In this document: piece after piece, positions 1 through 64,000 of the stretch
How the letters are laid out: every line of letters begins with the position of its first letter
Position numbering within the stretch: position 1 is the stretch's first letter
Assembly (NCBI GenBank): GCA_964429135.1
Contig: CAYSAU010000010.1
Span: 5,642 to 69,641 of the forward strand
Direction: 5' to 3'
Length of the DNA stretch: 64,000 bases
DNA from: an uncultured Prolixibacteraceae bacterium
GTDB taxonomy: Bacteria; Bacteroidota; Bacteroidia; Bacteroidales; FEN-979
Notes under the pieces: generated by a model
What the model was told of the DNA's origin: nothing
What the model saw: only the letters and a program-made list of their open reading frames with translations
Databases searched by the model: none
Made by a program: the position numbers and the translations under genes

Positions 1-552
1 TCATCAATGATTCAAAACCATCATCATAGATGGAATAAATAATTTTCGTATCTGCGAACAAAGGGTTATCCCGATATGCTTTTTTAATATAAATCGGCAC
101 CAGGCTGGTCATCCATCCATGACAATGAACAACATCAGGTCCCCATCCGAGTTTTTTTACAGTTTCCAGGACTCCCCTTGAATAAAAGATAACCCGTTCA
201 TCATTGTCGTTGAAAAAAGTATTGTTTTTATCACGAAATGTAAATTTCCGCTGAAAGTAATCCTCATTGTCAATAAAATAAATCTGCATACGGGCTTGCT
301 GTATAGAGGCTACTTTTATAATTAAAGGATGATCGGTATCGTCTATTATAAGGTTCATTCCTGATAAACGGATGACCTCATGCAGTTGATTCCGGCGTTC
401 ATTAATATTCCCGTATCTTGGCATAAAAGTCCGTATTTCCCTCCCTTTTTCCTGAATTCCCTGCGGAAGATACCTCCCGATAATCCCCATATGTGTTTCT
501 TCCAGATAAGGGGTGATCTCTTGCGTGACAAATAAAACTTTCGCTTTTTCCA
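1..552 (-). CDS. Glycogen/starch synthase-like glycosyltransferase, N-terminal part (CDS runs off the window edge)
   Basis: Manual reverse translation from the ATG at 552-550 gives MEKAKVLFVTQEITPYLEETHMG...FMPRYGNINERRNQLHEVIRLSGMNLIIDD...VHCHGWMTSLVPIYIKK. This matches the conserved N-terminal block of the short Bacteroidota glycogen synthase. The frame stays open to position 1. It is absent from the ORF track because it is truncated. Confidence 0.75.
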
Positions 553-920
553 TAAAGTTCTCTCGGTTTTATCCCTTTTTCAATTCCGCTGCAAAGATAC
601 TAAAAATTTTCCAGATAATTTCCAAGCAGATTTCGTAAATAAATGATTTTAATCTAATTAGATTTTTAAGAAAAAAAATATCAAAATTTTTTAGTTTTCT
701 CCTATTACCTTTTTCACCTGAACCGGATTAAGGAGAAAATTAAGTATAAACGGAAAAGGAGGTTAAGAAACTGCAGGATATATGGAAAAGGGGTAAGATA
801 AGTTTAGGACAAAAATTTGTTTTACCGGTAGTTCAGTTATACTCCCTCAATATATAACTCCCCGGATCTGGCTGCCGGTCAAATCAGCCGGTTTCAAAAA
901 TTTAAAAAAAATATAATCCC

Positions 921-1376
921 ATGAAAACAATCAGTAAAATATTCGCAATTTTTTTAAGTATGTTTCTGGCTTTTAATGTAATGGCCGTAAACACAACCCC
1001 TTGTGGCATCTTTAACATTCATGTCGTTATGTCTGCAAAATCCTATTGGGACGGGGCCAGCAAATCATGTTTACCCAGAGAAAAAGGTGGCTGCTGCCAT
1101 ATCTGGTTCGACAGGGCCATTGGTCCAGGACAGATGGGAGGCAATCTTGAAATGGATGCCAATTTATTGTTCACCTTTACCACTTCGAAATCCAAAGGCA
1201 TGCAACCTGAAACCTTTGATCAGTTATTCAGAGGAGGGAAATTCATTCTTGACGGCCCTTTGACATTTTCACAAGAAGTTCTTTCAAAACTTGGCCTGAA
1301 AAATGATTTTACCATTCCTGGAGGAGCTTACCCCTGTTCCTTCAATGGAGATGATATTATCATTACCTTTAAATAA
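921..1376 (+). CDS. Hypothetical secreted Cys-containing protein
   Basis: Complete ATG..TAA ORF with an N-terminal signal peptide (MKTISKIFAIFLSMFLAFNVMA) and several Cys residues. No family recognised. A GC hairpin follows it. Confidence 0.5.
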   Translation: MKTISKIFAIFLSMFLAFNVMAVNTTPCGIFNIHVVMSAKSYWDGASKSCLPREKGGCCHIWFDRAIGPGQMGGNLEMDANLLFTFTTSKSKGMQPETFDQLFRGGKFILDGPLTFSQEVLSKLGLKNDFTIPGGAYPCSFNGDDIIITFK

Positions 1377-1388
1377 AATTTTCTGGGT

Positions 1389-1412
1389 GCCGGGGGCATC
1401 CCCGGCATCTTA
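1389..1412 (+). terminator. Putative intrinsic terminator
   Basis: A perfect 7-bp GC stem, GCCGGGG-GCAT-CCCCGGC, lies 12 nt after the stop of 921..1376 and is followed by a T-containing tail. Confidence 0.4.
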
Positions 1413-1435
1413 TTGATCACAATAAATAGGATAAT

Positions 1436-2044
1436 ATGAAATTAGCAAAAGGATTTTTAATCGTCTTGATTGTTTCTTTGACTTCTTGTATGACATTGGT
1501 AAAATGGAAATACGGGATCACTGGCCCTAAAGAAGAAACCCCGGTCAGCCTGTTGAAATTCTTGCAAAAAATGAATAAATCTCCGGATAATGTGTGTCTT
1601 TTCAGGGACTCCTCTTCTTTTTTCAGGGCCATGAATGATTCCCTTTTTAGGAAAAACCTGCTGGGTTCAATGGTTTTCAGTCCCACGGGTTTTTTACTTG
1701 ATGTAAAGGACACTTCCAAGTGCCAATGGTCGGTGGCTTCTTTGATTCATGCCCTGGGAACAGATAAAGAATATGTTGCTGATACCTCTTATCGCTTTGA
1801 AGAATTTAGTAAGGGATTGGTTTTTTTGAGCGGGAGTAAATTCCCGGATTCTTTTTCTATTCAATTTGATTATATCGTGGTGATTACCTGGGGAAAATTT
1901 GCCGGGAAATTAAACCAACGGCTATTTGATGCTGAAAAAATAGAAACCGGAGACTTCACGAAAAAGATAAAACTGATATTTCTTAATTTCGATATGCAAA
2001 AAAGTTGGAACCTGACGAAAAAACAAAAACTTATCCTCAGATAA
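1436..2044 (+). CDS. Hypothetical lipoprotein
   Basis: Lipobox-like N-terminus (LIVLIVSLTSC). No family recognised. A single CQWS motif could be a degenerate thioredoxin-like CxxS, but this is weak. Confidence 0.5.
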   Translation: MKLAKGFLIVLIVSLTSCMTLVKWKYGITGPKEETPVSLLKFLQKMNKSPDNVCLFRDSSSFFRAMNDSLFRKNLLGSMVFSPTGFLLDVKDTSKCQWSVASLIHALGTDKEYVADTSYRFEEFSKGLVFLSGSKFPDSFSIQFDYIVVITWGKFAGKLNQRLFDAEKIETGDFTKKIKLIFLNFDMQKSWNLTKKQKLILR

Positions 2045-2108
2045 TCTGTTCCTTTCATTATTATTCAGCCTAATCTCCTTTCCATGATAATTTTTAAACC
2101 ATTGAATT

Positions 2109-3047
2109 TTGCGGCAATCTGGTATTCTATTGGGATTGGCGGTCGTTTTTCTGACTGGTTTTACCTTGAAAGGGCAGGAGATTTTTTGGAAAGACAGTTT
2201 AAAGCTTTGCCGTATCGAAAATGTTATTTCTCCTGGTCATTCTTTGTTGCAATGGAGATATATACAGCGACTGGAATATTCACTCAGCCTGTCTGATTTT
2301 GTTCAAATCAACCGCCTGAATACCGAAAATTCAAATCAACTTTCATTGTTACAAAGTTTCAGGATACAATCGGTTCTGGAGCGACAGGAAAGGATGACAT
2401 TTAGCAATCAATTCAACCATACCCTTGGCATTCAAATAATTTTTGATAGTATCACTAGGTTTCAATTTGATGAAAACACGGTAGATACACGTTTAGATAT
2501 GAAAATCCACCGGAATTTCTGCAGTTCCCTAACCTCTTTACTGACAACCCGGTTTTTCAATGATTACCGTTATCATGTCAACGACAGTGGGGTGCTGTTG
2601 AAAACGCTTCAATCCGGTTTTCTTACACCCCTGGTTTGGACACTTTCGGCAGGTTTTTGCTGGAATTGGAAAGGAATTATAAATTTAAATTTTGGACTGA
2701 GCTCCGCACGATTGACCTATGTCAGGGATAAGCGTGTTTATTCCGAACAGGAAACAGAATTATACAGAGGAGTCCGAAAAGAAAAATCCACCCTTTTTGA
2801 ATATGGTTTTTCTCTGCGACTGCTGATCGACAAATCCTTCAAAGAAAAAATATTCTGGAAATGTGAAGTTCTGCTATTTAAAAACACAGATAAACCGATT
2901 GATGTTTCGGTTAAAAGCAATCTGGATATCAAACTGCTCAGATTTGTGAATACGAACATTCAGACACGGTTGTTCTTTGACCCCACACAAAATCGACATT
3001 TACAAATGGAAAACATGATCTCCTTTGGATTTAATTTACGCCTTTAA
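2109..3047 (+). CDS. Putative outer-membrane beta-barrel protein (DUF3078-like, from memory)
   Basis: Signal-like N-terminus, alternating strand-like composition, and a C-terminal ...ISFGFNLRL. The first in-frame start after a stop is TTG at 2109. An ATG at 2084 is in another frame, so the start is uncertain. Confidence 0.45.
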   Translation: MRQSGILLGLAVVFLTGFTLKGQEIFWKDSLKLCRIENVISPGHSLLQWRYIQRLEYSLSLSDFVQINRLNTENSNQLSLLQSFRIQSVLERQERMTFSNQFNHTLGIQIIFDSITRFQFDENTVDTRLDMKIHRNFCSSLTSLLTTRFFNDYRYHVNDSGVLLKTLQSGFLTPLVWTLSAGFCWNWKGIINLNFGLSSARLTYVRDKRVYSEQETELYRGVRKEKSTLFEYGFSLRLLIDKSFKEKIFWKCEVLLFKNTDKPIDVSVKSNLDIKLLRFVNTNIQTRLFFDPTQNRHLQMENMISFGFNLRL

Positions 3048-3124
3048 CTGTGAAACAATTCACAGCACAGTCATGTTTTGATTTGGTAAAAAGCCTAATT
3101 TTGCAGAACCAAACTCATCATGCT

Positions 3125-6100
3125 ATGTATAAGATCACGAAGCACCCTATTTTAGACATTCAGGAATCTCACAAAATCACTTTTTTGTTTGAAGGCAAGG
3201 AAGTCACTGGCGACAAGGGATTCACCATTGCTGCAGCATTGCATCAGGCCGGATATCCTGTCCATTCTCACAGCTTGAGTAACCGGGAACGAAGCCTTGA
3301 ATGTGGCATCGGGAAATGTGGTGCTTGTGAAATGCTGGTGGATGGTCAGATAAAACGGATCTGTATAACTACCATTGATCATGTCAGGGAAGTCAGGGAA
3401 ATCCCCAGGGATTACCAGCCACATCCTATAACGGTTAAAAAGGATGAGCCCGTCAATGTTTATAGAACGACAGTCGCCATTATAGGAGCCGGACCTGCTG
3501 GTCTTGCTGCCCGTGAGGAATTGAATAAACACGGCATTTTAAATCTTGTTATCGATAATAATGATAAAATCGGCGGACAGTTTTTGATGCAGACCCATCA
3601 GTTTTTCTTTTTTGAAAAGGAAAAGAAATTTGGCGGAATGAGGGGATTTGATATCGCAAAAACCCTTGCCGGAGATGATCATTCAGGAATTTTTCTAAAT
3701 TCTACCGTATGGGATATTCTGGAAGGCAACCGTATTGCCGTGAAAAATATCCGAACGGATGAAATATATTACGTGGACAGTGAATATCTTATTGTGGCCA
3801 CGGGAGCTGTGCCATTTATGCCCACTTTTGAGAATGATGATCTCCCCGGCGTTTATACCGCTGCCGTGGTGCAGAAAATGATGAATAACGAGTTAACCCT
3901 GCTCGGTAAAAACGTTTTAACTGTTGGTGCAGGGAATATCGGATACCTCACTTCCTATCAATTGATGCAGGCCGGTGCCAGGGTTAAGGCCATACTTGAG
4001 GCTCAAGCTTTTGAAGGTGGATTTCCGGTTCAGGCCAACAGGGTCAGAAGGCTGGGAATTCCCGTTCTTACATCGCATATCCTTCTGAAAGCCATTCCCA
4101 ACGAGAACCATGACGGAATTATTGGAGCGGTAGTAGCTGAATGTAAAAACTTTAAACCGGTTCCTGGAACAGAAAAAATCATTGCAGGAATAGATGCAAT
4201 TAATATCTGTACTGGTCTGGTTTGCGATGATCAGTTAATGATCAAAGGAAATGAGATTTTCGGAAGAAAATGTTTTGGTGCAGGTGATTCGATTCGGATC
4301 GGGGAGGGTACCAGTGCGGTACTTCGGGGAAAGCAGGTGGCTTTCGAAATCCTTCAGGAAATGGGTGAACAATTCGACTATGATGAATATCTTTCCTTAT
4401 CGAAAGAATATATTGATTCGCAACAGCATCCCTTAAGGGTCATTGAAAAAGCATTTCAGCCGGATCAGAACCGGATGGCAGAAAAAGGGTTTGTTCTTAT
4501 CGATTGCCTTTATGGATTTGCCTGCAACCCCTGTGCTTTTGCCTGTCCTCATGGAGCCATTACCAAATCTTCAACCAGTACCGTACCAGAGATTGATTTT
4601 GACCTCTGTATCGGTTGCATGGATTGTGTATATCAGTGTCCGGGACTGGCTATATTTGGGTATAACCTTAAAAAAGACTGGCTATTTCTGCCTATCGAAT
4701 ATGAAGTGGAAGAAAAAGCTAAATGTTTTCTGGTGGATAATTTTGGTAACAAGGTAGGCGAAGGTATCGTTGAAAAAGTACTTCGTAAACCCAATAAAAC
4801 TCATATTGCACGAGTAAAATCCCTTGATCTTCATGGGGAAGCTTTGACTACAGTGCGTGGATTCATCGCCAAAGAGAAATATCCGGAGGCGCTGACATTC
4901 TTACCCTATTCTTATGAAGCAAAAGAAGATACTTATGTGTGTCATTGTGATGATGTGACTCTGGATGAAATCCTGGAAACCATTGGTGAGCGGAAGTTTA
5001 TTTCCGTGGATGAGGTTAAGCATACTACCCGTTTGGGTATGGGTGCCTGTCGGGGGAAGCGTTGCATTAAAAGGTTGAAACAGACCCTGTCGGGCAGCGG
5101 TATTTCGATTGTAGGAGAACCTACTCCAAGAGGTCCGCTTTCGAATCAGGTCGCTATGGGAGAATTGTACCCGCGAACAGTTCATGAAAATGTGATCACC
5201 AGTGTAAGCGGTAAAGCAGTAGAAAAAATAAATGTAAAATCTTTAGTATGTGGAGGTGGAATAGGAGGAAGTGCATTATTTCGTTACCTTTCTGAAGCCG
5301 GTATGGCCCCCTTGCTGATTAATTATGGCCGCGGTGCTTCCTGGCGTAATATTGCCGGCGGACGTCCCAATTTCTCCTTGCCGGAATTATCGGATATTGC
5401 AATCCATAACCATGAAATTTTCAAGGATCTGCAAAAAATTCACAACATTGATTACTGTCCGATTTTGTATGTGACTTTTGCCCATGATGAAAACATGCTC
5501 AAAGCCCTGGAAGATTCAATGTCATGGTCGGATGCTTATATGGTCAAGCCAAAAGATTTCCGAAAGGAGATTTCTCCTTTTCTCAATCCCGGCCTGAAGA
5601 ACTATTTGTCAGCCCTGGTTACCCGGGATTGTTGGCAGGCTACCCCCGGCCGAGTGATTGATCTTATCCGGCGAATCGGTATTGAAAATGGCGGAAAGGT
5701 AGCAGAAGATTGTCAATTAATTGATGTTAAAAGGATAAATGGCCGGTTTTTTGTGTTGGTCCAGAATCATGAAAAAAGATTTATTGAATATGAAACAGAA
5801 ATTTTCATCAATGCTCTGGGGCCGGAAGGCGAAAAATTTTCAAGAGCACTTGGCCTTGAAACGGGATTATATCCAGTAAAGCACCAGGCTTTTATCACCC
5901 GCAGGCTTCCCATGATGGGAAAAGACGGATCTCCGCTTCCCATGCTGATCGACCGCAGGCGTTATAAAGGATTTTCAGCCGTTTATGGTCAGCAGTTAGC
6001 TGAAACGGGGCAGATTATCGGATGTGCATCCCCAGCAGTAGAACCGATGGAAGCGGAGAAAAATATCAAGGTCAACTCAAAAGATTTTGTAGAGATCGCA

Positions 6101-6358
6101 TCTGAAATCTTTACCAATTGGATCCCGAATCTCTCATCCGTTGGATTCCAGGCTATCTGGGCAGGATACTATGTTGAACCCCGTATGGTCATTGATCCGG
6201 AACTGGGTTTGTTCCTTGGGTTACGCGGACAGGGGTTCATGCTTGGTCAGTACCTGGCAAAGATGTATGTGGATAAACTTCTTGGGAGATCAGTTCCTTC
6301 TTACTTTGATCGCTTGAAAATTACAGGCGACGGGATGCTGGAAAAAGCGTTTAAATAA
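3125..6358 (+). CDS. Fused multi-domain flavo-iron-sulfur oxidoreductase: 2Fe-2S + FAD/NAD(P) disulfide-reductase fold + 2x[4Fe-4S] ferredoxin + BFD-like 2Fe-2S + DAO-type FAD oxidase (HcnA/B/C-, opine oxidase- or archaeal proline dehydrogenase-like)
   Basis: Motifs appear in this order: ECGIGKCGACEM (about nt 3300), VAIIGAGPAGLAA (about 3480), CNPCAFACPHG and CIGCMDCVYQCP (about 4520-4650), CHCDDVT...GACRGKRC (about 4940-5070), VCGGGIGGSAL (about 5250). The track starts at GTG 3050. I prefer the ATG at 3125 (MYKITKHPILD). Confidence 0.8.
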   Translation: MYKITKHPILDIQESHKITFLFEGKEVTGDKGFTIAAALHQAGYPVHSHSLSNRERSLECGIGKCGACEMLVDGQIKRICITTIDHVREVREIPRDYQPHPITVKKDEPVNVYRTTVAIIGAGPAGLAAREELNKHGILNLVIDNNDKIGGQFLMQTHQFFFFEKEKKFGGMRGFDIAKTLAGDDHSGIFLNSTVWDILEGNRIAVKNIRTDEIYYVDSEYLIVATGAVPFMPTFENDDLPGVYTAAVVQKMMNNELTLLGKNVLTVGAGNIGYLTSYQLMQAGARVKAILEAQAFEGGFPVQANRVRRLGIPVLTSHILLKAIPNENHDGIIGAVVAECKNFKPVPGTEKIIAGIDAINICTGLVCDDQLMIKGNEIFGRKCFGAGDSIRIGEGTSAVLRGKQVAFEILQEMGEQFDYDEYLSLSKEYIDSQQHPLRVIEKAFQPDQNRMAEKGFVLIDCLYGFACNPCAFACPHGAITKSSTSTVPEIDFDLCIGCMDCVYQCPGLAIFGYNLKKDWLFLPIEYEVEEKAKCFLVDNFGNKVGEGIVEKVLRKPNKTHIARVKSLDLHGEALTTVRGFIAKEKYPEALTFLPYSYEAKEDTYVCHCDDVTLDEILETIGERKFISVDEVKHTTRLGMGACRGKRCIKRLKQTLSGSGISIVGEPTPRGPLSNQVAMGELYPRTVHENVITSVSGKAVEKINVKSLVCGGGIGGSALFRYLSEAGMAPLLINYGRGASWRNIAGGRPNFSLPELSDIAIHNHEIFKDLQKIHNIDYCPILYVTFAHDENMLKALEDSMSWSDAYMVKPKDFRKEISPFLNPGLKNYLSALVTRDCWQATPGRVIDLIRRIGIENGGKVAEDCQLIDVKRINGRFFVLVQNHEKRFIEYETEIFINALGPEGEKFSRALGLETGLYPVKHQAFITRRLPMMGKDGSPLPMLIDRRRYKGFSAVYGQQLAETGQIIGCASPAVEPMEAEKNIKVNSKDFVEIASEIFTNWIPNLSSVGFQAIWAGYYVEPRMVIDPELGLFLGLRGQGFMLGQYLAKMYVDKLLGRSVPSYFDRLKITGDGMLEKAFK

Positions 6359-6361
6359 TCT

Positions 6362-7273
6362 TTATCCCCGGATAAAGATAGCCTTAATAATATGACTTGC
6401 CATTTTTGGGTTTTCTTTCAGTCGCCGGGTGGAATAACCAAACCATTCTTTCCCGTAAGGGACATATACCCGCATGGGATGGCCTTGATGGACAATTGAC
6501 TTTCTCAATTCCGGAGTCACTCCATAGAGCATCTGAAATTCATATTTATCTTTCTGAACATGATATTTTTCAATCAGGTGGCATGCCCCATTGACCAGAG
6601 GTTTATCATGGGTGGCGATGGCGGGATAGATGCCGTTTCTAAACATGAATTCAAGGTCCTCGAGATAGTGTTCATTGATTTCCTGATACTCCTTAAAGGC
6701 AATGGCCTCCGGCTCTATATAAATACCTTTACAAAGCCTGAGATTCAAAGGCACCGCTTCGTTATGAAGATCCATCAGGTTTTTCAGGTCATCCAGGGTA
6801 CGCTTCAGGTAAGCCTGGAGGACTAAGCCGACATGAGCAGGAAACTCCTTTTTTAACCTTCGGAATAAAGCGATTTCCTTATCGGTACACTGAGCATCCT
6901 CCATGTCGATCCTGATAAAATTATTTTTTTCTGCTGCTTTTTGAACGATTTCGCGGATGTTGCTGTAACAGACCTCCTCATCGAGGAGTAATCCGAACAT
7001 TGTCGGTTTCAGGGAGTAGTTGCCAATCAGTTTTTCCTTATCTATTCGATCGATGAGGTTCAGGTAAGCATCTTTGTTTTTTTCAGCTTCATCGAGCCGG
7101 GTAATGAATTCTCCTAATAAATCGAGGGTGAATCTAATCCCCTTTTCATTCAGATCCCGGCAAACCATGATCGCCTCCTCAATGGTTTCTCCGGCGATAT
7201 ATTTTTTCGAGAAGATCCATACCAGTTTTTTAGGCAAAAAAGGAAGAAGAAGGGTGATGAGTCGATTAAACAT
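6362..7273 (-). CDS. Proline dehydrogenase (monofunctional PRODH family)
   Basis: 303 aa. The C-terminal block VYVPYGKEWFGYSTRRLKENP matches the conserved PutA/PRODH C-terminal motif, and the preceding pattern looks like a TIM barrel. Confidence 0.8.
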   Translation of the reverse strand: MFNRLITLLLPFLPKKLVWIFSKKYIAGETIEEAIMVCRDLNEKGIRFTLDLLGEFITRLDEAEKNKDAYLNLIDRIDKEKLIGNYSLKPTMFGLLLDEEVCYSNIREIVQKAAEKNNFIRIDMEDAQCTDKEIALFRRLKKEFPAHVGLVLQAYLKRTLDDLKNLMDLHNEAVPLNLRLCKGIYIEPEAIAFKEYQEINEHYLEDLEFMFRNGIYPAIATHDKPLVNGACHLIEKYHVQKDKYEFQMLYGVTPELRKSIVHQGHPMRVYVPYGKEWFGYSTRRLKENPKMASHIIKAIFIRG

Positions 7274-7330
7274 AAGTCAGTGTTTTTGATTTGAATAAGC
7301 CTGATGCAAAGGTAATACATCGAATAATTA

Positions 7331-7362
7331 TTTGTGATTCATCAGATTAATTTTTAACTTTG
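7331..7362 (+). promoter_or_regulatory. Bacteroidota sigma-A type promoter (-33 TTTG / -7 TAACTTTG)
   Basis: TTTG at 7331-7334 and TAACTTTG at 7355-7362, 20 nt apart. This matches the published Bacteroides consensus TTTG...TAnnTTTG and lies upstream of yceD-rpmF-plsX-fabH. Confidence 0.5.
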
Positions 7363-7380
7363 CGGGCTTTTTCAAGGAAA

Positions 7381-7902
7381 TTGAATCATCTGGAACAATA
7401 TATTATTCCTTTTGGGGGATTGAAACCCGGACATCATGCATTTGATTTCGTGGTCGATAATGTGTTCTTTGATCAGTTTGAACATTCTGAAATAAAGTCA
7501 GGTACTGTTGCTGTTCATCTTGATATGGAAAGGGAGGAAAGGATGATGGTTCTTGATTTTTCCATCTTTGGTAAAGTAACCTTACCTTGCGATCGTTGCC
7601 TTGAGCCGGTGAGTATTGCAGTTGAGGGAAAGGAAAAGTTGGTCGTGAAACTGGGCGATCATTATGAAGAGGAAAGTGAATTGGTGGTGATCATTCCTGA
7701 GGATGACAAATTGTTGGATATCAGTTCTTATCTTTACGAATACTTACATTTACTTTTACCCTTAAAAAGGGTTCATCCTGATGATGAAAACGGTAAGAGC
7801 CTGTGTAATCCTGAAGTGATGGAAAAACTGAAAGCATTAGCGGAACAGCATGTCCCAGATCCACGTTGGGAAGCGCTGAAACAATTGAAACACAATTCAT
7901 AA
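7381..7902 (+). CDS. yceD: YceD/DUF177 family protein (23S rRNA accumulation / ribosomal-cluster protein)
   Basis: Sits immediately upstream of rpmF, the conserved position. It has the CDRCLEP Cys motif and acidic middle region typical of DUF177. The track start at 7360 overlaps the predicted -7 box, so TTG 7381 (MNHLEQYIIPF) is preferred. The start remains uncertain. Confidence 0.7.
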   Translation: MNHLEQYIIPFGGLKPGHHAFDFVVDNVFFDQFEHSEIKSGTVAVHLDMEREERMMVLDFSIFGKVTLPCDRCLEPVSIAVEGKEKLVVKLGDHYEEESELVVIIPEDDKLLDISSYLYEYLHLLLPLKRVHPDDENGKSLCNPEVMEKLKALAEQHVPDPRWEALKQLKHNS

Positions 7903-7926
7903 TTATTAATTTTTAATTGAAATAAA

Positions 7927-8112
7927 ATGCCACATCCTAAACGAAAAATTTCAACAACCCGCAGAGATAAAAGAAGGACTCACGACAAAGCCATAGCTCC
8001 CACGGTATCCCTTTGTTCCCATTGCGGCGCTCCGGTATTGTATCACAGGGTATGCCCGGCTTGTGGTTATTACAAGGGTAAGCAAGCCATTGAGAAAGCT
8101 GCTGCAGAATAA
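7927..8112 (+). CDS. rpmF: 50S ribosomal protein L32
   Basis: MPHPKRKISTTRRDKRRTHDK N-terminus plus the CxxC...CxxC zinc ribbon; 61 aa. Confidence 0.95.
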   Translation: MPHPKRKISTTRRDKRRTHDKAIAPTVSLCSHCGAPVLYHRVCPACGYYKGKQAIEKAAAE

Positions 8113-8136
8113 ATTTGTTTCACGAAATTTTTTGTG

Positions 8137-9096
8137 ATGAAAATTGGTTTAGATGTCCTGGGAGGTGATTTTGCGCCAAAGGCTACTTTACATGGAGCCA
8201 TCATGGCCAGGAAAGAACTTCCGGAATCCGATACCATTGTCTTGATCGGTGATAAGGAAATAATCTTGACTTTTCTAAAGGAAGAAAGGGTAAGTCCTGA
8301 TAAATTTGAGATTGTGGACGCCCCGGATCTAATCGAAATGGATGAACAGCCCACCAAGGCTTTAATCAATAAACCAAATTCAAGTATCTCTGTGGGATTT
8401 CGTATGCTTAAGCATAAAGAAATCCATGCTTTTACCAGCGCGGGAAGCAGCGGAGCCATGATGGTCGGTTCCATCTACAGTGTAAACACCATCCAGGGCA
8501 TCATACGGCCAAGTTCTCCTGCTTATATTCCTAAAGAAGGAGGAGGATCAACCATTTTGATCGATGTAGGGACTAACCCCGATGCCAAACCTGATGTAAT
8601 GTATCAGTTTGGATTATTAGGATCAATTTTTGCCGAACATGTCTTTCATGTGAAAAATCCCAGAGTGGGGTTATTGAATATTGGCTCTGAAGAGAAAAAA
8701 GGGAGTCTTACTACCCAGTCAGCATTCCAGTTGATGAAGGAGTCCAAGGACTATAATTTTGTTGGCAATGTTGAAGGGAGAGAGCTTTTTCGTGACAATG
8801 TTGATGTTATTGTTTGTGATGGTTTTGTCGGTAATATTGTACTGAAACAGGTGGAAGCCATGTATCGCGTCCTAGTTAAACGCGGGATCAAGGATTCATA
8901 CCTGGATCGTTTTAATTACGAGACTTATGGCGGGACACCTGTCCTCGGAGTCAATGCCACAGTAATCGTTGGTCATGGCATTTCCAATAGTAATGCGATC
9001 CGTAGGATGATTTTACTGGCCAAAGAGGTTCATGAAGCAAAACTTTCTCAACGCATTAAACATGCCCTTGAGCGTTATTCAATCAATCACAGATAA
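8137..9096 (+). CDS. plsX: Phosphate acyltransferase PlsX
   Basis: MKIGLDVLGGDFAP N-terminus and the GNVEGRELF and CDGFVGNI blocks. Conserved rpmF-plsX-fabH order. ATG at 8137 (GTG 8134 in the track). Confidence 0.92.
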   Translation: MKIGLDVLGGDFAPKATLHGAIMARKELPESDTIVLIGDKEIILTFLKEERVSPDKFEIVDAPDLIEMDEQPTKALINKPNSSISVGFRMLKHKEIHAFTSAGSSGAMMVGSIYSVNTIQGIIRPSSPAYIPKEGGGSTILIDVGTNPDAKPDVMYQFGLLGSIFAEHVFHVKNPRVGLLNIGSEEKKGSLTTQSAFQLMKESKDYNFVGNVEGRELFRDNVDVIVCDGFVGNIVLKQVEAMYRVLVKRGIKDSYLDRFNYETYGGTPVLGVNATVIVGHGISNSNAIRRMILLAKEVHEAKLSQRIKHALERYSINHR

Positions 9097-9102
9097 ATTA
9101 TC

Positions 9103-10092
9103 ATGACAACGCTGAGAGCCAAAATTTCCGGTCTTCATGCTTGGGTTCCTCCGTATATCCTTACCAATCAGGAGTTGGAAACCATGGTGGAAACTTCGGA
9201 TGAATGGATCATTAGTCGTACCGGAATCAGGGAACGGCATATTTTAAAAGGCGAAGGCCTTGGAACTTCCGATATGGCTGCCGAAGCCGTGAAGGGTTTG
9301 CTGGAAAAGACAGGAACATCTCCCGATGATATCCAGCTTGTGATCTGCGCTACAGTCACCCCTGACATGATGTTCCCGGCAACTGCGAATATTATCAGCG
9401 ATAAGGTGGGAATTAAAAACGCTTTTAGTTTCGACATCAATGCTGCCTGTTCCGGTCTGCTTTTCGCTTTGATTACTGCTTCAAAATATGTGGAATCAGG
9501 ATTATTCCAGAAAGTGATCGTGGTGGGGGCAGATAAAATGTCTTCCATTACCGATTATACGAATCGGGAGACCTGTGTGCTTTTTGGTGACGGAGCTGGA
9601 GCTTTTCTACTGGAGCCGACTACTGAGGAACTGGGCATCATGGACGCTATGGCCGGAACTGACGGATCGGGAAGAATACATTTGCACATGAAAGCAGGGG
9701 GCTCTGTGAAACCGCCTACCCATGAGACTGTCGAGGCCAAAGAACATTTTATCTACCAGGAGGGGCAACCGGTTTTCAAATTTGCGGTTACACGCATGGC
9801 CGATATTTCTGCAGAGATCATGGAGAGAAATAATTTAACAGCAGACGATATTGCTTTTCTTGTTCCTCACCAGGCCAATCTTCGTATTATTGATGCCACC
9901 GCCCGCCGCATGGGCCTAGAGAAAGAAAAGGTGATGATCAACATCGACAGATACGGGAATACCACAGATGCTACCATTCCATTGTGTTTATGGGAATGGG
10001 AAAGCAAACTAAAAAAAGGAGATAACATCATCCTTGCTGCTTTCGGCGGAGGATTCACTTGGGGTAGTGTGTGGGTGAAGTGGGCGTATTAG
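9103..10092 (+). CDS. fabH: Beta-ketoacyl-ACP synthase III
   Basis: SDEWIISRTGIRERH, the active-site block NAACSGLLFAL, HQANLRII and GGGFTWGS are all present. Confidence 0.93.
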   Translation: MTTLRAKISGLHAWVPPYILTNQELETMVETSDEWIISRTGIRERHILKGEGLGTSDMAAEAVKGLLEKTGTSPDDIQLVICATVTPDMMFPATANIISDKVGIKNAFSFDINAACSGLLFALITASKYVESGLFQKVIVVGADKMSSITDYTNRETCVLFGDGAGAFLLEPTTEELGIMDAMAGTDGSGRIHLHMKAGGSVKPPTHETVEAKEHFIYQEGQPVFKFAVTRMADISAEIMERNNLTADDIAFLVPHQANLRIIDATARRMGLEKEKVMINIDRYGNTTDATIPLCLWEWESKLKKGDNIILAAFGGGFTWGSVWVKWAY

Positions 10093-10184
10093 TATCCACC
10101 CCAATGCAAGTAATCTTCGTTCTGTTCTACTTAGCTCGTTTTTCCTAGCGCTTTGGGTTCTCGGAAGGTGTGGATGGGTAAACT

Positions 10185-11267
10185 CTACTCTTTCATCATC
10201 TTTCCGTGCCAGGCACCGGAATCGTTAAGCAGGACAAGGAAATAGAAGCCACGTGACAAGGGTTGAACATTCAGGCTGAGGGTATTTCCGCTGAGGGTAA
10301 TCTCCGGAGTGAATGGGGTTCCGTTCATAGAAACCAGGGTCAATTGAAAGTTTTTTCCATGTAATTGGGATGGAAGATCGAGTTGGCAAATATCCGAAGC
10401 CGGATTCGGGTAGATGTCCAATTTCTCAGCATTGGAGCTTTCTTCTTCAACCCCTACCGGATACCCCCATATTTCATAAGCAAATTCAGGATGATCAATA
10501 AAAGGGTTGCGGTTATTCTGGATGCCATAAACGGTATTGTTTCGATCGGTTTCTTTTTGGGAAACGGGGTCCATTCCGCTCCAGTGCAGCATCATCTGTA
10601 AAGCCCAGGGTTTAAGCTGGGATTTATTGGTCATGTCGGTCACATCCCAGCCGGTGTCTTCGGTATAGTAACGCGTTGACATGTAGAAATAAGTCCGGGC
10701 AAAATCACCTTTATATTCATCGCGGGGTTCAAACACCACCCCGGAATAACCTGGCCAGTTGCAGGAACCCAGTTTGCTCCCATTCAGTGAAGTCCAAGTG
10801 GGTGAAGCGACCGTGCCAAAAGGGTAATTATCCCGACGGTTATTCACATAACCATCGGTGGGATAAAGATGAAAAATATCCGAATTCATGGGCGGCTGAT
10901 CATTGAACCAGCTTTTAGGCCAGGAATGTTCACGGTTATAGCAATCGGCTTCGCCGTTATAGTTTCCGCATTGATCAGAACCGAAATGATAGATATAAGG
11001 CGGGTTGCCGTTGGGAGTCCCATCCGGAATGTCGGAATACATATCCCATACCGTGCCATTGGGTTTATCATCGGTGGTCTGGAAGGCAGTCCATAAATAA
11101 TCATAGGATTTTACAGTATGATTTTTAATGATGTTGTGTAAAGCAGCCTGAAGTTGGGTCCCGCTTAAACCAACAGCAGGGTCATAATAAGTTGGTGGGA
11201 TTTGCCCGAAAGCATGAAAGAATAAGAAATTAACAAAAGTCAATGGAAGCAGTAAGGCTTTTTTCAT
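10185..11267 (-). CDS. Secreted endonuclease I family nuclease with T9SS C-terminal sorting domain
   Basis: The signal peptide MKKALLLPLTFVNFLFFHAFG starts at the ATG at 11267. Endonuclease I motifs are present: EHSWPKSWF, DIFHLYPTDGYVNNRRDNYPFG, KGDFARTYFYMSTRY. The C-terminal tail LDIYPNPASD...GFYFLVLL fits a T9SS type-A CTD. Confidence 0.8.
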   Translation of the reverse strand: MKKALLLPLTFVNFLFFHAFGQIPPTYYDPAVGLSGTQLQAALHNIIKNHTVKSYDYLWTAFQTTDDKPNGTVWDMYSDIPDGTPNGNPPYIYHFGSDQCGNYNGEADCYNREHSWPKSWFNDQPPMNSDIFHLYPTDGYVNNRRDNYPFGTVASPTWTSLNGSKLGSCNWPGYSGVVFEPRDEYKGDFARTYFYMSTRYYTEDTGWDVTDMTNKSQLKPWALQMMLHWSGMDPVSQKETDRNNTVYGIQNNRNPFIDHPEFAYEIWGYPVGVEEESSNAEKLDIYPNPASDICQLDLPSQLHGKNFQLTLVSMNGTPFTPEITLSGNTLSLNVQPLSRGFYFLVLLNDSGAWHGKMMKE

Positions 11268-11394
11268 ATGTAAGTATGTAATTTTTTCCAAAGGTACAAA
11301 AAACACGCTCTTACTTAAAGCCTTAAACCGGAAATTTGAAATCCTGCCGACAGGCAAGCGTAAATCGTAAATGGGCAGAGTCCTGACATCAGGT

Positions 11395-11727
11395 TTAACT
11401 CCTGACATAATGTGGTATCTCAAATGGAATTTCAAACGAGAATTCAATGATGCCTTTAAAAACTTCACCATTCATCCAGGGTGTCTGGTAGATAATTTTC
11501 TTCTTCCCCTTTTTCTCAATAGTATAAACATTTTTCTGATGGGTCGTCATGATCTCCCAGATCTTTTCACGGGATCTTTCGGAATGACAGTCCAACAGGT
11601 TTCTGCCGATCAGGTCAGCGCCCCCGTCTTTTGCATAATGGGTTATGGCTTTTTCATTCATGTAGATTACATTTGCCTGTGCATCACAGACGATGACATT
11701 GCCGTCGAGTTGATCGATACATTCCAT
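11395..11727 (-). CDS. Stand-alone PAS domain protein
   Basis: 110 aa with a PAS-like pattern (DGNVIVCDAQANVIYMNEKA...GRNLLDCHSERSREKI...). It overlaps only the spurious N-terminal extension of the track ORF 10185..11471. Confidence 0.6.
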   Translation of the reverse strand: MECIDQLDGNVIVCDAQANVIYMNEKAITHYAKDGGADLIGRNLLDCHSERSREKIWEIMTTHQKNVYTIEKKGKKKIIYQTPWMNGEVFKGIIEFSFEIPFEIPHYVRS

Positions 11728-11812
11728 ACGATTGACGATTTATAATTTACGAATATAGGAAAAATTGTAACCTTGGGTACAGCCTTGCATCTAATCACCA
11801 AAATTTAAAGCC

Positions 11813-12019
11813 ATGACAACATCAGAAATTAAAAGACTTTACAGATCAAGAAAAGATCGTGTGTTGGGGGGTGTGTGTGCCGGGATAGGCAATTATTTCA
11901 ATGTTGACCCGGTGCTGATCCGTGTCGCCTGGGCAGTCAGTTTCTTTGCCGGTGGTGTCGGCTTATTGGCATACCTGTTAGCCTGGATCATTGTGCCTGA
12001 AGAACCCTATATAAATTAG
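11813..12019 (+). CDS. PspC domain membrane protein
   Basis: LYRSRKDRVLGGVCAGIGNYFNVDPVLIRVAW followed by a TM helix is the canonical PspC domain. Confidence 0.8.
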   Translation: MTTSEIKRLYRSRKDRVLGGVCAGIGNYFNVDPVLIRVAWAVSFFAGGVGLLAYLLAWIIVPEEPYIN

Positions 12020-12304
12020 TGAGCAGGTGAGTTATTTATTCGCAAGTTCAACAGCTCGCCAGCATAGCAGTTCACCAGCTTTCCCAATGTGTCTTTTCTG
12101 CATGCTCCAGCAAATCCATGGCTTCAGTGGACAGTACAATGTTTTCAGTGGCTGCAGCTGCATCCGGGTACCATAAATCATTAGTTCTTTCTCCCATTTA
12201 TTCGTAAGCTTGCTTCTGAAAACCCTGAGCGATTACACAGGTTTATTATACCATGGATATTCGTTTTTGACATGACCTATGTAGCTGGTTTCAAGAATTA
12301 TTTG

Positions 12305-12312
12305 TAATTTTG
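12305..12312 (+). promoter_or_regulatory. Putative -7 box (TAATTTTG) upstream of ileS
   Basis: Exact TAnnTTTG match 18 nt upstream of the ileS ATG. Confidence 0.4.
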
Positions 12313-12329
12313 CAGGCCTTTTTACAACT

Positions 12330-15300
12330 ATGAAAACGAAATACCCTGAATACAAAAACCTCGACCTGACCCGGATCGGACATGAAATCCAATCCTACTG
12401 GCAACGGAATGGCACGTTTGAAAAAAGTCTGAAAAAAACCGAGGGTCATCCCCCGTTTATCTTTTACGAGGGGCCTCCTTCTGCCAATGGAATTCCTGGG
12501 ATACATCATGTGATGGCCAGGGCGATAAAAGATATTTTCTGCCGGTATAAGACCATGAAAGGGTTTTATGTTAATCGTAAAGCAGGCTGGGATACCCATG
12601 GTCTTCCCATCGAGATCGGGGTGGAAAAGAAACTGGGTATTACCAAAGAGGATATCGGGAAATCAATTTCCATTGAAGATTATAATAGGGAATGCAGGAC
12701 AGAGGTCATGAAATACAAGGATCTCTGGGATGAACTTACGCTTCTGATGGGTTATTGGCTGAACCTCGATGAACCTTACATAACTTATGAAAATAAATAC
12801 ATTGAAAGTGTATGGTATCTGTTGAGCAAGCTGTATGAAAAAGGTTTGCTTTATAAGGGGTATACCATTCAACCTTATTCACCCGCTGCCGGAACCGGCC
12901 TCAGCACCCATGAATTGAATCAGCCAGGGACTTATAAAATGGTGAAGGATAATACCGTGGTTGCCCAGTTCAAAGTGATACGGAATGCGGAATCCGAGTT
13001 TCTGTTCAAGGATCTTTTTGGTGAGCTTTACATTCTTGCCTGGACTACAACTCCATGGACCCTGCCTTCGAATACAGGGTTGGCCATGGGCAAAAATATA
13101 ACCTACATTTTAGTCAAGACGTTCAATCCTTATACCTATACTGAACAAACTGTTATTCTGGCCAAAGAACTTTTGCGCCAGTATTTCCCCGAAAAGAACA
13201 GTTCGCTTGAGCTGGAGAATTACCATGAAGGAGATAAGAATATTCCTTACCAGGTGGTAGCCGAATATCAGGGTGAACAGTTTGAGGGGTTACGGTTTGA
13301 ACAATTGCTTCCCTATGCACAGCCCGATGAGGGTGATCCTTTCCGCGTTGTTCTCGGTGATTTCGTGACCACCGAAGACGGAACTGGCATTGTACATATT
13401 GCCCCCAGTTTCGGGGCCGACGACTTCAGAGTCGGCAGACAATATGGCCTTGGTTCCCTCACCCTCGTTGATAAACAGGGAAGATTTACCGATCAGATGG
13501 GTGAATTTGCCGGACGATATGTAAAGCCTGAATATGATGCCGATTGCGTGGCAGGGAATTGTCCTCCGGTAGATATTGACATCATAGTGAAGCTGAAGCA
13601 TGAGAACAAGGCTTTCAAATCAGAAAAATACGAACATTCTTACCCGCATTGCTGGAGAACCGATAAACCCATCCTATATTATCCGCTGGATTCATGGTTT
13701 ATTCGTACTACGGCTTATAAGGAACAGATGATCGCCCTCAACAAGACCATCAACTGGAAACCGGAATCCACAGGTACCGGACGTTTTGGTAACTGGCTTG
13801 AAAACCTGGTTGACTGGAACCTAAGCCGGTCGCGCTTCTGGGGCACTCCTTTGCCTATCTGGAGAACGGAGGATGGTAAGACTGAAATTTGTATAGGTTC
13901 TGTGATGCAATTGAAAAATGAAGTAGAGAAAGCGGTTCAAGCGGGCGTAATGAAGACCAACCCCCTGGAAAAATTTTTGGAAGAAGACGCTTCCAACGAC
14001 AACTACCACACTTTTGATCTTCATCGCCCGTTTGTAGATGATATTGTTCTCGTTTCGGATACAGGTCTGCCCATGTACCGTGAGCCTGACCTTATTGATG
14101 TCTGGTTTGACTCAGGGGCCATGCCTTATGCCCAATATCATTATCCGTTTGAACAATCTTTAAGACTGGAAGATTATTTTCCGGCTGATTTTATAGCAGA
14201 AGGAGTGGATCAGACCAGGGGATGGTTTTTTACCCTCCATGCCATTGCCGTGATGTTGTTCGATGGCGTTTCCTACAAGACCTGCGTTTCTAACGGACTT
14301 GTCCTGGATAAAAATGGCAATAAAATGTCGAAACGACTGGGCAATGCGGTGGATCCATTCGAAACCATCCGGAAATATGGACCTGATGCTACGCGTTGGT
14401 ATCTGATCACCAACTCTCAACCCTGGGATAACCTGAAATTTGACCTGGAAGGAATTGCAGAGGTGCAACGGAAATTCTTTGGAACCTTGCATAATACCTA
14501 TGCTTTTTTCTCACTATATGCTAATATTGACGGGTTTAAATATTCAGAAACGGAAATTCCATTGGAAAACAGGCCTGAAATCGACCGCTGGATTTTATCA
14601 GAGCTGAATTCCCTGATCCGTTTGGTGGAGGAAGCCTATGCTGAGTATGAACCCACTAAAGCCGGCAGGGCCATTGCTGCTTTTGTTGATGAGCACCTGA
14701 GTAATTGGTATGTGCGACTTTGTCGCCGACGTTTCTGGAAAGGCGATTATACAAGTGATAAAATATCTGCCTACCAGACTTTGTACCACTGTCTGGAGAC
14801 CATATCAAGGCTGGCAGCTCCCATTGCTCCTTTTTTTATGGAGAGGTTGTTTCTTGATCTGAATACTGTCAGCGGACGACAGAAGGTGGATTCAGTTCAT
14901 CTGTCAGATTTTCCGGTGACAGATGAGTCAATGATCGACAAAGAACTGGAGGAACGGATGGAACTGGCACAAAGGGTATCATCCATGGTATTGAGTATCC
15001 GCAAAAAATTGAATATCCGTGTCCGCCAACCCCTGAATAAAATTCTGATTCCCATCCTGAGTGAGTCCCTGAGGGTTAAGCTGGAAGCCGTGAAAAACCT
15101 TATTCTTTCGGAAGTAAACGTGAAAGAAATGGAATACATCAATGATACCACGGGTGTTCTGGTGAAGAGGCTGAAACCTGATTTTAAAAAGCTGGGCCCC
15201 CGGTATGGAAAGCTGATGAAACAATTAGCCGAAAAGCTTAACCTTTTAGGACAGGCTGAGATTCTTAGCCTGGAAAAGGATGGGAAAATTATGGTTTTAC

Positions 15301-15695
15301 TGGATGGACAAAATGCAGAAGTACTGCTTGAAGATGTGGAGATTCTTTCAGAAGATATTCCCGGATGGCAGGTCGCAATCATGGGAAACCTGACGGTTGC
15401 ACTGGATATTACTATCAGTCCGGAGTTATTGCAGGAAGGATTAGCGAGAGAAGTGATTAACAGGATACAGAATATACGGAAAGACAAGGGCTTTGAAGTG
15501 ACGGATAAAATTATTGTTAAAATTGAGACGAAGCCGGAGCTTAATTTGGCTTTGAATCACAATATTTCTTATATTTGCTCGGAAACTTTGGCTCAATCGT
15601 TTGACATTGTTGATTCAGTTGAGGATACTGACAGGCTCTTGATTGAACTGACCGATACACTGAATACATATATTTCAATCCGGAAGATGGATTAA
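12330..15695 (+). CDS. ileS: Isoleucine--tRNA ligase (long, type-2 form)
   Basis: 1121 aa with a class I HIGH-region (PSANGIPGIHHV), KMSKRLGN (KMSKS), and the editing-domain block TTPWTLPSN. Confidence 0.95.
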   Translation: MKTKYPEYKNLDLTRIGHEIQSYWQRNGTFEKSLKKTEGHPPFIFYEGPPSANGIPGIHHVMARAIKDIFCRYKTMKGFYVNRKAGWDTHGLPIEIGVEKKLGITKEDIGKSISIEDYNRECRTEVMKYKDLWDELTLLMGYWLNLDEPYITYENKYIESVWYLLSKLYEKGLLYKGYTIQPYSPAAGTGLSTHELNQPGTYKMVKDNTVVAQFKVIRNAESEFLFKDLFGELYILAWTTTPWTLPSNTGLAMGKNITYILVKTFNPYTYTEQTVILAKELLRQYFPEKNSSLELENYHEGDKNIPYQVVAEYQGEQFEGLRFEQLLPYAQPDEGDPFRVVLGDFVTTEDGTGIVHIAPSFGADDFRVGRQYGLGSLTLVDKQGRFTDQMGEFAGRYVKPEYDADCVAGNCPPVDIDIIVKLKHENKAFKSEKYEHSYPHCWRTDKPILYYPLDSWFIRTTAYKEQMIALNKTINWKPESTGTGRFGNWLENLVDWNLSRSRFWGTPLPIWRTEDGKTEICIGSVMQLKNEVEKAVQAGVMKTNPLEKFLEEDASNDNYHTFDLHRPFVDDIVLVSDTGLPMYREPDLIDVWFDSGAMPYAQYHYPFEQSLRLEDYFPADFIAEGVDQTRGWFFTLHAIAVMLFDGVSYKTCVSNGLVLDKNGNKMSKRLGNAVDPFETIRKYGPDATRWYLITNSQPWDNLKFDLEGIAEVQRKFFGTLHNTYAFFSLYANIDGFKYSETEIPLENRPEIDRWILSELNSLIRLVEEAYAEYEPTKAGRAIAAFVDEHLSNWYVRLCRRRFWKGDYTSDKISAYQTLYHCLETISRLAAPIAPFFMERLFLDLNTVSGRQKVDSVHLSDFPVTDESMIDKELEERMELAQRVSSMVLSIRKKLNIRVRQPLNKILIPILSESLRVKLEAVKNLILSEVNVKEMEYINDTTGVLVKRLKPDFKKLGPRYGKLMKQLAEKLNLLGQAEILSLEKDGKIMVLLDGQNAEVLLEDVEILSEDIPGWQVAIMGNLTVALDITISPELLQEGLAREVINRIQNIRKDKGFEVTDKIIVKIETKPELNLALNHNISYICSETLAQSFDIVDSVEDTDRLLIELTDTLNTYISIRKMD

Positions 15696-15700
15696 AAACC

Positions 15701-15728
15701 AACGACATGAAGGATTCTTTCTGTCGTT
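15701..15728 (+). terminator. Possible terminator hairpin after ileS
   Basis: AACGACA ... TGTCGTT, a 7-bp stem with a 14-nt loop, lies 6 nt after the ileS stop and is followed by CTTTATT. The stem is weak. Confidence 0.3.
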
Positions 15729-15771
15729 CTTTATTAATGGAAGTGTCATTTATTGCATTAAAACGTTAGGT

Positions 15772-16215
15772 ATGAAAAAAGCAGCAGGAATCGTAGAAAA
15801 AGAAAAAACCAGGTATTCCGATGAAGAACTCGAAGAATTTCGTCAGATTATCCTGAAGAAGCTGGAGAAAGCCCGCCATGATTTACAATTATTAACGGAA
15901 TCGTACACTACCGGCAATGACCACGATACCAACGATACCTCTCCGACGTTTAAAGTTCTGGAAGAAGGTTATCAGGTGTTCTCCAAGGAAGAGAACAGTA
16001 AGTTTGCTGCCCGTCAGGAAAAGTTCATTAAGTCTTTAGAAAATGCGCTGATCCGTATAGAAAATAAAACCTATGGTATTTGTCGGGTAACCGGGAAGCT
16101 GATCCCCAAGGATCGCCTGCGTATTGTTCCGCATGCTACCCTGAGCATGGAAGCCAAACTGGTGCAGACTGTGGTGTCTACTCCTCCGCGGCAGCTCGAT
16201 CCGGATTTGGAATAA
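15772..16215 (+). CDS. DksA/TraR family protein
   Basis: Coiled-coil N-terminus plus YGICRVTGKLIPKDRLRIVPHATLSMEAK, the Bacteroidota DksA-like C-terminus. Conserved ileS-dksA-lspA context. Confidence 0.8.
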   Translation: MKKAAGIVEKEKTRYSDEELEEFRQIILKKLEKARHDLQLLTESYTTGNDHDTNDTSPTFKVLEEGYQVFSKEENSKFAARQEKFIKSLENALIRIENKTYGICRVTGKLIPKDRLRIVPHATLSMEAKLVQTVVSTPPRQLDPDLE

Positions 16216-16237
16216 TGTTCACAGAAAGGATTCACTT

Positions 16238-16846
16238 TTGAAGAAAGCAGCCCTGATTATTATTCTTATCCTGATCATGGATCAGGTGTTGAAAATTTGG
16301 GTTAAAACGTCCATGTATCTGGGAGAAAGCCATGCTGTTTTCGGACAATGGTTTCTGATCAATTTTACAGAAAATGAAGGCATGGCATTCGGTATGAAAC
16401 TGGGTTTCAGTTTTGGTAAATTGCTATTGAGCCTGTTCAGGATTGCAGCTGTGATCATGATAGGAACCTGGCTTTACCTTTCTGTTAAAAAGGGGGCAGG
16501 GAATCTTTTAATTATTTGTATCTCCCTGATCCTGGCGGGAGCGCTTGGCAATATTATTGATAGTGCGTTTTACGGCATCATTTTTAGTGAAAGTACTTAT
16601 TTACAGCTTGCTTCACTCTTTCCCGGAGAAGGAGGTTACGGAACTTTTTTACATGGGAAAGTGGTGGATATGCTTTATTTCCCTGTTATAGAATCTCATT
16701 ATCCACAATGGTTCCCCTGGGTCGGAGGGAAAGAGTTTATTTTCTTCAGCCCGGTTTTTAACCTTGCTGATGCTTCAATTACCATTGGGGTATCCTTATT
16801 GATTATTTTTCAGAAAAAAGTTTTCACTTTCCCCAAGGCGGCTTAG
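16238..16846 (+). CDS. lspA: Lipoprotein signal peptidase II
   Basis: Four-TM protein with DQVLKIWV, FTENEGMAFG, GALGNIIDS and FNLADASI motifs. Apparent TTG start. Confidence 0.88.
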   Translation: MKKAALIIILILIMDQVLKIWVKTSMYLGESHAVFGQWFLINFTENEGMAFGMKLGFSFGKLLLSLFRIAAVIMIGTWLYLSVKKGAGNLLIICISLILAGALGNIIDSAFYGIIFSESTYLQLASLFPGEGGYGTFLHGKVVDMLYFPVIESHYPQWFPWVGGKEFIFFSPVFNLADASITIGVSLLIIFQKKVFTFPKAA

Positions 16847-17096
16847 GCGGGGACTTATGCTTTTTGGGTGCTTTTGCTTCTTTAGGCTTTTCGGGGGCGG
16901 ATAGTTTTTTGGGTGGCTTTGGCTTTTTTGGCTGTTTCGGCGCTGAAGGAGGTTTCGGTGGGGATGGGGGATAAGTAGGTTTTATGGGTTCCTGTATTCC
17001 GGGAGTAGCAAAAAGCGAAGATGATGCCGCTTCAAGGCTCCCCAAGCATATACTGATACAAAAAATCATGCTTAAAAAGAAAATGGGTCTTTTCAT
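16824..17096 (-). CDS. Small secreted Pro/Lys-rich low-complexity protein
   Basis: The ATG at 17096 gives the signal peptide MKRPIFFLSMIFCISICLGSLEA, followed by PPSPPKPPSAPKQPKKPKPPKKLSAPEKPKEAKAPKKHKSPPKPP. It lies directly downstream of the M23 peptidase gene, and its 3' end overlaps the lspA 3' end by 23 nt. Confidence 0.45.
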   Translation of the reverse strand: MKRPIFFLSMIFCISICLGSLEAASSSLFATPGIQEPIKPTYPPSPPKPPSAPKQPKKPKPPKKLSAPEKPKEAKAPKKHKSPPKPPWGK

Positions 17097-17134
17097 AAGT
17101 CGGTCAATTTGTGTAAAGATATAATAATACCGGC

Positions 17135-17998
17135 TCACTTAACGCGGATAGTGCGACCGATTTTGAGATTTGTAGTCGGTTTGATGTTGTTCATGGCACA
17201 AATCTCTTTTACAGTGGTTCTGTATTTTTTTGCTAGTTTTCCCAGTGTATCTCCATTTTTAATTTTATAATAGATGGCATTTTCTATAAAATCGTTGGGA
17301 TAGAAAACTCTTCTGGTGATAGGGAAAGTGTTGGAAATTAATTTTTGGTTTTCATAATCAATCATACGTAATGGATCCAAGGGGACATCCTTGTAACGGA
17401 TTTCAAAATGAAGATGCGGCCCCCGGCTTCTTCCGGTTGACCCACCCAGGGCAATGGGCTCTCCTGATTTAACCACCTGGTTTACTTTTACGTTTAATTT
17501 AGAGAGGTGGGCATAATAAGTTTCAAGTCCGTTGTAATGACGGATGATGACAAGATAACCAAATCCCCCGCGGTTATATTTTGCATAGCGTACGACACCG
17601 CTAAATGCAGCCCTGATCGTATCCCCCTTATTTAATTTAATGTCTAGTCCTTTATGAGTATACATGAATCCCCTGAAGAGCTTACCTGAGATTGGCATGG
17701 TAAAACAGCGTTCTGATGAGGTAAGCAACAGCACCGTATCTTTTATAGAGTCAGGTTTGTTACGGTAGGCAAAAATCTGATCATTTACCCATTGATTAGT
17801 GAATAATCCGGTAGAGTCTTCCTCGGCCACCATCATCACCGGTTCATCCTGGAGGTATTCCCAAGAAAAATTCTTATAAAGAATAACAGGCCCATTGGAT
17901 GTTTCCACCGTGTCAATGATGGCCTCAATGTTACGTTGCGACAGTGCAGAAAGAGGGAATATCACAAAGAAAAAAATAAAAAATCTGAAAAACCTCAT
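17135..17998 (-). CDS. M23 family metallopeptidase with C-terminal LysM domain
   Basis: HKGLDI and GPHLHFEIRY M23 motifs, a LysM block (YKIKNGDTLGKLAKKYRTTVKEICAMNNI) and a signal peptide. Confidence 0.85.
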   Translation of the reverse strand: MRFFRFFIFFFVIFPLSALSQRNIEAIIDTVETSNGPVILYKNFSWEYLQDEPVMMVAEEDSTGLFTNQWVNDQIFAYRNKPDSIKDTVLLLTSSERCFTMPISGKLFRGFMYTHKGLDIKLNKGDTIRAAFSGVVRYAKYNRGGFGYLVIIRHYNGLETYYAHLSKLNVKVNQVVKSGEPIALGGSTGRSRGPHLHFEIRYKDVPLDPLRMIDYENQKLISNTFPITRRVFYPNDFIENAIYYKIKNGDTLGKLAKKYRTTVKEICAMNNIKPTTNLKIGRTIRVK

Positions 17999-18083
17999 GC
18001 AATAAAGATATGGGAATATATATACCAGCTACAAAACTACGGGATTTTTTTTTCCCATCAAACATTTAATCAGGTGGATATTT

Positions 18084-18091
18084 TATCTTTG
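18084..18091 (+). promoter_or_regulatory. Putative -7 box (TATCTTTG) upstream of atpD
   Basis: Exact TAnnTTTG match 20 nt upstream of the atpD ATG. Confidence 0.4.
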
Positions 18092-18104
18092 CATAAATAT
18101 TTAG

Positions 18105-19622
<1,518 letters not shown>

Positions 19623-19865
19623 ATGAAAGTCGAAATTATAACCCCGGATTCCGTTCTTTTTACCGGTGATCATGTTTATTTGGTTCAGCTTCCCGGAATA
19701 GATGGCTCCTTTGAAGTCATGGACCATCATGCCCCAATGATTTCTATTTTGCAAAAGGGAAAGGTTAAACTGATCAATCAGGGAGAAAAACAGGAGCAGT
19801 ATGTGGAAATCAAAGGAGGCGTAATCGAGGTGCTCGACAATAAGGTATTAATCCTTGCAGAGTAA
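19623..19865 (+). CDS. atpC: F0F1 ATP synthase subunit epsilon (short form)
   Basis: Starts directly after the atpD stop. 80 aa beta-sandwich part (MKVEIITPD...HHAPMIS). Confidence 0.85.
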   Translation: MKVEIITPDSVLFTGDHVYLVQLPGIDGSFEVMDHHAPMISILQKGKVKLINQGEKQEQYVEIKGGVIEVLDNKVLILAE

Positions 19866-19887
19866 TAACAATTGCCTAGGAGCAATC

Positions 19888-20235
19888 ATGAAAATGTTTA
19901 AAATTCCCTGTTTTCTTCTCGTTTTTTTTTGGGGAATGTCTGCTTGTTATAAAAATGAGCCACTTCCCATGGCCGACTTTTCCTATGCTGGGAATAATCA
20001 GTTCATGGTACCATGTACAGTTATGTTCACGAATCTATCAGTAAATTCTTTTTCCTGGGAGTGGAGGTTCGGAGATGATTCCATCGCCGACACAAAGAAT
20101 GCCACCCATATTTATACCCGGCCAGGAACGTATACGGTATATCTTAGGGCCTATACAGAAAGCCGTAAAGAATGGGCTTCAAAAATCAGGGATATTGTCA
20201 TTAAAGACACCATCCAATCTAAGCGGAAAGATTAA
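19888..20235 (+). CDS. PKD-domain lipoprotein
   Basis: The ATG at 19888 gives MKMFKIPCFLLVFFWGMSAC (lipobox). PKD signature WEWRFGDDS...HIYTRPGTYTVYL. Confidence 0.7.
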   Translation: MKMFKIPCFLLVFFWGMSACYKNEPLPMADFSYAGNNQFMVPCTVMFTNLSVNSFSWEWRFGDDSIADTKNATHIYTRPGTYTVYLRAYTESRKEWASKIRDIVIKDTIQSKRKD

Positions 20236-22346
20236 AAGAATTTAATCCGGTTATCTTCAATTTTAGCCATTTTCTTCAGGCTGGGATAAAGGGCATTACT
20301 AACCCTGCTATCGAAAGCCTGTTTCAATTGCATTTTTTCATAAGTGAAATCTTCTTTTGCCGGGGCTTCAGTAACTTCATCAATGATGAGGCAATAGGCG
20401 CCAAAGTTACCCGTGATCGGACCATGAAATTCTCCGTTTTTCAGGGTAAAAATTTGTCCCAACACAATGTTTTCCCGACTCAGGGCAGAACGTCCGAAAC
20501 CGGTGAATGTTAGTTGAGTAGTGTCCACTTTAACATTGTATTTTGCTGCCAGAGAATAGAGGTCTTTTCCCATGGCATCTTTTTTCATTTGTTCAGCAAG
20601 AAGTTCAACTTTCTTATAATTCTTGACCGAAGGTTCAATGTTTGATTTGATGGCTTCGAGGGGTTGTGGTCCTTTTGCTGCAATTTTCTTCAGGATGGCT
20701 ACGGCATATTTTCCCGAGAGGTCGAACACAGGAGATACTTCATCCACTTTAGTGTTTTCCGCAAACGCCCATCTCACCAATTCCCTTGCAGAAGGAAGGC
20801 CATTGACATAAGCATCCATAGCCTTGACATTGGGTGCTTGTCTTTTCTGAAGTCCTGCGCTGATTGCCGCTTTCTCAAAGGTTTCGGCTGTTTTGTTTTG
20901 CCCCGCAAAGGTACTTGCCCTAACGTAGGTGTCCTGGAATGTTTGGTTACTGGGTTCTATGTCGCGTACGAGCACAGCGGTTTTAACTTTTTTAATGGGT
21001 TTGGTTTTATTGGTAAGTTGGAAAACTGCGAAACCAATCCGGGTCTCAATCACTTTTATTTCCTTAGGTTTCATATCCAATCCGGCGTTAAAGAAAGGAT
21101 CAAAATTCGGATTGCCATCAGTAAACCACTTTAATTCTCCCCCGTCTTCTTTTGCTGATGGATAATCAGAAAGCGTCTTAGCCAGGGAAGAAATCTGGTC
21201 GGGATTTTTTTTCAATACCATTGCCAGACTGTCGGCTTTTGCCCTGGCCTGCTCTTTTGTTCTTTTCACTGCTTCATTGCCAAGCCCAGCATAGGTGATA
21301 AGGATCTGGAACCCATTCATGGAATCAGGACGTTCCTGGATGTTCAGTAATTTCCCCATATACCATTTATTATTGAATTCGAAAGCAGGGATAATGGTTC
21401 CGGGTGTTGAGGAAAACATCAGAGAATCGAGTTTTCCAGGAAGGCTTCCTTTTTTCAGATAACTACTGTCATATTTACTGTCGGAATTCGCAGTGGTGAA
21501 GTTAACAATGTCCGTTGCCCCTTGAAAATCCTTAAACAGCAAGGCTACGTCTTCTGCCGTTTTTTTACGGTCGGCTTCTGATGGATTTACTTCAAACACA
21601 ACATAATCAATATCCCGGTAATCATCTTCATTATAAAAAAATCCTTTGTTTTTATCGTAAAATTTCTGATAGTCGGCATCAGTTATTTTGACCAGACTGT
21701 CGGCAATGTTAAAAACAGAAGGAGACACAAAGCGAACTGTAAGGGATTTGGTTTGACGGGTATATGTTTTTTGAAGGAATACTTTTGGTTGATAATAAGC
21801 CTTGGAAATCAGGTTGTTGAATTTAGATTCAAGGCGATCATCTTTAATGGCTTTTTCGAACTGCAGCCATTGGTTTTTGGCCTTGGGTTCCATTTTATCA
21901 AGGTTTTTCAGATAATTGATCACCAGAGCGGGATCATATTGTCCGGTATTGGGATCTTTGAAATATTGGAGAATATACCGATGAGGTTGTTTGCCCTGGA
22001 CTTGGTCAAAGAGTTCTTCCGGGGAAACCGTGAGTCCCAGTTCGTCATATTCTTCTGCCATCAGCGCTTGTTTAACCATCATGTCCCAGATACTTTCCCT
22101 GATGGCGTATGTTTCCTGATCTGTTATCTTATCGTTGCCCGAATTTTGTTTTTGAGCATCGATGGCTTCTTCCACTTTATTACTGAATTCAACATATGGA
22201 ATTTGTTCACCATTGATGGAGCCCACGTTGTTCGTCCCCTTTGATTGTTTTTTACCAAAGTCTCCAATTACAAAGGCAGCAATAGCCACACCCACGATAA
22301 TGACAGCCAGTCCTGAGTGTTTTCTGATTTTTCCGATAATCGCCAT
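20232..22346 (-). CDS. ppiD: PpiD-like periplasmic chaperone / peptidylprolyl isomerase
   Basis: 704 aa. The N-terminal anchor MAIIGKIRKHSGLAVIIVGVAIAAFVIGDF is typical of PpiD, followed by SurA-like and parvulin-like regions. Confidence 0.75.
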   Translation of the reverse strand: MAIIGKIRKHSGLAVIIVGVAIAAFVIGDFGKKQSKGTNNVGSINGEQIPYVEFSNKVEEAIDAQKQNSGNDKITDQETYAIRESIWDMMVKQALMAEEYDELGLTVSPEELFDQVQGKQPHRYILQYFKDPNTGQYDPALVINYLKNLDKMEPKAKNQWLQFEKAIKDDRLESKFNNLISKAYYQPKVFLQKTYTRQTKSLTVRFVSPSVFNIADSLVKITDADYQKFYDKNKGFFYNEDDYRDIDYVVFEVNPSEADRKKTAEDVALLFKDFQGATDIVNFTTANSDSKYDSSYLKKGSLPGKLDSLMFSSTPGTIIPAFEFNNKWYMGKLLNIQERPDSMNGFQILITYAGLGNEAVKRTKEQARAKADSLAMVLKKNPDQISSLAKTLSDYPSAKEDGGELKWFTDGNPNFDPFFNAGLDMKPKEIKVIETRIGFAVFQLTNKTKPIKKVKTAVLVRDIEPSNQTFQDTYVRASTFAGQNKTAETFEKAAISAGLQKRQAPNVKAMDAYVNGLPSARELVRWAFAENTKVDEVSPVFDLSGKYAVAILKKIAAKGPQPLEAIKSNIEPSVKNYKKVELLAEQMKKDAMGKDLYSLAAKYNVKVDTTQLTFTGFGRSALSRENIVLGQIFTLKNGEFHGPITGNFGAYCLIIDEVTEAPAKEDFTYEKMQLKQAFDSRVSNALYPSLKKMAKIEDNRIKFF

Positions 22347-22398
22347 TCTACAAGAATTTATTTAAAATAGGGTGCAAAAGTAGGGATAATTCATGAAA

Positions 22399-22965
22399 CT
22401 ACAAAGAGTCTTTCTTTACGGTCATCTGTCCGCTGGGATTTTTTATGGTATAGCGTGTAAATGATTCATTCGATTCCATTCCATCACCAAAAAGCACTTT
22501 ATCAGGAGTAGTGATTTTAACCCTGACTTCAGACCAGATCAGGCGTTTTTGTTCATCCCATACAAGATGTTCGGTGTTTAATTGTTTGTTTTCCTTTTCA
22601 TTTCTAAGGATTACATTTCCGGAAGCTTCCATGGTATGGTTTGATTCATTCTGCCGGCCGTAATTTCCCGCGATGGTTGTCGAGACTTGTTTAATGGAAT
22701 CGTAGATAAATACTTTAAAGCCCTTGGGAAATTCAATCAGGGATTTTTCACCGGAATATCGTTTTAAATATGGACTGACCAGTTTTGCCTGAAGGTGTCC
22801 GGAATCGCTGAAGATGACCTCGATATTGCTGGCGGTCATCATGGGGTCGTCTTTTTTCGGGTTAAGGATAGACAAACTGTCTTGCTGGCGTGAACAGCCT
22901 GCATCAATCAGCAGGATAAGTCCGGACAGGCAGAGGAAAAAAAAACGGCTGGAAATGAATTTCAA
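22399..22965 (-). CDS. lptC: LptC-like LPS export periplasmic lipoprotein
   Basis: 188 aa with an LIDAGCS lipobox and OstA-like beta-rich composition. Conserved Bacteroidota context coaX-OMP-lptC-ppiD (from memory). Confidence 0.5.
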   Translation of the reverse strand: MKFISSRFFFLCLSGLILLIDAGCSRQQDSLSILNPKKDDPMMTASNIEVIFSDSGHLQAKLVSPYLKRYSGEKSLIEFPKGFKVFIYDSIKQVSTTIAGNYGRQNESNHTMEASGNVILRNEKENKQLNTEHLVWDEQKRLIWSEVRVKITTPDKVLFGDGMESNESFTRYTIKNPSGQMTVKKDSL

Positions 22966-22967
22966 GG

Positions 22968-24254
22968 TTAGTAATACTTACGTTTGACAAACCATCGCTC
23001 ATAGATGGAAAATCCAATAACCAGTTTGAGATAGCTCTCACGGATTAGATCTGCCTGGGTGGTTCCCCGGGTTCCCAGTTGAAAACCGACATTCAGGGCT
23101 GTTTTGACTCCGCGGAGCGGCAACCCGAACCCAAGGGTGACAGCATATTCACTTAAGTGTTTTTCCCTGAGTTTGAGGTAGCTGTTATCGTAAAAGAAAC
23201 CGATACGATAACGGACACGGCTAAGATAATTGTTGTAATTGTTTGCATTAGGCAGAAATTCTGCCCCGAAATGGATTTGCCAGCTATCAACCAGGGAATC
23301 GCTCATGTCGAAAGCAGTGAATTTACTCCAATTTTGCCATTTAAAATCTATCCCCACCAGAAATTTATCCGGTTTTTCAAGCGCCAAACCTCCCCCAATC
23401 ATGGTCGGGATAATAATTTTCCCTTTATATCCTTCAGCCATGGCGATGGTGTCTTTAATGATTTCCGTATCACTGGAGTTCAGCAGAAAAGACTGTGCAA
23501 GCATATTGGTTTTAGCACTCATGCGTGAAGAATGTGCATAAACGGCACCCAGGTTCAGAAATAGATTATTTTTCAGTTTAGCCTTGTATTGTATCCCGAA
23601 ATTGAAATACAGGTCATTTATATTAATATCATTATCCACCTTGAAATTCATGGAATAAGCGGAATCAGGGAATAATACCATGGCTTGTCTGTTCATGGTC
23701 CCGAAGAGGTATGAAGCATTGACTCCCACGGAAAGATTTTTTACAATCCGGAAAGCGTTGCCCCAGAAGAACCGGTTAATTCCTCCGCTTCCGGAATAAA
23801 TTCTAAGGACAGAACCGATGCCGTCATATTCTTCATAGTTAGCCACACTGTATCCTACATCGCTGAAGGGTACCAAACCAAGGGTTGTATGCCACCATTT
23901 GGTGACCGGCAATCCAAATAAAAGATATCCAAGAGAGGCATAGTTACGGTTGGCTGTCTGGTAATTGGAGCTTAGCTTCACCATGTCGATATTGAACCCT
24001 CCTTCAAAAACAAAAGAGGATGAATCAAAAGCCATGTATGAAGCCGGATTGGAATAATTGATGTGATAAGGCGAGCTGAAAGCAAAACTGGTCTGTCCCA
24101 TGGAAAGATTCCATGCGTTGTTATTATCGCTGAGGTCGCCAATACCAAAACGGGAGTAAGGTGAAGCAATCCTGATCTGTGAATATAAGGAAAGACTGAG
24201 GAACAAAGACAGTATTACAATTGGAAGTCGCAGGCTATTTGGCTTTATTGACAT
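22968..24254 (-). CDS. Putative outer-membrane beta-barrel protein, unknown function
   Basis: The ATG at 24254 gives MSIKPNSLRLPIVILSLFLSLSLYSQ (signal peptide). Alternating aromatic beta-strand pattern with a C-terminal aromatic residue. The track start at 24305 would overlap coaX more deeply. Confidence 0.55.
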   Translation of the reverse strand: MSIKPNSLRLPIVILSLFLSLSLYSQIRIASPYSRFGIGDLSDNNNAWNLSMGQTSFAFSSPYHINYSNPASYMAFDSSSFVFEGGFNIDMVKLSSNYQTANRNYASLGYLLFGLPVTKWWHTTLGLVPFSDVGYSVANYEEYDGIGSVLRIYSGSGGINRFFWGNAFRIVKNLSVGVNASYLFGTMNRQAMVLFPDSAYSMNFKVDNDININDLYFNFGIQYKAKLKNNLFLNLGAVYAHSSRMSAKTNMLAQSFLLNSSDTEIIKDTIAMAEGYKGKIIIPTMIGGGLALEKPDKFLVGIDFKWQNWSKFTAFDMSDSLVDSWQIHFGAEFLPNANNYNNYLSRVRYRIGFFYDNSYLKLREKHLSEYAVTLGFGLPLRGVKTALNVGFQLGTRGTTQADLIRESYLKLVIGFSIYERWFVKRKYY

Positions 24255-24969
24255 TAAATTCAAGAATTTGACAGAGTCCGTGTATGACGATATTTGGGAA
24301 TGCAAAGATGCTAATTTTTAGCCGTTTATCAAAATATTTAAGATCACCTCCGCTGAGGATGATTTTTAAACCGGGAAATTTTTCCAGGTAAAGCTGTGCA
24401 ACTCCTTCAATTTCAGCAATAGTTCCATTTACCACTCCGGAAATAATGGATGCTTCCGTATTCTTACCCACAAGGCTTTCACTTTCCTTGATTTGAATTA
24501 ACGGGAGTTTTCCCGTAAAAGTATGCAGCGCTTTGAAACGCATGTCCTGTCCGGGGGAAATAGCACCGCCAAGGTATTCGCCTTTTGCATTGATGAGGTC
24601 ATAGGTAATGCAACTTCCGGCATTGATGGATAACACCGGCGAATCAGGGAATTTTTGGTTGGCGGCGACTGCTGCCGCAAGGCGGTCTTTCCCCAGGGTG
24701 GATGGAGTCGTATACTTATTTTTCAGCGGGATAGGAGTGTTTTCATCCAACTCAATAAAAGAAAATTTTTTTGATAAAAAATTCCGGATGGAAACAGGGA
24801 AAGGCACAACGGAAGAAAGTATGCAATGATCGATACCCGGGTAGTTCCGGATAAAATCCCTGACGGTCTTTAGTGAAATGGATGGGAATAATTTTAAATC
24901 CAGTAAACGCCCATCTTGAAAGATGGCCAGTTTTTTATTGGTGTTGCCTAAATCCAGAATCAGGTACAT
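24235..24969 (-). CDS. coaX: Type III pantothenate kinase
   Basis: MYLILDLGNTNKKLAIF (the DxGNT motif), LGKDRLAA, and the GGDLKYF C-terminal block. Confidence 0.88.
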   Translation of the reverse strand: MYLILDLGNTNKKLAIFQDGRLLDLKLFPSISLKTVRDFIRNYPGIDHCILSSVVPFPVSIRNFLSKKFSFIELDENTPIPLKNKYTTPSTLGKDRLAAAVAANQKFPDSPVLSINAGSCITYDLINAKGEYLGGAISPGQDMRFKALHTFTGKLPLIQIKESESLVGKNTEASIISGVVNGTIAEIEGVAQLYLEKFPGLKIILSGGDLKYFDKRLKISIFAFPNIVIHGLCQILEFNVNKAK

Positions 24970-25123
24970 TGATTTGCGATTTGTGCCCGCCTAACGGCAG
25001 GCAGGATTTACGATATCAATTCATTATTGATGGTTGGGGAAGTAGGGCATATCCTTACAATCGTCAATCTGAAATCTAAAACCGTAATTAAGGCAAAGGT
25101 ATTGGTTTTTTCAAAAAACTTCG

Positions 25124-25131
25124 TAATTTTG
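25124..25131 (+). promoter_or_regulatory. Putative -7 box (TAATTTTG) upstream of tRNA-Phe
   Basis: Exact TAnnTTTG match 20 nt upstream of the tRNA 5' end. Confidence 0.4.
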
Positions 25132-25150
25132 CCATCCCTTAATAAAAGAA

Positions 25151-25223
<73 letters not shown>

Positions 25224-25240
25224 CGTCATATAAAAGAAAA

Positions 25241-25279
25241 AACCCTGATTCCTATGCGTTTCAGGGTTTTTGTTTTTTC
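25241..25279. terminator. Bidirectional intrinsic terminator
   Basis: AACCCTGA (25241-48) pairs with TCAGGGTT (25261-68). An A-run lies upstream and TTTTGTTTTTT downstream. It sits between the convergent tRNA-Phe and the HTH gene. Confidence 0.6.
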
Positions 25280-25292
25280 GGGATGAGTGAAG

Positions 25293-25487
25293 TTATTCCT
25301 CCAAATACTTTAAAAATTTTTCGTCGATATGCTGATTGAACCATTTATCAATCATCGACTTCCTGAACCTCCATTCCTTGCCGAGCTTGGCTGCCGGGAT
25401 TTTTCCTGTTTGCGCCCAGACATAGATCGTCTGAGGTTTTAATTTTAAATATTTGGCAACTTCCTCCAGGGTCATAATATCTTCCAT
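25293..25487 (-). CDS. Excisionase/MerR-superfamily helix-turn-helix DNA-binding protein
   Basis: MTLEEVAKYLKLKPQTIYVWAQTGKIPAAKLGKEWRFRKSMIDKWF matches the excisionase-family HTH pattern. It starts 2 nt after the upstream membrane-protein gene. Confidence 0.7.
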   Translation of the reverse strand: MEDIMTLEEVAKYLKLKPQTIYVWAQTGKIPAAKLGKEWRFRKSMIDKWFNQHIDEKFLKYLEE

Positions 25488-25489
25488 GT

Positions 25490-26278
25490 TTATTTCTTTA
25501 ACAATTTAATCACTGAAGTTGTATCTTGGGTGCGGTTGATGGTTGAATCAGCTTGAGTAAAAGGCTGGATTGAATTTTCCCGCCTGGGGTAATCCTTAGA
25601 AGAGGCCAGTTGTTCTATTGAATACACGATGGCCGTGTAAAAATTTCCTTCATATTTTCGGAAAACTTTAAAAGTTTCAGTTTTTTCACATAAAAACGGA
25701 CGAAGGTTCCAGGCTAACTGAATGCCGACAAAGACTAAAATGATAATCCATATCCTGAAAACAATTACACCGACCTTGGGATAGATGTCTTTATTTTCAC
25801 AGGCATATTTTAAGGCATCGACCATCAGCCGCATGCCGAAAATTCCTGCAAAAATGAATATAGCCACATGCAGCAGCTGGAGAAAATGATAATTTCCTCC
25901 GGTGATCTGGAATACAATGACGATGGGAGCGAAAGAAATAGCAATGGTGGAGGTAAGAACCAATCCGCTGAGGACAATAATGATCATTTGCCTCACACTC
26001 ATTTTTGAACCTAAAACCTGTTGGATAATGAAAAATGATGGAAAACAGATAATCATGGCAGAGAGAAAAAGGACAATGATCTTTATTCCGGCTGCAATAG
26101 ACTGAACCAGGCTATGGTAACTGCCCATAACTACACCATAAAGAAAAGCAAAAAGACAGATCATTAAAATCTGGTTGAGGATCAAACGGTTGGATTGACT
26201 GGTATTGATCTCATTGAAGAATGATTCCTTATTCTGGAAAACCTGAAAGACTTCCCTGATTCCGTTTAACTTTTTCAT
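25490..26278 (-). CDS. Polytopic inner-membrane protein, unknown function (Yip1-like topology)
   Basis: 262 aa with a soluble N-terminal segment of about 35 aa, then about 5-6 hydrophobic helices, then a polar C-terminal tail. No confident family assignment. Confidence 0.6.
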   Translation of the reverse strand: MKKLNGIREVFQVFQNKESFFNEINTSQSNRLILNQILMICLFAFLYGVVMGSYHSLVQSIAAGIKIIVLFLSAMIICFPSFFIIQQVLGSKMSVRQMIIIVLSGLVLTSTIAISFAPIVIVFQITGGNYHFLQLLHVAIFIFAGIFGMRLMVDALKYACENKDIYPKVGVIVFRIWIIILVFVGIQLAWNLRPFLCEKTETFKVFRKYEGNFYTAIVYSIEQLASSKDYPRRENSIQPFTQADSTINRTQDTTSVIKLLKK

Positions 26279-26412
26279 GATGTTTTGTTTTTATTGCGCA
26301 AATATACTAAATTATTATTATATTATATTATTTGTTACTGTATTTTATTGTTTAATGATTTTTTAACAAAAAAGCATTTTTATTTTTCTAATGGTTTTTC
26401 TATGGAGCCTGT

Positions 26413-26420
26413 TATCTTTG
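26413..26420 (+). promoter_or_regulatory. Putative -7 box (TATCTTTG)
   Basis: Exact TAnnTTTG match 18 nt upstream of the ATG at 26438, preceded by a very AT-rich tract. Confidence 0.4.
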
Positions 26421-26437
26421 TTTCTTTTCTGTAATTT

Positions 26438-27874
26438 ATGGATAGAAGAAAGGTATATTTTCTGAGCGGATTTATCTTGATGGTCGCCGCTTTTTTCTCT
26501 GCCGGATACCTGCACCCGGACGAACATTTTCAAATCATCGAATTTGCTGCTTTAAAGCTGCAGCTTACCGAAGCAATAAACCTTCCCTGGGAGTTTCATT
26601 CCCAGATGAGACCGGCCATTCAGCCGGCAATGGTGGTATTGATATACCGTTTGATTGGTTTATTAGCGACCCCTGACCCCTTTTTCGTTGCTTTTATATT
26701 AAGATTGTTGACGGGCTGTATTTCTTTTCTGGCTATGTGGATGATCTATAAAGCGTATGAAAAAGAATTCAGCAATGAAGAATTGAAAAAATGGTTTCTG
26801 ATCTTGTCCTTTTTCTTATGGTTTATCATTTTTATCAATGTAAGATTTACCTCCGAAACCTGGTCGGGAAATGTTTTTCTGATTGCTTTTTCCTATTTAA
26901 AGATCAAAAAGCTGCAAATCCGGCTTCATCATTATTTTCTGACGGGGATATTATTGGGCTTGTCTTTTTTGTTTCGCTATCAATCTGGATTGTTGATCCT
27001 GGGATTGGGTTTATGGTTACTGTTCATCGCCAGGGAGTCTGTTTCCAAGTTGTTGATTATGTGTTCAGGGATATTTTTGGTATTTATTCTGGGGCTGTTC
27101 ATCGATCGCTGGTTCTACGGAGTTTGGACCATCACGGCCTGGAATTACCTGCTGCAGAATATCCTGATGGATAAGGTCTCAGGTTTTGGCATTCAGCCCT
27201 GGTATTTTTACTTTTCAAGCACGTTTTGGGAAGGGATTCCTCCGTTCAGCCTGGTTTATATTGCTGCAGTATTGTTGTTTTTCATTTTCAGAAAAAGGGA
27301 TATTTTATCCTGGACTTTAATTCCGTTTTTACTGATTCATTTTATCATCGGGCATAAGGAAATGCGATTTATTTTTCCTATTCTTGGCTTTATGCCGTAT
27401 ATCATTGTCTGGGCAATCGGGTTTGTGAAAAAAAAATGGATACCCCGTTTGCTTGATATTAAAGGGGTAAAATATAGTGTATATGTATTCTGGATTACTA
27501 ACCTGATCATGGTAATAATCGTTACAGTTACTCCTGTTGACAATGAAAACGGTATTTTTCAGAAAATTTACAGGGATTATCCGACTCCGACCACTTTGTA
27601 TTTTATCAAGGAGGATCCTTATCACAGGGCCCTGGATATTAATTTTTACAAACGTCAAAACCTGATCACCGCAAAGGTGGATTCTTTTGAGCAGGTGAAC
27701 CTTGTTCCGGGGTATACCAGTTTGCTTGTAGTGTTGATGAATCCTGAAACCCCAGGCTTAAGATACAAACGGAAACTAATTTACACTTCCTTTCCTGATT
27801 GGTTGAAGTTCTTTAATTTTAACCATTGGATAGAACGTACCCGTTTCTGGTACGTTTATGAAATAGTGGAATGA
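26438..27874 (+). CDS. GT22-like (Alg9/PIG-B/Smp3-like) dolichyl/polyprenyl-phosphate-mannose-type mannosyltransferase homolog
   Basis: 478 aa with more than 9 TM helices. The N-terminal loop motif YLHPDEHFQIIEFA matches the HPDE(H)FQ signature of the GT22 family (from memory). Confidence 0.65.
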   Translation: MDRRKVYFLSGFILMVAAFFSAGYLHPDEHFQIIEFAALKLQLTEAINLPWEFHSQMRPAIQPAMVVLIYRLIGLLATPDPFFVAFILRLLTGCISFLAMWMIYKAYEKEFSNEELKKWFLILSFFLWFIIFINVRFTSETWSGNVFLIAFSYLKIKKLQIRLHHYFLTGILLGLSFLFRYQSGLLILGLGLWLLFIARESVSKLLIMCSGIFLVFILGLFIDRWFYGVWTITAWNYLLQNILMDKVSGFGIQPWYFYFSSTFWEGIPPFSLVYIAAVLLFFIFRKRDILSWTLIPFLLIHFIIGHKEMRFIFPILGFMPYIIVWAIGFVKKKWIPRLLDIKGVKYSVYVFWITNLIMVIIVTVTPVDNENGIFQKIYRDYPTPTTLYFIKEDPYHRALDINFYKRQNLITAKVDSFEQVNLVPGYTSLLVVLMNPETPGLRYKRKLIYTSFPDWLKFFNFNHWIERTRFWYVYEIVE

Positions 27875-27878
27875 TACC

Positions 27879-30800
27879 CTAACGGTCCAACTGTATTAGT
27901 TTGTCAAAGAGTTCCCTGGAAGCATCCAGTTTTTCAGAATTACCGTAAACGCACCAGGTTTTCTGCTTGACCATGTCTTTAATCAATTGATCAAATCCAC
28001 GGATGTCTTCCACCTTGGTATTAATCACCGCTTCACGGTCGCGTTGGAGGTCTTCAGCAGTCCGCTTTGTAAAGTAATAATTTACAGCCTGGTCACCCCG
28101 CTGAACATTGGATTGTGGCATATCCATACCGGCGATTGTACCGATAATATACCGGGTCATTACAGGTTCATCAGCGTCGAATTTAGAAAGATAGTCGCTG
28201 GCTCCCGAATATGTATCAAAAGTTTCTTTAAGATTAGGATCGCGGTAAGAATAGAAAAACATCTGGCCGGTTGGTGAAATACTTGATCCTGCACCATAGG
28301 CGCCACCCATGACGCGGATATGGTTTCTTAAGTATTCCCTTGACAGGATCTGGTTAAGTACACGCATTTTCCCGTTCCAGGAATATCCCAGTTTTTTAAA
28401 GTCATATCCCTCATAAACATATTGAACTTTAGAAGCGCTTCGAATACCTTCATTTTTCTTTTCAATGTTGAACACCCATTGCTGGAGGTCAGATTTGTTT
28501 TTTGGAAGGGTGGTAATAAAATGAGTCAGTTCCTGGTTAAATGCATCAAGGTTTTTGCTGTCACAGGTCACTGATGCGATCAGGTTTGCCCGGGTAAAAA
28601 GCAGATTAGCGGTTTTTTTCAGGTTAGCGATGACAGGGTCGGCATTTTTTTCAAATTCTTTCGTCAGATCAGTGATAAACCAGTAATAGTCCAGCCCGCC
28701 TGTTAATTCATTGAAAACACCCAAATTACTGAAATATGATGGGAGCCGGGTAGCTGCAACACCAGCGCCTTCCTGTTTTTTGGAAGCTTCCAGTTGCGAT
28801 TGGTGTCTTAACAGGAGGGTTTTTAGCCTTGCTGTATCGGTGAACTGTGTATTTATCAGGATTTCAGTTGAAAGTTCGAAGGTTTTATCAACTTTATCTT
28901 TCATGGCTGAAGAAACCAAAACGAATTTCGGGATAAGGTTGGCATCGTCCAGATTTTCCAGGTAGGACCTCAGGGTGGTATAAAGTCTTCCTGTATTGAT
29001 ATTCATCTCCTTGTTCAGGTCACCGTAAGAATATTTTTCTGTATTCAGCGAACCAAGCAGGTTGGAAAGGAGTGAAGCATAAGGGATCAGCTCCTGTGGC
29101 AGCATTCTCAGATCAAAATACAGGTTAGTATAAATGATATCGTTGGTAAATTCTTCATGATGCAATACAGGAACATCTGCTAACTTTTTCTGTTTCACTC
29201 CGTACCATATGGCTTTTGGGTCGATGTCTTTCAGGGTTAATAAGGGGATGGTGGCCAGTGCTTCAGGGCTGTCGTCTCTTTTCTGGAAAGCGATCAGGTC
29301 TTTGGTTTCCTTAAGCAGGGCATCCAAAGCGGTATCATCGAGTTTTTCTTTATACCTTTTCAGTTCTTCCTTTACGGCTTCATTTCTTTCTTTATCAAGA
29401 GCCGGATCGGGGGTCAAGGTGAGGAGAATGGAGTGTGGATTATTTACGAAGTATTTTTTTATGATGTTTTCAAGGTAGTTGGTGGTTAATGATTTTTTAA
29501 CCTCGGCAAGGGGTTTTTCATATTCCAGCCCTATGAATGGATCTCCAGCAAAGAACCAGCCCGGGTACATTTGCATCAGGAATACGAGTCCTTTTTGAAC
29601 ATTATTCCCTTCTCTCAGATGGAATTCGGTACGGTTCAGCACACCTTGAATCTCACTTTTATCCAGTCCCTTTTTCAGTACATCCTGAAGGGTACTCATG
29701 ACGATGTCATAGAATTTTTGTTTATCTGATGCATTGGCATTCTGGACGGTTATTTGTATCACGTTTTGCTTGTAGTTGGCTACAGAAGCTGAAACATCCT
29801 GTCCGATTCCAGCTTTCTGCAAAGCAAGGCGGATGGGAGCAGATTCCTGATTAATAAGCAGTTCAGTGATGATATCGAGGGCCATGTTAAGTGCGCCATC
29901 CGTATTATGACCAGCTACAAGAGTTAGGGAAAGAAAGGTTTTATCATGTACATCGGATCCTTCCATCACCGGGTAAGAAGCGGTGATGTCTTTCATAGCT
30001 CTGAATGGAGTCTGATCTTCAATGTCAACCCTTGAACCGGTCCGTGTGAATGCGTTAAGATATTCCTTGTCGATGAAAGTAAGTTCTTTATCCAGATCCG
30101 CGTTGCCATAGAGAAGGATATAGCTGTTTTCCGGGTGATAAAAACGTTTATGGAAATTGACAAAGGCATCCTGGGTCAGTGTGGGAATGGCTGCAGGATA
30201 ACCGCCTGATTCGAATCCATAACCATTGTCAGGGAAGAGATTTTTATAAATCTGATAGCTGAGTTCTTCAGTCGGATCAGAGAAAGCGCCCTTCATTTCG
30301 CCATATACCACGCCTTTATAGGTAACCGGACTATCCTTTTCAGTCAATTCATGATGCCAGCCTTCCTGTTTTAAAATCCTTGGATCGCTATAAAGCAATG
30401 GATTAAGAACGGCGTCCAGGTAAACATTCATCAAGTTAAAGTAATCTTTATCATTCATGCTGGCTACCGGATAAAAGGTGATATCCTTACCAGTCATGGC
30501 GTTCAGGAATGTTTTCAATGAACCTTTGGATAAAACATCGAAAGGGCTTTTCACGGGAAACTTTTTGGAACCGTTTAAGACTGAGTGTTCGAGGATATGG
30601 GGTGTTCCGTTGTCGGATTCCGGAATGGTTTTAAATGCTATTCCGAACATTTTGTTTGGATCATCCGCGGCAATTTTCATCAATCGGGCACCGCTTTTTA
30701 CATGTTCATAATAGTAGCATTCGGCATTCACTTCTCTGACAAACCTTTTTTCTATCAGTTTAAATCCGTGATGGATTTCCTGGGCTTTTACTTCTGGCAT

Positions 30801-30887
30801 CATCATAATAAATATAAAGCTAAGAGTGATCAGGAGGGCAATTCTGTTCTTTAAGATTTGCACCACATAGGGTAGTGTTTTTTCCAT
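27879..30887 (-). CDS. M16C (PreP/pitrilysin-like) zinc metalloprotease, exported
   Basis: 1002 aa with the inverted zinc motif HILEHSVLNGS (HxxEH), the downstream GVVYGEMKG block, and an N-terminal signal/anchor. Confidence 0.85.
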   Translation of the reverse strand: MEKTLPYVVQILKNRIALLITLSFIFIMMMPEVKAQEIHHGFKLIEKRFVREVNAECYYYEHVKSGARLMKIAADDPNKMFGIAFKTIPESDNGTPHILEHSVLNGSKKFPVKSPFDVLSKGSLKTFLNAMTGKDITFYPVASMNDKDYFNLMNVYLDAVLNPLLYSDPRILKQEGWHHELTEKDSPVTYKGVVYGEMKGAFSDPTEELSYQIYKNLFPDNGYGFESGGYPAAIPTLTQDAFVNFHKRFYHPENSYILLYGNADLDKELTFIDKEYLNAFTRTGSRVDIEDQTPFRAMKDITASYPVMEGSDVHDKTFLSLTLVAGHNTDGALNMALDIITELLINQESAPIRLALQKAGIGQDVSASVANYKQNVIQITVQNANASDKQKFYDIVMSTLQDVLKKGLDKSEIQGVLNRTEFHLREGNNVQKGLVFLMQMYPGWFFAGDPFIGLEYEKPLAEVKKSLTTNYLENIIKKYFVNNPHSILLTLTPDPALDKERNEAVKEELKRYKEKLDDTALDALLKETKDLIAFQKRDDSPEALATIPLLTLKDIDPKAIWYGVKQKKLADVPVLHHEEFTNDIIYTNLYFDLRMLPQELIPYASLLSNLLGSLNTEKYSYGDLNKEMNINTGRLYTTLRSYLENLDDANLIPKFVLVSSAMKDKVDKTFELSTEILINTQFTDTARLKTLLLRHQSQLEASKKQEGAGVAATRLPSYFSNLGVFNELTGGLDYYWFITDLTKEFEKNADPVIANLKKTANLLFTRANLIASVTCDSKNLDAFNQELTHFITTLPKNKSDLQQWVFNIEKKNEGIRSASKVQYVYEGYDFKKLGYSWNGKMRVLNQILSREYLRNHIRVMGGAYGAGSSISPTGQMFFYSYRDPNLKETFDTYSGASDYLSKFDADEPVMTRYIIGTIAGMDMPQSNVQRGDQAVNYYFTKRTAEDLQRDREAVINTKVEDIRGFDQLIKDMVKQKTWCVYGNSEKLDASRELFDKLIQLDR

Positions 30888-31007
30888 GGTTTTCAGGGCT
30901 AAAAATTTTTTGTCAATAAAAATAGCAGATGAGAAAAATGCAAAAAATATAATTAGCCGTATGCTGATGAAAACTTGATATAAAGACGTGATTTGACGAT
31001 AAAAAAT

Positions 31008-31481
31008 TCAATAAGGTGTTTTATCCTGTTTTTTTTTCCACTCTTCGAATAATTCCCGGGATCTGTGATGGTCAACCTGGAGAAAGTGAAGCTTCCTGTT
31101 TTCTGGGGATTTCCCCAATTCTTCATAGATGTAATCGTCACGGAAACCAATATCCTGTGCATCGTAACGGGTGGAGCAATAATAAACCGTATCAATATTT
31201 GCCCAATAGATGGCGGCAAGGCACATCGGGCAAGGTTCACAAGTGGCGTAAAGGATACAGCCTGAAAGATCAAAACTTTCAATCTTTTTGCAGGCATTTC
31301 GGATGGCCACAATTTCAGCATGGGCAGTAGGGTCATGTTGTTCAATAACCCTGTTTCCCCCCTTGCCGATAATGGTATTGTTTTTTACTATTACGGCCCC
31401 GAAGGGACCTCCGATATTGTTCCTGACTGAATGGAAAGCTTCGCTGAAAGCTTCATTCAAGTATCCTTCCAATGTTTTCAT
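31008..31481 (-). CDS. guaD: Guanine deaminase (cytidine-deaminase-fold, B. subtilis GuaD type)
   Basis: 157 aa. GGPFGAVIVKNN...DPTAHAEIVAIRNAC...CEPCPMCLAAIYWA...GFRDDYIYEEL is nearly colinear with my recollection of B. subtilis GuaD, including the C-terminal D..IY.E segment. Confidence 0.8.
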   Translation of the reverse strand: MKTLEGYLNEAFSEAFHSVRNNIGGPFGAVIVKNNTIIGKGGNRVIEQHDPTAHAEIVAIRNACKKIESFDLSGCILYATCEPCPMCLAAIYWANIDTVYYCSTRYDAQDIGFRDDYIYEELGKSPENRKLHFLQVDHHRSRELFEEWKKKQDKTPY

Positions 31482-31580
31482 TGACCTTAGCTAATATTAA
31501 CCCGGAGATATTCCTCGTGGTAATCTGCCACAAAAATAAGCTAAAAACCCGCTAATTCCATACTGAAAGGAATTATCTCT

Positions 31581-31588
31581 TAAATTTG
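31581..31588 (+). promoter_or_regulatory. Putative -7 box (TAAATTTG) upstream of the ygfK operon
   Basis: Exact TAnnTTTG match 31 nt upstream of the GTG start at 31620. Confidence 0.4.
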
Positions 31589-31619
31589 GTGCATTGAAAA
31601 TGGTATCAAAAATTTAAAC

Positions 31620-34600
31620 GTGTCTGATCATTTTTTCCCTTTGTCGTTGCCAAATCTGATTCAAATCAGTCTTGACGGTATTCGTTCCCGGCGATTCATG
31701 GGAATTCCATCCAGTCTCTTTTTTTATCCAGAAAAAACCGATAAATTCGGCATGGAGCGTTACGGGAGGACCCTTTTAACCCCCCTGGGTGTTGCAGCCG
31801 GTCCCCATACCCAGCTTGCGCTTAACATCGCAGCGTCCTGGTTGTGCGGTGCCAGGTACATAGAGTTAAAAACAGTTCAGACCCTGGATGAACTGGAGGT
31901 TTCCAAGCCTTGTATCGACATGCATGACGAAGGGTATAATTGCGAATGGTCGCAGGAGCTGAAAATCAAGGAATCGTTTCAAGAGTACCTCCATGCCTGG
32001 GTTTTAATTCATATTCTTCATCAGGAACTGTCGCTCAAAGAGCCATTGGGCACTCTTTTTAATATGAGTGTCGGTTATAACCTGGAAGGCATACTAAAGG
32101 ATAATGTACAGTGGTTTTTTCACAAGATGCAGGATTGCAGCCAGGAGTTACTGAAAGTAAAAGAAGAGATTTACGGTATTTATCCAAAGATCGACACGCT
32201 GGAAATTCCTCATTGTATTTCTGATCATGTCACCCTGAGCACCATGCATGGTTGTCCTCCGGAAGAAATAGAAAAAATCGGGCTTTACCTGATTAAAGAA
32301 AAGAACCTGCATACCACCATCAAACTGAATCCCACATTACTGGGTCCTGTTGAATTAAGGAAATTGCTTAACGGTAGGCTGGGATTCAAAACCGAAGTGC
32401 CTGACCTTGCCTTTGAACATGATCTGCAATATCCCGATGCTATTCAGCTCATTCGGAAACTGAGCCAGGCTGCTGCCGAAAATGGCTTATTGTTCAGTGT
32501 TAAGTTGACGAATACCTTGGAAAGTTCAAATCACAGGAATGTTTTTGGCGAAAATGTTTCCATGATGTATATGAGTGGCAGGGCACTTCATCCCATCAGC
32601 ATCAGGCTTGCAAGAGAGCTTCAAAATGATTTTGAAGGAAAACTTGACATCTCTTTTTCAGCCGGAGTGGATTGTTTTAATATTTTGGATGTTCTGTCAT
32701 GCGGATTAAAACCAGTTACCGTCTGCAGCGACCTTCTGAAACCAGGAGGATACGGAAGATTATGGCAGTACATTGACACTATGCGAAAAAATCCGGAGCG
32801 ATTGAATCCTGATCAGGGAACAGCTTTCAAGAACCTGAAAAAGTATGCCAACCAGGTTGTGGATAATGCTGCTTATCATCAATCTTCTTGTGCAGAATCG
32901 TCCATTAAAACCAGCAGGCCCCTCGATTATTTCGATTGTATTCATGCCCCTTGTCAGGATACCTGCCCTACGAACCAGGATATTCCCGATTACCTGTATT
33001 ATGTTTCACAGGGAAATATGGATGCAGCGTTTAAGATTATTTTCGACACCAATCCTTTTCCTTCAGTTACAGGAATGGTTTGTGATCATCTCTGTCAGTT
33101 GAAATGCACGCGGATTAATTATGATGAATCACTTCGGATCCGGGAGATCAAACGTTTTGTGGCAGAGCATAACCAGCTTCCGTACCCTTGTCAGTTCGGT
33201 GGGCAGCCTATCCAAGAAGGGGAGGGTAGGAAGGCGGCCATAATTGGTGCCGGTCCTGCCGGCTTATCCTGTGCATGGTTTTTAAAACGTTCCGGATTTG
33301 ATGTTCATATTTATGAACAAAAGAGTATTCCCGGAGGTATGGTTTCAGCCGCTATTCCCTCTTTCCGCCTGACCGATGAGGCCATTGAAAGGGATATTCA
33401 GCGTATCCTGAATTCAGGGGTTAAGCTTCACGACAATTTTCCGGTTACCCGTGAAAATTTTGATGTGATCCGGAGCAGCCACGATGTGTTATTTCTTGCC
33501 GCCGGTGCTCAGCGGTCAGTGAATTTGAAAATTGACGGGATTGATTTATCAGGAGTCATCGACCCGCTGGAGTTTTTATTTAAGGTTAAAGAAAATCGAC
33601 CACCCGTTTTAGGTCAGCACGTGCTGATCATAGGTGGAGGCAATACTGCTATGGATGCTGCGCGTACCGCTTACAGATTGCTTGGGAAAAAGGGGAAAGT
33701 GAGCGTGATCTATCGCCGAACTATAAAGGAAATGCCAGCCGACAAGGGAGAAATTCAAGCGGTGAAAAACGAAGGCATAGAGATTATGGAACTTGTTAAT
33801 CCTGAAAGGGTTATTGGAAGAGATGGAAAGGTAACAGCATTGTCTTGCTCCCGCAATGTTCTATCTTTAAAAGGCAAAGACGGGAGACCGATTCCGATAA
33901 AAATTCCGGAATCGGAATTTGAAATAGGTTGTGATACAATCATTCCTGCCATTGGGCAGGAATTGGGGATTGATTTTATCGATAGTAATTTATTAAGAAC
34001 GAAAACACTAAGCTATAAAACCGGTATTGACCATTTGTACATCGGAGGGGATGCTCTTCGGGGTGCATCCACTGCCATCCATGCCATAGCTGACGGACGT
34101 AAGGCAGCCGAAGAAATACTGACAGATTTCCGGATATCTCCCTTAAAGCAACTAACTGCAGTTGAAAAAAATATTTCAGAAGATGAGCTTATCCGGAGGA
34201 AATCCATCCGGCGATTTGGTCATTCTCCTTTGGAAACACCCTTTCATGATCGTCAGAATTTCAAACCCGTCATGGCTTCCTTTCTGGAAGAAGAGGCAGG
34301 GGATGAAGCTTCCCGTTGTTTGTTCTGTGATGAAATTTGCAATATCTGCGTGAGTGTTTGTCCAAATCTGGCCAATTTTCCTTATCGCATAAAACCCGTA
34401 AAATATCAGTTACAAAAAGCAGTTTTGCAAACCGATGGAGTTATTCGTTTTGAAGAAGATCAGGTTTTCACCGTTGATCAGGCCATTCAGGTACTTAACA
34501 TCCGTGATCTTTGCAATGAATGCGGAAATTGTACCACCTTTTGTCCAAGCAGTGGCAGGCCGTTTGCGGATAAACCAGGGCTTTCGCTTTCCATGGAATC

Positions 34601-34895
34601 TTTCAAACAGGAAAGAGAAGGATATTACCTGAGTAAACTTCCCGGGAAGAATATCCTGATTTTTAAAGAAAAAGAGATGATAAAAACCCTAACTCTTGAA
34701 GGAGATCGATATATTTTTGAAACAGACCAGGGAAAAGCCGTTCTTGAAGTATCTACTTTCAGACCTCTGGATGTTAAATTCAATACACCTTGTATGAAAG
34801 CGTATCATTTTACCTTTGCAGCAGGAATGAGCATCATTCTTCAGGGAGCAGAGCAAATATCAATGAGGAATGAAGAATTAACAAGTAAGAATTAA
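31620..34895 (+). CDS. ygfK: YgfK-like Fe-S flavoprotein (DPD/DHOD-like TIM barrel + GltD-like FAD/NADPH domain + 4Fe-4S clusters; 'putative selenate reductase subunit YgfK' family)
   Basis: Colinear with remembered E. coli YgfK blocks: GVAAGPHTQLA, ELKTVQ, FNMSVGYNLEGI, TLSTMHGCPP, KLNPTLLG, YMSGRAL, DLLKPGGY, CDHLCQ..CTR.NYDE.L.IRE.K, AIIGAGPAGLS, and the C-terminal CNECGNC. GTG start. Confidence 0.9.
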   Translation: MSDHFFPLSLPNLIQISLDGIRSRRFMGIPSSLFFYPEKTDKFGMERYGRTLLTPLGVAAGPHTQLALNIAASWLCGARYIELKTVQTLDELEVSKPCIDMHDEGYNCEWSQELKIKESFQEYLHAWVLIHILHQELSLKEPLGTLFNMSVGYNLEGILKDNVQWFFHKMQDCSQELLKVKEEIYGIYPKIDTLEIPHCISDHVTLSTMHGCPPEEIEKIGLYLIKEKNLHTTIKLNPTLLGPVELRKLLNGRLGFKTEVPDLAFEHDLQYPDAIQLIRKLSQAAAENGLLFSVKLTNTLESSNHRNVFGENVSMMYMSGRALHPISIRLARELQNDFEGKLDISFSAGVDCFNILDVLSCGLKPVTVCSDLLKPGGYGRLWQYIDTMRKNPERLNPDQGTAFKNLKKYANQVVDNAAYHQSSCAESSIKTSRPLDYFDCIHAPCQDTCPTNQDIPDYLYYVSQGNMDAAFKIIFDTNPFPSVTGMVCDHLCQLKCTRINYDESLRIREIKRFVAEHNQLPYPCQFGGQPIQEGEGRKAAIIGAGPAGLSCAWFLKRSGFDVHIYEQKSIPGGMVSAAIPSFRLTDEAIERDIQRILNSGVKLHDNFPVTRENFDVIRSSHDVLFLAAGAQRSVNLKIDGIDLSGVIDPLEFLFKVKENRPPVLGQHVLIIGGGNTAMDAARTAYRLLGKKGKVSVIYRRTIKEMPADKGEIQAVKNEGIEIMELVNPERVIGRDGKVTALSCSRNVLSLKGKDGRPIPIKIPESEFEIGCDTIIPAIGQELGIDFIDSNLLRTKTLSYKTGIDHLYIGGDALRGASTAIHAIADGRKAAEEILTDFRISPLKQLTAVEKNISEDELIRRKSIRRFGHSPLETPFHDRQNFKPVMASFLEEEAGDEASRCLFCDEICNICVSVCPNLANFPYRIKPVKYQLQKAVLQTDGVIRFEEDQVFTVDQAIQVLNIRDLCNECGNCTTFCPSSGRPFADKPGLSLSMESFKQEREGYYLSKLPGKNILIFKEKEMIKTLTLEGDRYIFETDQGKAVLEVSTFRPLDVKFNTPCMKAYHFTFAAGMSIILQGAEQISMRNEELTSKN

Positions 34896-34907
34896 TACCT
34901 TTATGAA

Positions 34908-36380
34908 ATGATTCCAATTACCGACGAGATTGTTGATCAGGTAGTGTTGCAAAAGGCTGTCGATCGTTACCGTGACAAGGGCATTATCCTGCCGACTTTT
35001 TCACAGTTGCAGCATCCGGAGCTGGTGCCTGAAAAGGTTAAAGAAAAATTGAAGGTCATAGGTTTATGGGATTTACATCCCCTGAACCTCTTCCGGATCA
35101 CATGGAAGAATGAACCTAAAAGATCAGGGGGTTTATATGGTTATCCGAACTATATTGAACTTCCAAAATCCATTACGGGTGTTGATGCCCGCATTATTGT
35201 CATGATCGGTAAATGGTTTCCGACCGGGGCTCACAAGGTGGGTGCTGCCTATGGTTGCCTTGCACCGCGTATCATCACCGGTCAGTTTGACCCCACCTAC
35301 CATAAAGCCGTCTGGCCTTCCACCGGGAATTACTGCCGAGGTGGGGCATTTGATTCTTATCTGATGGATGTAACGGCAATTGCTATCCTTCCTGAGGAAA
35401 TGAGCCGTGAGCGTTTTGAGTGGTTAAAAGAGATCGGCGCCGAAGTAATTGCTACTCCCGGGTGTGAATCCAACGTTAAGGAAATTTATGATAAATGTTG
35501 GGAAATCAGGCATACCCGTAAGGATTGTATAATCTTTAACCAGTTTGATGAATTTGGTAACTCCTGCTGGCATTATGAGGTTACCGGGCATGCGTTGGAA
35601 GAAGTTTATCGACTGGTTGCTGGAAGAAACTCCCAGCTGGCTGCTTACATTTCTGCCACCGGTTCTGCCGGTACTATTGCAGCAGGAGATTATCTGCGTA
35701 CCCATTTCCCCCATTTGAAAGTGGTGGCTTCTGAGGCACTGCAATGTCCGACCCTTCTGCGTAATGGCTTTGGCGGCCATCGGATCGAAGGGATAGGTGA
35801 TAAACACGTTCCCTGGATACATAATGTAAAAAACACCAATGTAGTGACTGCCATTGATGATGAATATTGCATGCGGTTATTCCGCTTATTCAACGAAAAA
35901 TCAGGACATGCATATCTTGCTTCCAGTGGGGTTGATCAGACATTGATTAATCAGCTTGAAATGATTGGTATATCCGGAATTGCCAATATCCTTTCAGCCA
36001 TAAAAACAGCTAAATATTTCGATCTGACTGGAGATGATATTCTGATGACCATAGCTACAGACTCTGCAGAGATGTATGTTTCCCGTTTGGCTGAACTTAA
36101 TTCTGAACGGGGAGCCTATACCCTGCTTCAGGCTGCAAAAGATCACGAAAAATGCATGCTTGGAACGACTACTGATTACATGAAGGAGCTAACCTATGAG
36201 GATCAGAAAGTGATCCATAACCTAAAATATTTTACCTGGATTGAACAACAGGAAAAGGAGGTGGAGGATCTTCGTCAGCTTTGGGACGACAGAGAAATCT
36301 GGCCAAAAGTTTTCAGTCAGCCTACCCGTTGGGATGAACTGATCAATGAATTCAATGAGCGCACAGGTTTGTTAAAATGA
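34908..36380 (+). CDS. Fold-type II PLP-dependent enzyme (TrpB/CysK-like), unknown specificity
   Basis: 490 aa. FPTGAHKVGAAYG resembles the PLP-lysine motif of TrpB-type enzymes (HTGAHK). There is a glycine-rich phosphate loop (SATGSAGTIAAG). The stop overlaps the next ATG (ATGA). Confidence 0.7.
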   Translation: MIPITDEIVDQVVLQKAVDRYRDKGIILPTFSQLQHPELVPEKVKEKLKVIGLWDLHPLNLFRITWKNEPKRSGGLYGYPNYIELPKSITGVDARIIVMIGKWFPTGAHKVGAAYGCLAPRIITGQFDPTYHKAVWPSTGNYCRGGAFDSYLMDVTAIAILPEEMSRERFEWLKEIGAEVIATPGCESNVKEIYDKCWEIRHTRKDCIIFNQFDEFGNSCWHYEVTGHALEEVYRLVAGRNSQLAAYISATGSAGTIAAGDYLRTHFPHLKVVASEALQCPTLLRNGFGGHRIEGIGDKHVPWIHNVKNTNVVTAIDDEYCMRLFRLFNEKSGHAYLASSGVDQTLINQLEMIGISGIANILSAIKTAKYFDLTGDDILMTIATDSAEMYVSRLAELNSERGAYTLLQAAKDHEKCMLGTTTDYMKELTYEDQKVIHNLKYFTWIEQQEKEVEDLRQLWDDREIWPKVFSQPTRWDELINEFNERTGLLK

Positions 36381-37681
36381 CAGGGGACAAATTTTTTTAC
36401 GAATGTAATGACTGCCAGGCTGAATATGCTGCAGATAAGGTCATGTACCTTTGTCCGATCTGCAGCAGGGATAATGTCGCAAACCAGCCTCCGAAAGGAG
36501 TATTGAAAACCATTTTCCGCTACGACAAAATAAAAAGAAAAGTGTCTGCCCACAACCGGTTTCAGCATCTTGCCACAGAAGGTTTTTTTTCTCTTCTTCC
36601 CTTAGATGAACTGAAAAACTTACCGGGATTAAGGGTTGGGAATACACCTATGTACAGGTTTGATCGTTGGATCGGGGAAGGAACGGATAAGCGGACAGGG
36701 GGTCAAGCGGACAGGTCGATGGAAGAGCTGGATTTTGAATTGTATCTGAAAGATGATTCCCAGAACCCGACTTTTTCTTTTAAAGACAGGGCTTCAGCAT
36801 TGGTATCTGCTTTTGCAAAGGAACATGGGATTTCAACGATCATAGCCGCTTCAACGGGAAATGCCGGTTCATCGCTGGCCGGTATTTGTGCCTCTCAGGG
36901 GCAAACTTCTTTTATTTTTGTTCCTTCCACCGCACCACAGGCCAAACTGACCCAGATTGTCATGTACGGTGCCAGAATCATTCCCGTTAAAGGAAATTAC
37001 GATAATGCATTCGATCTGAGTGTGAAGGCTACGGAGGTTTTTGGATATTATAACCGTAATACTGCCTATAATCCCCTGACCATTGAAGGGAAAAAGATGG
37101 TTTCATTTGAGATTTATGCTCAGCTTGGATACCGGGTTCCCGACCGGATTTTCGTTCCCACGGGAGATGGAGTTATTATTTCAGGAGTTTATAAGGGATT
37201 TGAAGATCTGCTGAAACTGGATATTATTGATCATATTCCAACAATCATCGCGGTCCAGGCAGAAGGCAGTGATAACCTTATCCGGAACCTGAAGTCTGTG
37301 AGTTTTCATGCTATTCCTTCGGAGACAATAGCGGATTCTATTTCAGTGGATGTCCCAAGGAATTTTTATATGACCAAGGATTACCTGAAAAAATATCAGG
37401 GTGAATGGATTAGTGTTAGCGACAATGAAATCCTTCTTGCTTCCCGGGAACTTGCGCGCACAACTGGTATTTTCCAGGAGCCCGCTGCAGTTGCCGCTTT
37501 CGCCGGCATGCTGAAATACCATCATGGGGAAGCGATCCAGCCAGGCTCAAAGAATGTTGTTTTGCTTACAGGTAGCGGGCTCAAGGATCTAAGATCAGTT
37601 CAGCCGCTGATCAGTATCCCGAGGCCGATAGAGCCCGATTTGACATCGATTCGGGATATGTTCAAGGAATATTTGTCATAA
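36377..37681 (+). CDS. Threonine-synthase-like fold-type II PLP enzyme with N-terminal zinc ribbon
   Basis: YECNDCQ...CPICS zinc ribbon. FSFKDRASA is the PLP lysine motif. STGNAGSSLA and PTGDGVIISG loops are present. Confidence 0.75.
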   Translation: MTGDKFFYECNDCQAEYAADKVMYLCPICSRDNVANQPPKGVLKTIFRYDKIKRKVSAHNRFQHLATEGFFSLLPLDELKNLPGLRVGNTPMYRFDRWIGEGTDKRTGGQADRSMEELDFELYLKDDSQNPTFSFKDRASALVSAFAKEHGISTIIAASTGNAGSSLAGICASQGQTSFIFVPSTAPQAKLTQIVMYGARIIPVKGNYDNAFDLSVKATEVFGYYNRNTAYNPLTIEGKKMVSFEIYAQLGYRVPDRIFVPTGDGVIISGVYKGFEDLLKLDIIDHIPTIIAVQAEGSDNLIRNLKSVSFHAIPSETIADSISVDVPRNFYMTKDYLKKYQGEWISVSDNEILLASRELARTTGIFQEPAAVAAFAGMLKYHHGEAIQPGSKNVVLLTGSGLKDLRSVQPLISIPRPIEPDLTSIRDMFKEYLS

Positions 37682-37689
37682 GCTTCAGC

Positions 37690-40287
37690 ATGGTCTCTTT
37701 GACTTTAAATTCACGTAAAATTCAATATACCGGTGATGGAAACCGGACACTTTTATCGTTCTTACGCAACGATGAAGGAATCATTTCAGTCAAAGACGGT
37801 TGTTCCGGCCAGGCAGCTTGCGGAGCCTGCATGGTAGAGATCAACGGGAAGGCAAAGCTTTCATGTATACAGAAGATGAAATTCCTGGAGGGGGCAGAAA
37901 TAATCACCATGGAAGGTATTCCTGAAAATATCCGGGATATTATTGCCAGGGCTTATGTTGAGAAAGGAGCTGTTCAATGCGGATTCTGTACACCGGGGCT
38001 GATCATGCGGACAAAAGTTTTATTTTCCGAAAACCCGAATCCTGACCGGGAACAAATTAAAAAAGCCATCAAACTCAACCTCTGCCGCTGTACCGGTTAT
38101 GTAAAAATTCTTGATGCTATTGAAGAAGCCCTGAAAAAACTGAACCAGGATAATGAACAAGAATCTGAAACGCTGAATGCAGGAATAGGGCAAGCCCTAA
38201 TCAAATATGAAGCCTATGAAACGGCCATTGGAAAACGTTTGTTTATCAATGATATGCATTTTGACGGGATGTTATTTGCTTCACTTCGATTTAGCGATCA
38301 TCCCAGAGCCAGGGTTTTAAGTATTGATACCTCCCTGGCAGAAAAAATGAATGGGGTTGAAAAGATTTTTCTGGCCAAAGATATCCCTGGTGACAGATAT
38401 ACCGGATTGATTTTCAACGATTGGCCATTGATGATTGCCGTGGGTGAAACAACTAATTACATCGGCGATGTCATCGCCGGAGTTGTCGCCCGTTCCGAAA
38501 CGATTGCCCGCCAGGCATCGGCCCTGATAAAGATAGATTACGAAATGCTTGAGCCGGTATCAGATATCCACCAGGCGATTTTACCTGTATCTCCTGTGGT
38601 GCATCCGGGTAAATCCAACCTTCTGGAGAAATGTATTATTCGCCGGGGATCAGACATCTCAGAAATTTTCAGGGAATCAGCCTATGTTGCATCGGGTATT
38701 TATGAAACCCAACGGATTGAACATGCTTTTCTGGAAACGGAGGCAGGCATTGCACTGCCTGATGAGGATGGAATCCATCTGTATTCCCAAGGACAAGGTA
38801 TCTATGTTGACCAGCGTCAGGTTGCTTCCCTTCTTGGATTGAATGAAAACCAGGTCAGGGTGACGCTGGTTCCCAGCGGGGGCGGTTTTGGCGGCCGTGA
38901 AGATATAACGGTGCAGGGACATGTCGCCCTCTTTGCATGGTTACTGAAAAAACCGGTCAAACTTCATCTTTCGCGGGAGGAATCCATTATCATGCATCCC
39001 AAGCGGCACCCAGTATGGATGGACATTATCCTAGCTTGTGATGAAAATGGAATGCTTACCGGATTGAAATTGCTTGCCATTGGCGATACCGGGGCTTATG
39101 CTTCCGTGGGTACAAAGGTCATGGAAAGAGTGGCCGGTCATGCCAGCGGAGGATATCATGTTCCTCATGTCGAGATAGAGTCGCTTACCGTTTATACCAA
39201 TAATATTCCTTCCGGCGCCATGCGCGGTTTTGGTGCCAACCAGGCAGCTTTTGCCCTCGAAAGCTGCATTGATGAACTTTGTGAAAAGGGGAAATTTGAT
39301 CGATGGAAGTTTCGCTACGACAATGCTCTGGATGAAGGGAAAATGACGGCTACCGGACAAATACTTGGGAAAGGAGTAGGGATTAAAGCCTGTCTGCTGG
39401 CTCTGAAAGATCAATTCTATGCTGCAAAATATTCAGGTATTGCCTGTGGAATCAAAAACTCCGGTGTCGGAAACGGAATGACCGATTTCTGCGATGTGAA
39501 GATCCGTATTCTTGAAAATGGCCGGGTTTTAATTGAGCATGGCTGGACCGAAATGGGACAAGGAGTTCAAAATATGGCCATACAGGTACTTCACCAGGAA
39601 ACGGGTATCCCGGCTGACCTTATTGATGTTGAGGTTGATACAAAAGCTGAATTGCCGACAGGAATGACCACTTCTTCCCGTGCAACGGCCTTGCTTGGGA
39701 ATGCCATTATCGATGCTTCCATTGCCATTCGGGAAGATATGGATCAGTTTAGATCGTCCTGCAACGAATTTAAGGAGGAAGCAGTTCGGCAGATTCTTAT
39801 ACATCTTACCGGGAAAACCTATACCGGGAAATATTATTGCGACTGGACCACCAAACCCGGCGCTTCCGTGGACAAGATCATCACGCATTATTCCTACGGG
39901 TATGCCGCCCAGTTGGTTACCCTGAATGAGCAGGGAGAAATTGAAAAAGTTGTTGCTGCCCATGATGCCGGGAAAATCATGAATCCCATGTTGTTTGAAG
40001 GGCAGATCCAGGGTGCCGTACACATGGGACTTGGTTATGCCCTCACGGAAGATCTTTTCATGAAGGATAGCCGTTTAGTTAGTACCCGTCTTCGTGATTG
40101 CGGAGTACTGAAAGCATCTGAAACGCCTGAAATCGAAGTCATCGGCATTGAGGAGCCTGATCCTGTCGGACCTTATGGGGCAAAGGGCATTGGTGAAATC
40201 GGGCTGGTTCCCACGGCTGCGGCTGTGGCCAATGCCTTATACACTTTTGATGGGATCAGGAGAAAGAAATTACCCATGAAAAGATAG
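37690..40287 (+). CDS. Molybdenum hydroxylase, single-chain 2x[2Fe-2S] + molybdopterin-binding domains, no FAD domain (D. gigas MOP / E. coli XdhD-like; selenium-dependent molybdenum hydroxylase family candidate)
   Basis: CSGQAACGACMV and CGFCTPG...CRCTGY are Fe-S motifs. GGGFGGRED and the GEIGLVPTAAAVANA C-terminal blocks are typical of the xanthine oxidase family. Confidence 0.85.
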   Translation: MVSLTLNSRKIQYTGDGNRTLLSFLRNDEGIISVKDGCSGQAACGACMVEINGKAKLSCIQKMKFLEGAEIITMEGIPENIRDIIARAYVEKGAVQCGFCTPGLIMRTKVLFSENPNPDREQIKKAIKLNLCRCTGYVKILDAIEEALKKLNQDNEQESETLNAGIGQALIKYEAYETAIGKRLFINDMHFDGMLFASLRFSDHPRARVLSIDTSLAEKMNGVEKIFLAKDIPGDRYTGLIFNDWPLMIAVGETTNYIGDVIAGVVARSETIARQASALIKIDYEMLEPVSDIHQAILPVSPVVHPGKSNLLEKCIIRRGSDISEIFRESAYVASGIYETQRIEHAFLETEAGIALPDEDGIHLYSQGQGIYVDQRQVASLLGLNENQVRVTLVPSGGGFGGREDITVQGHVALFAWLLKKPVKLHLSREESIIMHPKRHPVWMDIILACDENGMLTGLKLLAIGDTGAYASVGTKVMERVAGHASGGYHVPHVEIESLTVYTNNIPSGAMRGFGANQAAFALESCIDELCEKGKFDRWKFRYDNALDEGKMTATGQILGKGVGIKACLLALKDQFYAAKYSGIACGIKNSGVGNGMTDFCDVKIRILENGRVLIEHGWTEMGQGVQNMAIQVLHQETGIPADLIDVEVDTKAELPTGMTTSSRATALLGNAIIDASIAIREDMDQFRSSCNEFKEEAVRQILIHLTGKTYTGKYYCDWTTKPGASVDKIITHYSYGYAAQLVTLNEQGEIEKVVAAHDAGKIMNPMLFEGQIQGAVHMGLGYALTEDLFMKDSRLVSTRLRDCGVLKASETPEIEVIGIEEPDPVGPYGAKGIGEIGLVPTAAAVANALYTFDGIRRKKLPMKR

Positions 40288-40306
40288 ATAACATTTTCCT
40301 GATCTC

Positions 40307-43300
40307 CTATCTTTCCAAGTTTGTATACAACTGATCAATTTCATCCTGCACCTTCATTGTACCGGAAATGGCAGTGGCAATTTTGCAATAGGTAGCCGGG
40401 TCGCTCATCTGTCGACCCTTGCGGTCTTTCAGGTATTTTTCAAGCACCTTGTAGCCCCCGATGTAATAATTCCACATTTCGGGTTCGATGCCTTCAAAAT
40501 ATTTTTTTGGATTGATAAAAACGCGATGGTTTCCTTCATCATAAACCGGCTTTTCAATAAGATCTTCTCCAAGTCCCCGGTACTTTATAATCGGATTGGT
40601 AAGCGCTTTGCTTTTGAGCAGGTGCAATTGGCTGAGTTCTTCGCCCAGTTTTGCCATTTGCAAAAACAGCGTATGATCTAAAGTAAACGGAATCCGCGGG
40701 AAATCTATCTTTAAAAATTCGGCATATTTCTCCCGGTAGGTGTTGCTGTATAATATCGCATAACAGTAATACAATATCTGCTCAGGTGTTGGATTTTTAC
40801 CGTATGCCTTTTCCAACATTTCAAAAACCATTGGTGCAATGTTGGGTTTCTTTCCATCTTTTCTGTACTCAGCTTCCGGCTCAAATAGCATCATGCTTTG
40901 GAGGCCACCTCTCTTTTTCTTTTCTTCGGGTTTGTAGAGATAGAGGGGAAAGAGATATGGATTTGCATTTGCAGTTTCAAGTACATGAAAATCAACAAGT
41001 GTATTTGAAATGAACGTATGTTGAATATGATCGATTCTAACTTGCTTATTTGTAACCAACACAAGATTGCCTTTAAGCATGTGGTACATAAATTCTGGTC
41101 TTCCCCAGTCAATTGTGTTTTCAGAATAATATATTTCTCTTACATCAAATGGACGATAAAGTATTTTTTTAAAATACTGATCCCAGTGTGTATCTTGTGA
41201 TAGTTTTTTCCGTGCTACAGGCATTTTCCAGCCACGAGTATCCTTAAGATTGAATGTCAACCGTAAAAGGTCATCTTCGAATTTTAAATTTCTGAATTGC
41301 CGAATCCTTGCTTCGAGAGTTTCTTTATTAAAATCAATGGCAAAATTGTCCCTTGCAGTCACAATCCCAGTCACATTTACCGGAAAAATCTCATTCACCT
41401 TCATCCAGTCATTGTAATGCTCAATATCTTTTGTGTTTCGTTCGATAAAGAAATACCAGGGACTCACAGGTTTCAGAAGTTGGTATTCTTTCATTTTTAG
41501 TGCATGTGAGTTAAGCCATTTATATTTCTGTTCTCTTTCGCCGTATAGATCAGCATGGTAGATTTTACATCCTTTTGATTTTTCGTTTTTAATAAAAATT
41601 GCAATGGCAACACCTTGCTGTATATCAAATACGTTGACATCTTTGCTGCCATCCGGTGTGGTTTCTTTTTTCAGACTGTTGCCATGTAAATCGAGGATGT
41701 AGATTTCATTGAAAGTACTCATCAAACTTTGTCGCATTCCCCTGAAAGTGGGATTGTCAAGATAGCCGTGGTTGGTGATCATTCCGACAACTCCTTTACC
41801 CGCCTTGTGTATTTTCCACTGGGCGAAACGAAGAAACTTAACATAATCATCCTGCAACCATAGTTTTTTCTCCTGAAGTTTTGTTCCGTCCATTTCATAA
41901 TAACTCTGGGCACCGTCGATATTGGTTTTCAGGAGTTTTTCGGTCCATTTGTTGATGTTGGCAGATATGCCGCTGTAGGGCGGGTTTCCCATGATTACCA
42001 GGACGGGATTTTCTTTTTTAATCTTCCCGGCTTCATGGCTTTCCTCGCTCAGGCTTTCCAGTCCCGGGATTAGTGTCTGGCTGAGGTCTTCCATGTCGAG
42101 GGTGTTGGTGAGATAGAGTTTGAAACGCTCATAGTTAGTCATGGTATAGCCCAGTTCTTCCAGCAGGAAACTCATCTTGATATGCCCGATGGCATAAGGG
42201 GCCATCATCAGCTCAAAGGCATAAAAATCCCTGAGGATGTGCTCGCTGATCAGCTTCTTTACACCACCCTCGCCATACTTACCAGCATATTCCTTTACCG
42301 CCAGTTTGATCGCTTCAGCGGGGAAAGTGAGCGTTCCCCCGGCAGGATCCAGCAGGGTAACCTCTTTGCTGGCGAGGCCGTCATCAAGATTGAAATGGGT
42401 TTTCAAAATTTCATGAACGCTGCGTACGATGTAGCGCACCACCGGTTCGGGTGTGTAATAAACGCCACGTTTTTCGCGGGTTGCCGGGTCGTATTCGCTC
42501 AAAAAGGTTTCATAAAAATGCATGATCGGGTCTTCTCCCTTGCCAGCCTTGTAGTATTGTTGCAATATATTTTTAACATCGGCAGCATTCAGCACTTCAG
42601 CGATGTCGTCGACCATCACCTCCATGTTTGCAGGCAGATCGCCCTGGGAAACAAACCGGAAGACATTCCGGAGAATCCCGATTGTTTTAGGAATTAAATC
42701 ATAAGCAAGTTTCCGGTTAAAACCGTCGGAACTTCTGGTTCGTGCGGCAAACAGGCCGTAGGTGATGGTTTGCGAAAACAAGTCGGCAAAATCCTTTTCA
42801 GTGAGATGAGAGATCAGGAATTTTTTGAAGGTTTCATAAAAGCCATAGAGTTCACCTTTGCCTTTTTCCTGTTGTTCCAGTTCGACGGAGATCACCTCAT
42901 CACGTAAAAAGCGGGTCCGTAGTGCCAGTTCCCTGGCCAGTTGTTCGGCTGTGGTAACCTTTGGTAGCGAGAATGAAAAGAACTTTGAAAGCAGCGCTTT
43001 GAATTTTTCTTCATTTTCAATGGGAGGCGGAATTCCTTTCTTCGCAAGAGCAGAGCGGGCGATAAAGGTTTTATCAATCAGTATGCCTGAGCGGTAAAGA
43101 CGGAATTCGTAAAAATCAGTGAGGATTACATTCGGGAAAGTTTTTAAATAGCGCTTCAGTTGTTGCGAATCTTCAATCAGGTTCAGGTTTTCGCCTGGTT
43201 TCTTTGCCTCGATATACCCGACAATGTTTTCTTTTCCGTCCCAAACCCTGAAGTCGGGATTACCGGCCTCTGTTTTCTTTGGCAGGGTGGTGATTTGCGT

Positions 43301-43426
43301 TTTGTTCTTGCCGATACTCAAGGCATAATCAAACAGAAAATTGGAAAAGTGTGGGTAATAACTTTCTTCCCTGGCATCTCCCCGGGTAGTCGTTTTTATG
43401 ATATAATCCAGGTAATCTTTAATCAT
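40307..43426 (-). CDS. MmeI-like single-polypeptide type IIG/IIL restriction-modification enzyme (PD-ExK nuclease + gamma-class N6-adenine methyltransferase + target-recognition region)
   Basis: The N-terminus NPDFRVWDGKENIVGYIEAKKPG...VILTDFYEFRLY parallels the MmeI D-x13-ExK nuclease motif. LLDPAGGTLTF is motif I and VIMGNPPYSG is motif IV (NPPY). A long C-terminal region follows. Confidence 0.75.
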   Translation of the reverse strand: MIKDYLDYIIKTTTRGDAREESYYPHFSNFLFDYALSIGKNKTQITTLPKKTEAGNPDFRVWDGKENIVGYIEAKKPGENLNLIEDSQQLKRYLKTFPNVILTDFYEFRLYRSGILIDKTFIARSALAKKGIPPPIENEEKFKALLSKFFSFSLPKVTTAEQLARELALRTRFLRDEVISVELEQQEKGKGELYGFYETFKKFLISHLTEKDFADLFSQTITYGLFAARTRSSDGFNRKLAYDLIPKTIGILRNVFRFVSQGDLPANMEVMVDDIAEVLNAADVKNILQQYYKAGKGEDPIMHFYETFLSEYDPATREKRGVYYTPEPVVRYIVRSVHEILKTHFNLDDGLASKEVTLLDPAGGTLTFPAEAIKLAVKEYAGKYGEGGVKKLISEHILRDFYAFELMMAPYAIGHIKMSFLLEELGYTMTNYERFKLYLTNTLDMEDLSQTLIPGLESLSEESHEAGKIKKENPVLVIMGNPPYSGISANINKWTEKLLKTNIDGAQSYYEMDGTKLQEKKLWLQDDYVKFLRFAQWKIHKAGKGVVGMITNHGYLDNPTFRGMRQSLMSTFNEIYILDLHGNSLKKETTPDGSKDVNVFDIQQGVAIAIFIKNEKSKGCKIYHADLYGEREQKYKWLNSHALKMKEYQLLKPVSPWYFFIERNTKDIEHYNDWMKVNEIFPVNVTGIVTARDNFAIDFNKETLEARIRQFRNLKFEDDLLRLTFNLKDTRGWKMPVARKKLSQDTHWDQYFKKILYRPFDVREIYYSENTIDWGRPEFMYHMLKGNLVLVTNKQVRIDHIQHTFISNTLVDFHVLETANANPYLFPLYLYKPEEKKKRGGLQSMMLFEPEAEYRKDGKKPNIAPMVFEMLEKAYGKNPTPEQILYYCYAILYSNTYREKYAEFLKIDFPRIPFTLDHTLFLQMAKLGEELSQLHLLKSKALTNPIIKYRGLGEDLIEKPVYDEGNHRVFINPKKYFEGIEPEMWNYYIGGYKVLEKYLKDRKGRQMSDPATYCKIATAISGTMKVQDEIDQLYTNLER

Positions 43427-43484
43427 CCTTGATTATTTTTTCATCAAAGTCACCAATGCAAGTTACCAAATTAAATCTTCTCCT

Positions 43485-43492
43485 TACTTTTG
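43485..43492 (+). promoter_or_regulatory. Putative -7 box (TACTTTTG) upstream of ssnA
   Basis: Exact TAnnTTTG match 16 nt upstream of ATG 43508. It overlaps the track's TTG start at 43490, which argues for the ATG. Confidence 0.4.
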
Positions 43493-43507
43493 AATAGAAT
43501 TAATTTT

Positions 43508-44818
43508 ATGGTACTTTTAAAAAACGGCATATTTATCGACTGGCAGACCTTGGCATTCCGGCAGAAGGATATCCTCGCAGAACCCAATCCCCTCACTCCC
43601 GACTTCGCTCCCGGACAAAATCCCCTCTCCCCCGACCCCTCTCCCGGAGGGAGAGGGGAGCGTAACGAAACCGTTATTCATACCCTCGATTGCCGCGGTA
43701 AATACATTACCAAATCCTTTGCCAACGGGCATCACCATGTGTATTCCGCATTGGCCAGGGGGATGAATGCTTCGAAGAAGAATCCTGAAAATTTCCAGGA
43801 GATATTACAATATATCTGGTGGACGCTCGACAAATCACTGGATCGAGAAATGATCCGCGCCAGCGCGCTGGTCACAGCCATAGCCTGCGCCAAAAACGGG
43901 GTCACCTTTGTTATCGATCATCATGCTTCCCCCTTCGCCATCGATGGCAGTCTTGAAATTATCGCTGAAGCTTTTGAAGAAGTGGGGGTGAATCATCTCC
44001 TATGTTATGAGATCTCGGATCGTGACGGGCTGAAAATAGCTGAAAAGGGATTGAATGAAACGGCTGCATACCTTTCAAAAAGACAGGGACTGGTTGGATT
44101 GCATGCCTCCTTTACCGTCGGAGATAAAACACTGAAACAGGCAGTTGACCTGGCTGGTAAAACAAATTCAGGCATTCATATCCATGTAGCCGAAGATCTG
44201 TCGGATGAGAAACATTGTGAACAGCATTATCAGAAAAGGGTGATCGAACGGCTTTCCGATGCTGGAGTGCTGCAGTTCCCGAAATCAATCCTCGGTCACT
44301 GCATACATCTCAATGACAGGGAAAGAAGCCTGGTTTCTGATTCTCCTTCCTGGGTTGTGGAGAATATGGAAAGCAATCTGAACAATGCTGTCGGCTTTTT
44401 TAATTCAGAAGGCCTTGGTTCAAGGATTATGCTGGGAACAGATGGTATGCATAGTGATATGCTGCGGAGTGCAAAGGCGGCTTTTTTTGCCGGACATCTT
44501 TATGATACCATCGATTATGCCGGGACATACCGGCGCTTCAGGAACGTTCATCATTACCTTGACCGGAACGGATTTTCAGGTGACGGGGAAAACAATCTTG
44601 TGGTTCTGGATTATGATACACCCACACCCCTGACCCAAAATAATTTTCCCGGGCATTTTCTTTTCGGATTGGAGGCTAAACATGTCAAACATGTGATCTC
44701 AAACGGGAAACTGATTGTGGAAGATGGGAAAATGATGACAGTGGATGAAGATAAAATCCTGTATGAATCCCGGCTGCAGGCAAGCCGTCTCTGGGAAGCC
44801 ATGAAACAAATTTCCTGA
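43508..44818 (+). CDS. ssnA: SsnA-like amidohydrolase (putative aminohydrolase of the ygf/yge purine cluster)
   Basis: MVLLKNG..., ANGHHHVYS (HxH), VIDHHASP, GLHASFTV, GIHIHVAEDL, LGHCIHL and LGTDGMHSDM are colinear with remembered E. coli SsnA. Confidence 0.88.
   Translation: MVLLKNGIFIDWQTLAFRQKDILAEPNPLTPDFAPGQNPLSPDPSPGGRGERNETVIHTLDCRGKYITKSFANGHHHVYSALARGMNASKKNPENFQEILQYIWWTLDKSLDREMIRASALVTAIACAKNGVTFVIDHHASPFAIDGSLEIIAEAFEEVGVNHLLCYEISDRDGLKIAEKGLNETAAYLSKRQGLVGLHASFTVGDKTLKQAVDLAGKTNSGIHIHVAEDLSDEKHCEQHYQKRVIERLSDAGVLQFPKSILGHCIHLNDRERSLVSDSPSWVVENMESNLNNAVGFFNSEGLGSRIMLGTDGMHSDMLRSAKAAFFAGHLYDTIDYAGTYRRFRNVHHYLDRNGFSGDGENNLVVLDYDTPTPLTQNNFPGHFLFGLEAKHVKHVISNGKLIVEDGKMMTVDEDKILYESRLQASRLWEAMKQIS
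43586..43658. repeat. REP-like GC-rich element inside the ssnA CDS: two 18-nt imperfect direct repeats plus a 10-bp perfect hairpin
   Basis: AATCCCCTCACTCCCGAC (43586-43603) and AATCCCCTCTCCCCCGAC (43619-43636) are imperfect direct repeats. CCCCTCTCCC-GGA-GGGAGAGGGG (43636-43658) is a perfect hairpin. The element is translated in frame as NPLTPDFAPGQNPLSPDPSPGGRGE. Confidence 0.7.
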
Positions 44819-44827
44819 AACAGAAAA

Positions 44828-46165
44828 ATGAGACCTATCCTGATCCGGAACGGCAGCATTATCAACGGAAATGAACAGATCCGTGCAGATGTTTTATTGG
44901 AAAAAGGTCAGGTCTCTGCCATGGGGAATATCAATTTAGAAAAGGTCAGGGATGCTGAAGAGATCGATGCCCGGGGGAAATTTATCCTGCCCGGAGGTAT
45001 TGATCCCCATGTTCACCTTGCTTTACCCACTCCTGCAGGAAATTCCTCCGATGATTTCATTTCAGGTAGCAAAGCGGCCTTGGCCGGAGGAACCACCACG
45101 ATGATCGATTTTGTTACTCCCCATCGCGGACAATCACTGAAGGAAGCCTACCGCCTGCGTAAAGCCGAAACGGCAGCCAGTCATATCAACTGCGGGCTTC
45201 ATCAGGGCATCAGTGAATGGAATACTGCGATTGCCAGAGAGGTTATCCCTATGATTGAAAAGGAAGGAGTCAGGTCTTTCAAGGCTTACCTGGCTTATCG
45301 CGAATCCATCGGGATAGGGTATGATGAACTGGAAGAACTGATGCGGATTGCCGGATCGGCAGGCGCACTGGTGATGGTACATTGTGAAGACGGAGAAATG
45401 GTGAGCCATTTGCAACAATCTTTTCTTAAAGAAGGTAAGACAAGACCGGCATTTCATGCAAGCTCCAGGCCACCGGAAGCAGAAATCAGTGCAATAGAAC
45501 GTGTGATTGAACTATCCGGAAGAACCGGATGTAAAACTTATATTGTTCATATTTCTACCCGGAAGGGAGCTGAAATAGTGGGTACAGCTAAAAAAGTGGG
45601 TGTCAGGGTTTACGGAGAAACCTGTCCTCAATATCTTCTCCTGGATGATTCGGTATATAGCCCTGACAGAAGTGATGCAGATGTTTTACCCTATATAATT
45701 TCCCCGCCTATCCGTGGAAAGAAAGAACAACAAGGACTCTGGGAAGCGCTTGCGGATGGATTTATCGATGTGGTTTCCACCGATCATTGTCCGTTCAATC
45801 TTCACGGACAAAAAGATCTTGGGATGAATAATTTCACCAGGATTCCAAACGGAGCCGGAGGGATAGAACACCGTTTAAGCTTGATATATACTTATGGTGT
45901 TCTTTCTGGCAGGATCAGCCTGAACCGTTTCGTGGAGCTGGTTTCAGCCAATCCTGCTGAAATTTTCGGGATGGGGCTGACCAAAGGCAGAATTAAACCG
46001 GGATATGATGCCGATATCCTGATCTGGGATCCGGATTTTTCCGGTATCATTTCGGTAAAGAATCATATTCAGCATTGCGATTCAGAGATCTACGAAGGCT
46101 TTAAGGTTAAGGGACGGGCTGAAAAGGTTATTCTTGATGGTGAAATCGTAGACAGTAAATCGTAA
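44828..46165 (+). CDS. hyuA: Hydantoinase/dihydropyrimidinase family amidohydrolase (HyuA/YgeZ-like)
   Basis: PGGIDPHVHL, SFKAYLAY, VHCEDGE, ETCPQYLLLD, ISPPIR and VSTDHCPF are colinear with E. coli HyuA from memory. Confidence 0.88.
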   Translation: MRPILIRNGSIINGNEQIRADVLLEKGQVSAMGNINLEKVRDAEEIDARGKFILPGGIDPHVHLALPTPAGNSSDDFISGSKAALAGGTTTMIDFVTPHRGQSLKEAYRLRKAETAASHINCGLHQGISEWNTAIAREVIPMIEKEGVRSFKAYLAYRESIGIGYDELEELMRIAGSAGALVMVHCEDGEMVSHLQQSFLKEGKTRPAFHASSRPPEAEISAIERVIELSGRTGCKTYIVHISTRKGAEIVGTAKKVGVRVYGETCPQYLLLDDSVYSPDRSDADVLPYIISPPIRGKKEQQGLWEALADGFIDVVSTDHCPFNLHGQKDLGMNNFTRIPNGAGGIEHRLSLIYTYGVLSGRISLNRFVELVSANPAEIFGMGLTKGRIKPGYDADILIWDPDFSGIISVKNHIQHCDSEIYEGFKVKGRAEKVILDGEIVDSKS

Positions 46166-46173
46166 TTCTGAGA

Positions 46174-47364
46174 TCACAACACCCTGTTTCTTCCCCGATG
46201 CTCCATATTTCTGAGTACACCGGCGGGGTTTTCAAAACGGTTGGTCAGCATCATAGAGGCGATGATATAGGGCTTAAAGCCTGCCTGTTTATACAAAGGA
46301 ATGCGGTAGCGCTCAAAAACAGAAGCCGAAACTTCACCTTCTGCACACGAAACGCTGGAAATATCAGCTGGCAGGCAATGCATGTATAAAGCTTTTCCCT
46401 CTTTGGTCAGTTTCATTTTTTCCTCGGTGCATTCCCATTCTTTAAACCGGGCGTTGTTGGCAAGGCAGGCTTTCTCGAGATCCTTCAGGCCGGCATAATC
46501 ATTTTTATGGAGCAAATCCATCCGCTGCTGCATGACATGATAAGGCGCCCAGCTTTTTGGATACACGATATCAGCATTTTTAAAGGCATCATCCATTGAG
46601 TTAACCACCCGGAAGCTTCCTCCGCTTTCTTTTGCTTGTTTGCCGGCCAGTTCAACCACTTCAGGGATCAGTCCGTAGCCTTCGGGGTAAGCCAGGTCTA
46701 CTTCCATGCCCATGCGGGTCATCAGTCCGATAATGCCCTGGGGGACAGATAGCGGCTTGCCGTAGCTGGGAGAATACGCCCAGGTCATAGCGATCTTTTT
46801 ACCTTTCAGGTTTTCCAGTGAACCGAACACGGTTTTCAAGTGAAGCAGGTCGGCCATGGATTGTGTGGGATGGTCAATATCGCATTGAAGATTGATGATG
46901 CCTGGTCGCTGAGGCAGAACACCGTTGGTATAAGCTTCATCAAGGGCTGCTCCGACTTCACGCATGTAAGCATTTCCGGCACCCAGGAACATATCGTCGC
47001 GGATGCCGATGATATCGCTCAGGAATGAAATCATGGCGGATGTTTCCCTTACAGTTTCTCCATGTGCGATCTGGGATTTCCCCTCATCAAGATCCTGGAT
47101 GGCAAGGCCCAGAAGGTTGGCTGCAGAAGCAAAGGAAAACCTGGTCCGGGTTGAATTATCGCGAAACTGGGAAATAGCCAGCCCGGAATCGAAACAGCGT
47201 ACCGAAATGTTCCGGTCGCGCAGATATTTTAAAATTTCTGCCACAATAAGCACGGTTTCCAGTTCTTCCTGTGATTTCTCCCAGCTCAGTAAAAAATCCT
47301 TTTGAAACAGACTTGAAGCCTTCTCCTCAGTCTTACCTATAAACTCCTTTAAAATCCTATCCAT
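46174..47364 (-). CDS. ygeW: YgeW knotted carbamoyltransferase
   Basis: 396 aa with long near-identical stretches to remembered E. coli YgeW: FRDNSTRTRFS, DLDEGKSQIAHGETVRET, GIRDDMFLGAGNAYMREVGAALD, NLQCDIDHPTQSMADL, KIAMTWAYSPSYGKPLSVPQGIIGLMTR, YMHCLPADIS. Confidence 0.95.
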   Translation of the reverse strand: MDRILKEFIGKTEEKASSLFQKDFLLSWEKSQEELETVLIVAEILKYLRDRNISVRCFDSGLAISQFRDNSTRTRFSFASAANLLGLAIQDLDEGKSQIAHGETVRETSAMISFLSDIIGIRDDMFLGAGNAYMREVGAALDEAYTNGVLPQRPGIINLQCDIDHPTQSMADLLHLKTVFGSLENLKGKKIAMTWAYSPSYGKPLSVPQGIIGLMTRMGMEVDLAYPEGYGLIPEVVELAGKQAKESGGSFRVVNSMDDAFKNADIVYPKSWAPYHVMQQRMDLLHKNDYAGLKDLEKACLANNARFKEWECTEEKMKLTKEGKALYMHCLPADISSVSCAEGEVSASVFERYRIPLYKQAGFKPYIIASMMLTNRFENPAGVLRNMEHRGRNRVL

Positions 47365-47380
47365 AATAAATGCTTAATTC

Positions 47381-48592
47381 TTAATTCCTCATTCTTAATT
47401 CCTCACTGACATAGTATGCCATTGCCGCATAAAACGCCGAAGCGGCCACCAGGTCGCTGACGGGAACTTTTTCGTTGGGGGCATGAGCCAATACTTCATT
47501 GCCCGGACCAAAACCGATACAGGGAATCTGGTAAAATCCATTAATGGTCACCCCGTTGGTCGAAAAGGTCCACTTATCCGTGAGGGGCTTCTTGCCGAAA
47601 AGGCCTGAAAATACTTCCTGGGCACGGACCACAAGGTAATGATCTTCTTCGATTTTCCAGGTGGGATAGTACTTTTCCATGCCATAGTGAAGGCCGGTAT
47701 AAGCTGTTTCTTCGTAATGAAGAACCTGGATTTCGGCATCCATACCCTGAAGAATTTCACGGATCTCAGCTACAGCGGATTCTTTGGTTTCTCCCCAGGT
47801 CAGGCGGCGGTCAAGATGTATTTTTGCATAATCGGCAACAGCACAAAGAGAAGGACTTCCCGAAATGAATTCTGAAATTGTAACGCTTCCTTTGCCAAGG
47901 AAATCATCCGTTTTCAGCCGTTCGTTCAGTTTTTCGATTTCCAGGCAGGCACGGGAAGCCATGTAAATGGCATTTTTCCCTCGTTCAGGAGCGGAGCCAT
48001 GGGAAGAAATACCGCGGAAGGTCACTTTAATTTCCATTCTTCCCCTGTGTCCCCGGTAGATATTAAGGTTGGTTGGTTCAGTGAGGACCACAAAGTCAGG
48101 TTTGATTTTTTCTTCTTCAATAAGATATTTCCAGCAGAGTCCGTCGCAATCTTCTTCCATCACGGTTCCGGTGAAATATATGGTCAGGTCGCGGTTAAAA
48201 GCCAGATCTTTCAGTATTCTCCCTGCGGTGACAAATGCGGCAGGACCTCCCTTTTGGTCAACGCTTCCCCTTCCATGAACATAAGCATTTTTGATTTCAC
48301 CCGAAAAGGGATCGAAATTCCAGTTGGCGATATTGCCGACATCCACGGTGTCGATATGTCCGTCGAAAACCAGGATCTTACTTCCGTTACCGATACGTCC
48401 GATCACGTTTCCAAGTCTGTCGATGCGTGCTTCATCGAAACCGGCTGCCAGCATCTGCCTTTTAAGTTCTTCGGCCACATCTTTTTCCCGGGTGCTCAAA
48501 GAACGGATTTTAACCAGTTTTGATAAATTGCCGGCGGTGTAATCCGCGTATTTTTCTGCTAATTCGTTGATTTTGTATAATAGATCTTTCAC
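47381..48592 (-). CDS. ygeY: YgeY M20-family hydrolase
   Basis: 403 aa. GHIDTV, GRGSVDQKGG, EEDCDGLCW, YRGHRGRMEI, SHGSAPERG, RLTWGET, DKWTFSTNG and GFGPG..V.AHAPNE match remembered E. coli YgeY. Confidence 0.92.
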   Translation of the reverse strand: MKDLLYKINELAEKYADYTAGNLSKLVKIRSLSTREKDVAEELKRQMLAAGFDEARIDRLGNVIGRIGNGSKILVFDGHIDTVDVGNIANWNFDPFSGEIKNAYVHGRGSVDQKGGPAAFVTAGRILKDLAFNRDLTIYFTGTVMEEDCDGLCWKYLIEEEKIKPDFVVLTEPTNLNIYRGHRGRMEIKVTFRGISSHGSAPERGKNAIYMASRACLEIEKLNERLKTDDFLGKGSVTISEFISGSPSLCAVADYAKIHLDRRLTWGETKESAVAEIREILQGMDAEIQVLHYEETAYTGLHYGMEKYYPTWKIEEDHYLVVRAQEVFSGLFGKKPLTDKWTFSTNGVTINGFYQIPCIGFGPGNEVLAHAPNEKVPVSDLVAASAFYAAMAYYVSEELRMRN

Positions 48593-48715
48593 AAAATAGT
48601 TTTTTATGAATCGGTAAATTTACAAAAGAATCATACTCAGGCTGGTAATTTCATTAAATATCCTGTTCATGAAAAAGAATAATTATCTTTAGCGGTCCAT
48701 TGTATACGCTGCAAT

Positions 48716-50614
48716 TTGAAAAATTTCAATAAAATTCATTGGAGTATCGCTCTTTTAATGGTGATATCCGTCATCTTAATGATTACGGTTATATCTTGCC
48801 GAAGGACTCATTCAAATGACAACAAGCTTAAAACCACAGGATTGTTATCATTAGCCGATTCACTCAGCCATTTCAATCCGGCCAAGGCTGATTCTCTTTA
48901 TCGCTTAATACTTGCGGATAGCAATGTGAATGGGACCAAGGTACAGGTCATGTCATTGGTCGGAAGATCGGAAATATGTTCAGGCCGTTCGCATTATGAT
49001 TCAGCCCTATCATTAATTAATCAAGCCTTAGATATCTCTGCCCTTGCAGGTGACAGTTCATTGATTATGACGGTTCTTCTTACGAAAGGGGGTTTACAGG
49101 TGGAACTGGGTAATAATGAGAAGGCTGGGGAATGTTTTCAGCAAGGCTTGTCTATTGCAAATAGAAAAAGCAGCCTTGAGAATGTGAATGCTTTCAGTCT
49201 TGCGCTTGGATCTATAGAAATGGATAATGGAAATTTTCAAGAAGCCATAAGGATATATACTGAAGCTTTAAAATTTGCTGAAAAAACAGGAAATATCAAG
49301 AATACTGCACTTGCTCTGGAAAATATCGGACTGGCGCTTAATTATACCGGTGATTTAAAAGAAGCTCTTGGGTATATCAGGCAAGCCCTGCAAATACGAA
49401 AAAAGAACAACCTGCTTCGTGAATATGCCATGGGATTACAGAATCTTGGAATTACTTACAGGAAACTTGATATGCTTGATTCTGCCCTCAAATGTTATGA
49501 CCAGTCAAAAGAAATACTCAATCGACTACATGATTCGAATACCCTGGTGAGAGTGATGTACAATACAGGGATTGTACTCAAAAATCAGAAGAAATACAGT
49601 GTTGCAGCACAAGCCATGGAAGAAGTACTGGCAATTTGTCGTAAAAAGGGCATTTTTGATGGTGAAGTTTTTGCATTGCATACACTGGCAGCAATATATG
49701 ACGAAGAAGGTGAAACAGGGAAAGGAATCAAATATTCAGATAGTGCAATAGTACTTGCCAGGCAGCGTAAGCTGATTTCCGATTTGCCTAATTTGCTTGA
49801 AAGGAGGCAGGATCTTCTGGCCAAAACCGGAAATTACAAAGAAGCTTATATCAATGCACTGAGATATATGGAACTATCCGACAGTCTTCTTTCTCTCAGT
49901 AAACAAACAGAAATAGCAAAGATTAAAACCTGCTTTGAAACGGAACGCAAAGAGGCTGAGAATATTCTATTGAAAAAGGATATTGAAATTCAAAAATCAA
50001 GAAACTGGTTACTCGTGATAGGTTCCTTGCTTGGTTTCCTGGTATTTATTGTTTTAGTGACCATGTTGATCATCAGGCAAAAACAGGTCAAACAACAAAA
50101 GCAACTGGCTGAAGAAAGATCAATAAGGCTTGAGCAGGAAAAAATGAAAAAGGAAATTGAGCTGGAAAAAATTCAGATCGAAACTCAATTGAAAGAACAG
50201 GAACTGGTCTTTCAAACGCTTAAACAAGCTGATCTTACTCAGATTAACCGCTCTGTTCAGGAAAAATTATCCTTATTTAAAATGAAGTTTTCCAGAAAAA
50301 GGGATCAGGAAGAATTTGAACAAATGCTGAGTGAATTGACCCGTGAAGCCAACCGGGAACCCATGTCGGAATTTGATTTACTCTTCCGGAAACTGCATGC
50401 TTCATTTTATGAAAAACTGCTTCAGCTTTGCCCTGATTTATCAAGGGCAGAATTACAGGTTTGTGCCCTGGTCCGATTGAATCTGAATTCAAAAGATATC
50501 GCCCGCCTGATCAATATCTCCGTATCCACTGTTGAAACAACCCGCCATCATATTCGAAAAAAACTGTCATTAGAACCTGGTGACAACCTGACATCATTTC
50601 TGATTACCATTTAA
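48716..50614 (+). CDS. Transmembrane one-component regulator: periplasmic TPR sensor + TM + coiled coil + LuxR-type HTH
   Basis: N-terminal anchor, TPR-like repeats over about 400 aa, a TM helix (WLLVIGSLLGFLVFIVLVTMLII), a Lys/Glu/Gln-rich coiled coil, and a C-terminal LuxR HTH (RAELQVCALVRLNLNSKDIARLINISVSTVETTRHHIRKKL). Apparent TTG start. Confidence 0.8.
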   Translation: MKNFNKIHWSIALLMVISVILMITVISCRRTHSNDNKLKTTGLLSLADSLSHFNPAKADSLYRLILADSNVNGTKVQVMSLVGRSEICSGRSHYDSALSLINQALDISALAGDSSLIMTVLLTKGGLQVELGNNEKAGECFQQGLSIANRKSSLENVNAFSLALGSIEMDNGNFQEAIRIYTEALKFAEKTGNIKNTALALENIGLALNYTGDLKEALGYIRQALQIRKKNNLLREYAMGLQNLGITYRKLDMLDSALKCYDQSKEILNRLHDSNTLVRVMYNTGIVLKNQKKYSVAAQAMEEVLAICRKKGIFDGEVFALHTLAAIYDEEGETGKGIKYSDSAIVLARQRKLISDLPNLLERRQDLLAKTGNYKEAYINALRYMELSDSLLSLSKQTEIAKIKTCFETERKEAENILLKKDIEIQKSRNWLLVIGSLLGFLVFIVLVTMLIIRQKQVKQQKQLAEERSIRLEQEKMKKEIELEKIQIETQLKEQELVFQTLKQADLTQINRSVQEKLSLFKMKFSRKRDQEEFEQMLSELTREANREPMSEFDLLFRKLHASFYEKLLQLCPDLSRAELQVCALVRLNLNSKDIARLINISVSTVETTRHHIRKKLSLEPGDNLTSFLITI

Positions 50615-50862
50615 TTTTAGAATATTCTCCTGCAATTTACCTGTTTGGTACTGTTAACAATTTGATTAACTTAATGTTATCGTATTCTTTGTCGCTTTCT
50701 TCCCGGAAGTGAGATGGATGATGGTTCATTTATTCATGTTTAACCATTTAAAAATATGTTAATTATGTAATGGAATCAAGGAAAAACCCAGATTTTTCCG
50801 CAAGAAAAAACTTGACTGAACTCATTCCAGTGACGTACATTTAACGCATCAAAGCCAAATTG

Positions 50863-51276
50863 ATGGTTGTCGGGAAAGCAATTCATGTTCATACGATCCT
50901 TTTAGCATTAAAAAGTAATATTGATTCAGAATCAATTTTACCTTTATTAACAAGAGCTGACCGGAAAATCTTTTTAGCAGATACCTTAAATATTATGATG
51001 AGTACATGGCTGGAGCATCCTGAAATTGAAATGGTTTTCATCAGTATGAATCTGGCATTTGAGCATGGTTTGAATCCCTTGGAAAGAATTAGAAAATTCC
51101 GGCCTGAAATTCCGATTGTGTTGCTTTCAGATTTTGTTTCACTGGAATCAATTCGTCTCGCCACCTTGGCTGATTGTAATGAGATTATGCAAAACCCAAT
51201 CAATGTGGAGGCTTTGAATGCTGTCATTGAAAAATACCTTCCTGATTCCCCAGATAGTCCAAATTCATTTGTTTAA
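50863..51276 (+). CDS. Receiver-like (pseudo-receiver) domain protein
   Basis: REC-like layout (…EMVFISMNLAFEHGLNPLERIRKFRPEIPIVLLSD…IMQNPINVEALNAVIEKYL). Ser replaces the phospho-acceptor Asp, there is no N-terminal acidic pair, and Gln replaces the conserved Lys. Confidence 0.5.
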   Translation: MVVGKAIHVHTILLALKSNIDSESILPLLTRADRKIFLADTLNIMMSTWLEHPEIEMVFISMNLAFEHGLNPLERIRKFRPEIPIVLLSDFVSLESIRLATLADCNEIMQNPINVEALNAVIEKYLPDSPDSPNSFV

Positions 51277-51295
51277 CTTAAAAATTTATTTACTT

Positions 51296-52114
51296 ATGAA
51301 AAATCTGAATGTTGAAACTAAAATTCTGTTGACTTTGTTTTTCTTTTTATTACTATCCATGAATAAGATCAGTGCACAGGAGGAAAAACAAAAAGTGGAC
51401 ATGACAGAACTAGCCAAGAAAACCCAGAATCCTGTTGAATCGATGATACAGTTGCCATTCAGCTACTATGGTAATTTTAATTGGGGACCTACTAAGGCGT
51501 TTTCCTCCACCCTTGAAATGAAACCGGTGGTTCCGGTTAAACTCAGTAAAGGATTAAATCTGATCCTTCGTGCCATTGTTCCGGTAGTTTTTCTTCCCAC
51601 ACCGGTTAGCAAGTCTGGTATATCGGATATTCAGCTTCAATTTTTCCTGGCTCCATCCAAAGCGAAAAAGTTTATCTGGGGTGCTGGTCCCATGGTGACC
51701 TTCCCCACGGGTGTGCCTTATGAGCTTTGTTCAGGTAAATGGACTGCCGGTCCTATCGCGGTGGGTTTATTCATGATGAAACGATGGGTGGTAGGCGTAT
51801 TAGCGAATCAGCGGTGGTCCTTTGCCGGAGATGGTTCTATGCCTGACATTAATCAATTATATATCAATGCATTTGCCAACTATAACTTCAAAAATGGATG
51901 GGCAATTTCCTATGCTCCGGAAATTTATGCCAACTGGAAGGAAGCCTCGGCAGATATATGGACAGTACCGGTAGGGCTGGCAGGCATAAAAGCTTTCCAC
52001 ATTGGAAAGCAGATGATGTCAGCAAACCTTGGTTATTATTATAATGTTGTCCGCCCGACAGGAGCCGCCAATATGTATGTAAAAGCAGGAATAAGCCTGT
52101 TATTTCCAAAATGA
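51296..52114 (+). CDS. Outer-membrane beta-barrel channel ('transporter' / MetA-pathway-of-phenol-degradation-like family, from memory)
   Basis: The ATG at 51296 gives a signal peptide ending ...KISAQ. LAKKTQNPVESMIQLPFSYYGNFNWGP....LEMKPVVPV..S.GLNLILRAIVPV fits the L.NP...l..P.q.n...g......l..qPviP...nli.R..vP pattern I recall for this family. It ends in an aromatic-rich strand. Confidence 0.55.
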   Translation: MKNLNVETKILLTLFFFLLLSMNKISAQEEKQKVDMTELAKKTQNPVESMIQLPFSYYGNFNWGPTKAFSSTLEMKPVVPVKLSKGLNLILRAIVPVVFLPTPVSKSGISDIQLQFFLAPSKAKKFIWGAGPMVTFPTGVPYELCSGKWTAGPIAVGLFMMKRWVVGVLANQRWSFAGDGSMPDINQLYINAFANYNFKNGWAISYAPEIYANWKEASADIWTVPVGLAGIKAFHIGKQMMSANLGYYYNVVRPTGAANMYVKAGISLLFPK

Positions 52115-52134
52115 TCAACCAATATCAGAGAAGT

Positions 52135-53877
52135 ATGAAAAAAACAGTAATGATTGTTATTACCTGCCTGTATCTGTTTTCAGGTTCAAGGCTGTGGTCT
52201 CAAACCATCGATCCTGATTTATATCCCGCCTCAGATAACAAGGAATGGGGTCAACTCTTATGGAACCTGAAGCTGGCCGACCAGGACCTCTCAGATTTCA
52301 CACACTACCGTTCGGTCGACCAGCAAGGAGTCAGCGCTAATCGTTATACCATTGCTTTTGCCTCCTATTTTCTGGCGCTGGAGCAGTACCATAAATTCCC
52401 TGCCTGGAGTGAAGCCATTCAACCGGCATTCGACCGGTTGATCCAGAGAATGTTGCAAAAACCTGTATGGGAGTACTGGGCAAACGAGAGCTTCGGGATC
52501 ACCAAATTTGAACCCAATATGGACCGTCCCTATGCCTCCTCCTCCGATCCGGTGGGATATGCAAACATCATGTATTCCGGACATCTGGGGATGATGATCA
52601 ACCTTTACCAGATGCTGTACCACGACATGAAATGGGACAAACCCGGATCCATTGTGTTCCAGTGGGATGAAAAGACACGGTTCGTGTACGACAACAGACG
52701 CTTGCAGGAGGTGATGTTCATTCAGAACATCACCAATCCGGTGCCGGGTATCGAATGCGAACGAAATGCTGTATTCCCTGCCTGCAACACCCATCCCATG
52801 ATCAGCTACTTGTTGTTTGATCAGATGCACAATACCCGTTTTTTCCAAGCAGCCCGCGCGGTGTATGATCCCTGGTGTGAAAAAATCTTTATCAACCCCG
52901 ACACCAAAGATTTTGCCTCTTTTTACCTCATCAAGCAGGGATGGGCCTTTTCGGGATGGAACCCCCGGTATGGCAATAAAATGGATGCGGTGATGGCAGA
53001 GATGGTGAAAAAAGGAGTTGATTTCAACTCAGGAGGTAACGATGGCTGGATCGGCACCTTTATGCATGCCTGGCGTCCTGAATTGATTGAAAACAATTAC
53101 CCCTATCTGAAAAAGAAACATTACAAAGACTTGCCGGGGGGTAAAGCAATGTTGACGAAAGATGTGATCGCTCCGGATTGTTACTATGGTTTCTTCGCAA
53201 CGCTTGCGGCCGAAGTAGGTGATGAAATGGCCAGAGAAGCGCTGTTGAAAACGGTTGACAGCATCTATTCACCGGTGTGGGAAGAGGGCACTTTTCGATA
53301 TCCCTTTATGGATGATGTTCCCACTGTAAACCTGGCTGCAGCTGATGGAGAGAAAAAAACCGAACCCCCGGCAGCCCAGGTTCAAACGCCGGACATTTCG
53401 AAACAGCCGCTTTCCCAACCAAACAAAGGAAAAGAGCCATCCGGTCTCTGTTGTAAATCAACACAAATCAAAGGTCATGGAGATGCCACGAATATGAAAA
53501 CATTCCCGTCTCATTCTGATTTGGCCGATCGTCTGATAGCCATTGCACGGGCGCTTCCGGCAAAAGGATTATACACCATGGTCAACAACCCGTTTGATTC
53601 TGTACACTTTTCGGAACCCGCCATCACAGGGGTGGACATAACCAGGGTGATCCTGAAGAGGGCCGTTTATGACCGAGGGAACAAGTTGCTCATCGTTTCA
53701 ACGATCGGGAAGAAGGATGGGGGAAATACCTCTTTAAAAATAATCAACCTGAACCCATTTAAAACCTATTCCATAGAGATCGATAAAACGCATTACAAGG
53801 ATGTGGTAAATAAACCGGATCATATCATCATCATAGATCCAGGTAAATCACATGATATCATCGTGAGAGAGAAATAA
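52135..53877 (+). CDS. Exported linalool dehydratase/isomerase (Ldi)-like (alpha/alpha)6-barrel protein with extra C-terminal domain
   Basis: Signal peptide MKKTVMIVITCLYLFSGSRLWSQ. RYTIAFASYFLA, NIMYSGHLGMMINLYQML, GIECERNAVFPACNTHPMISYLLFDQMHNT and INPDTKDFASFYL parallel remembered Castellaniella Ldi blocks ([72 protein letters not shown]). Confidence 0.6.
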   Translation: MKKTVMIVITCLYLFSGSRLWSQTIDPDLYPASDNKEWGQLLWNLKLADQDLSDFTHYRSVDQQGVSANRYTIAFASYFLALEQYHKFPAWSEAIQPAFDRLIQRMLQKPVWEYWANESFGITKFEPNMDRPYASSSDPVGYANIMYSGHLGMMINLYQMLYHDMKWDKPGSIVFQWDEKTRFVYDNRRLQEVMFIQNITNPVPGIECERNAVFPACNTHPMISYLLFDQMHNTRFFQAARAVYDPWCEKIFINPDTKDFASFYLIKQGWAFSGWNPRYGNKMDAVMAEMVKKGVDFNSGGNDGWIGTFMHAWRPELIENNYPYLKKKHYKDLPGGKAMLTKDVIAPDCYYGFFATLAAEVGDEMAREALLKTVDSIYSPVWEEGTFRYPFMDDVPTVNLAAADGEKKTEPPAAQVQTPDISKQPLSQPNKGKEPSGLCCKSTQIKGHGDATNMKTFPSHSDLADRLIAIARALPAKGLYTMVNNPFDSVHFSEPAITGVDITRVILKRAVYDRGNKLLIVSTIGKKDGGNTSLKIINLNPFKTYSIEIDKTHYKDVVNKPDHIIIIDPGKSHDIIVREK

Positions 53878-53899
53878 TTCTAATGACTAAAAAACCATT

Positions 53900-54565
53900 A
53901 TGAAAACAAGAAAAATTTATCTCAGCCTTATAACAGTAGTTGCTGCATTTGTAATCATATCGTGTGGTTCGCCAGTCACATTGACAAGCTGGAAGAACCC
54001 GGCTGACGATTCAAAGATTTCGAAAGTTGTGGTAATGCCCCTGTTCGATAAGCTTGAATACATGAAACCATTTGAACAGTCGATGGATGCCTATTTTATC
54101 ACCCAGGGACTGAAAGCGCTTGGGTCGCTTGATATACTGAATCCAAGTATCAAGTATACAGTTTCTGATATCAAAAAGAAGTGCGACAGTCTGGGCTCCG
54201 ATGCTATTTTGGTATTCGTTTACAAAGGCACTGATAAATCGGAAAGCTACGTTCCTCCTACCACTTATACAACCGGCGGGTTTGGTGGTTCCTGGGGCGG
54301 CGGATACTGGGGCGGTGGTTTTTATGGCGGAGTAGGCTTCGATAGCGGCAGTACTGTAACAACCGGAGGCTATTGGACTACTACTTCCGTGGTAAACCTG
54401 AAAGCAAGTTTATACACAAAATCTTCGGCTGAGGCTATCTGGACCGGTGACATTACGGTAACCGACCCGAACTATGTTGACCAGTCGGCCACAACAATTG
54501 CACAGGACATCTATGCCGACTGGCAGAAAAATGATCTTTTAAAATATCCACCGGTGAAAAAATAG
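53900..54565 (+). CDS. Lipoprotein with Gly/aromatic-rich low-complexity insert
   Basis: Lipobox AAFVIISC. Central tract TTGGFGGSWGGGYWGGGFYGGVGFDSGSTVTTGGYW. The flanks look like a small alpha/beta lipoprotein domain, possibly DUF4136-like (weak). Confidence 0.6.
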   Translation: MKTRKIYLSLITVVAAFVIISCGSPVTLTSWKNPADDSKISKVVVMPLFDKLEYMKPFEQSMDAYFITQGLKALGSLDILNPSIKYTVSDIKKKCDSLGSDAILVFVYKGTDKSESYVPPTTYTTGGFGGSWGGGYWGGGFYGGVGFDSGSTVTTGGYWTTTSVVNLKASLYTKSSAEAIWTGDITVTDPNYVDQSATTIAQDIYADWQKNDLLKYPPVKK

Positions 54566-54625
54566 TGTGGACAAGTTAAATCAAATCAATTCCATTAAAA
54601 CAGGGAATATTAAAAATCACATCAT

Positions 54626-56026
54626 ATGAAAAAAATGACAGTCATTCTTTGGGTATGTTTGATCCCCTTGCTTTTTGCAGGGTGCACCCCGAAACCAGCG
54701 GAAAACAAAGCTGAAACCAATGATCCGAATGTTACAAGAACCCTTGCCGCCGTGGCAATGGAGAGTTATGAGACAGGATTGAATAAATACAAGGTGGCCT
54801 TTTATTACTGGTATGACCACCTCATGGACGGGGAAATCCCACCGGCAAATGTGGCTGAAGCGGGCAAAAAACTTGATCTTGCCCTGGCGGAAATCAACGC
54901 CAACTCTTTTGATAAGGCTTATGTCCTGATGAACCAGGCCGATTCCCTGCTGGATGTGCATGTGAAAAGCGACACTCTTTTCCCCTACGAGACCGACAAA
55001 CCCATGGAAAAACAGGATGCTTCGAAGGTTTATAAAGCCAAAGCAAAGGATTACCTGGTGCTGGAACGTTATGGCGTGAAGATGAACGACGTGGGGCCAT
55101 CTATATGGGGATACTGCGACGATGGGGAATACTACCTGATCACCACGTTCTACAACTATCATGCCCGCGGTCATATCATCAAACCAGTAGTTGTGGAAGT
55201 CATAACCACGAAAGATCCCACAAAACGGTATGTTTACCTGCTGAACGGGGAAACAAAAGTGAAATCAAACGAGAACAGCGTTGAATATTTCGTGGAGGAT
55301 GGGGCTAAAAGTTTCCGTACCATTATCACAGATGACCCGATCGGCGGCGGGACAACCTGTCATTCTATTGGGATTTTCGGGGCCGTAGAGGGAAAGGCTC
55401 CGGCAATCAGCTTTGATGTGACTACAACTCCATCGTTTTCCTACTGGTATAACCAGAATCTGGGAGCGGCCATGATGTATCCCGACATCGTCCTGGCCGG
55501 TTTCGAGCAACCCGGACCTGCCTGGGGCACTGTCACCATGGACGGAAAGACTGCAACCTTCAACAAGACAGCCGGCGGAGTCACGGAAGTTTGCATGATC
55601 AGCGGGGCTCCGGGTAAGAAGTACGATGAATACCGCACCAACATGACCAGGTATGGCAACGAATGGTATATCCCCTTCCATTCTGACCAGTTGGACGGGA
55701 TTTTCATCTGCTACGGAAAATTCCGCGACGGGGCCCTCTGGTACAAGGGCAAGTATATCATTCCCACCGAGTACCAACTGATTCCTGGCATAGCAAACCA
55801 AACCCTGACCCTGAAAGCAAAGACGAAGGAGTATGGCGAACTGGTCCTGAATTTCAGGATCATGTTGCACGACCCGGTATATACCGAGCGCGTGGCAGTG
55901 ATGGATGGCAGTTTCGACGGGCAGATCCTTACCAACGGAGGCGCCTGGTTCGAGCATGTGTTCAAGGGAGCGCCCGACGGGATCAAAGCGGTTCAGGAGT
56001 CACCGCAGATCGTAAATCCCTTGTAG
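54626..56026 (+). CDS. Lipoprotein of unknown family, paralog A
   Basis: Lipobox LLFAGC. An N-terminal helical region is followed by a beta-rich region. It shares blocks with the next gene (YGNEWYIPFHSDQ, GKYIIP, NGGAWFEH). Confidence 0.65.
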   Translation: MKKMTVILWVCLIPLLFAGCTPKPAENKAETNDPNVTRTLAAVAMESYETGLNKYKVAFYYWYDHLMDGEIPPANVAEAGKKLDLALAEINANSFDKAYVLMNQADSLLDVHVKSDTLFPYETDKPMEKQDASKVYKAKAKDYLVLERYGVKMNDVGPSIWGYCDDGEYYLITTFYNYHARGHIIKPVVVEVITTKDPTKRYVYLLNGETKVKSNENSVEYFVEDGAKSFRTIITDDPIGGGTTCHSIGIFGAVEGKAPAISFDVTTTPSFSYWYNQNLGAAMMYPDIVLAGFEQPGPAWGTVTMDGKTATFNKTAGGVTEVCMISGAPGKKYDEYRTNMTRYGNEWYIPFHSDQLDGIFICYGKFRDGALWYKGKYIIPTEYQLIPGIANQTLTLKAKTKEYGELVLNFRIMLHDPVYTERVAVMDGSFDGQILTNGGAWFEHVFKGAPDGIKAVQESPQIVNPL

Positions 56027-56089
56027 AAAACGAATCAACCACATGCTTGAATAAAAAATCCTATTATTGTTTCACTTAATCCAAACACC

Positions 56090-57391
56090 ATGAAAAGTAA
56101 ATTTTACCTGCTGTTTTTCTTCACCGGAATGGGACTGCTGATCAACGGCGGCTGTTCAACCCAGCCAAAGCTTACCAAAGAAGAAGCCACCCAGAAGCTG
56201 GCTGACCTTAAAATGAAATATGATATTGCAAACACCCAGTGGTATGATATTTATAACCAGGGACTGATTCCCGGGGCTGAAGAAGCCGGCAAGTTTATTG
56301 TGCAGGCGCAAAATGCCCTGGATTCAGGAGAGATGAAAAAGGCAGAAGCCCTGATTGTTCAGGCCGATACGTTACTGAAGACCTATACCATGGCCAACCT
56401 GCCCGATTACGATCCGCCGACTCCGCTGGCCAATCCTGCCGATCACGGCAAAGTGCACAAGGCCACCTTACAGGATCTAAGGTCCATGGAGTTTTATGGT
56501 GTTCCGAGATGGAATTACTGGTTCAATTTTGTTGGGAAAGCCGACGACGAAACCCTGTACATGGCATATGCCTACATCAACCATCATGGTACTGGAAAGA
56601 TCACCCCACCCATTGTTTTTGCCATGAGTACGAGCAAAGACCCTTCCAATATTCTGAAGGTGAAATTCACCGGTGAGCCTACGCTGAAAGACACGAAAGA
56701 TGCGCGTATCTGGATTGTCAGGGAGGATGATAAAACATTAACATACACTTTAAAAGATGGCAAAGTGGGGATTAAATTCGAGTCAAAAGAGCTTACCGTG
56801 GATGTGGCCTCCGTCATGCAGTATTCGTTCTGGTACAACAAGAATGTAAATTATGCCGAGATGATGCCGGGAGCCCCCATGGCGGGGTTTGAAGAGACCG
56901 GTGCCGCGGAGGGTTACTTTCTGATAAACGGTGAGAAAATCCCTGTAAAAGGCTTTGGAGAATCCGAGAACCTGTTTTGCGGTGGCAAAGGAGTTGACTA
57001 TCGCAGTGCGCTGATCAAATATGGAAACGAATGGTGGGTGCCATTCCACTCCGATCAGGCTCAGGGGCTAATCTGCATGACTGGAAAATATAAGGATGCA
57101 GGCCTATACCTCAACGGGAAATATGTGGTCCCTTCATCGGTTGAAGTGGTGCCGATTGAAGCGAACAAATCTTTCAAACTGAACCTGAAGACTTCGGAAG
57201 GAGATCTTGACCTGATTATCACTTGCTGGGGATGGGATCCTCCGCTGTATGAACATTGGGCCACCTGTGAAGGGACTTTCAACGGACAAAACCTTACCAA
57301 CGGCTATGCATGGCTGGAGCACATCCCGCAGGGAGGAGTGAACAATAGTCCTCCGGTTGGAGGAAGAAAAGGATTACCAGAGAAAAAGTAA
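56090..57391 (+). CDS. Lipoprotein of unknown family, paralog B
   Basis: Lipobox LINGGC. It shares blocks with paralog A (YGNEWWVPFHSDQ, GKYVVP, NGYAWLEH, and the N-terminal WYD...IP...EAGK helix). Confidence 0.65.
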   Translation: MKSKFYLLFFFTGMGLLINGGCSTQPKLTKEEATQKLADLKMKYDIANTQWYDIYNQGLIPGAEEAGKFIVQAQNALDSGEMKKAEALIVQADTLLKTYTMANLPDYDPPTPLANPADHGKVHKATLQDLRSMEFYGVPRWNYWFNFVGKADDETLYMAYAYINHHGTGKITPPIVFAMSTSKDPSNILKVKFTGEPTLKDTKDARIWIVREDDKTLTYTLKDGKVGIKFESKELTVDVASVMQYSFWYNKNVNYAEMMPGAPMAGFEETGAAEGYFLINGEKIPVKGFGESENLFCGGKGVDYRSALIKYGNEWWVPFHSDQAQGLICMTGKYKDAGLYLNGKYVVPSSVEVVPIEANKSFKLNLKTSEGDLDLIITCWGWDPPLYEHWATCEGTFNGQNLTNGYAWLEHIPQGGVNNSPPVGGRKGLPEKK

Positions 57392-57392
57392 T

Positions 57393-59621
57393 TCAGGATT
57401 TTTTTATTTTCTCCGACGAAAGCAGGATCACCTCGCTGGTGGCAGGTAAAGCAAAATCAGGTTCGTTCTGATGCCCGTCGATGGCTGAAATGGCATCTTT
57501 AATGGCTAACCATACGGAGAGTCCGAGCATAAAAGGCGGCTCTCCGATGGCTTTGCTTTTCAGAATGGTACCAGGGTTTGGAACATGTTTCAATATTTCT
57601 ACCCTGAAATCTTTGGGAATGTCGTTAATGGTTGGGATCTTATAGGTATCGGGAGAATGGGTCAGTAAATTCCCTGTTTTATCCCATTTGATTTCTTCGG
57701 TGGTGCACCATCCTACACCCTGAACAAAACCACCCTGTATCTGTCCCAGGTCGATCGCTTCGTTGATGGAATCCCCCGCGTCCTGAACAATATCGGTACG
57801 CAGCAGACTGTACTGCCCGGTCAGGGTATCAATCATAACTTCTGATACTGCCATCCCGTAAGAGAAATAGAAGAATGGTTTTCCCTGTCCGCTTTCACGA
57901 TCGAAAAAAATACCCGGGGTCCTATAGTAACCTGTAGCGCTCAGGCTTATCTGGCTGAGATGAGCCAGTTTGCATAATTCATCAAAAGGGGTTGTGAGGG
58001 GGAGATTTTCTTTTTCAGATAGTTCTTTCAGCCTTGCTTTGATTTTTTCTATGGCATTTTTTACCGCCATGCCATTGATATCACTACCGGAAGATGCTGC
58101 AGTGGGAGAGGTGTTCGGCACCTTGGAGGTATTGGTGGCATTCACTTTGATTCGATCAGCAGAAATACCTAGTTCAATGGCTGCAATCTGTTGCATTTTA
58201 GTGTGTAGACCTTGCCCCATTTCCGTACCTCCATGATTGACGAGAACGCTTCCGTCTGTGTAAATATTTACCAGGGCTCCGGCTTGGTTAAGGAAGGATG
58301 AGGTAAAGGATATCCCGAATTTTACCGGCATCATAGCTAGGCCTTTTTTGCAGAATTCGTGTTTAGCGTTGAACTTTTCTATTCCTGCCCTGCGTTCAGA
58401 ATATCCGGATGATTTCATCAGCTTCTCATACATTAGGAACAATCGGTTGTTCTCTATTTCCTGGCCATAAGGAGTCAGGTTATTGTGCTCAGACTGGTAA
58501 AAATTCAGCAAACGGAGGTCTGTAGCATCTTTTCTCAGGAACCTGGCCATGCGGTCGATGGCATTTTCAATCACAGCCATACCCTGGGGGCCGCCGAATC
58601 CGCGAAAAGCAGTGTTTGATGGGAGATTGGTCCTCCAGGCTTGCCCTGTGATGCTGACGGAAGGGATGAAATAGGCATTATCGGCATGAAGCATTGCTCT
58701 TTCAAGGATGGCCCGGGAAAGATCCGTAGATGATCCGGCATCAGAATTTAATTCAACTTTGTAAGCCAGGATCAATCCCTTTTCATTAAAACCGATTTCA
58801 TAACGCGATAAAAACCGATGTCTTTTCCCGGTCATAATCTGATCATTATCACGGGAAAGGTGAATTTTTACCGGTCTTTGGGTGGCATTGGCCAGAAGAG
58901 AAGCCCAGGCAGCCACATGGTTTCCCTGGGTTTCTTTTCCCCCGAAGCCCCCTCCCAGGCGTTTTACTTCCACTTCCACTTCGTTTTTTGCGATACCCAG
59001 TACTTCTGCTACGATGGCCTGTGTTTCGGATGGATTCTGGCTGGAAGCAAACACCTTCATTTCCCTGCCTTCCCCGGGCATAGCCAGGGCGGTCTGGGTT
59101 TCCAGGTACCAGTGCTCTTGTGCTCCGGTTTTTAATTCTCCTCGGATCACATGAGGACAATTTTCCATGGCGGTTTCAGCGTTGCCTCTTTCAATTTTAC
59201 GGACCGGGGCGATCAGATTATTTTTAATAATGGCTGATTCAAGGTCTAAGATGGCCTCCAGGGGTTCATAGTCAATGAGGATAAGCTTTTCAGCTTTCAT
59301 CGCGGCTTCTTCATTTTCAGCGGCGATCAGGGCAATAGCCTGACCAATAAAAGTGGTTTCTGATTTTGCCAGACAGGGTTCGTCATGTATGATTGGTCCC
59401 ATCTGGTTTTCACCGGGGATGTCAGAAGCGGTAAGCACAGCATGAACACCTTGAACTTTCCGCGCTTCTGAAACATCAATCCGGAGAATTCCTGCATGGG
59501 CATGAGGACTGAATACGACTTTCCCCAGTAGCAATTGTTCATTCACCAGCATGTCGTCAATATAAACCGATTCGCCGGTTACATGCCGGATGGCGCTGTC
59601 ATGACGGAGTGGTATCGACAT
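57393..59621 (-). CDS. xdhB: Xanthine dehydrogenase molybdopterin-binding subunit
   Basis: 742 aa. HVTGESVYIDD, RLGGGFGGKETQ, FRGFGGPQG, GGTEMGQGLHTK and the KAIGEPPFMLG C-terminal blocks are typical of the XDH large subunit. The start overlaps the xdhA stop by 23 nt. Confidence 0.9.
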   Translation of the reverse strand: MSIPLRHDSAIRHVTGESVYIDDMLVNEQLLLGKVVFSPHAHAGILRIDVSEARKVQGVHAVLTASDIPGENQMGPIIHDEPCLAKSETTFIGQAIALIAAENEEAAMKAEKLILIDYEPLEAILDLESAIIKNNLIAPVRKIERGNAETAMENCPHVIRGELKTGAQEHWYLETQTALAMPGEGREMKVFASSQNPSETQAIVAEVLGIAKNEVEVEVKRLGGGFGGKETQGNHVAAWASLLANATQRPVKIHLSRDNDQIMTGKRHRFLSRYEIGFNEKGLILAYKVELNSDAGSSTDLSRAILERAMLHADNAYFIPSVSITGQAWRTNLPSNTAFRGFGGPQGMAVIENAIDRMARFLRKDATDLRLLNFYQSEHNNLTPYGQEIENNRLFLMYEKLMKSSGYSERRAGIEKFNAKHEFCKKGLAMMPVKFGISFTSSFLNQAGALVNIYTDGSVLVNHGGTEMGQGLHTKMQQIAAIELGISADRIKVNATNTSKVPNTSPTAASSGSDINGMAVKNAIEKIKARLKELSEKENLPLTTPFDELCKLAHLSQISLSATGYYRTPGIFFDRESGQGKPFFYFSYGMAVSEVMIDTLTGQYSLLRTDIVQDAGDSINEAIDLGQIQGGFVQGVGWCTTEEIKWDKTGNLLTHSPDTYKIPTINDIPKDFRVEILKHVPNPGTILKSKAIGEPPFMLGLSVWLAIKDAISAIDGHQNEPDFALPATSEVILLSSEKIKKS

Positions 59622-61053
59622 AAAATTTCAATAAAAGATTTTTCCCTACTTTCTTTCTGTACTCAGCTTCAGAACGGGCGTCGGAAATAGGATTAAATTC
59701 TTCTTCAATACAAGGCATAGCTTTTTCAACGTTAGACCTTGACCACTTCTTACCCCTAAGAAAACCTTCTGTCTTAACAGCACGTTTGGTCATGGCCGCC
59801 ATTCCGCCATAGGCTATAAAGATTTCGGAGATCAATCCGTTTATGAGGATAATCCTGAAAGCCCCGCTGACCGTTGATATGTCAAGATCTTTCCGCTTCG
59901 ACACCTTGTAGGATTTGATGAGGTCGTTAGGACCGGGCTTTGGAATGCGGATTTCTGTGATCAGTTCGTTATGGTTCAAATCAGTCTGACGGTAACCTGT
60001 AATGAAAGTCTCGATGGGTAATATTCTCTTGGATGAGGAGGAACGCAGCACCACGACTGCCTTAGATACAAATAACAGCGGAAGGAGGTCGCCGATGGGA
60101 GAGGCAGTACCCACATTTCCGCCGATGGTGGCCAGGTTCCTGATTTGCAGGGAGCCGAAAACCTTCAGCATGTCGTGCAATGCCGGAAGCTTCCCGGCAA
60201 CGTAATGTTTCAGTTGTTCCAATGACAGACCGGCGCCAATAACAAATTCGGATTTGTTTTCCTTCCAGGTTTTCAATCCCCCCACTGCCGACAGATCAAG
60301 GATCTCCTTCAGGATTTCTTTTTTCTTTGTTTGTCGCAATGCCACATCAGTAGAGCCATTGATCACTATTGCTTCCGGGAATTCATGTCGTAGCCTTAAG
60401 GCTTCTGATACGGAAAAAGGTTTATAATACGTCTGTACAGGGGTTCTGATCTCAATGGTTTCTTTGTTTTCATTAATGGAGCTTAATAAGGCAAGGGTTT
60501 CTTTTTCTTGGTCTGAAAAATGATCTTTCCCCTGATTTTTACAGGCTTTCTGAGCAGCTTCAAGGATAGTCTGATAACCTGTACAACGACAGAGATTCCC
60601 GGTCAGGGCATCTTCAATGATTTCCCTTGAAGGCTGATGATGGTTTTTGTACAGGCCAAACAGCGACATGATGATGCCGGGAGTACAGTAACCGCATTGG
60701 GTTCCACTCGTTTCTATCAGCATTTGCTGAACCGGATGAAGCATTTGCTTGCCCTTGAAAATTTTTGCCAGGTTTTCCACAGTAATCAATTGTTTGCCGT
60801 GGATCATGGGCAGGAAGACCAGGCAGGAATCCAGGGTTTTATAGACCAGCTCTCCATGGCTGTTCATCTCTGCTACAACGATGGTACAGGCTCCGCAATC
60901 TCCTTCGGCACAACCTTCTTTAACGCCTTTGTGAGAAGGGTAAGAACGAAGGTAATTCAGCACGGTGGTAGTGGGTCTCAGCTCAGAAGATTTGCGGAAA
61001 TCAATTTCCGTGATTTTATCATCAAGCACAAACTTAATCGTTTGCTGTACCAT
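59599..61053 (-). CDS. xdhA: Xanthine dehydrogenase small subunit (2x[2Fe-2S] + FAD-binding domain)
   Basis: CAEGDCGACTV and CGYCTPG...CRCTGY are Fe-S motifs. They are followed by a CO-dehydrogenase-flavoprotein-like FAD domain (NGSTDV, ATIGGNVGTASPIGD). Confidence 0.9.
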   Translation of the reverse strand: MVQQTIKFVLDDKITEIDFRKSSELRPTTTVLNYLRSYPSHKGVKEGCAEGDCGACTIVVAEMNSHGELVYKTLDSCLVFLPMIHGKQLITVENLAKIFKGKQMLHPVQQMLIETSGTQCGYCTPGIIMSLFGLYKNHHQPSREIIEDALTGNLCRCTGYQTILEAAQKACKNQGKDHFSDQEKETLALLSSINENKETIEIRTPVQTYYKPFSVSEALRLRHEFPEAIVINGSTDVALRQTKKKEILKEILDLSAVGGLKTWKENKSEFVIGAGLSLEQLKHYVAGKLPALHDMLKVFGSLQIRNLATIGGNVGTASPIGDLLPLLFVSKAVVVLRSSSSKRILPIETFITGYRQTDLNHNELITEIRIPKPGPNDLIKSYKVSKRKDLDISTVSGAFRIILINGLISEIFIAYGGMAAMTKRAVKTEGFLRGKKWSRSNVEKAMPCIEEEFNPISDARSEAEYRKKVGKNLLLKFYVDTTPS

Positions 61054-61058
61054 TATTC

Positions 61059-61835
61059 TTAACCGTTGTTATGTACCAATGTATTCCTGACATCGATCAG
61101 TCTGGCCAGAATACTGATGGCGATTTCCTGAGGGGTTTCTACCTTGAATTTGATTCCGATGGGCATGTCGATCTGATTAATTTCTTCAGGAGTAAGCAGT
61201 TCCTCTTTCAGAAAACGTCTGGTAGCAGTTTCAACTTTACGTTTACTGCCAAGCATTCCCAGATATGCATGGGGTTTACGGGCGACCCTGAGCAGAATCT
61301 CTTCGTCATAGGCATGTTTTGGCGTTACGATGACGATGTATGTATTCAGGTCGAAAATGATTTCTTCGATGGCCTGGAAATAATCATGGTTTAAACATTT
61401 GCAGTGCTGAAAGCATGGATCCTGAAATATAGTATCTCTCGGATCAATGACTGTTACCAAAAAATCAAGTTCTTTTGCAAAGCTGGATAATGCTTTCCCG
61501 ATATGGCCGGCTCCGAAAATGTATAATTTTTGAGTCGGATTGATGGGTTCGATATACACCTCCATAAACCCTCCGCAGTGCATGGTCAGGTCTTCTTCAA
61601 GCTGAAAGGAAATTTTTTCGGGTTTTCCGGAAATAATGATTTCTGATGCTTTTGACGCAACTTCTTTTTCAACAGTTCCCCCACCGATACTGCCAAAGAT
61701 TTTCCCATCTCCGTAAACGATCATTTTCGATCCTTCTTTTCTGGGAGTGGAACCCCGGGTTTCAATGATGATACAAAGCGCTGCAGGAATCTGTGCGTTG
61801 ATAATCTCTTCTATTTTTGACAATATCTTTTGCAT
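61059..61835 (-). CDS. xdhC: XdhC/CoxI family Moco-insertion accessory protein
   Basis: ETRGSTPRKEGSKM, GSIGGG, the Rossmann-like IFGAGHIGKAL, and the LGMLGSKRK block. Confidence 0.85.
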   Translation of the reverse strand: MQKILSKIEEIINAQIPAALCIIIETRGSTPRKEGSKMIVYGDGKIFGSIGGGTVEKEVASKASEIIISGKPEKISFQLEEDLTMHCGGFMEVYIEPINPTQKLYIFGAGHIGKALSSFAKELDFLVTVIDPRDTIFQDPCFQHCKCLNHDYFQAIEEIIFDLNTYIVIVTPKHAYDEEILLRVARKPHAYLGMLGSKRKVETATRRFLKEELLTPEEINQIDMPIGIKFKVETPQEIAISILARLIDVRNTLVHNNG

Positions 61836-61915
61836 GGTTGTTTGATGATAATGACCAAGGCTGAGTGTAAAATTACATAATAAAGTGAAATAGTAATAAA
61901 TTAGCAGGTTAAATC

Positions 61916-63655
61916 ATGTTCCTGATGCAGCATATTCCCTTTCCCCCGCTTCGGGCTATCTGGCTGAAAGCCGCCGTAGTGGGAAGTTTATGGGCATCAG
62001 TGGAGATCATCCTGGGCAGTTTTCTTCACAATCTGCGTATCCCATTCTCAGGTGCGATTTTATCTTTTTTCGGAGTTTACCTGATCATTTCATTTTTTCA
62101 AATCTGGAAAGAACGCGGGCTGATATGGAGAGCCGGTCTGATCTGTGCATTGATGAAATCCATTTCTCCCAGTGCCATCATCCTGGGGCCCATGTTCGGG
62201 ATCATGACGGAAGCTTTCCTCTTGGAGCTTTTTATTTTATTGTTTGGAAAAAATTTACTGGGATATATTGCCGGTGGAGCTTTTGCAGTGTTATCCACCC
62301 TGATGCAAAAAGTAATCAATCTATTGATTCTTTACGGATTGGACCTGGTACAGATTTTCAAAGGAATGTATGTTTTTTTTATCCGCCAGCTCAGGCTTTC
62401 CGATCCTCATCCGGTTTGCTTGCTTATTTTCATTGCTGCACTGTATTTATTGGCCGGGGTGATTGCAGCTGTTTTGGGTTACCGTTCAGGCAAACGTTAT
62501 CTCAGCCAACAGAAAACAGGAGAAACAACAAAAACAGTTTCCTTTCAAGCCGTAAGTTTGGTTAGATCAACCGGGAAACCAGGCACTTATTCCATCTATA
62601 GCCTTGTTTTCGCTATGTTTTCTATGAGCCTCTGTCTTCTTCTTCTCAATAACGATTGGATCATTCCTGCTCTGATAGTTGCCTCTTTTTTCCTGGGATT
62701 TAGCTTTTTTCGCTACGGAAGATCTTTAAAACGTCTGATGAAACTGGCTTTATGGCTGCAGTTTTTTCTGATTACTTTCCTGGCTTCGTTTTTATGGAAT
62801 AGTATCGCCGGAAATGCATTTTTCAGCATGGATGGTTTGATGGTGGGTCTGAAAATGATATTCAGAGCCATCCTTTTTATTACGGGCTTTTCTGTTATTA
62901 GTATTGAATTGAGAAATCCTTTGATCAAATCCATATTGTATAAAAAAGGATTTTCAAGTTTATATCAGTCCTTATCTCTTTCTTTTTCTGCATTACCGGG
63001 AATAATCTCATCCATGCCGGAATCAAAGGTCTTGCTGAAAAATCCTTTTCGGGCTTTTTCTGTTCTCTTACAGCAAGCGGAAGGTTTGCTGCAGCAGTTT
63101 GAAACAGACCATCGTATGAGGCCTTCTGTCATCATTATAACTGGTGACATTCAGCAGGGGAAGACGAGTTTTGTCAAGGTCATTATTCAGCACCTTCAGC
63201 AAAAGAAATACCGGATTTCGGGATTTTTAGCTTTGGCAGTGATGGAAGGTGAATATCGGTCTGGATTTGACCTGTATAATATTCAAACCTCAGAGATGAC
63301 AGGGTTGTGTACTTTAAAGCCGACTCATGGCTGGATAAAACAAGGTTCTTTTTATTTCAATCCGCTTGGATTACAAAAGGGAAATGAAATTTTGTCCGGT
63401 ATTATTTCCGATCATGCTCATTTAGTCGTGGTTGATGAAGTTGGTCCTTTAGAATTATCGAATCAGGGCTGGGCGAAAGCAATGGGTGATTTATGCCAGA
63501 CAACTCAGATTCCTCAACTTTGGGTGGTTAGGAAAAGCTTGGTGGATAAAGTCGCCAGAAACTGGAATGTCGGAGATGTATTTATTTTTGATATCGTGAA
63601 CGATACCAGTGAAGCGGTGATCAACAAACTGGAAGATCTTTTTCAATCAGTCTAA
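61916..63655 (+). CDS. Fusion protein: polytopic membrane domain (about aa 1-395) + C-terminal P-loop NTPase (THEP1/DUF2478-like)
   Basis: About 8-9 hydrophobic helices, then Walker A GDIQQGKT (nt 63143-63166) and Walker B LVVVDEVGPLE. Divergent from xdhC and convergent with the mocA-like gene, overlapping it. Confidence 0.7.
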   Translation: MFLMQHIPFPPLRAIWLKAAVVGSLWASVEIILGSFLHNLRIPFSGAILSFFGVYLIISFFQIWKERGLIWRAGLICALMKSISPSAIILGPMFGIMTEAFLLELFILLFGKNLLGYIAGGAFAVLSTLMQKVINLLILYGLDLVQIFKGMYVFFIRQLRLSDPHPVCLLIFIAALYLLAGVIAAVLGYRSGKRYLSQQKTGETTKTVSFQAVSLVRSTGKPGTYSIYSLVFAMFSMSLCLLLLNNDWIIPALIVASFFLGFSFFRYGRSLKRLMKLALWLQFFLITFLASFLWNSIAGNAFFSMDGLMVGLKMIFRAILFITGFSVISIELRNPLIKSILYKKGFSSLYQSLSLSFSALPGIISSMPESKVLLKNPFRAFSVLLQQAEGLLQQFETDHRMRPSVIIITGDIQQGKTSFVKVIIQHLQQKKYRISGFLALAVMEGEYRSGFDLYNIQTSEMTGLCTLKPTHGWIKQGSFYFNPLGLQKGNEILSGIISDHAHLVVVDEVGPLELSNQGWAKAMGDLCQTTQIPQLWVVRKSLVDKVARNWNVGDVFIFDIVNDTSEAVINKLEDLFQSV

Positions 63656-64000
63656 GGAAGTCCTCATAGTCCTCCGGGGTATTGATATTCCAATGAATTC
63701 TTTGATCGGGGAAGGGAACTTCTTTCCGGGGAAACATCTTTAATGCTTCCTTCAGATTGTTCATATTGTTTATTGACTGCAGATACTGACAGACTTTATC
63801 CCCCAGAAGGATGGGATGTCCTCCTTTCCCTTCATGCACGGGAACGACATATCCATCAGGTTGAAGGAATTCGGATAGTTTCCCCAGTAAGCCGGATTCA
63901 ACAAAAGGATTATCGACATTTTGCAGAAAACAGGCCCGGCCTGGTAAAATCTGTCTCAGGCCTAGTTGAATGGAATGATAACGACCGAGATCAGGCTGAG
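63621..64000 (-). CDS. MobA-like NTP transferase (MocA/YgfJ-type molybdenum cofactor cytidylyltransferase-like), C-terminal part; CDS continues beyond the window
   Basis: Manual translation upstream of the track ORF stays open to 64000: ...LGRYHSIQLGLRQILPGRACFLQNVDNPFVESGLLGKLSEFLQPDGYVVPVHEGKGGHPILLG... This fits the MobA/MocA pattern (D.P.v......L....vvP...G..GHP.l). The track's M is really an internal GTG (Val). Confidence 0.7.
   Translation of the reverse strand, partial: QPDLGRYHSIQLGLRQILPGRACFLQNVDNPFVESGLLGKLSEFLQPDGYVVPVHEGKGGHPILLGDKVCQYLQSINNMNNLKEALKMFPRKEVPFPDQRIHWNINTPEDYEDFLRLIEKDLPVC

Follow-up and report, generated by a model that had tools for sequence, protein, structure and literature searches.

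To our knowledge, what is known of anaerobic attack on unactivated isoprenoid C=C bonds comes down to essentially one enzyme, the LDI of a single denitrifier. LDI (linalool dehydratase/isomerase of Castellaniella defragrans; PDB 5hlr, 5g1u) is periplasmic and cofactor-free, uses C170 and C179, and as of 2019 had only one notable sequence relative described (PMC6600392). A further, AttH-like group of enzymes comprising CrtC (carotenoid 1,2-hydratase), KHS (kievitone hydratase) and Hgs adds water across isoprene double bonds and so yields tertiary alcohols (bioRxiv 10.1101/2025.10.20.683597; PMC12402844; PMC5805349), and the CrtC cavity features a proton-donating Asp together with cation-π Trp residues (D268, W110, W283, W285; PMC12402844). 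What is new here is a conserved cluster family that pairs an LDI relative with a new lipoprotein family of modeled hydratase fold.

Gene content of the locus

The window (the whole stretch of DNA that was analyzed, 64,000 nucleotides) is filled from 48716 to 57391 by seven co-directional genes, all on the plus strand, with the following features in and around them:

47381-48592, minus strand: ygeY (M20 peptidase), flanking the module on one side
48627-57416, no strand: inserted segment of 8,790 bp (blastn comparison of the window with L046 and L047; genes mapped at 41 xdhB loci)
48716-50614, plus strand: transmembrane one-component regulator (Pfam TPR_12 7.5e-31, GerE 4.7e-5)
50863-51276 (alternative start 50860), plus strand: pseudo-receiver, CheY-like fold (Response_reg 25.9 bits, cut-off 30.2)
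51296-52114 (alternative start 51218), plus strand: exported 272-aa protein, putative outer-membrane channel (signal peptide, 13% aromatic residues, C-terminal LLFPK)
52135-53877 (alternative start 52111), plus strand: long-form Ldi-like enzyme (PF18566, 6.9e-68)
53900-54565, plus strand: Gly/aromatic-rich lipoprotein, GlyLP (lipobox IISC)
54626-56026, plus strand: lipoprotein LPa, paralogue of LPb (lipobox FAGC)
56090-57391, plus strand: probable lipoprotein LPb (AF2 pLDDT 90.5)
57393-59621, minus strand: xdhB, flanking the module on the other side

The ORF map agrees with the initial annotation of seven co-directional genes between ygeY and xdhB, as do the recomputed gaps with its 19-63 nt spacing from 50863 onward (19, 20, 22, 60 and 63 nt from the receiver-like gene on, with 248 nt between the regulator and the receiver-like gene). 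Homologues of all seven are present elsewhere, which marks them as genuine genes, not ORFs arisen by chance. The domain content proposed earlier (TPR-LuxR protein, Asp-less receiver, Ldi, paralogous lipoproteins) was reproduced by Pfam and alignment, and the export claim is borne out by a signal peptide or Cys-containing lipobox-like N terminus on the barrel, Ldi, GlyLP, LPa and LPb; both this gene anatomy and action of the products in the envelope are supported. The label of unknown function has in turn been narrowed, as the paralogous lipoproteins take on a kievitone-hydratase/AttH fold in Foldseek comparison of the LPb model.

The regulator features hydrophobic segments at residues 10-28 and 435-453 and is laid out as an N-terminal signal or anchor (possible lipobox VISC), a TPR domain predicted to be periplasmic, a TM helix (435-453), a coiled region and a C-terminal LuxR/GerE HTH, the last scoring 23.4 bits against a GerE cut-off of 23.5. 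It shares the periplasmic TPR, TM helix and cytoplasmic output of the BT3442 family and FimS-type TPR sensors but falls far below equivalog cut-offs (93 bits versus 940 for NCBIfam BT3442_fam), carries a LuxR HTH output instead of a kinase, and has a pseudo-receiver partner. In 10 Bacteroidota loci, the module is likewise preceded by an orthologue, with 45-59% identity. When the pseudo-receiver and 10 orthologues are aligned with CheY, the positions of D57, D12/D13 and K109 hold S, K/S and Q, respectively, and nine of the 10 orthologues show the same loss; judged by its sequence, the product thus lacks the Asp57, acidic pocket and Lys109 of a receiver domain and is a pseudo-receiver. Its gene always sits between those of the regulator and the barrel or, in locus L009, before BcrAD.

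The 272-aa protein matches nothing in Pfam, NCBIfam or the PDB and belongs to a family of at least 4586 homologues without Pfam assignment, and we infer only a putative outer-membrane channel. Membership in the Phenol_MetA_deg (PF13557) channels was considered and rejected: the window protein has no match, and hhalign against the PF13557 protein of locus L008 was not significant (probability <1%). PF13557 is matched by only two of 16 homologues, one (from L002) below the curated cut-off and the other (from L008) with 17% identity to the window protein; a Negativicutes homologue with a sub-threshold match is 31% identical to it.

An LDI relative and its lipoprotein partners

The Ldi homologue scores 229.9 bits against PF18566 (cut-off 26.1), and its profile matches the LDI chain 5hlr with an E-value of 1.4e-23. 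It comprises an (alpha,alpha)6 barrel (~25-400), a disordered linker containing a Cys-Cys motif (404-456) and a conserved C-terminal helical and beta-sandwich region (462-580); in the AF2 model (pLDDT 86.7) the top 27 Foldseek matches are all LDI (E 9e-15, TM(target) 0.80). M146, H150, C208 and C217 of the window protein align to M124, H128, C170 and C179 of LDI (5hlr numbering), where Met124 and His128 are known as catalytic residues; both M146/H150 and the Cys-x8-Cys motif are invariant in 24- and 49-sequence alignments. LDI acts as a myrcene/linalool/geraniol hydratase-isomerase and is a pentamer with a Cys48-Cys101 capping disulfide and with Asp38'/Tyr44 of the neighboring protomer; its ~60 N-terminal residues lie outside the HMM alignment. 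The N terminus of the window protein reads, by inspection, as a signal sequence (MKKTVMIVITCLYLFSGSRLWS) and would direct Sec-dependent export to the periplasm.

By model score, fold and catalytic residues, the window Ldi is therefore a member of the PF18566 family, sharing with LDI the (alpha,alpha)6 fold, the Sec signal and the Met/His and Cys-x8-Cys residues. It differs in being only ~18-22% identical, in its ~190 extra residues (the disordered linker and the conserved C-terminal beta-sandwich domain), and in its gene neighbors, which specify lipoproteins of AttH fold and, for other taxa, radical enzymes. The hosts differ as well: strict-anaerobe MAGs for the Ldi module, a denitrifying betaproteobacterium for LDI. 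Many further Ldi homologues, at 37-48% identity, are found without LP genes, which counts against the explanation favored below.

LPb, the partner most often adjacent to Ldi, is modeled as an N-terminal helical bundle followed by a large beta domain of the kievitone-hydratase/AttH-type double beta-barrel, and matches kievitone hydratase (7a0t) in Foldseek with an E-value of 2e-10 and probability 1.0 over ~350 columns (TM 0.41/0.52), the LP-to-hydratase TM range of 0.41-0.53 marking a likeness at fold level only. LPa, 31% identical to LPb (E 2e-61) and 84-90% identical to its orthologues in other Bacteroidota loci, presumably adopts the same fold by homology. No LPa or LPb match to CrtC/AttH-type Pfam models was found at E<=0.1, nor any for 10 remote relatives at E<=0.01, and the LP profile matched no PDB chain by sequence; the LP family would thus count as AttH-like by its modeled fold but not by sequence models. 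Without a Pfam model of its own, the family spans 75 clusters (63 representatives) and retains 30 invariant residues, among them many Asp, Glu, Trp and Tyr and 10 charged ones, in sequences down to 32% identity. GlyLP, which has no Pfam or NCBIfam match, is Bacteroidota-specific and unusually conserved (~90% identity; 88% mean column identity in a 12-sequence alignment).

The beta domain of LPb thus shares its fold with 7a0t, CrtC and the archaeal hydroxy-GDGT synthase Hgs and its extracytoplasmic location with KHS, and its many invariant acidic and aromatic residues, as in AttH-like hydratases, are consistent with carbocation chemistry. Unlike those enzymes, it has an extra N-terminal helical bundle and a lipoprotein anchor, and no sequence similarity to them. 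The double beta-barrel also recurs in the fungal decalin-forming Diels-Alderases Fsa2 and Phm7 (7e5t, 7e5u; Foldseek E 1e-8 to 1e-7), eukaryotic secondary-metabolite enzymes without sequence similarity to LPb; the fold consequently does not fix the reaction, and an LP could be a binding protein.

Homologous loci and insertion at the xdhB-ygeY junction

We collected 38 independent homologous loci from ~ten phyla, all of them in MAGs; the hosts, MAGs of anoxic lakes or groundwater, include Bacteroidota, Ignavibacteria, Verrucomicrobiota, Geobacter, Desulfobacteraceae, Syntrophorhabdaceae, Acidobacteria, Elusimicrobia and Negativicutes. The conserved core is the long-form Ldi homologue with the Pfam-less lipoprotein family, the two genes being adjacent in 25 and co-located in 34 of the 38 loci, with one to four LP paralogues per locus; 10 Bacteroidota loci combine regulator, pseudo-receiver, barrel, Ldi, GlyLP and LPs. 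In about half of the loci the core is accompanied by a benzoyl-CoA-reductase-like radical enzyme set, which is absent from the window and ~9 other Bacteroidota loci, and two MAGs (bin-778, bin-7146) carry both a full and an envelope-only locus. In these non-window loci alone, the accessory genes resemble class I benzoyl-CoA reductase BzdNO or 2-hydroxyacyl-CoA dehydratase with a BcrAD-type activator (nearest to the HGD-D pair are BzdN, 2.5e-46, HadB-like, 1.8e-34, and BzdO, 4e-8), yet unlike in BzdNO-type systems they are joined to CdhC-like and CooC-like genes. Neighboring genes across the loci give no coherent hint to a substrate. No description of the cluster family was found in the literature searched, and within that scope the module is a member of an undescribed gene-cluster family of uncultured anaerobes.

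At the xdhB-ygeY junction, the segment 48627-57416 stands in place of 106 bp of ancestral spacer sequence and of the final few xdhB codons: in blastn, homology of the two closest relatives (L046 and L047, 91-92% xdhB identity) to the window stops at 57417 and picks up again at 48626, and both read xdhC-xdhA-xdhB-(127 nt)-ygeY-ygeW with no module. In ~nine more distant Bacteroidales xdhB is directly adjacent to ygeY (gaps of 28-368 nt), and none of the 41 xdhB loci mapped holds module genes. The same junction elsewhere harbors unrelated cargo, an RND pump (L083) or an ABC-2 transporter (L050), and is a recurrent landing site for such cargo; no junction repeats or mobility genes accounting for the insertion were found.

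The initial annotation had weighed a system that takes up or pre-processes a purine-type substrate of low solubility for the yge/xdh pathway around it against an unrelated inserted operon, and had itself named homologous modules away from purine genes as evidence against the former. Such a purine role is suggested by the position between xdhB and ygeY, an arrangement that recurs on at least three metagenome contigs from the window's own species; it is nonetheless extremely unlikely. Checked for synteny and co-occurrence out to ±10 kb, none of the 38 homologous (LP-family) loci has ygeW, ygeY, xdhABC or an amidohydrolase gene, and ygeW, ygeY and xdhABC are likewise absent near 75 further Ldi-centered loci (L088-L162), where one amidohydrolase match (L148, 23% identity) is spurious. 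The module is missing at the xdhB-ygeY site of the closest relatives, five MAGs with both module and purine system carry them on separate contigs, the module runs on the strand opposite to the purine genes with its own regulator, and Ldi and AttH-fold chemistry concerns alkenes and not heterocycles. The inserted operon is, by contrast, backed by both the module-free relatives and the purine-free homologous loci. Accidental co-regulation could still arise through divergent transcription from ygeY across the 123-nt spacer, and for annotation the lesson is that a location inside a "purine supercluster" can be an insertion accident.

Proposed function and competing readings

We consider it probable that the module is a self-contained, horizontally exchanged envelope operon that was inserted between xdhB and ygeY in a Bacteroidota genome resembling Prolixibacteraceae, with Ldi and the two LPs as its working core and no part in purine catabolism. 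By analogy, Ldi and AttH-fold enzymes of these kinds would add water to unactivated isoprenoid or prenyl C=C bonds or isomerize allylic alcohols without cofactors or oxygen, and the most likely activity is oxygen-independent periplasmic hydration or isomerization of isoprenoid-type alkenes. The exported 272-aa putative channel would admit an unsaturated, hydrophobic compound of terpene, carotenoid-like or prenylated type, which Ldi and the LP proteins would then hydrate or isomerize in the periplasm, yielding tertiary or allylic alcohols, with GlyLP as a possible structural or handling partner; the TPR-TM-LuxR protein would serve as the periplasmic sensor of the compound and, together with the pseudo-receiver, turn on the operon from 50863. 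Other organisms probably hand the products to the cytoplasmic benzoyl-CoA-reductase/2-hydroxyacyl-CoA-dehydratase-like radical enzymes of the same cluster. As the window lacks this radical-enzyme half, its module would either feed a locus elsewhere in the genome or serve detoxification or modification only.

LPa, LPb and GlyLP might instead be non-catalytic lipocalin-like carriers from the outer-membrane channel to Ldi, then the sole enzyme, or to the inner membrane, as the lipocalin-like double beta-barrel, the fold-level nature of the hydratase likeness, the lipid anchors and the multiplicity of LP paralogues, reminiscent of binding-protein families, would suggest; we hold this to be unlikely, since the LP family's invariant and charged positions are more typical of enzymes and the top structural matches of LPb are all enzymes. 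Detoxification, in which the envelope-only version would hydrate toxic plant or algal terpenoids or prenylated phenolics with no downstream pathway, has a precedent in kievitone hydratase, a secreted fungal detoxifying enzyme (PMC5805349), and accords with the Bacteroidota loci devoid of cytoplasmic radical-enzyme genes; half of the loci, however, link these proteins with an extensive set of cytoplasmic enzymes, and coexistence of full and envelope-only loci in bin-778 and bin-7146 suggests a satellite role, making detoxification distinctly improbable.

There is little to commend biosynthetic hydration of isoprenoid lipids or pigments in the cell's own envelope, for although CrtC and Hgs are biosynthetic AttH-like hydratases (PMC12402844; bioRxiv 10.1101/2025.10.20.683597) and a Caroten_synth gene lies upstream in one locus (L008), no carotenoid genes adjoin the module in the window, and the sensor-regulator, putative channel, patchy cross-phylum spread and absence in close relatives better fit an accessory catabolic or defense trait. 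A glycan-active system with the (alpha/alpha)6 barrel as glycoside hydrolase is hardly credible: weak Foldseek matches to GH127 and GH76 (E ~1e-4) are surpassed by ten orders of magnitude by those to LDI, the LDI-specific catalytic residues are invariant, and there are no SusC/SusD or CAZyme neighbors.

Beyond the envelope operon that we favor, a more tentative possibility is that the window encodes the envelope half of an undescribed, widespread anaerobic pathway for activating isoprenoid hydrocarbons or lipids without oxygen. Two unrelated cofactor-free hydratase types, the long-form Ldi and the new AttH-fold lipoprotein family, would carry out periplasmic hydration; in full clusters, an ATP-driven BzdNO/Hgd-like radical enzyme and a CdhC/CooC-like metalloprotein would act next, and Ldi/LP variants would be shuffled like cassettes for different substrates. 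The proteins are candidate enzymes for cofactor-free alkene hydration, with biocatalytic value in tertiary alcohols, and candidates for anaerobic turnover of terpenoid carbon. Example substrates for such an envelope half would be carotenoid, squalene, phytadiene and monoterpene residues sinking into anoxic waters.

The insertion at the xdhB-ygeY junction

Seven co-directional genes are all present on the + strand, as described in the initial annotation. The flanking purine genes are all on the - strand: a ygeY-like M20 peptidase and a ygeW-like carbamoyltransferase on one side, xdhB, xdhA and xdhC on the other.

Open reading frames of the module
48716-50614, + strand: TPR-LuxR regulator
50863-51276, + strand: receiver-like protein
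51296-52114, + strand: exported 272-aa protein
52135-53877, + strand: Ldi-like protein, homologue of linalool dehydratase/isomerase (LDI)
53900-54565, + strand: Gly-rich lipoprotein (GlyLP)
54626-56026, + strand: lipoprotein LPa
56090-57391, + strand: lipoprotein LPb

Pfam and NCBIfam searches returned the domain content described for these proteins, all five structural proteins carry export signals, and LPa and LPb are indeed paralogous (31% identity, E 2e-61). The regulator and receiver-like genes are 248 nt apart, while from 50863 the spacing is as tight as had been reported (gaps of 19, 20, 22, 60 and 63 nt); since a terminator scan placed no + strand terminator-like site in these 19-63-nt gaps, a single transcript from 50863 onward would be compatible with the layout. 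Neither the sigma-70 and terminator scan nor a search for the Bacteroidota -7 motif was informative, and Rfam matched no RNA family or riboswitch between 48300 and 57700.

Window genes mapped onto 41 fetched loci centred on xdhB homologues demonstrate that the module is an insertion. The nearest relatives by xdhB, a Prolixibacteraceae MAG (L046) and a complete Bacteroidales MAG chromosome (L047), both with XdhB 91-92% identical to that of the window, show the order xdhC-xdhA-xdhB-ygeY-ygeW, with 127 nt between xdhB and ygeY and no module. Blastn homology of the window with both ends at 57417 and restarts at 48626, and the insert comprises window 48627-57416, 8,790 bp in place of 106 bp. Direct xdhB/ygeY adjacency, with gaps of 28-368 nt, is also seen in nine relatives at only 61-72% identity (L054, L059, L063, L068, L072, L079, L082, L085 and L086) and is therefore ancestral. 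The insertion rewrote the last few codons of xdhB (window 57393-57417; L046 12190-12250), the C-terminus reading ...LLSSEKIKKS* in the window versus ...EKLKAGSISILP in L046 and ...LLSVEKLKAGSISILP in the closest relatives, and the stop codons of LPb (57391) and xdhB (57393) lie 1 nt apart. The insert borders carry no junction repeats of at least 9 nt, no mobility genes mark the insert, and its GC content is not markedly different (0.437 versus 0.455-0.469 in the flanks); by blastn against all loci it reaches at most 79-85% nucleotide identity, so that no recent donor is among those sampled.

Other cargo occupies the same gap elsewhere: a 1463-aa AcrB-OEP fusion with a membrane-fusion protein in locus L083 (12760-18437), and an ABC-2/ABC_transp_aux/DUF4340 transporter set in locus L050 (12416-16733). 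In several further loci xdhB and ygeY are 1-6.5 kb apart. The junction seems to have received insertions repeatedly in Bacteroidales. In L083 (8405-12310) and L050 (8444-12337) xdhA and xdhB form one ORF of ~1300 aa, possibly a gene fusion. On the xdhC side of the window, a gene divergent from xdhC (61916-63655) encodes a protein of 579 aa that ends in an NTPase_1 domain and whose 400 N-terminal residues lack assignment.

Homologous loci and the purine genes

Contexts of LPb homologues were collected from their encoding contigs and by genome scan and mapped by tblastn, yielding 38 independent loci of the LP family (homologues of LPa and LPb). An Ldi gene is found in 34 of these and directly adjoins an LP gene in 25, and a reciprocal scan with an Ldi profile recovered the same loci. 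The initial annotation had offered, as one of two hypotheses, an envelope system that feeds the purine pathway, a proposal that the homologue collection and synteny scoring do not support: not one of the 38 loci carries homologues of the window's ygeW, ygeY, xdhA/B/C or amidohydrolase at >40% identity, and the synteny of LP-centred, Ldi-centred and xdhB-centred loci leads us to reject the linkage. Five MAGs (bin-511, ELA698, bin-778, bin-7146 and ELA395) do possess both systems, on different contigs. The full window layout of regulator, pseudo-receiver, 272-aa protein, Ldi, GlyLP and LPs recurs in ten Bacteroidota loci, and the regulator is consequently part of the module rather than of the purine gene set. 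The seven genes are co-inherited, and independent of the purine genes. Close relatives are all MAGs, from anoxic lakes and groundwater.

About half of the LP-family loci extend into a wider cluster through the addition of one or two HGD-D pairs together with an activator of the BcrAD/BadFG type (HGD-D/BcrAD genes in 19 of 38), the closest solved relatives of the pair being BzdN (2.5e-46), BzdO (4e-8) and 2-hydroxyacyl-CoA dehydratase. Further genes in the HGD-D loci encode a CdhC-like protein of 250-290 aa, which bears a weak relationship to the A-cluster domain of acetyl-CoA synthase, an ATPase of the CooC/CbiA type and an SfLAP membrane protein. The module is frequently joined to this cytoplasmic set in loci other than the window (L003-L010, L017-L018 and L026-L043), and some MAGs feature one full and one envelope-only locus; in the 64-kb window, tblastn located none of the HGD-D, BcrAD, CdhC-like, CooC-like or SfLAP genes.

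The Ldi-like protein and its lipoprotein partners

The Ldi-like protein is a member of the Ldi family with its catalytic residues retained. It matches PF18566 in Pfam (6.9e-68), a 24-sequence Ldi profile recovers the LDI chains (E 1.4e-23), and its NIMYxGH motif is aligned with LDI M124/H128 and its C-x8-C motif with C170/C179, these M/H and C-x8-C residues being invariant in 49 sequences. LDI itself is cofactor-free and periplasmic, requires reduced C170/C179 and needs periplasmic expression in E. coli (PMC6600392). The AlphaFold model (pLDDT 86.7) displays an (alpha,alpha)6 barrel, a disordered linker (residues 404-456) and a conserved C-terminal helical and beta-sandwich domain that LDI lacks; the top 27 Foldseek matches are all LDI (E ~1e-14, TM 0.80), and glycosidase folds rank after them (~1e-4).

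Beyond the module, the Ldi-profile scan detected Ldi genes that have no LP partner, in Victivallales, Myxococcota and Desulfomonilia; homologues at a greater distance (27-34% identity) come mainly from MAGs, plus a few cultured aerobes. P0223, an Ldi homologue from a Victivallales chromosome of 8.6 Mb, is solitary and was uninformative. Ldi genes also occur as pairs within one locus, without LP genes, in L122-L124, L153 and L157 (Desulfomonilia, Deltaproteobacteria, Sphingomonas and Phenylobacterium), with no fewer than four copies in one Desulfomonilia MAG.

The LPb family is small: a search of 5.8 billion proteins yields 75 clusters and one of 1.84 billion yields 63 representatives, all annotated 'hypothetical' and devoid of Pfam domains. 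The LPb AlphaFold model (pLDDT 90.5), an N-terminal helical bundle followed by a large beta domain, reveals an AttH/KHS-type fold: its best PDB match is kievitone hydratase (KHS; E 2e-10, prob 1.0, TM 0.52), followed by homologous-fold fungal Diels-Alderases. The AttH-like proteins CrtC and KHS, and also Hgs, a recently described member, carry out cofactor-free hydration of isoprene-unit double bonds to tertiary alcohols (PMC12402844, PMC5805349, bioRxiv 10.1101/2025.10.20.683597). The modelled likeness of LPb to these hydratases is at the fold level only: no sequence-level link between LPs and CrtC/AttH emerged from Pfam, applied also to 10 remote matches, from a profile search of the PDB or from an exhaustive one of 1.84 billion representatives. 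Across 48 LP sequences 30 positions are invariant, and many of these are acidic (Asp, Glu) or aromatic (Trp, Tyr), which suggests that the LPs are catalytic. In LPb the invariant residues include D53, D153, E268, E293, E314, D336, E388 and E410 as well as W51, W248 and W315.

We infer that the substrates are isoprenoid or prenyl alkenes, or allylic alcohols, and in the window the outcome would be catabolism or detoxification. As in the LDI system, anaerobic terpene activation would be started by an LDI-type enzyme, whereas the module differs in its enzyme architecture, in having a new family of predicted hydratase-fold lipoproteins as partner, in the way it is regulated and in host range. Searches of the literature on Ldi with HGD-D, benzoyl-CoA reductase, Bacteroidetes and metagenome returned no published description of the module or cluster; a published benzene-activation gene cluster is unrelated.

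Regulation, exported proteins and apparent reassortment of Ldi and LPb types

The regulator combines an N-terminal hydrophobic anchor, TPR repeats, a TM helix at residues 435-453 and a LuxR/GerE HTH, in that order, and its TPR domain probably senses in the periplasm. The receiver-like protein was correctly recognized as lacking the phospho-acceptor Asp: alignment with CheY shows S for D57, as well as K/S for D12/D13 and Q for K109, and these replacements extend to 9 of 10 orthologues, identifying it as a pseudo-receiver.

The 272-aa protein has at least 4586 homologues, a very large family for which Pfam has no model; one member is called 'neuromedin U' in an NCBI record. We consider the 272-aa protein a putative barrel or channel; no significant link to Phenol_MetA_deg channels emerged when 16 homologues were scanned with Pfam, nor from hhalign or PDB profile searches, each run twice. 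GlyLP, for which we found no family assignment, is ~90% identical across the window, L009, L014, L022, L023, L032, L034 and L038, even though the neighbouring Ldi and LPb proteins share only 46-60% identity between these loci. LPa, at 84-90%, and the 272-aa protein, at 80-84%, resemble GlyLP in this respect. Ldi and LPb types reassort among loci, as in L015, where a 46% Ldi accompanies an 88% LPb. At 8848-9784 of L009/L010 lie short ORFs of 74 and 154-169 aa, one of them 88% identical to the LPa C-terminus, which probably represent an LPa pseudogene or an assembly frameshift.

Follow-up and report, generated by a model that had tools for sequence, protein, structure and literature searches.

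The stretch of DNA analyzed here (the window, 64 kb in length) carries an open reading frame for a single predicted polypeptide in which a helical linker connects about ten transmembrane (TM) helices to a THEP1/NTPase_1 domain at the C-terminus (Table 1). The frame and both of its Walker motifs lie where an initial annotation, made from the sequence alone, had placed them. Public gene call P0001 for this gene is 576 aa long, the length given by the probable true start. On one side of the fusion gene lies an xdhC-xdhA-xdhB operon; xdhA and xdhB overlap by 23 nt and, as judged by their family scores, encode a bona fide xanthine dehydrogenase (XDH), whose N-termini on reading carry no Tat signal. 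The XdhC protein scores 206.6 bits against NF045664 and 139.9 bits against TIGR02964, and the MocA-like protein on the other side scores 98.5 bits against the DVU_1551 family and 96.5 bits against MocA_YgfJ (TIGR03310), all of them NCBIfam models and each score under its cut-off. Both neighboring genes are read from the minus strand: xdhC diverges from the fusion gene, and the MocA-like gene converges on it, with a 35-nt overlap of 3' ends. The fusion gene shares a transcript with neither of them, which counts against a role for it in Moco maturation. The sandwich between xdhC and a mocA-like gene that the initial annotation described is therefore correct as to position, but both flanking genes are on the opposite strand, and the arrangement is found in only about 12 of the 88 loci in the census below, in one sub-clade. 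A sigma-70 scan of the flanks of the fusion gene gave 3 sites where 5.0 were expected, none above chance (Bacteroidota promoters are outside the range of this tool), and a terminator scan of the same flanks gave nothing above chance.

Table 1. The fusion gene, its parts and its neighbors (window positions; residue numbers count from the first ATG of the fusion frame)
Feature	Position	Strand	Basis or remark
xdhB, 742 aa	57393..59621	-	TIGR02965, 993.9 bits (cut-off 849.5)
xdhA, 484 aa	59599..61053	-	TIGR02963, 520.9 bits (cut-off 467)
xdhC-family Moco chaperone gene, 258 aa, first gene of xdhC-xdhA-xdhB operon	61059..61835	-	Pfam XdhC_CoxI, XdhC_C
Divergent intergenic region xdhC/fusion, 80 nt	61836..61915	.	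Presumed site of both promoters
Whole fusion ORF, 579 aa	61916..63655	+	Stop codon 63653-63655
Probable true start of fusion ORF, second ATG	61925	+	Met4, 576 aa; homologues align from Met4
Membrane domain, aa 14-332	61955..62911	+	10 predicted TM helices (AF2); topology from positive-inside analysis
K81-S-I-S-P-S-A87, best-conserved family motif	62156..62176	+	(Nearly) invariant columns in A1 and in 37 diverse TM-only sequences (A3)
Cytoplasmic helical linker, aa 333-400 (predicted)	62912..63115	+	E331/N334/P335 hinge, amphipathic helices (AF2, alignment)
THEP1/NTPase_1 domain, aa 401-579	63116..63652	+	Pfam, NCBIfam, PDB sequence, Foldseek
Walker A GDIQQGKT, G410-T417	63143-63166	+	Sequence
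Walker B LVVVDE, L503-E508	63422-63439	+	Sequence
MocA/YgfJ-like NTP_transf_3 gene, 3' part, 199 aa in full	63621..64000, continues beyond window	-	Pfam

Are the two halves truly one gene? More than 120 full-length relatives (563-620 aa, 47-100% identity, query coverage 96-100%) have the same layout, full-length relatives altogether number in the thousands, and at a threshold of 90% identity the family forms at least 3,756 clusters; mean column identity in an alignment of 47 fusion sequences (A1) is 61%. Relatives are encoded by 555 of 600 metagenome candidates; a single-sequence query of genome contigs returned 3 loci, and a scan of viral contigs found no further ones. An independent 81.9-kb contig of 50x depth covers positions 61800-63750 and differs from the window there by 11 substitutions and by no insertion or deletion, and four runs from different studies showed no joints in the fusion region. 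The fusion is a real gene and not an assembly or frameshift artefact; given the full-length relatives, the indel-free contig and the absence of joints, there is hardly any chance that two genes were joined here artificially, as the initial annotation had allowed. Where the module sits beside XDH or Psr/Phs-type enzymes, its hosts are uncultured anaerobes of the Bacteroidales, plentiful in sediments, sludge and wastewater; a run search for RNA evidence found the sequence in DNA metagenome runs only.

The C-terminal domain is an ASCE-class member of the THEP1/NTPase_1 family by profile, motifs and fold, which bears out the assignment first made from its motifs. Residues 406-571 match positions 2-166 of the 168 in PF03266 (NTPase_1) with 68.7 bits (cut-off 23.9, E = 7e-19), sequence searches of the PDB find Aquifex aeolicus THEP1 (1YE8, E = 7.8e-12) and human NTPCR (2I3B, E = 1.1e-8), and Foldseek aligns the AF2 model of the domain (pLDDT 80-92) to 2I3B with E = 3.3e-5, a probability of 1.00 and a TM-score of 0.66 on the target. 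G410, G415, K416, D507 and E508 are invariant in the 47 sequences of A1, and E508 aligns with Glu107, the catalytic glutamate of Aquifex THEP1 (PMC2700126); the intact Walker A, Walker B and catalytic Glu support catalytic competence. The soluble stand-alone NTPases of the NCBIfam equivalog PRK13695 are matched with 66.7-70.6 bits, below the cut-off of 156, and by this measure the domain represents a diverged, membrane-tethered subfamily. DUF2478 (PF10649) reaches 18.8 bits with the whole protein and 22.7 bits with the C-terminal half (cut-off 22.3); it has a precomputed match on some relatives, and one Acidobacteriota homologue is named a DUF2478 protein, but on these scores NTPase_1 clearly fits better. 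THEP1 and NTPCR in isolation turn over just 20-30 NTP per hour, and no in vivo role has been established for them since 2003 (PMC2700126); such slow turnover fits an NTPase that depends on a partner.

Other P-loop families were tried and rejected. The YqeC equivalence that the initial annotation had considered finds no backing: TIGR03172 (NCBIfam) has no match at E<=1 with either the whole protein or its C-terminal half. MobB models give 12.6-14.6 bits (PF03205, cut-off 26.6) and 12.3 bits (TIGR00176, cut-off 76.2) over about 30 residues around Walker A, and neither FeoB_N nor the FeoB membrane Pfam families match at E<=1, the domain being of ASCE type and not a TRAFAC GTPase.

The N-terminal part is less easily placed. 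The initial annotation gave about 395 residues to hydrophobic helices and the remainder to the NTPase; the NTPase is indeed C-terminal with its boundary near residue 400, but the hydrophobic helices span only about 333 residues and residues 333-400 form the linker, which travels with the membrane protein in the split-gene versions described below. The AF2 model has TM helices at 14-40, 45-64, 69-82, 90-110, 114-140, 166-199, 227-245, 249-275, 277-297 and 305-332 and an amphipathic helix at 144-159, and the predicted topology is N-in/C-in. The K81-A87 motif forms the break between helices 69-82 and 90-110, a region of low pLDDT, and in this topology it would lie at the outer face; together with the invariant residues E30, H38 and E99 it is a candidate ligand site, although a pair of mid-membrane glutamates is not what one expects of an oxyanion site. 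Charged and polar residues inside the TM helices are strongly conserved, both in A1 and in the 37 sequences of A3, and conservation is higher in the TM domain than in the NTPase domain. Conserved intrahelical residues of this kind are usual in transporters and membrane enzymes and would not be usual in a simple anchor.

No known family or fold was found for this half. Residues 1-395 have no Pfam or NCBIfam match at E<=1, the 37 diverse TM-only members show no recurrent weak family in Pfam at E<=10, and profile searches of the PDB with A1 and A3 matched the NTPase alone. Foldseek searches of the PDB gave no credible fold, whether the query was the full model (pLDDT 77) or a TM-only one (pLDDT 64, a modest value below that of the same region in the full model); the best TM-scores, about 0.2, were to unrelated MFS, ABC and GT-C proteins, and all E-values for the TM-only model exceeded 0.01. 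Comparison of sub-alignments by hhalign detected no internal duplication (probabilities <=1.2%). The membrane domain is a previously unclassified family of 10-TM proteins.

In 5-6 loci sampled out of thousands the membrane protein stands alone as a separate gene, and these versions are instructive. Locus L089 has MocA-like, TM and NTPase genes in that order, L095 has overlapping NTPase and TM genes, and L096 has NTPase, MobA-like and TM genes (the last with a 17-nt overlap) followed by PsrABC-like, Sulf_transp and rhodanese genes. In L090/91 a MobA-like gene precedes the TM gene (4-nt overlap), which precedes a PhsA-like enzyme with a Tat signal; L090 and L092 have no NTPase gene adjacent to the stand-alone TM protein, and in L092 and L095 a TatC gene is directly downstream of it. 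An apparent further split, L093, is probably itself a frameshift, its 90% cluster containing a 585-aa member. Since the halves occur fused and also as adjacent genes in either order, they constitute one two-part module.

The neighborhoods of 88 loci, which dereplicate to 69 groups, were surveyed. An XdhC gene is divergently upstream in 9 groups, and MobA/MocA-type genes are found within +-1 gene in 11 of 69, in 3 arrangements, 3 of them with overlapping frames. Moco genes occur in 26 groups, and in the other 43 the fetched DNA, with many short contigs, shows no bona fide Moco gene. The positions for L094 (a high-GC Acidobacteriota) and L002 were taken from supplied gene calls plus tblastn; in L002 an extended fusion ORF overlaps the MocA gene. 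The initial annotation had named as its refutation a fusion that is widespread and has no linkage to molybdoenzyme genes, and this is not what was found: NTP_transf_3 genes are within +-2 genes of the module in 9 of 12 cases where 3.4 were expected (p=0.001), and control genes in the same positional census are not enriched. Psr/Phs-like or XDH molybdoenzyme genes adjoin the module in some loci; in the clade of the window the convergent, overlapping MocA-like gene and the divergent xdhC go together with XDH, and the type of nucleotidyltransferase tracks the adjacent enzyme, MocA-like with XDH and MobA-like with enzymes of the bis-MGD type. The module is thus linked non-randomly in genomes to genes for late Moco steps and to molybdoenzymes. 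Its commonest neighbor is a same-strand NifX-like (Nitro_FeMo-Co) protein in a thiol/redox-stress context (29 of 69 groups; within +-2 genes in 21 of 24 cases against 6.0 expected, p=2e-10). The best matches of this protein are the C-terminal domain of MrpORP, TM1290/TM1816 and, weakly, ORP, and it belongs to a metallocluster-binding family; the Nitro_FeMo-Co domain of MrpORP binds Fe-S clusters. The tie to hydroxylase maturation first suggested therefore stands as one to Moco maturation and does not stand as one specific to XDH or hydroxylases, a NifX-like protein being the commonest partner. Periplasmic binding protein and moa, moe, mog or mod genes are absent among the annotated recurrent neighbor clusters, and selD, whose co-occurrence had been proposed as a check, or any other selenium link was seen in no locus. 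The majority context (NifX-like, OsmC, DUF134, thioredoxins, AhpC, Fur, ferritin) is not Mo-specific; this, and the fact that no structural relative supports a transporter fold, count against the reading that follows.

On comparative and computational grounds we tentatively read the fusion as an NTPase-coupled membrane module in the late maturation of Moco enzymes or, more broadly, of metallocofactor enzymes, a reading whose chances we put at a little under even. A 10-TM protein, in which invariant polar residues (E30, H38, K81-S-x-S-P-S, E99) mark a site within the membrane and at its outer face, would be tethered by the helical linker to a cytoplasmic ASCE NTPase of the THEP1 family, and would cooperate with MobA/MocA-type nucleotidyltransferases and with cofactor carriers, which would be XdhC here and the NifX-like protein in most relatives. 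Cytoplasmic NTP binding and hydrolysis might then drive or gate the passage or hand-over, through or at the membrane domain, of a Mo species, with molybdate/tungstate and a Mo-pterin cofactor or its precursor as candidates. Fusion and adjacency of the genes suggest that NTPase and membrane part are physically coupled, and the neighborhoods suggest involvement in Moco maturation; transport by the module and the choice of substrate are speculative, and so is the import of Mo, Se, S or a cofactor precursor that the initial annotation had put forward. The fullest form of the idea, a first membrane component of late Moco maturation and a new class of THEP1-driven transporter that imports or salvages a Mo/W oxyanion or Mo-pterin and hands it over to MobA/MocA and to carriers such as XdhC or the NifX-like protein, seems to us doubtful.

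The stress genes of the majority context suggest another function, as an NTPase-coupled transporter or sensor for thiol/redox or metal(loid) stress that is separate from cofactor maturation; its substrates might be a thiophilic metal, oxyanions of the tellurite, selenite or arsenite type, or sulfur species, and Moco adjacency would be secondary, for example through sulfur-respiring Psr/Phs operons located in the same stress/sulfur islands. OsmC, AhpC/Prx, Fur, ferritin and thioredoxins fit such a function, as does a thioredoxin-fused pyridine-nucleotide-disulfide oxidoreductase, which is present in 31 of 69 groups and lies within +-2 genes in 17 cases where 9.4 were expected (p=0.006). So do a SAM methyltransferase (a weak TehB match) and a radical SAM protein nearby, ArsR, Thioredoxin_3, DsbD_2, ArsP and cation-efflux genes, the close presence of Aminotran_5, rhodanese, Sulf_transp and DsrC/DsrE genes, and an Acidobacteriota DUF4213/DUF364 gene ("putative heavy-metal chelation") that overlaps the fusion gene. 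We nevertheless consider this unlikely: the AhpC, methyltransferase and radical SAM genes have no positional enrichment beside the module, and such a function would explain neither why MobA/MocA genes are translationally coupled to the module in three independent arrangements nor why MocA-type genes go with XDH and MobA-type genes with bis-MGD-type enzymes.

The protein might also be a membrane-anchored, MobB-like adaptor or scaffold that does not transport, whose NTPase switch recruits MobA/MocA and chaperones, possibly near Tat, and whose TM domain would be an anchor or partner-binding platform from which cofactor insertion is coordinated. The very slow, switch-like turnover of THEP1/NTPCR, the resemblance of the NTPase-MobA-TM trio in L096 to mobA-mobB, the TatC gene directly downstream of the stand-alone TM protein (L092, L095) and the Tat-signal PhsA-like enzymes beside the module all agree with this. 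It is nonetheless quite unlikely in our judgment; conservation of the TM domain above that of the NTPase, together with its invariant intrahelical charges, is excessive for an anchor, the window XDH lacks a Tat signal, the stand-alone TM protein sometimes has no neighboring NTPase (L090, L092), and only the P-loop is homologous to MobB (12-15 bits; cut-offs 26.6 and 76.2). A diverged ECF-type (S+T) or ABC-type vitamin or metal transporter with a replaced ABC ATPase, close to the ECF/CbiQ-like membrane half once suggested, is highly improbable. A small multi-helix half, a second half with amphipathic cytoplasmic helices and then an NTPase recall the cytoplasmic NTPase and multi-helix membrane parts of such importers by analogy alone, and CbiQ (PF02361) is matched by 1 of the 37 TM-only members at E=6.5; but the membrane half has no Pfam or NCBIfam match at E<=1 and no PDB sequence match, Foldseek gave no meaningful score to any ECF S- or T-component or ABC permease, and the NTPase has no ABC_tran match in Pfam, so that the idea is effectively refuted at the level of detectable homology.

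Bacterial Moco biosynthesis and insertion are viewed as soluble, cytoplasmic processes, molybdate uptake excepted. In the literature searched, no polytopic membrane protein takes part in nucleotide attachment or chaperoned insertion, the late steps, a review from 2026 on the Moco sulfido ligand names no membrane protein or NTPase, and searches on THEP1, DUF2478, PF03266, DVU_1551 and MocA/XdhC found, as the initial annotation supposed, no described role for such a fusion. Here a very large, unannotated family whose membrane part has no Pfam domain is found coupled to MobA/MocA genes again and again, in some cases at the level of translation. If the maturation role is correct, it would add a new component to molybdoenzyme maturation and a new membrane protein family, possibly with a new mode of energy coupling in which the engine of a transporter is a THEP1-type ASCE NTPase instead of an ABC, P-type or G-protein one. 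It would also offer a first concrete functional context for the THEP1/NTPCR NTPases and give a first model of their physiological role, human protein included.

Comparison with known systems helps to place the module. THEP1 (AQ_1292) and NTPCR (HCR-NTPase; COG1618) are homologous to the C-terminal 175 aa of the fusion and share with it the ASCE P-loop fold, Walker A, Walker B and catalytic Glu; they are soluble, single-domain proteins of about 170-190 aa, whereas the module NTPase is tethered to, or encoded beside, a 400-aa polytopic protein. MobB, likewise a small P-loop NTPase, has a MobA-type nucleotidyltransferase as its genetic partner, which recalls the L096 array, and by analogy a similar role late in Moco maturation is plausible; unlike the module NTPase, MobB is soluble and has no membrane partner. 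The YqeB/YqeC/YgfJ set of the E. coli yge/ygf region, which serves Se-dependent hydroxylases, shares a neighborhood of XdhC-family, MocA/YgfJ-like, P-loop and Mo hydroxylase genes; the module differs in that its P-loop protein is not YqeC, a membrane protein is included, no selD is seen, and the window XDH is of the TIGR02963/02965 type and not the Se-dependent type. The principle of a non-ABC P-loop NTPase in the cytoplasm joined to a multi-helix membrane domain that handles a metal or oxyanion is shared by FeoB, as a fusion, and by ArsAB, where ArsA docks on ArsB. Their membrane domains have no detected sequence or fold similarity to that of the fusion, their NTPases are of other classes (FeoB a TRAFAC GTPase, ArsA a SIMIBI ATPase, the module ASCE of THEP1 type), and the domain order in FeoB is opposite to that in the fusion. 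ArsAB is found both with and without its ATPase, and so is the module.

The initial annotation had allowed that the fusion gene might be two genes joined by an assembly error or a frameshift, and this is refuted by the following observations: 2,075 relatives of the fusion protein turned up among 5.8 billion proteins, and the best 120 of them are all 563-620 aa long (query coverage 96-100%, identity 47-100%); an independent 81.9-kb contig (50x depth) covers 61800-63750 with 11 substitutions and 0 indels; and no joint or indel was found at the domain boundary in any metagenome run checked. Relatives are encoded by 555 of 600 candidate metagenome stretches, and the window sequence itself was found in metagenomes of sediment, wastewater, sludge and food production from several studies. 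Judged by sequence, the protein is probably 576 aa long, since its homologues and the public gene call start at the second ATG (61925).

The last ~175 aa were identified as a THEP1/NTPase_1 domain as follows: Pfam PF03266 matches aa 406-571 (E 7e-19, 68.7 bits against a gathering score of 23.9), and there are sequence matches to Aquifex THEP1 (1YE8, E 7.8e-12) and human NTPCR (2I3B, E 1.1e-8), the latter also by predicted fold (Foldseek E 3.3e-5, TM 0.66 on target). The Walker A (GDIQQGKT, 410-417) and Walker B (LVVVDE, 503-508) motifs are unchanged across 47 homologues, and E508 corresponds in the alignment to Glu107, the catalytic residue of THEP1. The Pfam DUF2478 match is borderline only, and NCBIfam NTPase model PRK13695 gives 66.7 bits, under its equivalog cut-off of 156. 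The domain is a diverged THEP1/NTPase_1 family member, which bears out the likeness to THEP1 noted initially; the YqeC membership proposed for checking at the same time fails. THEP1 and human NTPCR, which have no established in vivo role, hydrolyze ATP and GTP just 20-30 times per hour (PMC2700126); such slow turnover suits an NTPase that requires a partner.

Residues 1-395 match no Pfam or NCBIfam model even at E<=1, no Pfam family recurs at E<=10 among 37 stand-alone (TM-only) members, which have the membrane domain and linker without the NTPase (CbiQ appears once, E=6.5), and no PDB chain matches the membrane-domain profile. Neither the full model nor a TM-only model (pLDDT 64.4) had a credible Foldseek match in the PDB; TM scores reach ~0.2 at best, against unrelated proteins of the MFS, ABC or GT-C kind, and for the TM-only model every E-value is >0.01. 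Because these searches gave nothing credible, membership in the ECF S/T-component, ABC, FeoB, MobB and YqeC families fails, and the ECF/CbiQ-like transporter first suggested for this half is not upheld. In these comparisons the membrane domain falls into no described family.

An AlphaFold2 model built on a 47-sequence alignment (mean pLDDT 77.4, pTM 0.67) predicts membrane-domain helices at aa 14-40, 45-64, 69-82, 90-110, 114-140, 144-159, 166-199, 227-245, 249-275, 277-297 and 305-332, amphipathic helices at 335-400, and then the C-terminal alpha/beta NTPase. Lys+Arg content, averaged over the alignment, is high at the N-terminus and at 61-73, 190-230, 264-280 and 328-350, and about zero at 242-252 and 294-308. 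These helices and this distribution fit ten TM helices with both termini cytoplasmic and helix 144-159 on the outer face, a predicted topology that, like the candidate ligand site below, rests on a moderate-confidence model. The membrane domain is better conserved than the NTPase; A19, W26, E30, I31, G34, H38, P43, G46, W64, K81, S84, I96, E99, G181, R317, A318, E331 and P361 are invariant in 37 diverse stand-alone versions (34-46% identity). Its signature motif, K81-S-x-S-P-S-A, is modeled as a low-pLDDT helix break between helices 69-82 and 90-110, and the topology would place this motif and H38/N39 on the outer side, with E30 and E99 in the middle of the membrane. Such a conserved polar constellation would be expected of a ligand or transport site, not of a mere anchor. 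No internal repeat was found within the membrane domain.

The membrane half alone, searched against 1.84 billion representatives, matched 932 clusters at E<=1e-3, of which 296 reached E<=1e-30; about one quarter of the top 150 matches are 385-411 aa long and contain only membrane domain and linker. A profile search gave 3,756 clusters, mostly TM-only "hypothetical proteins" of ~400 aa encoded in Bacteroidales, Bacteroidota and Lentimicrobiaceae MAGs. An NTPase_1 gene often adjoins the stand-alone TM gene, in either order, among the only 5-6 such loci sampled (from L001-L096, loci with relatives of the module): MocA-like, TM, NTPase in L089; NTPase then TM, overlapping, in L095; and NTPase, MobA-like, TM (17-nt overlap), PsrABC-like, two Sulf_transp and rhodanese in L096. 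L090/91 has MobA-like, TM (4-nt overlap) and a Tat-signal PhsA-like enzyme, TatC is directly downstream in L092 and L095, and L093 is probably a frameshifted fusion. An Acidobacteriota genome has a fused version of 615 aa labelled a DUF2478 protein. Because the same two genes occur fused, split and permuted, which is classical evidence of this kind, their products probably work as a complex.

Features of the xdh end of the window
Feature	Position	Strand	Remark
Ldi-like gene	52111-53877		PF18566
Lipoprotein gene	54626-56026	+	466 aa
Lipoprotein gene	56090-57391	+	433 aa
xdhB	57393-59621	-	xanthine dehydrogenase equivalog, 993.9 (NCBI cut-off 849.5)
xdhA	59599-61053	-	xanthine dehydrogenase equivalog, 520.9 (NCBI cut-off 467)
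xdhC	61059-61835	-	operon with xdhA, xdhB
Fusion ORF	61916-63655	+	579 aa, as read in the window
MocA/YgfJ-like NTP_transf_3 gene	63621-past window end	-	199 aa

The fusion gene does lie between xdhC and a mocA/ygfJ-like gene, as the initial annotation had it, but it is co-transcribed with neither neighbor: it is divergent from xdhC (80-nt spacer) and convergent with the MocA-like gene, with which its 3' end shares 35 nt (63621-63655). A convergent overlap is also present in L003 and L009-L013, and it measures 17 nt in more distant relatives; its conservation could reflect antisense or transcriptional-interference coupling, or mere compaction. The MocA-like gene nearby suggests an XDH with MCD cofactor; Rhodobacter XDH of this subtype carries plain Mo-MPT. 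The operon (57393-61835) has the chaperone gene first (xdhC-xdhA-xdhB, with a 23-nt overlap between the last two); the Rhodobacter capsulatus order is xdhABC.

The 96 loci were analysed with a crude ORF caller, clustering by BLAST and profile HMMs, and dereplicate at 90% identity to 69 groups; sampling of the 80 metagenome loci is skewed towards close relatives of the window protein. In type A (29 groups) the gene directly upstream on the same strand (gaps 22-166 nt) encodes a Nitro_FeMo-Co (NifX-like) protein of ~129 aa whose tail is rich in Cys/His; ahead of it there are usually OsmC, DUF134, SAM methyltransferase, AhpC, ferritin or Fur genes, and the module is followed by convergent genes for a thioredoxin-fused pyridine-nucleotide-disulfide oxidoreductase, a radical SAM protein and thioredoxins. 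Among NCBIfam models the NifX-like neighbor matches best the C-terminal domain of MrpORP, an Fe-S carrier; further similarity is to TM1290/TM1816 and, at a weak level, to orange protein ORP (2WFB, E 0.0048). Metalloclusters are the ligands of the Nitro_FeMo-Co domain, and in MrpORP these include Fe-S clusters (PMC6345978). Type B, with 9 groups whose proteins are 47-100% identical to that of the window, has xdhC divergent upstream and usually a convergent MocA-like gene downstream (overlap 17-35 nt), and type C adjoins Psr/Phs-like molybdopterin oxidoreductases with NrfD and 4Fe-4S subunits (L005, L030, L036, L057/58, L081/82). The nucleotidyltransferase subtype tracks the adjoining enzyme, MocA-like with XDH and MobA-like with bis-MGD-type enzymes.

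Of the 69 groups, 26 have bona fide Moco genes (within +-2 genes in 17), 29 have NifX-like genes and 49 have either, many remaining contigs being too short to judge. In loci of >=8 genes, positions within +-2 genes are enriched for NTP_transf_3 (9/12, expected 3.4, p=0.001), NifX-like (21/24, expected 6.0, p=2e-10) and the Moco set (21/44, expected 12.4, p=0.005), and not for the controls AhpC, methyltransferase and radical SAM (p 0.67-0.95). No moa, moe, mog or mod gene is among the recurrent neighbor clusters annotated.

The novel 10-TM protein and THEP1-type NTPase, catalytic residues intact, are a conserved two-part module, linked non-randomly to MobA/MocA nucleotidyltransferases, XdhC, molybdoenzymes and a NifX-like metallocluster carrier. 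We infer from this computational evidence that it acts late in the maturation of molybdenum-cofactor or metallocofactor enzymes. A Mo species would pass, or be handed over, at the membrane domain, driven or gated by the NTPase. Neighbors that include late-step genes only, and no early Moco or mod genes, would fit Mo-pterin salvage as well as Mo/W uptake. The type A context speaks for a rival, a redox or metal(loid)-stress transporter with no relation to Moco; another is a MobB-like membrane scaffold that does not transport, and the mobA-mobB genetics are analogous. An ECF/ABC-like transporter is effectively refuted. FeoB and ArsAB share the architectural principle, a non-ABC P-loop NTPase with a permease, and they and mobA-mobB are without homology to the module, of which no description was found in the literature. 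We would class it among NTPase-coupled membrane modules and as an accessory factor for Moco; it seems to us rather unlikely that it represents a genuinely new class of transporter and, for late Moco maturation, the first component in the membrane.

Several further features of these loci were observed. The NifX-like gene lies directly upstream of the module in L007, L008, L028, L029, L060 and others, usually after OsmC and/or DUF134; in the cluster representative (L060) the C-terminal Cys/His-rich tail reads ...SSCHQHEAHQHEGGAHACSHN. The convergent downstream cluster, apparently uncharacterised, is present in 31/69 groups (L006-L008, L019, L033, L036, L038, L041, L053, L054, L066/67 and others) and encodes the thioredoxin-fused oxidoreductase (422 aa), a radical SAM/Fer4_12 protein (~445 aa), a membrane-anchored thioredoxin (~140 aa), a SAM methyltransferase (~218 aa) and often a 67-aa YgaP-like TM protein. 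On the unrelated contigs of L092 (2096-4535) and L095 (8253-10749), TatC is followed by PspC- and LiaF-like membrane-stress genes. In Acidobacteriota L094 (6202-8848, GCA_018001935.1) a DUF4213/DUF364 gene ("putative heavy-metal chelation") precedes and overlaps the fused module, a partner that differs from those in Bacteroidota. The tandem lipoprotein genes between the Ldi-like gene and xdhB are paralogous (31% identity, E 2e-61), have a lipobox Cys and the common motif YGNEW(Y/W)(I/V)PFHSDQ, and match no Pfam or NCBIfam family. Just past the window end (L001, 12359-15675) the MocA-like gene is followed by DUF362 (390 aa), DUF6599 (285 aa) and histidine kinase genes, and the DUF362-DUF6599 pair is kept in the three closest genomes (L001, L002, L003).
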